Positions 1 through 28,160 of a stretch of DNA of 28,160 bases are shown piece by piece. The translations under genes were made by a program, and so were the position numbers. How positions within the stretch are numbered: the first letter of the stretch is position 1; each line of letters begins with the position of its first letter. The stretch is from positions 1 to 28,160 of the forward strand of contig JBDLRP010000017.1 in NCBI GenBank assembly GCA_039799905.1, in the 5' to 3' direction. Source of the stretch: Pseudomonadota bacterium (GTDB lineage: Bacteria; Bdellovibrionota_B; Oligoflexia; Silvanigrellales; Silvanigrellaceae). Under the pieces are notes generated by a model that was given only the letters and a program-made list of their open reading frames with translations, had not been told where the DNA came from and ran no database searches.

Positions 1-58
1 CGGCAGCGGAAAGCCACGCGGCCGGCCGACTTCTTTTGTCTCTGTTTGGGGATCGCAC

Positions 59-607
59 TTAGTGAGTGGTAGCGGCGATCATCATTGTGATCATGTGAAG
101 TGAGTATTTGTAGCAAGCCTGCCCTTCAAACTTGAAGGAGAAGCCCTCGATGCCGCGGCCTGAAATTGTGTACGTCGGTTTGATGAAATGGTTGTTGCGG
201 AAGTCTTCCGAGGTTACAACGGCTTTGACGTTTTCACCGTTGACGAGGAATGTGTACTCATTTTTCTGCCGATCGAGTCCGGCAAATTGAATGCTCGTTG
301 TTCTTGTGCCGTTCAATCCGCGGTGCTCGACAGTGCCGCCGAATTGTTTTTCTGTTTGGCGAAAGAGCGCCTTCACGTCTTGGCCGTCGCGGCGCATGAT
401 CAATTCACTTGTCCCCTGAGCCTCGTTGACGCTGCCCCAGATGACGAAATTCTTAACTGAACCAGCCATGGCGTGGTCATACACCTTGAGGTCGATGGCA
501 AGGTCACCCTTGATGGATGAAAGGTCATGGCCGTCTTCGGCGTGAGCTTTTCCAGAGTTGAGAGACGCAAGAACCATCATTCCGGAAACGAGCAGAGTCT
601 TCAGCAT
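59..607 (-). CDS. Secreted hypothetical protein, 182 aa
   Basis: Sec signal MLKTLLVSGMMVLASLNSGKAHA|E ending in AHA; AAAGGCGG upstream of ATG; beta-rich mature part; no recognisable family. Confidence 0.8.
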   Translation of the reverse strand: MLKTLLVSGMMVLASLNSGKAHAEDGHDLSSIKGDLAIDLKVYDHAMAGSVKNFVIWGSVNEAQGTSELIMRRDGQDVKALFRQTEKQFGGTVEHRGLNGTRTTSIQFAGLDRQKNEYTFLVNGENVKAVVTSEDFRNNHFIKPTYTISGRGIEGFSFKFEGQACYKYSLHMITMMIAATTH

Positions 608-790
608 TTTGACCGCCTTTGTTAAGGATTGAATTGTCTAATCTTTAAACAGTGCCTCTTTGTTTACAAGAAACGCCAACAGATTTCAATGTTTGCCACA
701 GCGGCGAAAGCTGCCACAGAGCGAAGATTTTAGTTGCGACACGGTGCTTTCGTTCATACCACCCATGCCGGCCTGGGAGGAGATGACGCT

Positions 791-3700
791 TTGCGGACAA
801 ATCTTTTGTATGTTTTGAGTTTCTTTCTACTGCTCCTGCAGTCGACGCCGGCCTATTCCTCCGATGGTTTTGGTCCGCTGTTGAAAAGCCAGATAGAGAA
901 TACGTTTTTTGAGAATGGCCGCGTTTCTTCACACAAGGTTGAATTGTTCCGTTTGAACGTCGAGACAGCGCAGCGCGAGACCTACAAAGGTCTTGTCGAT
1001 TACTACGTCCACGTTGGTCAGAAATCCCTCCAGGACGCAGAGAAGAAGGCTAGCTCGGCATCGCTGATGAAAGCCTTTGCGAGATTGAGCGCAGTCACTG
1101 AAAAGCTGAAAAAATCGGAAGGCCAAGCGTCCTACGACCTCGCTGCTTCTGCATTGCATCTTGGCTATACCGTACGTTCCGAAGGTCGCTGGATGGACTA
1201 CGATGAGATCAAAGGTTATGCAAAAGGTGTGTTCAAGCGTTACCAAGTGAAGCGCCGCAATGCGAATCAGAGCGAAGCATCCAACCTGTGGAATGCAAGT
1301 CAGTCGCGTTTTTACACGCAGGCCGAGCTGATGAAAATCAAGGCCGATGGAGGCGACGTATCCGCACTCAATCCGCTTGGAAATGGTACCTATTGGAACA
1401 ATTTGGATGTGTCAGGCCAACCCATGGCCCGCACGTATCAAAACTCCACGGGTCTCTATCAAGGGATTGATTTTGTGTTTCCGGAAGACGGTGCCACGGT
1501 TGATTTCGATGAGGTCAAGCGAGCACAAAGCCGCCCCAAGTTTGACGTCACTTGGAATGCGAATGGAAAGAAGAAAAAATTCAAACTGAAATTCTTGAGC
1601 GAGACTCACAGCGAAGTCACGGCTGCAACACTGATGTCCGCCTTGGGTTTCAACACTGACCCGTCAAGGCGCGTGAACAACATCCGAGTGCGTTTCAAAG
1701 ACGGAGAAAAGGCAGTTTTTCATCGCGATCTCGAGAGCTATTACGGCTACTGGGAACTCCAGCAGGCGATTGTTGAAGATGGCCGCGATGCACAGGGCGA
1801 CTATATTGTTTTTCGTGAGGCTCTGCTTGAAGGCAGAACTGATGATTTGATTCGCGTGGGCGCGTGGTCGTTCACTCAGAATGGTCATCCGGAGACACGC
1901 GAAGTCCGCGCAATGCCAATTTTTATGGTTTGGATCGCCAACAATGACATGAAGGAGTCCGGCCAAAACAAAATGATTCTGCGCTCGGATTCAGAGGCTG
2001 ATAAGGTTTACTTTGCCTCCGGCGATCTGGGTTGGGCATTCGGCAGCTTCATGTTTCCGGAAACGCCCTCGTGGTTTAAGTGGAACGTTGTCAAAGACGT
2101 CCGTCCTGATTCAGTTTCATTTAATTACTTGACGTGGCACTACAGCGATTTATTTCAGTTTACGACTTGGGATGACGCGCGTTGGATGGTGCGGCTCATT
2201 GCTCGACTCACACGCGGTCAGATTGTCAACGCTGTACGCGCTGGTCAGTGGGATCCATCCATTGAGAAGGTGCTGATTGAAAAGCTCATCGCCCGACGCA
2301 ATCAACTCGTTCGCACGTTTGGCTTGGGCAACGAGTTTCCAGACGTTAGTTTCAACGACACAGTTGCTCCCGCTGACCAACATGAAGATGCCCTGGTTTT
2401 GTTTCCGGACGGTTCGGCGGGCGGCAAAGGGCACGACAAGTTGCTAGACCTCGTACAGACGATGAGCCGTCCGGTTTTTGAGTATCTGCAGCCTTCATTA
2501 ATGAGCATTCAAACTGGAATCATCAATGCGGCGCTCGACAGAGCAGTGAAGCCCGTGACCGAAATCCGTCTGACAGGTGATGACCTTGCCGGGCTTGGAT
2601 TGCCGTTTGCAGCCGGTATGATTTTGAGGATTCACAGATCTATTGTCAGAAACGAACAACCTAAGTCGATGAATGAGCGTTTTCTGGTGCACGATCAGAT
2701 GGTCATCGGCTGGACTCTCGGCACCAATCTGGCTGGAGTGGGGAGTTCGCTCACGTACTACCGTAGTTTCAATTTGGTTTATCCTGTCCGCCAGCAGAGT
2801 GAGGGTGTTTTTAAGGCCGCTTATCTGCCCTCGTTGCTCATGCCCTATTCTCCCGGTCTTTTGAAACTGCCAAACAAGCATTCAATCCTGATTGAGGACT
2901 ACGTTGAAGGGCGCGGATCACTCAGTGTGTCGGGACAGGCTCCTGTCGTGCTGAGTGCGGAAGGCAGCCTGGCAAGGGTTTATCTCAAGCGTGTTTTGGT
3001 CAGCGACAGAGAAGACAAAAAGGTCAACATACTGATCGATAATTCTCATTACACCGAGCTGAGTGCAAAGGTTGCCGCTGCGTTGAAAGTTGGATTCGTC
3101 AGCATGAATTTTCCTTTCTTCGACGGTTCCTTAAGGAAGGGAAGCATCGACCGCGAGCTGTGGAGTCTTCCCGCCGACTCCCCCGAATCACGCCACCGCG
3201 CGCGAGGAGCCCTCAGTCTTGTTGCGAAGTCGATGCGCACGGATACGCTTCCGGCGCTTGCGAGCCGAGTTGAAATTGATGCCGACTTCTTGATGAAAAA
3301 GTGGGGATTCAACCTATTTGGGTTAGTGACGTCGCTCGACAGTAAAACGACCGCGGATGTTGAAGAAACCGATTATGTGCAGAGCAGCGAGACCCAGCGC
3401 AAACTGCAGATTGAAAATGTCAGCGAGAATTTCTGGAAGGCACCCATCTTCGACATTCAGGAGCGCGATACTGTAAAAAGCTTTTTTATGGGTGTTAAAA
3501 GTGAGGACGGCTCCTTCAACGACAGTGTTGTTGGACTCAACATCCGCCAGTGGGACTCGGCAACCACGTCACAGGAACTGAGGGACGATGCTGTAGTGTT
3601 GGCGCAGAAGGCGTCTGCAGATCCGAATTTTATCGTTTTCTCGCCGGCCCTACACACCAACAAGGATCAGTGGGGCGCAGTGATAACTATGGTCGACGTG

Positions 3701-4225
3701 CTGATTTATGAGTCGGGAGTGGAGAGGCTTCTGAGTCTCAGTGACGAACACTGGTGGAAGGAATTCACACGTCTCACCGGCATCGTACCGTCCAATCGGA
3801 GGGAGGGCACGATGCTTGCAAAGGACAGAGCCCTTTTGGATAACTTTAAACAATTTTTGAGTTCACTCGAGAAGGCCAAGCGTGCCCCTAATCAAAGGCG
3901 CCGTGCCGAGGCGATGACTCAAGCGATGGGGCAAACAGCTGTTGCCGTGAGCCTCACCTCCGGCGTCAAGGGCGATCTGGTTGGCGTCGTTTTGAGCCAG
4001 CTGAGCGTGGACAGCTACTTTCTCTCGGTGAAGATTTCATCGCCGATTTACAAACAGAACATTTTTCCGACTGAAAAGCCTCTTGTGAACAGGCGGGGAG
4101 TGTTGAAGTTCAAGGACGCGCGACTTCATGATTTTTCTTTGAATACCATTTCGGTCATTTATAACTTTTTCGACACACTGATCCCTGTCGGAAGCACCGT
4201 TCCGAGCATGGATTATCCATTTTGA
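791..4225 (+). CDS. Large exported protein (~1,144 aa) with an N-terminal atypical kinase-like (HipA/PI3K-like) domain and an unknown C-terminal region
   Basis: 3.4-kb ORF. Probable TTG start at 791, with GGAGG at 776-780 and signal peptide MRTNLLYVLSFFLLLLQSTPAYS; the ORF track starts it at 734. Motifs: AQSRPKF, KFKLKF, ETHSEV, WIANNDMKESGQN, GDLG. The CDS is certain; the kinase call is inference. Confidence 0.7.
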   Translation: MRTNLLYVLSFFLLLLQSTPAYSSDGFGPLLKSQIENTFFENGRVSSHKVELFRLNVETAQRETYKGLVDYYVHVGQKSLQDAEKKASSASLMKAFARLSAVTEKLKKSEGQASYDLAASALHLGYTVRSEGRWMDYDEIKGYAKGVFKRYQVKRRNANQSEASNLWNASQSRFYTQAELMKIKADGGDVSALNPLGNGTYWNNLDVSGQPMARTYQNSTGLYQGIDFVFPEDGATVDFDEVKRAQSRPKFDVTWNANGKKKKFKLKFLSETHSEVTAATLMSALGFNTDPSRRVNNIRVRFKDGEKAVFHRDLESYYGYWELQQAIVEDGRDAQGDYIVFREALLEGRTDDLIRVGAWSFTQNGHPETREVRAMPIFMVWIANNDMKESGQNKMILRSDSEADKVYFASGDLGWAFGSFMFPETPSWFKWNVVKDVRPDSVSFNYLTWHYSDLFQFTTWDDARWMVRLIARLTRGQIVNAVRAGQWDPSIEKVLIEKLIARRNQLVRTFGLGNEFPDVSFNDTVAPADQHEDALVLFPDGSAGGKGHDKLLDLVQTMSRPVFEYLQPSLMSIQTGIINAALDRAVKPVTEIRLTGDDLAGLGLPFAAGMILRIHRSIVRNEQPKSMNERFLVHDQMVIGWTLGTNLAGVGSSLTYYRSFNLVYPVRQQSEGVFKAAYLPSLLMPYSPGLLKLPNKHSILIEDYVEGRGSLSVSGQAPVVLSAEGSLARVYLKRVLVSDREDKKVNILIDNSHYTELSAKVAAALKVGFVSMNFPFFDGSLRKGSIDRELWSLPADSPESRHRARGALSLVAKSMRTDTLPALASRVEIDADFLMKKWGFNLFGLVTSLDSKTTADVEETDYVQSSETQRKLQIENVSENFWKAPIFDIQERDTVKSFFMGVKSEDGSFNDSVVGLNIRQWDSATTSQELRDDAVVLAQKASADPNFIVFSPALHTNKDQWGAVITMVDVLIYESGVERLLSLSDEHWWKEFTRLTGIVPSNRREGTMLAKDRALLDNFKQFLSSLEKAKRAPNQRRRAEAMTQAMGQTAVAVSLTSGVKGDLVGVVLSQLSVDSYFLSVKISSPIYKQNIFPTEKPLVNRRGVLKFKDARLHDFSLNTISVIYNFFDTLIPVGSTVPSMDYPF

Positions 4226-4226
4226 T

Positions 4227-5036
4227 TCACAGCTTGACCTTCAGCAGGTCAAGCTGTGTCAGGGTTGCGAGCAAATTCTGGAATTCTTCCGTCAAATCTG
4301 ATTCATCTGCTTTTTTCAAAGCCAATTCCGATTCCAGAATATCGACGGACGCTGCAACGCTCAGGCCATCAATCAGTGCCTGAGCGAATGGTTCGAATGG
4401 CTCTGCAATGGCGACGACCTGAAATTGCAAGTGATGGTTTTTACCGAGCAGAACAGCTCGTCTTTGAGTGAAAATAATCTCAGGGAGACTGCCGTTGTTG
4501 CTGTATGCGGCATGAGACCACGCTGCCGCGAGATCATGCGCGCCACTGGGCATCAAGAGTTGCGAACCGCTTCTGAGAAAGATGTTCTCGAGTGAATGTT
4601 GGTCAGTCGCCTGCGTGTCGTTGTCGTCGGTGTCGGTCAGAATGCTCCAGCGTCTGGTGCACAGGTCTGCGACGTCGGCAAAGAGCAACGCTTCACGCGA
4701 TTGGTTGGACTGCCTGAGAATTGCCGGCAGTTCGTCGGCGGATGAAGTGAGGTCTGCTGCACGAGGCGGCTGTGATTTAAAGAATCCTGCAAATACGTGA
4801 GCAACAAATTCTTTTCCGAATAGATTTTCGCATGCTTCAAAGATAGTTTCTGATAAATTTGCCGTGATGCGTCCCAAGTAGCTCGCCTGATATGTTTCAA
4901 GGCGGTGCAGGTACCTTCCATCCACTGAATTAGATAATAATGATTCTGCAGCACGCCGGTCGTCCAGAGCTGTGAGCCATTCCATGAAGTGGATTTGATA
5001 TTGCAAAAACGTCTTTGGATTTTCTGTTTCAGTCAT
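4227..5036 (-). CDS. DUF2063-like MNIO partner protein (BufC/HvfC-like), ~269 aa
   Basis: N-terminal pattern RLETYQASYLGRITANLSETIFEACENLFGKEF...FFKSQPP matches the DUF2063 style (RLxxY...L...FP...LG.F...PP). ATG at 5036 overlaps the DUF692 stop (ATGACTGA), indicating translational coupling. Confidence 0.75.
   Translation of the reverse strand: MTETENPKTFLQYQIHFMEWLTALDDRRAAESLLSNSVDGRYLHRLETYQASYLGRITANLSETIFEACENLFGKEFVAHVFAGFFKSQPPRAADLTSSADELPAILRQSNQSREALLFADVADLCTRRWSILTDTDDNDTQATDQHSLENIFLRSGSQLLMPSGAHDLAAAWSHAAYSNNGSLPEIIFTQRRAVLLGKNHHLQFQVVAIAEPFEPFAQALIDGLSVAASVDILESELALKKADESDLTEEFQNLLATLTQLDLLKVKL
4228..4258. terminator. Perfect 13-bp inverted repeat hairpin at a convergent gene junction (possible terminator or RNA-stability hairpin)
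   Basis: CACAGCTTGACCT-tcagc-AGGTCAAGCTGTG, beginning 2 nt after the + strand stop at 4225. No U-tract on either strand. Confidence 0.45.
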
Positions 5037-5838
5037 CGAGAACTCCGCACATTCCGAATTCCAGCTCGCGAAGAAGTTCGTCAAGTGTTGCACTCGGGTC
5101 GTCATTTTCGAGGATGACAGGAATATCCGTCCTCTTTGCTGCAACTGCTCGGCACATTTTCCAGACTTCACGACAGACTTTTCCATCGTGCGTGTCAAAC
5201 AGAAAATCCTCCCGCAGACTGTGTCCCGCAACATGAATCTGTTTGACGAATCCAAGCTCGAAACGCGCGAGCTCTGCCTGCGGATCGAGGGAGAAATTTA
5301 TCGCTGAGACGTAGACGTTGTTGACGTCAAGAAGAATTCCACAGCCTGTGCGGTCTGCTATTCGGTTTAGAAATTCTCCTTCGGGGATGGAGTCTTCTTT
5401 GTATGCGACATATGCCGAGACATTTTCGAGGCTCAATTGCCGGCCCAAGGTTTGCTGGACTTCATCGACGCGCCGCACAACGTGTTCGAGCATATGCTGA
5501 TTGCGGACCACGGGCAGAAGCTCGTAGCTCCTGAGCCCTGCGGCGCCGGTAAAGCAAAGATGATCTGAAACAACCTGCGGATTGAATAGCCTCACGAGTT
5601 CGAGCAAGCCCTCAAGATAGTGCTTACTCAGCGGTTCCATTCCGCCGATATTCAACCCGATGCCATGGAGTACGACGCAGGGTGACTTCGTCGCAAGCCG
5701 GAGCGTATGCTGCAACGCGGGGCCGCCGCGGTGGTGGAGGATATTGTCGGCCATGATCTCGAGGGGTGGAACGGTACTCAGCGACTGATAGTCGGAAAAG
5801 TGAGCGGGCCTGAGACCGAGACCCCACAGGGATTGCAT
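5029..5838 (-). CDS. DUF692 family multinuclear non-heme iron-dependent oxidase (MNIO; BufB/HvfB-like)
   Basis: GLGLRPAH, LHGIGLNIG, SDHLCF, LENVSAY, LLDVNNVYVS, IHVAGH, DTHD and ILEND cover the usual DUF692 iron ligands. RBS AAGGA. Confidence 0.92.
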   Translation of the reverse strand: MQSLWGLGLRPAHFSDYQSLSTVPPLEIMADNILHHRGGPALQHTLRLATKSPCVVLHGIGLNIGGMEPLSKHYLEGLLELVRLFNPQVVSDHLCFTGAAGLRSYELLPVVRNQHMLEHVVRRVDEVQQTLGRQLSLENVSAYVAYKEDSIPEGEFLNRIADRTGCGILLDVNNVYVSAINFSLDPQAELARFELGFVKQIHVAGHSLREDFLFDTHDGKVCREVWKMCRAVAAKRTDIPVILENDDPSATLDELLRELEFGMCGVLDD

Positions 5839-5964
5839 TTGCTGCGTCCTTTCGGATTTCTTACGATTTTACCGGACATTGCCTGACCGGGTTGGCGTAG
5901 CAGATTTAGAATGTTTGTTGAAGGATACATCGTTTGAATTGGGCGATTCTGAACGGAGATATTT

Positions 5965-7008
5965 ATGAATGCCATTTCTCGCGGGTTGATGCTTTTTGTG
6001 TTTCTTACCGCACTGCTTTGGCATTTCATGGGAATTTCGTTGGCCGCGAGCGGGTCGTCCGAGTCAGCTAAATACCGTCGCCCAACGGCTCAGGAGCTCA
6101 AGCTCCGGCTGACCGAAGAGCAGTACCGCTGCACGCAGGAAAATGGCACCGAGAAGCCCTTCCAGAATAAATATTGGAATCACAAGGAAGACGGCATTTA
6201 CGTGGATGTGGTCAGCGGCGAACCGCTGTTTTCTTCGTTGGCGAAATTCGACTCGGGCACCGGATGGCCGAGCTTCACCGAGCCTCTCGCGGATTCGGCT
6301 GTTAAGAAGCGGAACGATACCTCGTATGGCATGGTTCGCACGGAAGTCCGTTCGTCGGTTGCAGATTCGCATTTGGGTCACGTTTTCAATGACGGTCCTT
6401 CTCCGTCTGGATTGCGCTATTGCATCAATTCAGCCTCTCTTCGATTCGTTCCGCTGGCATTCATGCAGAGCGAGGGATACGGGGCTTACCTCTTTCAGTT
6501 TGCCGACAAATTGAAATGGGAGACGGCAACACTCGCCGGTGGTTGCTTTTGGGGCTTGGAAAAACTTTTGGGTGAGATGTCCGGAGTCGTCGAGACCCGT
6601 GTCGGCTATTCGGGCGGTGCAAAAAAGAACGTGACCTATGAGGATGTCAAAACCGGTCTGACCGGACATGCCGAATCGGTGCAGGTGCTGTTTGACCCGA
6701 AGAAAATTAACTACGAGCAGATTCTTCTCGCATTTTTTCGTTTGCATGATCCTACCACACGCAACAGGCAGGGAAACGACATTGGAACGCAGTACCGTTC
6801 TGCCATCTTTGCACATTCGGAAAATCAGCAGTCAACTGCCAAGAAGGTGATCGTTCGTGTCAACGCATCAAAGAAGTGGAAGAATCCGGTGGTCACGGAG
6901 GTTGAAAAATTTTCTAGTTTTACTGCTGCCGAGGACTACCACCAGAAATATTTGAAGAAGAATCCAAAAGGCTACACGTGCCACTTCGATAGAAAATTCA
7001 ATTTTTGA
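5965..7008 (+). CDS. msrAB: Bifunctional peptide-methionine sulfoxide reductase, MsrB-MsrA fusion, with N-terminal signal or anchor
   Basis: MsrB motifs [23 protein letters not shown]; MsrA motifs [38 protein letters not shown]. Hydrophobic N-terminus; GGAG RBS. Confidence 0.95.
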
Positions 7009-7047
7009 GTCATCTCAGTTCAGTGGCTTACAAAAGATTCATTTGCT

Positions 7048-8109
7048 TCAGCGGAGTGAGGCGTGCTTGCTGCGTGCAAGCGAGCACAGCACGAGGTCGA
7101 TGTTGTGATCTTTGACGAATCCTGAAGTGGCACCAAGTCCCTGCGGAAATGCCTTGCCGCCGCTCTTTTGCTTGTAGGTATTCCAGAAGTCATCTTCCGC
7201 GCTCTCTTGCCCGCGCTTCAACTCGCCATCGGCACTGATCTCGAGCCGGCCTTCCAGTGTTGCATAGTTGGCAAGCCGCGCGACCGTTGCGAGTGTGCCC
7301 GACAGAGCCCGCAGACTCGCTTTCGCAAACGGCCCTACACTGCTTCTGCTGGGCGGAATGAACGGCGTGATGTCATCACCGTAAAGAGTGTTGAATGCTC
7401 GGCCCGAGAAGCGTTCATCAAATGCCTTCTTGAACTTGACGTCACCGGCCGTGGGTGTCTGGAAGGCAAAAATCTTGGCGACTCTGATTCCCTCCTGCTC
7501 GAGGCGCCACGCCGCATACTGACTCATGGCTCCGCCCAGACTGTGAGCGGCAAAAACGATATTCTTCCCAGATTCGGAAGATTCCCGCAGCAAAGACCTC
7601 ATGCGTCGCCAGCTGAGGCCAAAGTTTGTGAGAAACCCTTTGTGCACCCAACCAGGAAGATTGTGAATCCAGCCGGGTGTTGTGTAGATGAGCGCGTTGA
7701 GAACATAGTCCAAAGGATCCTGCGTGCCGCGATAGGCCACGACAATGTTGTCCTCAAACTCCAAAACGGTTGCGTGGAGACCAAAGGGGCCTGCGTAAAT
7801 ATCGCTGACCTTCTGTGGCCGGACCTGCAGGCTGGTCCACGATTTCTCGCGTTCAGCGTTGTTGAGTTGAACTGCGCGGGCAAACCATGCCGCCGTGATG
7901 AGCTCTTCTTGCGATGTGCCGAGAGTCAGATCATCAAACACAGCGGGATCAGCCTTGACGGTACAGGGCGGCTCGGCTGGACGTTCAGGTTTTTTTTTCA
8001 GTGGTATGGGTGGAAGCGTATCGCGCGGTGCGGCAGACACAGGTGCATGAGTGAGTGTTGCCGTTGCCAAAAGAAGACCCGCGACCAGCAGCTGATGCAG
8101 AGCATACAT
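7048..8109 (-). CDS. Secreted class-3 (fungal-type) lipase, alpha/beta hydrolase
   Basis: VVAYRGT, VHKGF, nucleophile elbow AHSLGG, catalytic Asp region DDITPFIP, C-terminal DH. AAGGAG 7 nt before ATG 8109; signal peptide. Confidence 0.85.
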   Translation of the reverse strand: MYALHQLLVAGLLLATATLTHAPVSAAPRDTLPPIPLKKKPERPAEPPCTVKADPAVFDDLTLGTSQEELITAAWFARAVQLNNAEREKSWTSLQVRPQKVSDIYAGPFGLHATVLEFEDNIVVAYRGTQDPLDYVLNALIYTTPGWIHNLPGWVHKGFLTNFGLSWRRMRSLLRESSESGKNIVFAAHSLGGAMSQYAAWRLEQEGIRVAKIFAFQTPTAGDVKFKKAFDERFSGRAFNTLYGDDITPFIPPSRSSVGPFAKASLRALSGTLATVARLANYATLEGRLEISADGELKRGQESAEDDFWNTYKQKSGGKAFPQGLGATSGFVKDHNIDLVLCSLARSKHASLR

Positions 8110-8258
8110 GCGAAATCTCCTTAAAGACGACCTATGACTAGTGTCTGAAATGAGATTTGCGCTCACAATGGGCAGAAATTGGTCGCATGACTTCAGACGC
8201 TCAGATGCGGGTGCAAATATTGCACATTGATAAGCCGCGTTGAGAGCGGAAAAGTCTG

Positions 8259-10964
8259 CTATTTAACAAAGTATTTTAGCATCTTGCGTCTCATCAGCTC
8301 GGCGCTCAACATCATCAACATGAATGCTGCCATGAATGGAAAAAGCCAGAGCGGCAGCGCTTCGGTGGCGAGAATGTTTTTGAGTAGCGGAACCTTCATC
8401 ATCGAAAAGACAAAGAGTAATTCGATGATAAGACCTGCAGACAAGAGCAGATTGAGCCTAGCGGAGATTCGCGTGCGGCAGAGAAACAAGTTGACCACTT
8501 GCATCAGGATGACGGTGCAGAACGTCGCTGTGGATGCCTGTTTTGCGAGCGCACTCTGCGGGTCGATGTGTTCACCCCAGCGCCAATCGGATTCGAATAA
8601 AAAAATGAAAAAAACACTGATTGCTGCGATGGCTTCCCACAGTCCGAACCAGAGATATGCCTTCAAGATGAGCTTCTTGTTGATCAGATGTTCCGAAGGC
8701 TTGCGGGGATTTTGATTCATCAGGCTTGCAGACGGAGGTTCCTTGCTTAGACCAAGGGCGGGAATGAGGTCGGTTCCGAGGTCAATGGCCAAAATCTGCG
8801 GAATGGACAGAGGAAGTGGAATTGGTAGCAACACGTAGAGAATATAGGGGACTGCCTCGGGAACATTGGAAGCAAGAATGTAGGTCATGAAGTTGCGGAT
8901 ATTTTGAAAGATTCCGCGGCCTTCTTTAATTGCACTGACGATGGTTGCGAAATTGTCATCAAGTAGGATGAGATCGGCACTTTCACGAGCCACGTCTGTG
9001 CCGCAAAGGCCCATTGCTATTCCGACGTCTGCATGCCGGAGCGCCGGTGCATCGTTGATTCCATCACCCGTCACAGCAACAACATCGTGCTTGTTTTTGA
9101 GAGCTTCCACGATACGGAGCTTTTGCGTTGCCTTGACGCGCGCAAATGCAATTTCAGGGTGTTCAAGTGCGAATTGCAACTGCGCATTGCTCCAGTGCTC
9201 GACTTGCTGACCAAGAACGATGCGAGTATTTGAGCTGCGAAAGATTCCTGATTGGTTTGCGACGTAGCGCGCGGTTTCGGGGTGATCACCTGTGATCATG
9301 ATGATTTTGATTCCGGCCATCTGACAGTTCGCAACAGCCTCGGGAACCTCCGCTCGGATGGGGTCCTCCAAAGCGACAAGTCCTAATAATTCAAGATCCG
9401 ATTCTGTTTTCTCGCCAACGTCAAATTGCACATCAGCTTCTTTTTTCTGTGCGAAATACTTGCCTTCGTCGAGGCTTAACCTGCGCTGTGCATAGGCCAG
9501 AACCTTCATTCCGCAGGCTGCGAGTTCGCCGGCACGCTTCAGTATCGCTTGGCTTTGTTCTTTGAATGGGGATGATGGAGCCTCGGCCAGCTCCTCCGTG
9601 ATGCATCGTGACACGATGACCTCGGGTGCGCCTTTGCACAAAAGCCAGTATTCATCCTGAATCGCGACAATCACCGATTGCCGTCTGCGTGAGTCATCGA
9701 ATGGTATCTCTCCAATTCGCTCAGGCACGGGCAAATGAATTGAAGCCGGATGTTGGTCTGCATAGCCGACCAGTGCATCTTCGACAGGGTCACTTTGTGC
9801 TGCCAACGGAATTTTAAGATCAGAATATCCATGCGTCCAAAGCATCGCACGCAGGAGAAAAGTCTCGCGGGGAGTCAGTGACTCCTTTTTTGCGAATTGC
9901 TTTTCAGAGTGGGAAGTTCCGCTCACCTCAACGAATGCGACCTTGAGTTTGTTGATGGTGAGAGTGCCGGTTTTGTCAGTGCAGATGACTGTCGCAGAGC
10001 CCAATGCTTCCACTGCCGGAAGTCGCCTGACGAGCGCCTTTTGAGCGGCCATTCTCTGTGCTGCCATTGCAAGTGAAAGTGTGAGTGTCGGCATCAATCC
10101 CTCGGGCACATTTGCGACAATGATTCCAATCGCAAAGATGCTGGCATTGGATGGCGAGAGACCGGAGAGCCAGCCGACGATGAAAAACACGCCGCCCAAC
10201 GCCAACGCGAGCAATGAAATTCTTTTGCTGATGACTCTGATTTCTTCTTGGAGCGGGGTCGGCCGTTCTTCGCCCGATAGTGTGAGCTTCGCAATTTTTC
10301 CGAATTCACTGCGAATTCCAGTCGCAAATACAATTCCCAGCGCGTGTCCTGCCACCACTCGGCTTCCGGCAAGAACGAGGTTTTTTGCTCTGAGTATGTC
10401 GTCCGACATGTCAGTAGAGCTGTGCCGTGCTGACGGAAGCGACTCACCTGTGACAGCAGCTGCGTCAACCCGCAGTCGAGCGCATTCAATCAGCCGAATG
10501 TCCGCCGGAACGGAATCTCCCTGATTGAGCGAAACAACGTCACCAGAAACCAAATTTTCAGCCGGACAGAGAGTCCATTTTTGATCGCGCAGAACCATGC
10601 AATGGCGAGGAAGTATTTCGCGCAGAGCCTCAAGTGCCTTCTCAGCCCGCAGAGACTGCCAGAATGCAAAGATGGCATTTATAAATATCACTGAAACAAT
10701 GGCCGCAGCGAGGAGAAACATCTCATTCTGTTTGGCAATGACCCCAGAAATCATGCAAATCAGCGCGGCAGCCCAAAGAATAAGCGCGAAGAAGTCGGTC
10801 ATTGCTTTTATGAATTGCAGCTTCTCATTGCGCTTCCGGTGCTGTTCGATGATGTTTTTTCCATACCGGTTGATTCGTGCTGTGGCTTCAGCTTGAGTGA
10901 GGCCCTGCCGACTGCTGAGCAGTGTCTCGTAAATTTCGTCGAGCGGCAGATTTTGAATTCTCAT
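8259..10964 (-). CDS. Cation-transporting P-type ATPase, type II (Na+/K+- or H+/K+-ATPase-like)
   Basis: TGES, ANVPEGL, DKTGTLT, KGAPE, MITGD, TGDGINDAP, YILASNVPE, IDLGTD. AAGGA RBS before ATG 10964. Confidence 0.95.
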   Translation of the reverse strand: MRIQNLPLDEIYETLLSSRQGLTQAEATARINRYGKNIIEQHRKRNEKLQFIKAMTDFFALILWAAALICMISGVIAKQNEMFLLAAAIVSVIFINAIFAFWQSLRAEKALEALREILPRHCMVLRDQKWTLCPAENLVSGDVVSLNQGDSVPADIRLIECARLRVDAAAVTGESLPSARHSSTDMSDDILRAKNLVLAGSRVVAGHALGIVFATGIRSEFGKIAKLTLSGEERPTPLQEEIRVISKRISLLALALGGVFFIVGWLSGLSPSNASIFAIGIIVANVPEGLMPTLTLSLAMAAQRMAAQKALVRRLPAVEALGSATVICTDKTGTLTINKLKVAFVEVSGTSHSEKQFAKKESLTPRETFLLRAMLWTHGYSDLKIPLAAQSDPVEDALVGYADQHPASIHLPVPERIGEIPFDDSRRRQSVIVAIQDEYWLLCKGAPEVIVSRCITEELAEAPSSPFKEQSQAILKRAGELAACGMKVLAYAQRRLSLDEGKYFAQKKEADVQFDVGEKTESDLELLGLVALEDPIRAEVPEAVANCQMAGIKIIMITGDHPETARYVANQSGIFRSSNTRIVLGQQVEHWSNAQLQFALEHPEIAFARVKATQKLRIVEALKNKHDVVAVTGDGINDAPALRHADVGIAMGLCGTDVARESADLILLDDNFATIVSAIKEGRGIFQNIRNFMTYILASNVPEAVPYILYVLLPIPLPLSIPQILAIDLGTDLIPALGLSKEPPSASLMNQNPRKPSEHLINKKLILKAYLWFGLWEAIAAISVFFIFLFESDWRWGEHIDPQSALAKQASTATFCTVILMQVVNLFLCRTRISARLNLLLSAGLIIELLFVFSMMKVPLLKNILATEALPLWLFPFMAAFMLMMLSAELMRRKMLKYFVK

Positions 10965-11188
10965 GCGGCTTTCCTTGGATAAGTCATTGGCTTTCCCAGT
11001 GTCTGAAATTCCCAAGGAGGTGGTTATTTTTACTATGAAAATTTGTGAAAAAATCACTATTTATTGATGACTTGGATGGCCGGCTGCCGTCATCTCCCGC
11101 GCGGTACAATTTTCATTCTGTCAGTACTTTGCGGACACCCGTCGCTCTGAGCGCCTTTTCTGTTAGCGTCAAAGTAGGGGAGAACAAC

Positions 11189-11692
11189 ATGAAATTATTT
11201 GCGTCGCTTGTCTGTATCGGTGTGATGTTCGGTGTAGCGTGCAAGAAGCAGTCTGATTCAACAGAAAATTCAGCTTCACGCGGGGGTACGGGGGATTCGC
11301 CTCTGTTGGCCTGCCAGCTTTCAGATTCTCAGGTTCGCCTGATTGCTGGTTCTGATGAGTTCAAGACATTTGAAACCGTCCAGGTCGAGTCACTTCCTGA
11401 AGGCGAGCGCAAGGCGCTGAACTCAAAGCGGGCAACCGCAGCCTGCGCAGGTACGGAGATTTCCTCTCTCGCTGGATCGTTTCCGAGCATCGCTGCGCGA
11501 TTGGGCGACGCCGATAATACTGAGACTGGAGCGACAGCAATGGCATTGGGCGATACGGGCATGGGTTATGGCATGCCCGGAGTTGTCCGGACGGAGTATA
11601 TTCGGATGCCGACAGGCAGCCGCTATGTTGCCGGCTACAACTCAGACGGTCTGATGATTTTCCTTCAGCGTTTGCTGATGCGTCGGCCCTGA
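11189..11692 (+). CDS. Hypothetical lipoprotein, ~167 aa
   Basis: GGGGAG RBS; MKLFASLVCIGVMFGVA|C lipobox followed by a Ser-rich tether. Confidence 0.8.
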   Translation: MKLFASLVCIGVMFGVACKKQSDSTENSASRGGTGDSPLLACQLSDSQVRLIAGSDEFKTFETVQVESLPEGERKALNSKRATAACAGTEISSLAGSFPSIAARLGDADNTETGATAMALGDTGMGYGMPGVVRTEYIRMPTGSRYVAGYNSDGLMIFLQRLLMRRP

Positions 11693-11737
11693 CGATGTGC
11701 TCAATTCTTGCGTTGTGAAAAAATGGGGCGACTGCGG

Positions 11738-12520
11738 ATGAACAATTGGATGCGATTTGGTTCAGCAGCACTTTTGGCGTTCGCGTTTTCATCCGTTTCT
11801 TCCTGTGTTGCCCGCACATACAACACGGATTCCGGGCCAAGTACACTCTTTCAGATCGCCCATCCGCGCATTGCGATCGACTATGTTGGCCTTGGTTGGT
11901 GTTACTATCTGGAAGATAAAAATGTGCCGCCGGTTATTTTGAAAACCAATGAGGTGGAGGACGACATTGATGTCAACCTCTCAACCGGGGTCGAGACGAA
12001 ACAGCGGTTTCAACTTTTGTACATTATTCGGCAGTTCAAAAAATCACATGAAGTGTCGATGGATTTTGCAACCCTGGATGAATGGAGAAGGAAAAATCCG
12101 TCCTATGTGACAGACGGCAATTCCGAATGGGATGCGCTGGGTTCGATTCAGTCTGAGATGCAGAATGCACGTTCACTTGTCGAAATGCGCGAGTTTGAAT
12201 CTTCGTTGTGTAAGACAATTTACAAAGACACAGATAAGCCTGATTTTGCGCTGCTCGACAAGCGCTTCGTGAAGGAGCGCAGGCGCAGCGAGTACGTTGT
12301 CCGCTGCTACGGCGACAGCGGACAGCTGATGTCTCGGTCCAAGCTTCAGCAATTGACCGACAGCCAATATAAAACCGCCAAGAGAATTTTAATGGAAGTG
12401 ACGACGCTGCCAGACTATCTGCCACTGCGCAGAAGCGGTGCAAATTGCCGCGATGGCCTGAGGCAAATGGAGATTAGCCGCGGGCGTCTGCTTGAGACGA
12501 CTCAGCGCAAGGTCTTCTGA
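11738..12520 (+). CDS. Hypothetical lipoprotein, ~260 aa
   Basis: Signal MNNWMRFGSAALLAFAFSSVSS|C. Start uncertain (11723, 11738 or 11750). The 3' end overlaps the gltD end by 47 nt. Confidence 0.75.
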   Translation: MNNWMRFGSAALLAFAFSSVSSCVARTYNTDSGPSTLFQIAHPRIAIDYVGLGWCYYLEDKNVPPVILKTNEVEDDIDVNLSTGVETKQRFQLLYIIRQFKKSHEVSMDFATLDEWRRKNPSYVTDGNSEWDALGSIQSEMQNARSLVEMREFESSLCKTIYKDTDKPDFALLDKRFVKERRRSEYVVRCYGDSGQLMSRSKLQQLTDSQYKTAKRILMEVTTLPDYLPLRRSGANCRDGLRQMEISRGRLLETTQRKVF

Positions 12521-13979
12521 GTTGGTCTTTGCTCCGCAAATACGACTCAATACTATTGGCGGCCTTGCGTCCTTCGGCAATTGCCCAGACGACCAATGAT
12601 TGCCCCCTGCGCACATCTCCTGCTGCAAAGACTCCTTCAACATTGGTCATAAAATTTTCTTCTGCAGCTTGCACTGTTCCCCTCTCCGTCAGCCTGAGCA
12701 TTCCTTCCGAAATCATCCCGTCGCTGTCCACACCGGAAAATCCGATGGCAATCAACGCAAGCTGGCAGGGCCACGTCTTTTCTGAACCTGCAATGGGTTC
12801 CAAGCGGGTGTGTCCGAGCTCATCTTTCGACACACAGACTTCCCTTGTCACAAGTGCATTCAGCCGTCCGTCTGCATCAGTCTCAAAGCGGACGCTCTCG
12901 AGAGCAAAGACACGTTCGCAGCCTTCTTCATGCGACGAAGACGTTCTCAACATGAGCGGCCAATGCGGCCATGGAGTTGAAGCAGGCCGTTGATTACGTC
13001 GCGGAAAGCGCGTCAAGTTGGCTGGCTGCGGCATGATCTCGAATTGAACAATATTTCTCGCCCCCTGCCTGCGTGCTGTGCCAATGCAATCAGAACCGGT
13101 GTCTCCGCCGCCAATCACCACCACATCTTTTCCGGCTGCGGGATGGTTTTCCGTGGTGCTCGTATGTGGCGAAGAGAGGCGTCTATTTGCATCTGCGAGA
13201 AACTGCATGGCTAGCATCACGCCATTTGCATCTCTGCCAGCAATGTTGAGGTCGCGGGCTTTTTCAGCACCACAAGCCAACAAAACAGCATCGAATTGCT
13301 CACGCAGCTCAGCGAGGCTGATGTCGCGCCCGACGTTCACGCCGCAGCGAAAGACAATTTCCTCCTGTTCGAGCAATTTGATTCTCCGTGCAACTTTATC
13401 TTTATCCAATTTAAAATCCGGGATTCCGAAGGTGAGAAGACCTCCGGCGCGTTCCGACCTTTCGAAGACAACCACAGTGTGACCCATTCGGTTGAGTTGC
13501 TGAGCTGCTGCGAGGCCCGCAGGACCACTGCCGACGATCGCAACTCGGAATCCGCTGCGTGTTCGTGGGATTTGCGGACGGATCCAGCCCAGTTCAAAAC
13601 CTTTGTCGGCCAACGACATTTCAATGGCTTCAATTGAAACTGGATCTTCGTTGATGCCAAGAACACAAGCCGATTCGCATGGAGCAGGGCATACGCGTCC
13701 GGTGAATTCCGGAAAATTGTTGGTCGCAAGCAGCGCTTCGAGGGCCAGCTGTTCGTTTTTTTCGCTCGCCAGATGGTTCCAGTCGGGGATATTGTTTCCC
13801 AAAGGGCAACCCTTTGAGCAGAAGGGAACACCGCAATCCATGCAGCGAGCCCCTTGCTCGCGCAGCTTTTCGTCGCTCAGTCGGGAGGTGAACTCACGCG
13901 AGTGGCCAATGCGCTGAGCCACCGGTTGTTTTTCCGGGTCGGCACGTTGATAGCTCAAAAAGCCTCTGACTTCACCCAT
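12474..13979 (-). CDS. gltD: Glutamate synthase small (beta) subunit
   Basis: CMDCGVPFC...CP and GRVCPAPCE..C Fe-S motifs; GSGPAG and GGGDTG Rossmann motifs; GQSLVVWAI. ATG overlaps the gltB stop. Confidence 0.96.
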   Translation of the reverse strand: MGEVRGFLSYQRADPEKQPVAQRIGHSREFTSRLSDEKLREQGARCMDCGVPFCSKGCPLGNNIPDWNHLASEKNEQLALEALLATNNFPEFTGRVCPAPCESACVLGINEDPVSIEAIEMSLADKGFELGWIRPQIPRTRSGFRVAIVGSGPAGLAAAQQLNRMGHTVVVFERSERAGGLLTFGIPDFKLDKDKVARRIKLLEQEEIVFRCGVNVGRDISLAELREQFDAVLLACGAEKARDLNIAGRDANGVMLAMQFLADANRRLSSPHTSTTENHPAAGKDVVVIGGGDTGSDCIGTARRQGARNIVQFEIMPQPANLTRFPRRNQRPASTPWPHWPLMLRTSSSHEEGCERVFALESVRFETDADGRLNALVTREVCVSKDELGHTRLEPIAGSEKTWPCQLALIAIGFSGVDSDGMISEGMLRLTERGTVQAAEENFMTNVEGVFAAGDVRRGQSLVVWAIAEGRKAANSIESYLRSKDQLRRPCAESSQADARG

Positions 13980-16900
13980 GCAAACCTCTGTGAGTTTCGC
14001 TGCCTTTGGGCAGAATTGGTTGTCTGAAGGATGACTCTGGTTCTTCGTTGATTTGCGCGTTTTGGTTGAGCATCGCGCGGTAAGCTGGCGGACAGACCGA
14101 AATGAAGTGGTGTTTTTCCGCATGCCAGTTTTCCAGTACGCGGTGGGCTACGGAACTGTCTGTCAGCTCGGCGTGTTTGCGCAGTTGATCGAGAAGAAGT
14201 TTTTCCTCGCCTTGGCTGAGTGTGCTGTCAATCTGGACGAGTTCCGTGTTGATTCGAGTTTTGTTTATTTCTTTTGGATCGTAGACGTAGGCAATTCCGC
14301 CACTCATACCCGCGGCAAAATTGCGGCCGATTGGGCCCAGGACAACCACACTTCCACCTGTCATATACTCACAGCCGTGATCTCCGACACCTTCGACAAC
14401 CGCATGTGCACCACTGTTCCGCACGGCAAATCGCTCACCTGCCCGACCGCGCGCATAGAGTTCGCCCGAAGTCGCACCATAAAGCGCCGTGTTGCCACAG
14501 ATGACACTGTTTTCGGCCACTAGCAGGCTCTGCCGCGGTGGTCTGATGCTGACCTTGGCACCGGAGAGCCCTTTGCAGAGATAGTCGTTGGCTTCGCCTT
14601 CAAGGAGGGCGCTGATGCCAGCAACGGCAAAAGCCATAAAACTCTGTCCGGCAATTCCGCGGAAGGTCAGTTTCAAAAGTTCTTCGGGGAGCTGCCTTTT
14701 CGTCTGAAGCCTGCTGATTTCAGACGAAACGAGAGTTCCGACACTGCGGTCAAGATTGCTGATCGGCAGACTCAAAGACACTCTTCTTCCCGAGCTCAAT
14801 GAATCATTCAGAGCGGGCAGGAGTGTCGTCATGTCGAGACCAGATTCGATTTCTTTTATGTGCGAGCTCTTTTCTCGAAGTGCGACCGAGAAATGTCCGT
14901 CAGGCTGCTTGAGCAGAAAATCCAAGTCGATTTTCGCGAGGCGGTCGTTGGTGACTTCCTTCTTCCGAAGGTTCTGCGACTGTCCGACCATTTCATCGAC
15001 AGACGTGTAGCCTAGCTGCGCCATGATTTCACGCAGACCTTCTGCGAGCATGAAGACGTAGTTGATGAGTGCCTCGGGCGTGCCGGCAAACTTCTTGCGC
15101 AGTTCTGGGTCCTGCGTTGCAATCCCGACAGGACAGGTATTGAGGTGACACTTTCGCATCATCACACAACCCAGCGTGACGAGCGCTCCTGTTGCGATTC
15201 CCCACTCTTCGGCTCCCAGCAGAGTGGCGATCGCGATGTCGCGCGGTGTGCGCAGTTGCCCGTCGGTTTGCAGAATCACTCTTTCGCGCAGATTGTTTTC
15301 AACCAAAGTGCGGTGAGTTTCAGCCAAGCCAAGTTCCCACGGCAGTCCAGCATGTTTGATGGACGACAGCGGACTTGCACCGGTTCCACCCTCATGCCCG
15401 CTGATCAAAATGACGTCGGCTTTCGCCTTGGCGACTCCGGCGGCGATTGTGCCAATGCCCGATTCGGAAACGAGTTTAACGCTGATCCGTGCAGAGCGGT
15501 TGGCATTGCGCAAGTCGAAAATGAGCTGAGCGAGATCTTCGATGGAATAAATGTCGTGATGTGGAGGAGGCGAAATCAGTGTGATGCCAACGCTGCTGTG
15601 TCGGACTTTGGCTATGCTTGCATCCACCTTGTGTCCGGGGAGCTGTCCGCCTTCACCGGGCTTGGCACCTTGCGCCATCTTAATCTGTAGCTCGTCCGCG
15701 TTGACGAGATACGAACTTGTGACGCCGAATCGTGCGCTGGCCACCTGACGTATGGCGCTGCGGCGGGAATCTCCGTTGCTGTCTGGCAAGGAACGCTGTG
15801 GATCTTCTCCGCCCTCTCCCGAGTTGCTTCGCGCTCCAATGCGGTTCATAGCGACGGCAATCGTCTCGTGGGCCTCCTTTGACAGAGAGCCGAAACTCAT
15901 CGCGCCCGTCGCAAACCGCCGGACGATTGCTTGCGCGGGTTCAACGCTTGAAAGCTCGACAGGCGGCCTTTGCGGAGAAATGCTCAGCAGACTGCGCAGG
16001 TGTAAATGTGCGTTATTGGTTTCATCGAGCACAGCACAGAATTTTTTGAACTCTTCAAAGCTGTTGATGCGCGTTGCATTCTGTAACGTAGAGATCATCT
16101 CGGGCGAATGCAGATGCCGTTCTCCTCCGGCTCGCCAATGATATTGTCCCATGTGTTCGGGCAGTGTGGGTGTTTCGTCCGCCACGTGCTTGAACGCCAA
16201 TGCGTGCTGAGCGCGAATATCAGCTTCAAGTTCAGCAAGCCCTATTCCACCAATACGCGACGGAGTCCATGTGAAAAAGTTTTCAATCAGCTCGTTATTC
16301 AGTCCGAGTGCTTCAAAAATCTGGCTGCCACGGTATGAATGCAGCGTCGAGATGCCCATTTTAGACATGACCTTGAGCAGTCCGCTGCAGATGGCCTTGC
16401 AGTAATTTTCTTCAAGTTTTTTTGCAGTCAGCTCAGGCTTGAAAGAATAATTTCTGTCGCGTGTGGCAATGATCTCGAGTGCGAGATAGGGGTTGATCGC
16501 CGCGGCTCCGTATCCAATCAGCAGAGCGAAATGATGAACCTCCCGCGGCTCTCCGCTTTCAACCACAAGGCTGCAACGGGTGCGTTCGCCTGCGCGGATG
16601 AGTGCATGGTGGACTGCTGAAGTGACCAACAGTGCAGGAATCGCTGCACGAAGATTGCATACTTCTCTGTCGCTCAGAACGACGACATTCTTTCCGGCCT
16701 GCACGTTCTCAACAGCGTTTTTGCAAAGACGGTCGAGCGCCTGCTGCAAGTTCTCCGTTTGGATGTCAAACGTCGAGGAAAGCCGAACAACGTTCAGCTG
16801 TCTGACCTTATTTTTGAGTAGCTGTCTGAGCTGGGCATTGCCGAGGATCGGCTGATTGAGTCGCACCACAGAGCAATGCTCGGCGCCTTCAGTAAGAATG

Positions 16901-18582
16901 TTTTGTTCGCCACCCAGATGTGTGCTCAGTGACGTGACAAGTTCCTCGCGCATGGCATCGATGGGAGGATTGGTGACCTGTGCAAAGAGTTGTTTAAAGT
17001 AGTTGTAAAGGAGTTGATTTTTTGCGGAAAGAACCGCAAGCGGGGTGTCGGTACCCATCGAACCATCCGGTTCTTTGCCTTCGTTGGCCATCGGCGCAAT
17101 CAACAGCCGCAGACACTCTTGAGTATAGCCGAACGCCTGCATCCGCTTTGGCAGTGATTGCGATTCACTGGGTTGTCCTTGCTTGCCGACAGTTTCATCT
17201 GAGTTTTCCTCTCGGAAAACAGCATCTGCGAAAACACGCTCGCTTTTGAGCCAGTCACCGTAAGGTTTGCCAACGGCCAGCTGCGCCTTGATTTCGTCAT
17301 CGGGAACAATGCGTCCTTGTGCCATATCCACAAGAAAAAATCGGCCTGCGCTGAGACGACCTTTTTCAACAATCTGCTCGGCGCTTCGTTCGACGACTCC
17401 GGCTTCCGAGGCCATAATCACGTGTCCGTCGGTCGTGATCCAATAGCGTGCAGGTCGGAGACCGTTGCGGTCCAAGAGGGCGCCAACCTGTTGTCCCTGA
17501 CAAAATGCGATGAGTGCCGGCCCGTCCCAAGGCTCCATGAGATAGGATTGATATTCAAAGTAGTCTTTGAGCTCTTGGGACATCTCACTGTGCTTTTCCC
17601 AAGGCTCGGGAATGACCATGGACATCACCTGAGCGAGCGGCCTTCCGCTGTGAAGCAGAAATTCAACCGCATTGTCGAGCATCGCCGAGTCACTCATGGC
17701 AGGCGTGCAAATGGGGCCCAATCTGTCGATATCTTTTTGGAGTGTTTCGCTTTTGAAGAGGAAGCTTCTGGCATGCATGGCGTTGATGTTGCCGCGCAGG
17801 GTGTTGATTTCTCCGTTGTGACACAAGACTCGAAATGGTTGTGCAAGCGGCCATGAGGGCAGAGTGTTGGTGCTGAATCGCAAATGCACCATTGCATAGG
17901 CAGATACGAATAAAGAATTCTGCAGGTCAGTGTAAAAAGCACCTAGGGTGTCGGAAGAAGTCAGAGCCTTGTAGCAGATGTTTTCACGGGAAAGACTCGC
18001 AATGTAGAATTCTCTTTGTTTGACTCCATATCTTTCGCGCGCAAGATTTTCGAGATTCTTTCGCATGGCGAAGAGCTTCCAGTCAAAGTTCTGCTCATTT
18101 TGACTCTGGCTTTGTCTGACGAAGACCGCTTGCTGTATGTGCGGCTTGGTGAGTTTCGCAGCTTGACCCAGAACTGAGGCGTCGCACGGTACGTCGCGCA
18201 TGAACAGAACTTCTAGGCCGTATTCGCGGGCACACTGCTGCAGTTGATTCTGCCAGAATTCTCGTTCTTTTTTTTCCGGCGGAAGAAAGTGCATCGAGAT
18301 CGCATAATCGCCTGCTGCGGGAAGATTGCGACCCTGCCGCAACGCACTTCTTTTCATAAGTTCATGAGGAATTTGGACGACGATTCCTGCGCCGTCGCTT
18401 GTCAGTCCGTCAGCGCAGCGTCCTCCGCGGTGATCCATTCGGCGCAGCATTTGCAGCCCGTCGCAGACAACCTGAAAACTGCGGTTGCCTTTGAGGTGGG
18501 CAATGAATCCGACACCGCATGCATCCCGCTGCTCATTCCGCGGATCATCCAACAACAATTTGTTGAAGCTGTTGTTGCGCAT
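13972..18582 (-). CDS. gltB: Glutamate synthase large (alpha) subunit
   Basis: DA|CGVG Ntn cysteine, RFSTNT, HNGEINT, EPWDGPA, QGAKPGEGG, CVMMRKCHLNTCP 3Fe-4S motif, C-terminal GXGXG repeats. Confidence 0.98.
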   Translation of the reverse strand: MRNNSFNKLLLDDPRNEQRDACGVGFIAHLKGNRSFQVVCDGLQMLRRMDHRGGRCADGLTSDGAGIVVQIPHELMKRSALRQGRNLPAAGDYAISMHFLPPEKKEREFWQNQLQQCAREYGLEVLFMRDVPCDASVLGQAAKLTKPHIQQAVFVRQSQSQNEQNFDWKLFAMRKNLENLARERYGVKQREFYIASLSRENICYKALTSSDTLGAFYTDLQNSLFVSAYAMVHLRFSTNTLPSWPLAQPFRVLCHNGEINTLRGNINAMHARSFLFKSETLQKDIDRLGPICTPAMSDSAMLDNAVEFLLHSGRPLAQVMSMVIPEPWEKHSEMSQELKDYFEYQSYLMEPWDGPALIAFCQGQQVGALLDRNGLRPARYWITTDGHVIMASEAGVVERSAEQIVEKGRLSAGRFFLVDMAQGRIVPDDEIKAQLAVGKPYGDWLKSERVFADAVFREENSDETVGKQGQPSESQSLPKRMQAFGYTQECLRLLIAPMANEGKEPDGSMGTDTPLAVLSAKNQLLYNYFKQLFAQVTNPPIDAMREELVTSLSTHLGGEQNILTEGAEHCSVVRLNQPILGNAQLRQLLKNKVRQLNVVRLSSTFDIQTENLQQALDRLCKNAVENVQAGKNVVVLSDREVCNLRAAIPALLVTSAVHHALIRAGERTRCSLVVESGEPREVHHFALLIGYGAAAINPYLALEIIATRDRNYSFKPELTAKKLEENYCKAICSGLLKVMSKMGISTLHSYRGSQIFEALGLNNELIENFFTWTPSRIGGIGLAELEADIRAQHALAFKHVADETPTLPEHMGQYHWRAGGERHLHSPEMISTLQNATRINSFEEFKKFCAVLDETNNAHLHLRSLLSISPQRPPVELSSVEPAQAIVRRFATGAMSFGSLSKEAHETIAVAMNRIGARSNSGEGGEDPQRSLPDSNGDSRRSAIRQVASARFGVTSSYLVNADELQIKMAQGAKPGEGGQLPGHKVDASIAKVRHSSVGITLISPPPHHDIYSIEDLAQLIFDLRNANRSARISVKLVSESGIGTIAAGVAKAKADVILISGHEGGTGASPLSSIKHAGLPWELGLAETHRTLVENNLRERVILQTDGQLRTPRDIAIATLLGAEEWGIATGALVTLGCVMMRKCHLNTCPVGIATQDPELRKKFAGTPEALINYVFMLAEGLREIMAQLGYTSVDEMVGQSQNLRKKEVTNDRLAKIDLDFLLKQPDGHFSVALREKSSHIKEIESGLDMTTLLPALNDSLSSGRRVSLSLPISNLDRSVGTLVSSEISRLQTKRQLPEELLKLTFRGIAGQSFMAFAVAGISALLEGEANDYLCKGLSGAKVSIRPPRQSLLVAENSVICGNTALYGATSGELYARGRAGERFAVRNSGAHAVVEGVGDHGCEYMTGGSVVVLGPIGRNFAAGMSGGIAYVYDPKEINKTRINTELVQIDSTLSQGEEKLLLDQLRKHAELTDSSVAHRVLENWHAEKHHFISVCPPAYRAMLNQNAQINEEPESSFRQPILPKGSETHRGLHG

Positions 18583-18870
18583 GGTTGTACCCCGCAAGTG
18601 TGACTGTTTCGTTTCTACAGGCACTCGATAGTGTTCGGCACTCGGTTAATTTTCGTTTTTCCACATAGATTCATCGTGCGACGGATGTACAGTCAGGACT
18701 ACTTCCCGCATTTCGCAGAAAAATAGAAACGAACGACTTTTCTTTGATTATTGATGAGATCTTCTGATCGGTGATTTGCAACTTCGTGCAGGAGAGAACT
18801 GTACAGCTGTTCTGTGTTAGTGTGACGGTACAGCTAATCAGTTAATAGTTTTTTGAACAAAAGAGAGAGG

Positions 18871-19497
18871 TTATTGTCCGATACAGAGCGAGCGATTTGC
18901 AAACAGAGGGCTTCCGGAATCGCGCCACAGGTACCGGGCGCTTGAATAACCTCCCGTGAAAACTGCATCAGAATACGGGAATTGCGTTTGCGAAATGGCA
19001 TCGGCCGAGAGATTTTTGCCATAGTCCTTGAACCAGTAGCGAATGTCAGAGTCACCCTGACGGATCGTCACGTAATACGCAAAGTCTTTGAGACGACGCT
19101 CGCCGATATCACTTCCGTATGTATTCCAGTTTTGCGTAAAAGCGATTTTGAGGCGCTGGCCGTCGATGGTCCGCTGTGCAGGAACAATCAGGCTTTCGTC
19201 TTCTTCGCCCCATTCGTCCGTGGTCTGCCGTCCATCTGGATGGCTGGTGATTTTTCGGTATTTTCCTGCGAAGTGAAAGTAAGCTCCGGCCTCAACAACG
19301 TTTTGATTCAGGTCGGGCCTCACAAGAAGTTGCGTGACGAGCTCATTTGACACGGCACCGTAGGCACTGGTGGTCACAACGGCGAAATCATCGACGATGA
19401 ATTCGCATTGACTCACATCCCGATCGTTGGCTGCCCACGCATTCGGTTGAGTGAGTGCAAAGAGAGGCAGGATCACAAAGAGAGGCCGCAGTTTCAT
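18871..19497 (-). CDS. Secreted hypothetical protein, ~208 aa
   Basis: GGAG RBS; signal MKLRPLFVILPLFALTQPNAWA; one Cys near each end of the mature chain (possible clamp disulfide). Confidence 0.8.
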   Translation of the reverse strand: MKLRPLFVILPLFALTQPNAWAANDRDVSQCEFIVDDFAVVTTSAYGAVSNELVTQLLVRPDLNQNVVEAGAYFHFAGKYRKITSHPDGRQTTDEWGEEDESLIVPAQRTIDGQRLKIAFTQNWNTYGSDIGERRLKDFAYYVTIRQGDSDIRYWFKDYGKNLSADAISQTQFPYSDAVFTGGYSSARYLWRDSGSPLFANRSLCIGQ

Positions 19498-19843
19498 GTG
19501 TGTTCTCCGTTGATGGGTGGCCGCTTCGAGAGCGGCGTCCCAGCCTGAGGGCATACGCGGCGGGTGGCAGATAATCCAAGCTCCGACAAGCCTCTGTTTG
19601 TGAAAGGAAGTATGGGCGATGGCAGGGTTTGGAGTTTGAGTCTTAAGTGTCCATAAAGAATAGATATTTAAGAGCTCAATTTGTAGAGGTCCGACGGCTG
19701 GGCGGCAGGTATTCTTGCTCGCTGCATTCTTGCGCTTGGGTATGCGGTGATCTGTGTGTCATTGCGACTATAAATGGGCCCAACCGGTCAAAGTCAAAAA
19801 CGTTGCTTGCAAAAATTTTAGGCAGATAGAAGCTGACTCGCTT

Positions 19844-20278
19844 CTAGCGATGCCTTTTCTTGTCGTCGGAATCCTTGTCGTCGTGATCGTGGTCGTCGTC
19901 ATTGTCGGGACATGGAGTTTTTGATGGGCTCGGGGATGGGCTCACTGTTGGTTTCGGCGAAGGTGAGGCTGTTGGTTTGGGCGAAGCCGTTGCCTCCGGT
20001 GAAGGTGAGGCTGTTGGTTTGGGCGAAGCCGTTGCCTCCGGTGAAGGTGAACTTGTTGCCTCTGGCGAAGGTGCGGCGGTCTGCACCGGCACAACGGCAG
20101 GGTTGATGCCCGTGCTATCGCCACTTTCACAGCCAATTTTCGTCAGTGGATTGCATCCCGTGTTTGGAATGCCCTGAGCAGACAATGAAGCAAGCTCGCC
20201 CTTGTCATATTTCGAGACAAAACGTCCGCACGAGGCGATGAAGAGTGATACACCCACACTTAAAAATAAATTTTTCAA
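19844..20278 (-). CDS. Lipoprotein with Pro/Ser/Thr repeat linker and Asp/His-rich C-terminus, ~144 aa
   Basis: TTG start with GGAG 8 nt upstream; lipobox FIAS|C; SPSPEATASPKPTA repeats; tail CPDNDDDHDHDDKDSDDKKRHR. Confidence 0.75.
   Translation of the reverse strand: MKNLFLSVGVSLFIASCGRFVSKYDKGELASLSAQGIPNTGCNPLTKIGCESGDSTGINPAVVPVQTAAPSPEATSSPSPEATASPKPTASPSPEATASPKPTASPSPKPTVSPSPSPSKTPCPDNDDDHDHDDKDSDDKKRHR
19959..20050. repeat. Perfect 42-bp coding tandem repeat (2.2 copies) with degenerate flanks
   Basis: GAAGGTGAGGCTGTTGGTTTGGGCGAAGCCGTTGCCTCCGGT at 19959-20000 and 20001-20042, plus a partial third copy. Confidence 0.95.
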
Positions 20279-20384
20279 TTTTACGCTCCAAAGACGCCGC
20301 AAAGCCTTTGCGGAAATACGTCGAACCAGACCGCGGGCAACGGTGAAAATTAACATTTCTATTACTAAACAAACCTCTAAGGCC

Positions 20385-20411
20385 TGTTCGGATTTTTCGC
20401 GTTTCCGCTTA
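20385..20411 (-). promoter_or_regulatory. Possible sigma28 (FliA)-like promoter
   Basis: Minus strand TAAG-N15-TCCGAACA versus consensus TAAA-N15-GCCGATAA, about 107 nt upstream of the 20278 start. Confidence 0.35.
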
Positions 20412-20690
20412 ACGAGTCGTTTTTTAGTCAGTAATTGCCGCGCCTTTAGAAAGCATGATTTGCAATTTTCGATTGATTTCTTTCACGATTTATTCGGGAA
20501 AAATGCATCTATCATCGTCGGGGAGAAATCCGAAAAATCTGTCCTATGCGTTAGACGTCAGTTTAAACTTGCAAAATTACATTGAAAATAGGTTTCTCTC
20601 ACCAATCGATGTTGAGCTGCCGATATGCTGCATTGAAAGGAACGAGGCACGAACCGAACTTTTGAGATGAGCCTCGTTGTGGTGTTTTAA

Positions 20691-20963
20691 ATGCGTATTT
20701 GGAAGATTGCTTTGTTTATGATGTTCGCCTCAGGTTCAGCACAAGCTCGTGAAGCATGTAAAGAATTTAATCTTCGTTACGAGCGTCAGTACAATTGTCC
20801 TGACGGTTCGATCAAAAAGATCGAGGTTGCGTCGCAGCAATTGATCGTCCGCACATTCCACCCTGAAACCAAGCAATGGACCGAGGAGCGTTTCCGGGTC
20901 AGCGAGGGAATCACTCTCGATTCCATCAACGTATCTGTTATGTTGAATCATTCGGTTGAATGA
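20691..20963 (+). CDS. Small secreted protein, 90 aa
   Basis: Signal MRIWKIALFMMFASGSAQA; two Cys in the mature part; weak RBS (TGGTG). Confidence 0.65.
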   Translation: MRIWKIALFMMFASGSAQAREACKEFNLRYERQYNCPDGSIKKIEVASQQLIVRTFHPETKQWTEERFRVSEGITLDSINVSVMLNHSVE

Positions 20964-21012
20964 ACGTATCCTCATCGGTACGGGCGAAACTTCAAACAGG
21001 AGTTGCAAACCG

Positions 21013-21447
21013 ATGAGAATTCTACGCAGGCGCGTGAGCGCGGTTGTCGTACACAACAACCATCTTCTTGGTTTTCACGCAGAGGATCCCTACTCCGGCC
21101 GTCGGTACTTTTTCATTCCGGGCGGTCGGATCGAGGAAGGTGAATCACCTTCAAAGGCTGCAGTCAGAGAGACACTCGAAGAAACCGGTTACCAAATTGA
21201 TGTTCTCGATGAGCCTACCATCATCAGGCGTTATGACTTTGAATGGGACGGTGTCCTGAACGATTGCGAGACTGTCTTCGTTGTCGGTCGGCTTTTGAGT
21301 CTGACGCCATCTGCAGTTGATGACGCAGCTTACCACCGCGGGGTTGTGTGGATTCCACTTTCAACTGTCGCCGACACTCTTGCCTACCACAATGATATCC
21401 GCGAACCCGTTGAAGAGCTCTGCAAAAGGTCATCAAAATTTTTTTGA
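21013..21447 (+). CDS. NUDIX hydrolase
   Basis: Nudix box GGRIEEGESPSKAAVRETLEETGY; AGGAG RBS before ATG 21013. Confidence 0.92.
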   Translation: MRILRRRVSAVVVHNNHLLGFHAEDPYSGRRYFFIPGGRIEEGESPSKAAVRETLEETGYQIDVLDEPTIIRRYDFEWDGVLNDCETVFVVGRLLSLTPSAVDDAAYHRGVVWIPLSTVADTLAYHNDIREPVEELCKRSSKFF

Positions 21448-21526
21448 TGCGATAATTTGGCTTTGCCTGCCGTTCTGATACCGTTCAACCATTCTTTTTT
21501 CGAAATATTTATCAGCGTGGTGCCTC

Positions 21527-23155
21527 ATGAGCCTGAAAGCTGCGGTTGTGGGTGTTGTTCTGGCAGGAGAATTATTCACCGGCAGTGCACGCGCTGCATG
21601 CTTTCCTCCCAACAAATTGCACCTCCAGCCGATACCTCACGAACGTTCAAACATTTCGCAGGCTCAATTCAATTCCATCATCAGAAAAGCAGAAGACATC
21701 TATGCGCCGGTATTTCGCGCGCACAGGGCAACTCTAAAGATATATCGTTATTGGGATGACGATACCGTCAATGCGAGCGCGAACCAAAGTGGCTCATTGT
21801 GGGAAGTGAATATGTACGGTGGCCTTGCGCGACGTCCTGAAGTCACTCCCGATGGATTTACGATGGTTCTGTGTCACGAGCTGGGGCATCATCTGGGCGG
21901 TTTTTCCTTTTACAACGATGACGAATCGACGTGGGCTGCAAATGAAGGGCAATCCGATTATTTTGCCACACAGGCCTGCGCCCGCGAGATGTGGAAAGAC
22001 GAACCGGAAGAAAATACAAAGGCGCGCAAAACAGTGAAGCCCTTTGCAAAAAAAGTGTGTGACACGAATTTCACTCTGCAGCCCGAGCGGGACATTTGTT
22101 ACCGGACTTCGATGGCAGGATTGTCGCTGGCAACCCTTCTGGCAAAACTGCGCAAAGCTCCTGCGCCGAAGTTCGAGACCCCCGATACATCAATCGTCGA
22201 TGTGACTTTTGATGAACACCCTGACTCGCAGTGCCGTTTGGACACTTACGTTGCGGGTTCGCTTTGCAGTGTGCCCTTCAAAATGGGTGTAATTCCGGCA
22301 AAGAGACTGTCCAACAAGTTTGGCGCAGAGGCAGAACGGGAGGCAGGAAAGTCATCATGCTTGGCTCGTGACGGCTGGTTGAGTGCCCAGCGTCCGCGCT
22401 GCTGGTTCAAACCGCTTTTTGAATTCGACGGACTCATCGCTCAAAAAGCGGAGTGGGCAGACTCTTCGGGTAATGCACGTGCTGAGCCCGGTGAGCAGAT
22501 GAGCCTCAATATGCCATTAAGTAACAAGTTAACCGCCATCAGCGAGCAGGTCACGGGGGAGCTCTTCAGCCGCACGGCAGGTGTGACAGTTTTGAATCCT
22601 AAAGTTCGTTATTCGGATATTCCATCGGGAACGATTGTCGAACAAAGCGAACCTTTCCGCATTCAGATTGCTCAGGACTTTAGTTGTGGCCACCCCTTTG
22701 AACTTATCTTTCGCGCCAGCGCAAAGACAGGTGCCCGTGAGTTTCCGATCCGTTGGCACACAGGCCCAAAGATCGCCGCGGATGTGATTTTGGGGAGATC
22801 GCTGCGTGATGTTAGGGTTCCGGACTCTCCTGGGGAGGGAGTTTCAATTTCATTCAAGAGCAGCACCACAGTTTCTGCGCAATGGCTCGCTTTGGATTTG
22901 GAAGTGGAAGGGATTTATCCGGAGGAGAACGACTACCGATTGGTCCTGCCGGACGGCTCGGAGTTAAACGTTGACGTTGGCGGGTTGTTTGAGTCGGGCT
23001 CAAAGGCGACGGCCAGCATTAAGCTGCCCCGCCGGATGCCCTTGGCGGGTGATTGGGTGTTGAAGATCCGCGACTTGCAAGAAGACGATACTGTTGTTTT
23101 GAAGAGCGTTCGGTTGCGGGCGCCGCTTGCCGAGGCCGTTCGCTGCAGCCCCTGA
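21527..23155 (+). CDS. Secreted Cys-rich zinc metallopeptidase (M48-like gluzincin) with C-terminal accessory domains
   Basis: Signal peptide; VNASA strand, CHELGHHLGG, NEGQSDY, HP motif; DSSGNARAEPGE module; P-domain-like end (LVLPDG...GDWVLKIRD). Confidence 0.8.
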   Translation: MSLKAAVVGVVLAGELFTGSARAACFPPNKLHLQPIPHERSNISQAQFNSIIRKAEDIYAPVFRAHRATLKIYRYWDDDTVNASANQSGSLWEVNMYGGLARRPEVTPDGFTMVLCHELGHHLGGFSFYNDDESTWAANEGQSDYFATQACAREMWKDEPEENTKARKTVKPFAKKVCDTNFTLQPERDICYRTSMAGLSLATLLAKLRKAPAPKFETPDTSIVDVTFDEHPDSQCRLDTYVAGSLCSVPFKMGVIPAKRLSNKFGAEAEREAGKSSCLARDGWLSAQRPRCWFKPLFEFDGLIAQKAEWADSSGNARAEPGEQMSLNMPLSNKLTAISEQVTGELFSRTAGVTVLNPKVRYSDIPSGTIVEQSEPFRIQIAQDFSCGHPFELIFRASAKTGAREFPIRWHTGPKIAADVILGRSLRDVRVPDSPGEGVSISFKSSTTVSAQWLALDLEVEGIYPEENDYRLVLPDGSELNVDVGGLFESGSKATASIKLPRRMPLAGDWVLKIRDLQEDDTVVLKSVRLRAPLAEAVRCSP

Positions 23156-23227
23156 AATAAGAATGTTCTTGACCGTGTGGGGAGTCTGTGGAACCTAAGC
23201 CACAGCATTGCGGCAAAAGTTGTTGCA

Positions 23228-24892
23228 ATGACAACCTTTTTAGTTCCTTCCAGCCGCGAAGCGAACGCCACGGAAAGACCATTTGTGAATACAACCGAAA
23301 TCCCCAATGAACTTGCAGATCTGAGTGAAGGCAAAAGCAAAAAGACATCCGCTTGGGATAGCTTTGAACCTTTGCCTTCAGCGTTGCGCGAGAATCTTGC
23401 TGGTCAGGGGATCACTCAACCGACCGTGATTCAGGCGCAGGCGATTCCTGCGGCCTTGACCGGCCGAGATGTTCTTGCGCAGTCGAGCACGGGGTCGGGC
23501 AAGACTTTGGCTTTCTCGTTGCCAGTGGCCATGCGCCTGAAAAAGCACGGCAAGCTGCGCGCACTCATTCTGACTCCGACCCGTGAGCTTGCGACCCAGG
23601 TCGCCACAGTTCTTGACTCTACGGTCTCGGCGCTGGGTCTGCGCACTTTGGCAATCACCGGTGGCTCGAGTTACTCACGTCAAAAGCGTGCTCTTAACGA
23701 TGGTGTTGATATTGTCGTCGCAACGCCGGGTCGCATGAACGATTTGCTCGACCAAGGTTCGCTGAGTCTCGAAGCTGTTGAATCCTTCGTCCTCGACGAA
23801 GTCGATCAGATGCTCGATTTTGGCTTCAAGGACGATCTTGAAAAAATCCGCACCCAGTTGTCGCCCTCTGTTCAAACGTTGTTTTTCTCGGCGACGCTCA
23901 GTTCAGAAATCCGTTCGATGGCGCGCAAGCTCCTGAAGAATCCGCTCGAAGTAAACATCGTTGCTTCCTCGGGACAGTCGCCCTCCACCATCCGCCACGG
24001 CTATTTGGAAGTGCGCGGCCATTCAGAGCAAAAGGCGCTCATCAATGCACTTTTGTTCCACAATCCAACGCAGGCAATGGTTTTCTGCAAGACCCGCCAG
24101 GAGTGCGGCGATCTTTGTGAAGCACTTCTTCAGCGTGGATTTGATGCCGCCGCACTGCATGGCGACCTCACGCAGGTTGAGCGCAATCAGACGATGGACC
24201 GTTTCCGTGAAAAGAAACTCAAATTTTTGATTGCCACCAACGTCGCCGCGCGCGGAATTGACGTTCAGGATCTGCCATTGGTGGTGAACTTCAATGTTCC
24301 GTTCGATACAGAAAGCTACACGCACCGTGTTGGTCGCACCGGACGAAATGGTGCTGAGGGTCAGGCGTGGACAATCGTTACGCCAAGTTCATGCCGTGCG
24401 TATGAATCCATGATGCGCCAAATGAAGTTGCGTCCCGAGTTGATTGCCGTGCCAAGTTGCTCTGAGGTCATCCACCGTTCGGCGGACGGGCTTTTGCGCG
24501 ACTTGCGTGAACCACGCGGAAAATCGGTGAGCAAAACAATCGAAAAAGCTGTCGAGAAGAATTTCACAGAACTGAGCAGTGAAGAAAAAGATGCAATCCT
24601 TAAAGAGATGCTCACCCGTTCTCTCGAAAAGCTGAATGTTTATTATCACGATGACATGATCTGTCATAAACCGCTGGTCAGGCTCAACGCACCTGAACTT
24701 GAAAAGAAGCCACGCTTTTCTGGCGACTCCAAGCGTCCTGACTTCAAAAAAAGCGGCCGGTTCGGAAAACCGGCGCGCGGCGATTTCAAGTTTAAACCTA
24801 AGTCCGATGCGAAGCCTCAGGGTAAGCCATTTGCAAAGCCTCAGGGCAAGCCATTTGCAAAGCCTCAGGGTAAGCCCAAGGCGAAGGTCTGA
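23228..24892 (+). CDS. DEAD-box RNA helicase
   Basis: Q motif PTVIQ, TGSGKT, PTRELA, TPGR, DEVD, SAT, ARGID, HRVGRTGR. Start uncertain (ATG 23228 or GTG 23285). Confidence 0.95.
   Translation: MTTFLVPSSREANATERPFVNTTEIPNELADLSEGKSKKTSAWDSFEPLPSALRENLAGQGITQPTVIQAQAIPAALTGRDVLAQSSTGSGKTLAFSLPVAMRLKKHGKLRALILTPTRELATQVATVLDSTVSALGLRTLAITGGSSYSRQKRALNDGVDIVVATPGRMNDLLDQGSLSLEAVESFVLDEVDQMLDFGFKDDLEKIRTQLSPSVQTLFFSATLSSEIRSMARKLLKNPLEVNIVASSGQSPSTIRHGYLEVRGHSEQKALINALLFHNPTQAMVFCKTRQECGDLCEALLQRGFDAAALHGDLTQVERNQTMDRFREKKLKFLIATNVAARGIDVQDLPLVVNFNVPFDTESYTHRVGRTGRNGAEGQAWTIVTPSSCRAYESMMRQMKLRPELIAVPSCSEVIHRSADGLLRDLREPRGKSVSKTIEKAVEKNFTELSSEEKDAILKEMLTRSLEKLNVYYHDDMICHKPLVRLNAPELEKKPRFSGDSKRPDFKKSGRFGKPARGDFKFKPKSDAKPQGKPFAKPQGKPFAKPQGKPKAKV
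24809..24876 (+). repeat. 24-bp coding tandem repeat (~2.8 copies) encoding AKPQGKPF
   Basis: GCGAAGCCTCAGGGTAAGCCATTT / GCAAAGCCTCAGGGCAAGCCATTT / GCAAAGCCTCAGGGTAAGCC. Confidence 0.92.
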
Positions 24893-24895
24893 ATT

Positions 24896-25687
24896 TTAAA
24901 GGGCAGCAGCGGTTGCGGGTTGAAGCTGTTTTGCTTCACTCGTGCCCCTGTTCGCACCCTGACTGTCCTCTGCCTGTGCAAACAAATGCGAAATTCCTTC
25001 CAGTGACTCAAGTGGAATTTGAGCTGTCAGGCGGCCCGAACCTGCAGGAACACTCAGACTGCTGAGTTCTTTTGCCTGCGCTGCCGAGCCTGATCCAACA
25101 ATCTTCACAGTTTTTCCGCACGGACGTTCTTCACCGCTCAACGGACGCGATTGCACGGTGACGGTGAGCGAATTCGCCGATTTTGCGCCGAGAGAAAGAA
25201 ATACCTTGCAGTTTTGTCCATCGACGCTCGGCAGTTTGCTGGATGCGTTGGCGTCACCAGAGCATGACACGCTGGAAAGACGAACGGGCGCGTGGCCTGA
25301 GCGGTCAACACCAATCACTTTTGCAGCACCATAAGCCAAGTCGATAATACGCCCATGAACGTATGGGCCGCGGTCGTTGATGCGCACACGGACTGATTTG
25401 TTGTTGTTCAGGTTGGTCACCAAAACGCATGTGCCGAAACGCAAGGTTTTGTGCGCTGCTGTAAGGCCATAGGCGTTCAAGGCCTCACCGTTCGCAGTTC
25501 TGGCGCCATGCAAGCCGTCACCGTGTCCATAATATGAAGCATCACCGGTTTGTGTGAAGCCACCAGAGCTCAGCGTCTCTGCATCACCAACGCCTTCTGA
25601 AGACGTGTTGTTGTTTGTTCCGCAAGCTGCAAGAGCGACAGTGAGAGCAAAAGACACAGACGCGAATGCACGATAAATCGTCTTCAT
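24896..25687 (-). CDS. rlpA: RlpA-family (DPBB) lytic transglycosylase lipoprotein with a non-SPOR C-terminal domain
   Basis: Lipobox LAA|C; GDASYYG, TANGE, TAAHKTL, VRINDRGPY, RIIDL. Confidence 0.9.
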   Translation of the reverse strand: MKTIYRAFASVSFALTVALAACGTNNNTSSEGVGDAETLSSGGFTQTGDASYYGHGDGLHGARTANGEALNAYGLTAAHKTLRFGTCVLVTNLNNNKSVRVRINDRGPYVHGRIIDLAYGAAKVIGVDRSGHAPVRLSSVSCSGDANASSKLPSVDGQNCKVFLSLGAKSANSLTVTVQSRPLSGEERPCGKTVKIVGSGSAAQAKELSSLSVPAGSGRLTAQIPLESLEGISHLFAQAEDSQGANRGTSEAKQLQPATAAAL

Positions 25688-25726
25688 AAAAACCCCCGAA
25701 TAAATGAATTTGCATAACGGGTTTTA

Positions 25727-25742
25727 AGCAAACCCCGTGCCG
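25727..25742 (-). promoter_or_regulatory. Sigma54 -24/-12 promoter for rlpA
   Basis: Minus strand CGGCAC-GGGGT-TTGCT, 39 nt upstream of the ATG. Confidence 0.65.
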
Positions 25743-25906
25743 CTCGGTGTTGGCCTTGCGAAAGACGAATTCATTAGTAGTTCATGTTGGTTATCCAAAT
25801 GTTTCGGCGATTTTTGCAGTGTGAATGATTGTCAAAGGAATCGACATTATGGATTTTTGTGCAAAGCCTGTGCGGCTCACGCAAACGAATCTGTTGGTTT
25901 TTTTTC

Positions 25907-25922
25907 TGGCACTGGCTTTGCT
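25907..25922 (+). promoter_or_regulatory. Sigma54 -24/-12 promoter for the lipoprotein at 25954
   Basis: TGGCAC-TGGCT-TTGCT, a full consensus match 31 nt upstream of the ATG. Confidence 0.7.
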
Positions 25923-25953
25923 CTGCCTCGCGTAGCGTTCTCAAGGGGGGCCT

Positions 25954-26649
25954 ATGCGTGCGCTGCTGACTGGTATCTTTACATCGATATTTGTTCTGGC
26001 CGCATGTCATCCGGTCGGAAGCGAATCAGCGTCTGAAACTCTTGCAACAACGTCAGCACCGCTTCCGATTATCGGAACATGGAAGGCAACCGACGTCTGG
26101 GGCTCAGTCGAAGAAAATGGCGGCGAGCGGAAGGCTGTGCGAGCAAATGCGAAAGATTTGCAGAGCGGTTTGTGGCGCGTCAAACTTGAAATTGACTCGC
26201 AGGGAATTGGTCTGATTCAGGGACTCGTTAGTTGCCGCGGACCTGTGAATGTGAACTCGACTCCAAATAGAATTCAATCGACGTCAGTGATGAATGCGAT
26301 TTTCGGACTGCTCAGCCTGCCGAATCTCGTGAAGCGCACGATCGACGGATTTGACTGCGCAAAATCTCCGGATGGAGCAATATCAAGTATGCTTTCTGTT
26401 GTTCCGTCAGGAAATATGTTTGGTCAACGACACACTTCACTTGCAAAGAATTTGGGAGTCTTCGGCGAAGGAAAGAGCCTACATGCGGCCGACAATGAAT
26501 GCCGAAAATTGCGTGGCGTCAGATTTGTCAATGTGAAGGATTCATCTGCGTGCGTTGGATTCACAGATGCAAAGGCAAACAACATTCGCTTTCTCATTCT
26601 TCCCCCCGGCGAGATTTATGCCGTGCGGGTGAATTTAACCAGAGACTGA
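25954..26649 (+). CDS. Hypothetical lipoprotein, 231 aa
   Basis: AAGGGGGG RBS; lipobox VLAA|C; IIGTWK (a GxW motif like that of lipocalin barrels); four further Cys. Confidence 0.82.
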   Translation: MRALLTGIFTSIFVLAACHPVGSESASETLATTSAPLPIIGTWKATDVWGSVEENGGERKAVRANAKDLQSGLWRVKLEIDSQGIGLIQGLVSCRGPVNVNSTPNRIQSTSVMNAIFGLLSLPNLVKRTIDGFDCAKSPDGAISSMLSVVPSGNMFGQRHTSLAKNLGVFGEGKSLHAADNECRKLRGVRFVNVKDSSACVGFTDAKANNIRFLILPPGEIYAVRVNLTRD

Positions 26650-26687
26650 TTCAAAGATTGAATTTGCACTTTTCAAGGCTTTGAGCA

Positions 26688-28019
26688 CTACTCGCTGTAT
26701 GTGTATTTCAGCTCGATCTTGGCATTTGATATCTTTGGTGGAGAGGTTGATGAATTTGTCATGCCATTCGGCCATGCAACGTAAATTGCCAGCGGCAGAG
26801 CAGTCACATCGACATTTTGAGGCTGAGGCATTCCATCGATGACAGAAAGCGGCATGAATTTTGTAATATCGTCCACCTTATTGAATAGGTTCATTGCCAC
26901 TGGCTCGAGAACTGCTGACGGCAGAACCCTCAGGTCGATTGTCTGCTTGCTTGAGGTTGGCGTGAATGTGCAAGTTGTGAGTCCGTAAGGACACCATTTA
27001 TCTACACTTGACACCGGCTCAGGGGACGGCTTCGAAATTCTCGCTATTCCCGAAAAGTCGAAGAGCTCAGCAATGCGGAAGTTCGGATGGTTGTAGGTAT
27101 AAGTTTCCATCGGATTGATTGAGTTGAACAGGATTCTGTGGCCAAGCATTACTATCACTGATTGCTGGCCCAACAGACTGCTGTTTGCGTTGGTCCATGT
27201 CACTTCAAGGGGTTTCATAATCTGGACGCTGCAGATCCGTTTGGCCGTTGCCGGAAGAGGTTTATTTATGCTGGTCAAAAAAATCTGAGCGGTGCTAATT
27301 TCACCGAAAAGCGTTGAAAAGGGTTCACCTGTGGTAAAGGTAATAGTCCTATTCCCAATCGGTGAACTCAAATTCAATGTTTCCGGCACAAACTCGAACC
27401 ACGTCGGAGAGGACGTCGTGAAAGTTTGACACGCAGCCGGCGGGACTTCCTTCCTCACCATTGTCGGAAACGAAAGCGTCGCGTTTGCGGGGCGTCCTGC
27501 GATGTCGAACCGTGAAAACTGTAGGCTGACCTGAGTGCCGGAAATGGATTGTGATAGCGCTGGTGGAACGTCGAAGTGGAAACGGATTGGGTTTTGGGGA
27601 CCCAGCACGAACCCGCCTTGACCTGAATTTGCAGGCTTGGCTGAAATACCGTTTTCAGGAATCGTATCTTGCCCGTTGTTCGTGACCAAGACAGGATCAT
27701 TTATAACGACTTCGACAGTCTCATTCGGGCTCTTTACACTGCACTCAACAGATAACGTGTCAGGCTGCACGCCTGCGGCCGACAACAACAAGCAATCGGT
27801 GACAAGGTGCACGCCTGCAACGTCAACCGGAGGAAGCTCCTGATCTTCGGCTGGTTGATTGCCCTGTTCCGGAGGAGGGTTCTGGGAGCCTGCAGTCGAA
27901 TTTTTACTACTTTGTTTTTTTACTTCAGCGTTGGACAAAAAGCTGGGTGCCGAGCATCCGCACAACAGCATCAAAGCGAGGCTGGTGAGTCCGGGTGAAT
28001 TGTAAGAGGATTTCGCCAT
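26688..28019 (-). CDS. Hypothetical lipoprotein, ~443 aa
   Basis: GGAGGG RBS before ATG 28019; LMLLCG|C lipobox; disordered tether; beta-rich body with six Cys. Confidence 0.8.
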   Translation of the reverse strand: MAKSSYNSPGLTSLALMLLCGCSAPSFLSNAEVKKQSSKNSTAGSQNPPPEQGNQPAEDQELPPVDVAGVHLVTDCLLLSAAGVQPDTLSVECSVKSPNETVEVVINDPVLVTNNGQDTIPENGISAKPANSGQGGFVLGPQNPIRFHFDVPPALSQSISGTQVSLQFSRFDIAGRPANATLSFPTMVRKEVPPAACQTFTTSSPTWFEFVPETLNLSSPIGNRTITFTTGEPFSTLFGEISTAQIFLTSINKPLPATAKRICSVQIMKPLEVTWTNANSSLLGQQSVIVMLGHRILFNSINPMETYTYNHPNFRIAELFDFSGIARISKPSPEPVSSVDKWCPYGLTTCTFTPTSSKQTIDLRVLPSAVLEPVAMNLFNKVDDITKFMPLSVIDGMPQPQNVDVTALPLAIYVAWPNGMTNSSTSPPKISNAKIELKYTYSE

Positions 28020-28160
28020 CAATCCCTCCAAGGAAACGGATCGGAAACACTCTGCGGCGAATAAAGCTTTTTGTTCACATTGTTCTCTATTGATTTTTTA
28101 CGTCATGGAATCGAGTACTTATGGCAGGTATTTGGTTTGATTTTCGAGTTGCTGAGAGTG

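Follow-up and report, generated by a model that had tools for sequence, protein, structure and literature searches.

A 1,144-aa protein encoded on the plus strand of the window (the whole stretch of 28,160 nucleotides that was analysed) is, in our reading, an exported, membrane-anchored kinase which acts on an envelope substrate, with polyphosphate as a plausible phosphate donor in those relatives that carry a polyphosphate gene cassette; we give this reading a probability of about 0.5. The predicted fold and the residues of the kinase domain support its placement in the clan of CtkA, Fam20, PI4KII, CotH and HipA, and kinase activity is predicted.

Gene and domain organisation

The gene is on record as P0002 and is found in one copy in a genome of 3.38 Mb (93.8% complete). 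Its features are as follows:

776..780 (+): GGAGG, a likely ribosome-binding site proposed from the sequence; the TTG at 791 follows 10 nt later
791..4225 (+): gene for the 1,144-aa protein, TTG start; the frame is open from 734
791..859 (+): likely Sec signal peptide (residues 1-23), read by eye from a basic start, a hydrophobic core and an A-x-S cleavage pattern
863..1240 (+): N-terminal helical domain, residues about 25-150 (predicted helices H29-148)
1307..2365 (+): atypical kinase domain, residues 173-525
2381..2605 (+): low-confidence linker with two helices, residues 531-605 (pLDDT <50)
2552..4105 (+): C-terminal beta domain, residues about 588-1105, predicted as a 15-strand antiparallel meander with helical inserts

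Hydrophobic N-termini are also seen, by eye, in homologues. Pfam, NCBIfam and PDB sequence searches with the protein gave no named family, and a scan for promoters and terminators returned counts at chance level. Upstream lies a divergent gene (59-607, minus strand), whose 182-aa product begins with a signal-peptide-like stretch and matches no Pfam family above the cut-off; among the loci of relatives (numbered from L001) the gene keeps its position in L001 and L002 only. Downstream, convergent with the kinase gene, are the genes of an MbnB/TglH/ChrH (DUF692-type) enzyme and its DUF2063 partner (4227-5838, minus strand), a pair also found near the L002 and L006 genes with a transporter gene between.

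Kinase fold and relation to known kinases

The domain is confidently modelled with the bilobed fold of the Protein kinase-like (PKL) superfamily. Among the matches listed for the domain model, 50 of 50 are kinases. Foldseek gave no match at E<=0.001 with either model. The fold matches and the conserved residues support the description of the protein as an atypical kinase that is exported and belongs to the HipA/CtkA/PI4K/CotH structural clan. The top fold match is CtkA of Helicobacter pylori (PDB 3akj; 13% identity), and Fam20/Fam20C, PI4KII-alpha, actin-fragmin kinase and MavQ are further fold relatives (10-16% identity, no Pfam match). Because the substrates of this clan differ (protein, glycan, lipid), the fold does not name a substrate. 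The closest Atlas neighbours of the kinase part are unnamed Acidobacteriota clusters of 280-350 aa (0.95-0.96), and the HipA_2 score is only 0.83.

The protein is not a member of the HipA, CotH or CtkA families. CtkA is described as acting on host cells and as carrying a putative type IV secretion signal at its C-terminus (PMC5536186), whereas the protein has a likely N-terminal signal peptide, a large beta domain and no basic C-terminal tail; no type IV secretion genes were recognised by eye among the window ORFs. It also differs from the CotH kinases in its motifs and in its C-terminal membrane-type beta domain, and PF08757 has no match above the cut-off in the protein or its homologues. Concerning HipA and HipT, no HipA Pfam model matches the protein at E<=1 or any of 40 homologues at E<=0.1. 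The HipA loop is of the His type, and where HipA/HipT have a His after the catalytic Asp the protein has a Lys. An adjacent putative antitoxin gene has been used as a criterion for HipA-homologous toxin kinases (bioRxiv 2021.04.14.439929); here, the upstream gene is divergent, the downstream gene is the convergent DUF2063 gene, and there is no conserved small neighbour across the loci. We reject a HipA toxin–antitoxin module, given the lack of an antitoxin and the signal peptide.

Catalytic residues

All of the motifs named in the initial annotation are found in one frame of the ORF (734/791-4225, plus strand), between 1523 and 2308. Together with the residues assigned to them, they are:

1523-1543 (+): AQSRPKF
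1577-1594 (+): KFKLKF
1589..1591 (+): Lys267, which likely binds ATP and is placed where strand 260-268 ends
1601-1618 (+): ETHSEV
1601..1615 (+): Glu271 and Glu275, where an alphaC-like helix (272-284) starts
1931-1969 (+): WIANNDMKESGQN
1940..1972 (+): catalytic loop N384-x-D386-x-K388-x4-N393-K394
2021-2032 (+): GDLG
2024..2032 (+): D412-L-G414, DFG equivalent with the metal-binding Asp
from 2171 (+): DDARW
to about 2308 (+): LIARRNQL

Residue conservation was counted among the best 150 of 709 representatives (50% identity). K267 is kept in 133 of the 150 (144 cover the position), E271 in 135 (144), E/D275 in 139 (145), D386 in 139 (149), D412 in 144 (148) and G414 in 139 (148). Lower counts are seen for N384 (117), N393 (105; 149 cover the position) and K388 (104; 149), and Q246 is kept in only 68 (142). 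Other basic positions close to the motifs are conserved as well: K250 in 126, K265 in 116 and K/R394 in 125. The motifs are more than chance, since they are conserved among these representatives, and the expected Lys/Glu/Asp/Asn/Asp set is kept (K267, E271, E/D275, D386, N393 and D412; 105-144/150). The likeness of the catalytic loop to the D-x-H type of HipA and PI3K did not hold: the loop reads D-x-K-x(4)-N, and a His takes the Lys position in only 3/150. The Asn after the catalytic Asp is at D+7 in the protein and at D+5 in distant members; the canonical spacing is two residues shorter than that of the protein. Equivalents of D166, N171 and D184 are present as D386, N393 and D412, judging by conservation among the same 150 representatives, as are those of K72 and E91 of PKA, the beta3 Lys and alphaC Glu (PMC9758233).

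C-terminal beta domain

The beta domain, which the initial annotation did not report, is likely to be membrane-inserted by way of membrane-type hairpins, to judge from the model. In the predicted structure, strands 1-7 are amphipathic with hydrophobic hairpin tips, and strands 8-11 have short hydrophobic belts. The tips would all be on one side and the soluble domains opposite, a placement taken from aligned ranges. The resemblance to outer-membrane barrels is loose, with matches only at high rmsd; the beta part has no Atlas neighbour at 0.9 or above, and no known pore-forming toxin is among the 50 matches listed for each structural search. Barrel closure was not seen in the coevolution analysis, in which the top pairs are noisy (~154 effective sequences). 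An analogous arrangement is that of the Omp85-type barrels with N-terminal enzyme domains (the patatin PlpD and the ‘Metallo’ subfamily); the word kinase does not occur in the text of the paper on these proteins. Unlike them, the protein has no Omp85 or autotransporter Pfam match and no POTRA, and it has large helical inserts and hydrophobic hairpin tips.

Distribution of the family and the inactive sister clade

The protein had been called an orphan; of 3,450 candidates, 41 are full-length homologues, and 709 representatives (50% identity) were found at E<=0.001. The kinase family is unannotated and widespread, and searches of the accessible main texts of the literature returned no description of it or of its architecture of signal peptide, kinase and membrane-type beta domain. 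It is found in 26/116 genomes of the phylum, including 8/9 other genomes of the genus (about 63-75% identity) and 0/12 of the sister genus g8; the single copy and the presence at this identity in the genus suggest a stable function. The nearest named relatives are in Silvanigrellaceae-type genomes. The named loci are mostly from Bdellovibrionota, and Myxococcota, Opitutales, Aminicenantes and Ozemobacter labels also occur. Short forms of 550-650 aa consist of only the signal peptide, the helical domain and the kinase; they keep the active site and lack the beta domain.

A sister clade (about 1,030 aa; mostly Bacteriovoracaceae) is catalytically dead by its residues: 8/8 aligned members have lost K267 as well as some 35 residues, DLG among them. 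The N-terminal helical domain, kept in the short forms, is missing here. The C-lobe helices (DDARW, EKLI-RRN) are kept; since this clade keeps the helical motifs and loses the catalytic ones, the former are structural and the latter are kept specifically in the clade of the kinase gene. The active and dead clades form a ready control for each other.

Polyphosphate genes near distant relatives

Neighbourhood tallies were counted by hand, and VTC and/or DUF4956 genes within 8 kb were counted. Such genes, usually co-oriented, are found in 9/17 genome loci of distant full-length relatives (L013-L029; L012 and L030 were left out for insufficient flank) and in 10/34 metagenome loci (L108-L141), although not all positive loci are independent: some are kin, several metagenome loci duplicate genome loci, and an estimated five or so lineages are represented. 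The VTC proteins whose N-termini were inspected have no signal peptide. Neither VTC, DUF4956, CotH-like nor porin genes are found in 7/17 and 19/34 of these loci, respectively. VTC and DUF4956 are found in 0/44 of the more distant, mostly dead-clade loci L033-L076, in 0/17 loci of short forms (L142-L158) and in 0/29 loci L159-L187. The context of the 11 closest loci (L001-L011) varies, with no VTC or DUF4956 nearby. The genome of the kinase gene contains PPK1 but has no match to VTC, DUF4956, CotH or porin O/P, and VTC and DUF4956 are absent from 9/9 other genomes of the genus and 2/2 genomes of family f7. Outside the family of the window, VTC is found in 12/16 genomes with a member of the kinase family vs 27/72 without, an enrichment which is among kin and proves little.

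We take VTC and DUF4956 to be analogous to the yeast polymerase-plus-channel complex. Other recurring neighbours are an HlyD/phytase-like protein and metallophosphoesterases; PPK1 with CYTH/CHAD is near the member in L024, and the phosphate porin O/P in L122 and L124. A beta-helix protein is also a neighbour; one member, in L023, exceeds the CotH cut-off, and relatives are found in L123, L132, L133 and L137. A cassette of cotH, polyphosphate polymerase (VTC) and DUF4956 genes has been published, and the accessible text of these reports does not propose polyphosphate as the donor (bioRxiv 10.1101/768473; PMC12345266); CotH and VTC are likewise unmentioned in the accessible text of the lipocone paper (PMC12419801). 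VTC and/or DUF4956, known beside CotH, adjoin some distant relatives of the protein, but the cassette is missing in the genome and genus of the kinase gene.

Two paralogues lie head to head in L015, L019, L020, L025, L114 and L117, and one of the two leads into DUF4956, an HlyD/phytase-like gene, an unannotated 400-aa gene and VTC. L019 is labelled Sulfitobacter, probably through a binning error, but is syntenic with Halobacteriovorax loci. In L026 (7986-11312) the gene is split into pieces of 275 and 760 aa, and the site lacks the VTC cassette that L017 and L021 have there, which may reflect joint decay or an assembly error. In L199 (1390-3654; G090:C9) a VTC domain starts a 1,470-aa open frame directly after the DUF4956 gene. 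A conserved, unannotated gene of 300-320 aa is directly upstream of the kinase in L109, L112, L119 and L135, following VTC/DUF4956 in L109 and L119; its product is a candidate partner or substrate. Metallophosphoesterase genes are close downstream in L004, L007, L009, L010, L083, L084, L086, L138 and L139, and likewise in L031, L047 and L105; in the genus of the window this gene is convergent with the kinase gene, and a kinase/phosphatase pairing is possible.

Proposed function and alternatives

We infer export, membrane insertion, activity and an envelope substrate as follows. The signal peptide would likely export the protein, the predicted hairpins of the beta domain would anchor it in a membrane, and the kinase domain, with its conserved catalytic residues, would likely act outside the cytoplasm to phosphorylate a substrate of the envelope, presumably a surface protein, lipid or glycan next to the membrane. 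ATP is scarce outside the cell. In relatives with VTC and DUF4956, the donor may be polyphosphate that is synthesised in the cytoplasm, crosses the inner membrane and is used directly or after conversion to ATP. This does not apply directly to the genome of the kinase gene, because the cassette is absent there. A wider proposal, tentative and rather unlikely, is that the family as a whole runs on polyphosphate and not on ATP: VTC and DUF4956 would make and export it, the beta-barrel-like, membrane-inserted kinase would phosphorylate envelope targets and be interchangeable with CotH in the cassette, and the dead clade would reuse the scaffold with a subtilase. The literature searched gave no precedent for a polyphosphate-using kinase of this fold. 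If true, the proposal would explain bacterial phosphorylation outside the cytoplasm, the fuelling of which is an open question for CotH-type enzymes; as the cassette is common to two unrelated exported kinase families, polyphosphate is a directly testable donor.

The protein had also been suggested to be an effector acting inside prey or host cells, and its beta hairpins could then insert into the target membrane like a pore former and place or pass the kinase to the ATP of the target. The one-sided hydrophobic tips with soluble domains on the other side, the poorly ordered linker, the host-acting CtkA as top fold match and the richness of the family in Bdellovibrionota are consistent with this. 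An S8 protease gene adjoins the mostly dead-clade member in 36/44 loci L033-L076 (seven of the other eight are cut off by the end of the contig, and the last, L047, has an active-type short form), and one member has ricin-type lectin domains; an adjacent protease and lectin domains are features of protease-activated pore formers. However, the short forms keep the signal peptide and active site without the beta domain that would deliver them, no pore-forming toxin is among the listed structural matches, the signal that CtkA uses is C-terminal and of type IV, genomes labelled Aminicenantes and Opitutales also have members, and the gene is single-copy and present in 8/9 other genomes of the genus. 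Furthermore, the loci examined contain no conserved immunity-like or secretion-system neighbour, and the neighbours point to envelope phosphate and polyphosphate handling. The effector proposal is unlikely, and less likely than an envelope-acting kinase.

Similarly improbable is that the kinase fold performs other phosphate chemistry outside the cytoplasm, e.g. exchanges phosphate of polyphosphate with a nucleotide or small molecule so that phosphate is captured or stored, the beta domain serving as an anchor or a channel. The neighbours (PPK1, CYTH/CHAD, VTC, phytase-like/HlyD, phosphate porin O/P and metallophosphoesterases) and the extra conserved basic residues (K250, K265, K388 and K/R394) are in its favour, but the closest branch lacks the polyphosphate cassette and the known close structural relatives all phosphorylate proteins, lipids or glycans.

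The suggestion of a pseudokinase, a dead scaffold for the beta domain, draws on the longer Asp-to-Asn spacing and on the dead clade, whose existence implies that the architecture can work without catalysis, but is very improbable and is rejected for the clade of the protein, where K267, E271, E/D275, D386, D412 and G414 are each kept in 133-144/150, all being present in the protein, and are lost only in the sister clade.

In the dead clade (L033-L076 and L159-L187) the S8 subtilase is nearly always adjacent and small lipoprotein-like genes are often found; clade and subtilase are a candidate two-gene system for secretion or pore formation in Bacteriovoracaceae. The lectin-bearing member (L046:6696-10817) has 1,373 aa, with the ricin-type beta-trefoil domains inserted around the kinase-like part.

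Follow-up and report, generated by a model that had tools for sequence, protein, structure and literature searches.

Among the closest described systems is the buf2 cluster of Caulobacter vibrioides (BufA2-BufB2-BufC2; BUF_6/12Cys). According to the available part of bioRxiv 10.1101/2024.03.18.585515, an MNIO gene is followed there by that of a DUF2063 partner, the cluster is without DoxX, and the precursor has a Sec signal and six Cys; all these traits, down to the register of the six Cys, recur in the system described below. A SigF-type promoter, GTAACC-N16-CGAA, is given in the accessible text of PMC3511200. Bufferin precursors may also stand alone: in the portion of PMC12452194 available to us, sizeable proportions of them are reported as unlinked to MNIO genes, it is suggested that they are modified by an MNIO from a different locus, complete genomes with Buf2 but without an MNIO number 0 of 864, and protein-sized MNIO substrates are allowed for. 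A different parallel is offered by NGO1944-1948 of Neisseria gonorrhoeae, where DUF692 and DUF2063 genes are connected with msrAB. In the available text of PMC2954202, which agrees with the background given in the first-pass annotation of our locus, the connection is regulation by an ECF sigma factor, and the locus includes a periplasmic-protein gene and DoxX. Among the matches listed in our literature searches on bufferins in Bdellovibrionota and on distal MNIO precursors in Silvanigrella, none concerned this lineage's system; the supplements of PMC12452194 may list its proteins.

The window, that is, the whole 28,160-nt stretch of DNA analysed here, is the entire contig C17 of the source genome (G000). 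Judging from the nearest named loci, the lineage is probably Bdellovibrionota/Oligoflexia. The features needed for the comparison are these:

4227..5036, minus strand: DUF2063 partner (PME type 1, BufC-like), 269 aa; ATG at 5036, stop at 4227; PF09836
5029..5838, minus strand: MNIO (DUF692), putative BufB-like maturase, 269 aa; ATG at 5838, stop at 5029; PF05114
5839..5964, no strand: divergent intergenic region of 126 bp between MNIO and msrBA, without a SigF-type motif
5965..7008, plus strand: msrB-msrA fusion, 347 aa; SelR, then PMSR; NF004042
7048..8166, minus strand: Lipase_3 gene, a context marker that directly precedes the MNIO gene in G008 and G010

Profiles, coordinates and alignment confirm what had first been read from this stretch, namely an MNIO with a conserved ligand set, coupled to a DUF2063-like partner and 126 bp away from msrBA. 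The MNIO belongs to its superfamily with a wide margin (PF05114, 260.9 bits against a cut-off of 25). The start of the partner gene overlaps the end of the MNIO gene by 8 nt (ATGACTGA), and its product reaches 33.1 bits for PF09836 (cut-off 27.2). A sequence search of the partner against PDB returned no meaningful match. The best Foldseek matches of its AlphaFold model (pLDDT 87) are TglI (8hci_A, 8hi7_A) and NGO1945 (3dee), so that its predicted fold would match that of the Neisseria protein. With a DUF2063 and an RRE-like domain, a length in the range of ~250-270 aa and a gene that follows the MNIO gene, the partner has the makeup of PME type 1. In an alignment of 21 family MNIOs, H58, H93, E138, D171, N174, H202, D215 and H217 are invariant, E244 is at least 90% conserved, and most of these nine positions align to identical residues in 3BWW, TglH and MbnB. 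We take this His/Asp/Glu/Asn set to be the iron ligands. The best NCBIfam family for the window MNIO is BufB (NF050167), although its 258.1 bits fall short of the equivalog cut-off of 310; HvfB (NF003818) scores lower still, 185 against a cut-off of 360. MNIOs encoded beside a precursor likewise stay under the BufB cut-off, with 258 for the one on contig C46 of the same genome and 254 for that of locus L219.

As had been noted before, the pair has no precursor, DoxX or ECF gene next to it: none of these families was found among the 19 window ORFs scanned against Pfam. Two short ORFs (5778-6029 and 5869-6024) were rejected as intergenic precursors: the CNPC that one of them reads is the shifted frame of the MNIO start, and the upstream DNA is common to one other genome (G003) only. 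In the intergenic region, sigma-70-like sites are at chance level (2 found, 2.1 expected), as are the results of a terminator scan of the locus. Elsewhere in the window, the 1163-aa product of 734-4225 (plus strand) starts with a signal-like segment and matches no Pfam or NCBIfam family, and a secreted-looking 182-aa protein is encoded at 59-607 (minus strand); homologues of both lie near the MNIO in G008 (69% and 66%).

The proximity to msrBA, on which the idea of a compact, undescribed MNIO-MsrBA module had been built, does not extend to most relatives. The fusion itself is a bona fide bifunctional MsrB/A (NF004042, 378.7 bits against a cut-off of 330) with an N-terminus that by eye resembles a Sec signal peptide, and its orthologues (69-92%) are present in 11 of 13 genomes of the genus. 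Among the 10 genomes having both genes, MNIO and msrBA are adjacent in two, the source genome and its closest relative G003; in the remaining eight they are on separate contigs with differing flanking genes, and msrBA has several distinct neighbourhoods across the genus. In G000 and G003 the lipase gene is separated from the MNIO gene by msrBA. Since the lipase gene directly precedes the MNIO gene in G008 and G010, msrBA likely sits in an insertion; gene order thus presents it as the likely result of one recent event, a recent neighbour and no core part of the system. The lipase gene is itself found close to the MNIO gene at four of the 12 orthologous loci, which all belong to one subclade. 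Among 80 distant MNIO loci, three have an msr gene within 5 kb. As an observation apart, six of the 11 msrBA orthologues (L086, L089-L093) carry a long N-terminal extension, which in G008 is a SOUL haem-binding domain (PF04832).

The idea of a substrate encoded in trans, likewise envisaged in the first-pass annotation, does find support. Contigs C24, C31 and C46 each encode a small protein of one homologous group with a core of six Cys; the three are the top three matches of the BufA2 model in the genome, all below its cut-off. The C24 protein (G000:C24:6279-6677) scores 25.7 bits for NF050166 against a cut-off of 60 (E 1e-5). Nevertheless, the six Cys of the three proteins are invariant in an alignment with precursors of three relatives that do pass the cut-off. 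Judged by eye, the signal is of Sec type in the C24 protein, in combination with its six Cys, and of lipoprotein type in those from C31 and C46. Two further features mark the C24 protein: an insert of 19 residues between Cys3 and Cys4, predicted to be helical, and a Lys-rich beta tail. Its structural model (pLDDT 74) retrieved nothing from PDB with Foldseek at E <= 0.001. Against a new MNIO system, the first-pass annotation would have counted either a canonical BufA/HvfA precursor elsewhere in the genome acting as the substrate or an msrBA neighbourhood not conserved in relatives. The observations come up to both, or nearly so: the neighbourhood is not conserved, and bufferin-type precursors do exist on other contigs, where they are BufA2-like, score below the family cut-off and are putative substrates. 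The peptide classes proposed for a genome scan proved a dead end: PF10048 (DUF2282, the Buf1 precursor) has no match at E <= 1 in this 93.8% complete genome, a six-frame search for E[GA]KCG gave three matches but no credible precursor among them, and motif scans for EGKCG, DUF2282 and NPC repeats turned up no other credible precursor. A candidate at C44:37090 was discarded, as it amounts to a 17-residue match with E 0.03.

Besides the window MNIO, the genome encodes two others, making three in all: one on C46 as part of an 813-aa fusion and a divergent one on C21. Its two DoxX genes are on C46 and C26. The C46 fusion (G000:C46:64275-66716; L036:3776-6217) is perhaps more unusual than the window finding itself. 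A single 813-aa frame encodes an MNIO, a partner-like domain, then a signal-peptide-like stretch and a beta-rich outer-membrane-like domain. The fusion is kept in G003, G004 and G012 (802-813 aa), its gene is divergent from those of an ECF sigma, an anti-sigma-like protein and a lipoprotein precursor, and free homologues of its C-terminal part are found on C21 and C24. The C21 paralogue (G000:C21:38394-39284; L003) retains three of nine putative iron ligands and is followed by a weakly DUF2063-like ORF (37718-38476). With matches of similar strength in 12 of 13 genus genomes, it is a candidate for a conserved pseudo-enzyme. On C31 (G000:C31:40923-42003; L035), a gene for a YHS-domain protein and one for a lipoprotein Buf2-like precursor whose linker is long and of low complexity stand behind a SigF-type promoter, and this yhs-precursor pair is also found in G009.

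How do the window enzymes and the C24 precursor relate across the genus? Window-type MNIOs (orthologues with 56-84% identity) are present in 12 of 13 genomes, the source genome included, and so are C24-type precursors. Both occur together in 11 of 13, on different contigs in every one of the 11. At all 12 window-type loci a precursor upstream of the MNIO is absent (one locus has just 105 bp upstream), and the bufA-bufB-bufC order, kept in other genera and in L219, is not found at them. One genome has the C24-type precursor with no window-type MNIO found (G005, a 91% complete MAG), and another has the MNIO with no such precursor found (G006, an 86% complete MAG); G017 and G021 are without both. 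In six genomes (G001, G002, G007, G008, G010 and G011) no precursor but the C24 type and, the divergent C21 type aside, no MNIO but the window type was found, and there the precursors keep all six Cys. Co-occurrence within one genus is, to be sure, largely shared descent.

Phylogeny adds a more specific connection. In a tree of 44 MNIOs, the window enzyme falls in a clade of 13 (100/96) consisting entirely of orphans, which is nested in a clade of 26 (100/99); 10 of the 13 non-orphan members of the latter have this precursor family within ~200 bp, five of these loci being ordered yceI-bufA-bufB-bufC. At L219, from an Oligoflexales MAG, a precursor gene is directly upstream of the MNIO gene, which is followed by that of the partner, all in one operon. 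The L219 MNIO is sister to the orphan clade or within it (98/97; 97/96 without the long G019 branch), and the L219 precursor is inside the C24 clade (99/95). By linking the sister of the window-type MNIO clade with the C24 precursor clade, this operon supports the notion of a split system. The partner tree supports the position of L219 weakly (84/79), and the L219 branch is long. The pairing is likely without being exclusive, since three genomes with MNIOs from different clades (G013, G022 and G024) have C24-clade precursors that stand alone. G019, with yceI directly before its MNIO gene and no precursor there, counts for little, as it groups with the orphans in the MNIO trees and not in the partner tree. 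Both halves are under purifying selection. When G000 is compared with G003, dN/dS is lowest in the C24 precursor, at ~0.04; the MNIO has ~0.12 and the partner, over its first 165 codons, ~0.19. The C31 and C46 precursors form a single clade (100/99). Among other arrangements, L047 (G020:C63) has a 590-aa MNIO-partner fusion after a truncated yceI, with the precursor on another contig, likely an independent split; L048, L050 and L130 have tandem precursor pairs ahead of the MNIO, and in L050 and L130 the second copy has four Cys only.

Promoters provide a further handle. The pattern GTAACY-N15/16-CG[AT]A, modelled on the SigF site of PMC3511200, has 8 matches in the source genome, including two ahead of C46 genes, those for the precursor and the MNIO fusion, and one ahead of the yhs-precursor operon on C31. 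It is found upstream of all four C46-type precursors (with N15 spacing), 0 of 12 C24-type precursors, 0 of 11 orphan MNIOs (G002, with only 105 bp upstream, left out) and 0 of 10 msrBA genes (G005 left out). A SigF-like match with one mismatch before msrBA of the source genome was discarded since it falls inside the MNIO coding region, and a 6-mer comparison of upstream regions revealed no motif common to orphan MNIOs or to C24-type precursors. On the strength of the SigF-type promoter and their single clade, we assign the C31 and C46 lipoprotein precursors to the C46 MNIO/ECF cluster, which leaves C24 for the window MNIO. Against this pairing, no shared promoter motif joins the window operon and the C24 precursor.

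Taken together, sequence comparisons lead us to think that the window pair is probably the BufB/BufC-like maturase of a split Buf2-type system and modifies the C24 precursor in trans. If Caulobacter bufferins are a guide, the C24 precursor would be bound in the cytoplasm by the DUF2063/RRE partner, some of its Cys would be converted to 5-thiooxazoles through oxidation by the multi-iron MNIO, and Sec would export the modified product to the periplasm, where it might chelate copper or another metal. In Caulobacter, the Buf2 product carries a mass shift of -18/-20 Da. The C46 MNIO of the source genome could act on the C24 precursor too. As for history, an ancestral bufA-bufB-bufC operon, often after yceI, would have split before the genus radiated, both halves would have been retained under purifying selection, and msrBA would have been inserted between the lipase gene and the MNIO gene later, in the G000/G003 lineage only. 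The system is therefore probably no new one, and rather a genus-wide split variant of a known copper-defence system. It departs from strict Buf2 membership on three tested points, namely the NCBIfam cut-offs, the gene order and the SigF promoter. Compared with Caulobacter buf2, as far as the available descriptions go, the precursor is on another contig throughout the genus and has the predicted helical insert and Lys-rich tail, neither half is preceded by a SigF-type promoter, and both proteins are below NCBIfam cut-offs. Given the insert and the loss of the SigF site, what the product does is less certain than its maturation in trans.

One way to read the altered regulation is that the same split system was rewired from an ECF/copper regulon to an oxidative-stress regulon. 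An insert-bearing Buf2 subfamily would have left the ECF copper regulon when its operon split, oxidative-stress promoters would have captured both halves, and a thiooxazole peptide matured in trans by its dedicated enzyme would serve in defence against peroxide or HOCl rather than in copper buffering, with the second MNIO serving the lipoprotein precursors. The maturase genes and msrBA do diverge from what would be a single promoter region. The C24 precursor gene has a corresponding arrangement, head-to-head with an OxyR-like LysR gene (G000:C24:5110-6677, L034; best match NF008361, 255 bits against a cut-off of 329; GHC...C motif), in 6 of 12 genus genomes. Both halves are also without the SigF-type motif, the 3 of 80 distant loci with an msr gene nearby point the same way, and so does the co-regulation described in the accessible part of PMC2954202. 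However, the six oxyR-adjacent precursors form one clade (95/89) and hence reflect one event, the msrBA adjacency is another single event in two close genomes amid neighbourhoods that vary in the genus, the 6-mer comparison found no conserved upstream motif, and in Caulobacter msrA was not found to be regulated with the buf loci, at least in the available text of PMC3511200. Nor does the Neisseria parallel carry over in kind, for here the genes are linked by lying side by side in two genomes, and both an ECF gene and its motif are absent. We therefore hold rewiring, both in outline and in its detailed form, to be improbable. We would say much the same of the possibility that the pair modifies another substrate, or all three precursors indiscriminately, with C24 unmodified or served by the C46 MNIO. 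In its favour, neither promoter nor adjacency ties C24 to the window operon, in G006 the pair is present and a C24-type precursor was not found, and PMC12452194, in the part available, leaves the modification of stand-alone precursors open. Yet six genomes lacking a C46-type MNIO keep the C24 precursor with all six Cys, the L219 operon connects both clades, and the motif scans gave no other credible EGKCG, DUF2282 or NPC-repeat precursor, which makes such an alternative rather unlikely.

The substrates originally proposed, MsrBA itself or one of the secreted proteins nearby, for instance the lipase, fare worse. Their appeal lies in the head-to-head arrangement in G000 and G003, the signal-peptide-like N-terminus of MsrBA and the room that PMC12452194, in its accessible text, leaves for protein-sized substrates. 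Adjacency in just 2 of 10 genomes, and a lipase near the MNIO in one subclade only, argue against them. Moreover, MsrBA has four Cys only (56, 153, 194 and 339). Three of these are presumably in catalytic or resolving motifs (RYCINS, GCFW and GYTCH), where oxidation is expected to inactivate the enzyme, which makes MsrBA a poor candidate and its modification very improbable. That the pair is left over from a cluster that broke up, is now decaying and has lost its substrate is harder still to believe. Precursor, yceI and regulator genes are indeed absent from the locus, and in G020 yceI is truncated with the precursor not adjacent. Nonetheless, the frames are open, the active-site residues are invariant, the genes are kept in 12 of 13 genus genomes, and the dN/dS values of 0.12-0.19 by themselves already disfavour decay.

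Our preferred reading, maturation of the C24 precursor in trans, provides the orphan pair with a candidate substrate that can be named and tested, and it takes away the grounds for proposing a new system that modifies MsrBA. It differs from the stand-alone precursors treated in the available part of PMC12452194 in two respects: across the genus it is the enzyme pair that lacks an adjacent precursor gene, and trees, promoters and the intact operon of a relative give grounds for matching these particular enzymes with one particular precursor. The C24-type proteins would represent a lineage-restricted Buf2 subfamily missed by the current BufA2 model, and for this reason neighbourhood-based mining would overlook them. 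Two questions that PMC12452194, as far as its text is available, leaves open are whether stand-alone precursors undergo maturation in trans and whether a single MNIO-partner pair acts on more than one of them; with two MNIO systems, three precursors and a predicted pairing between them, the source genome offers a clean test case for both.
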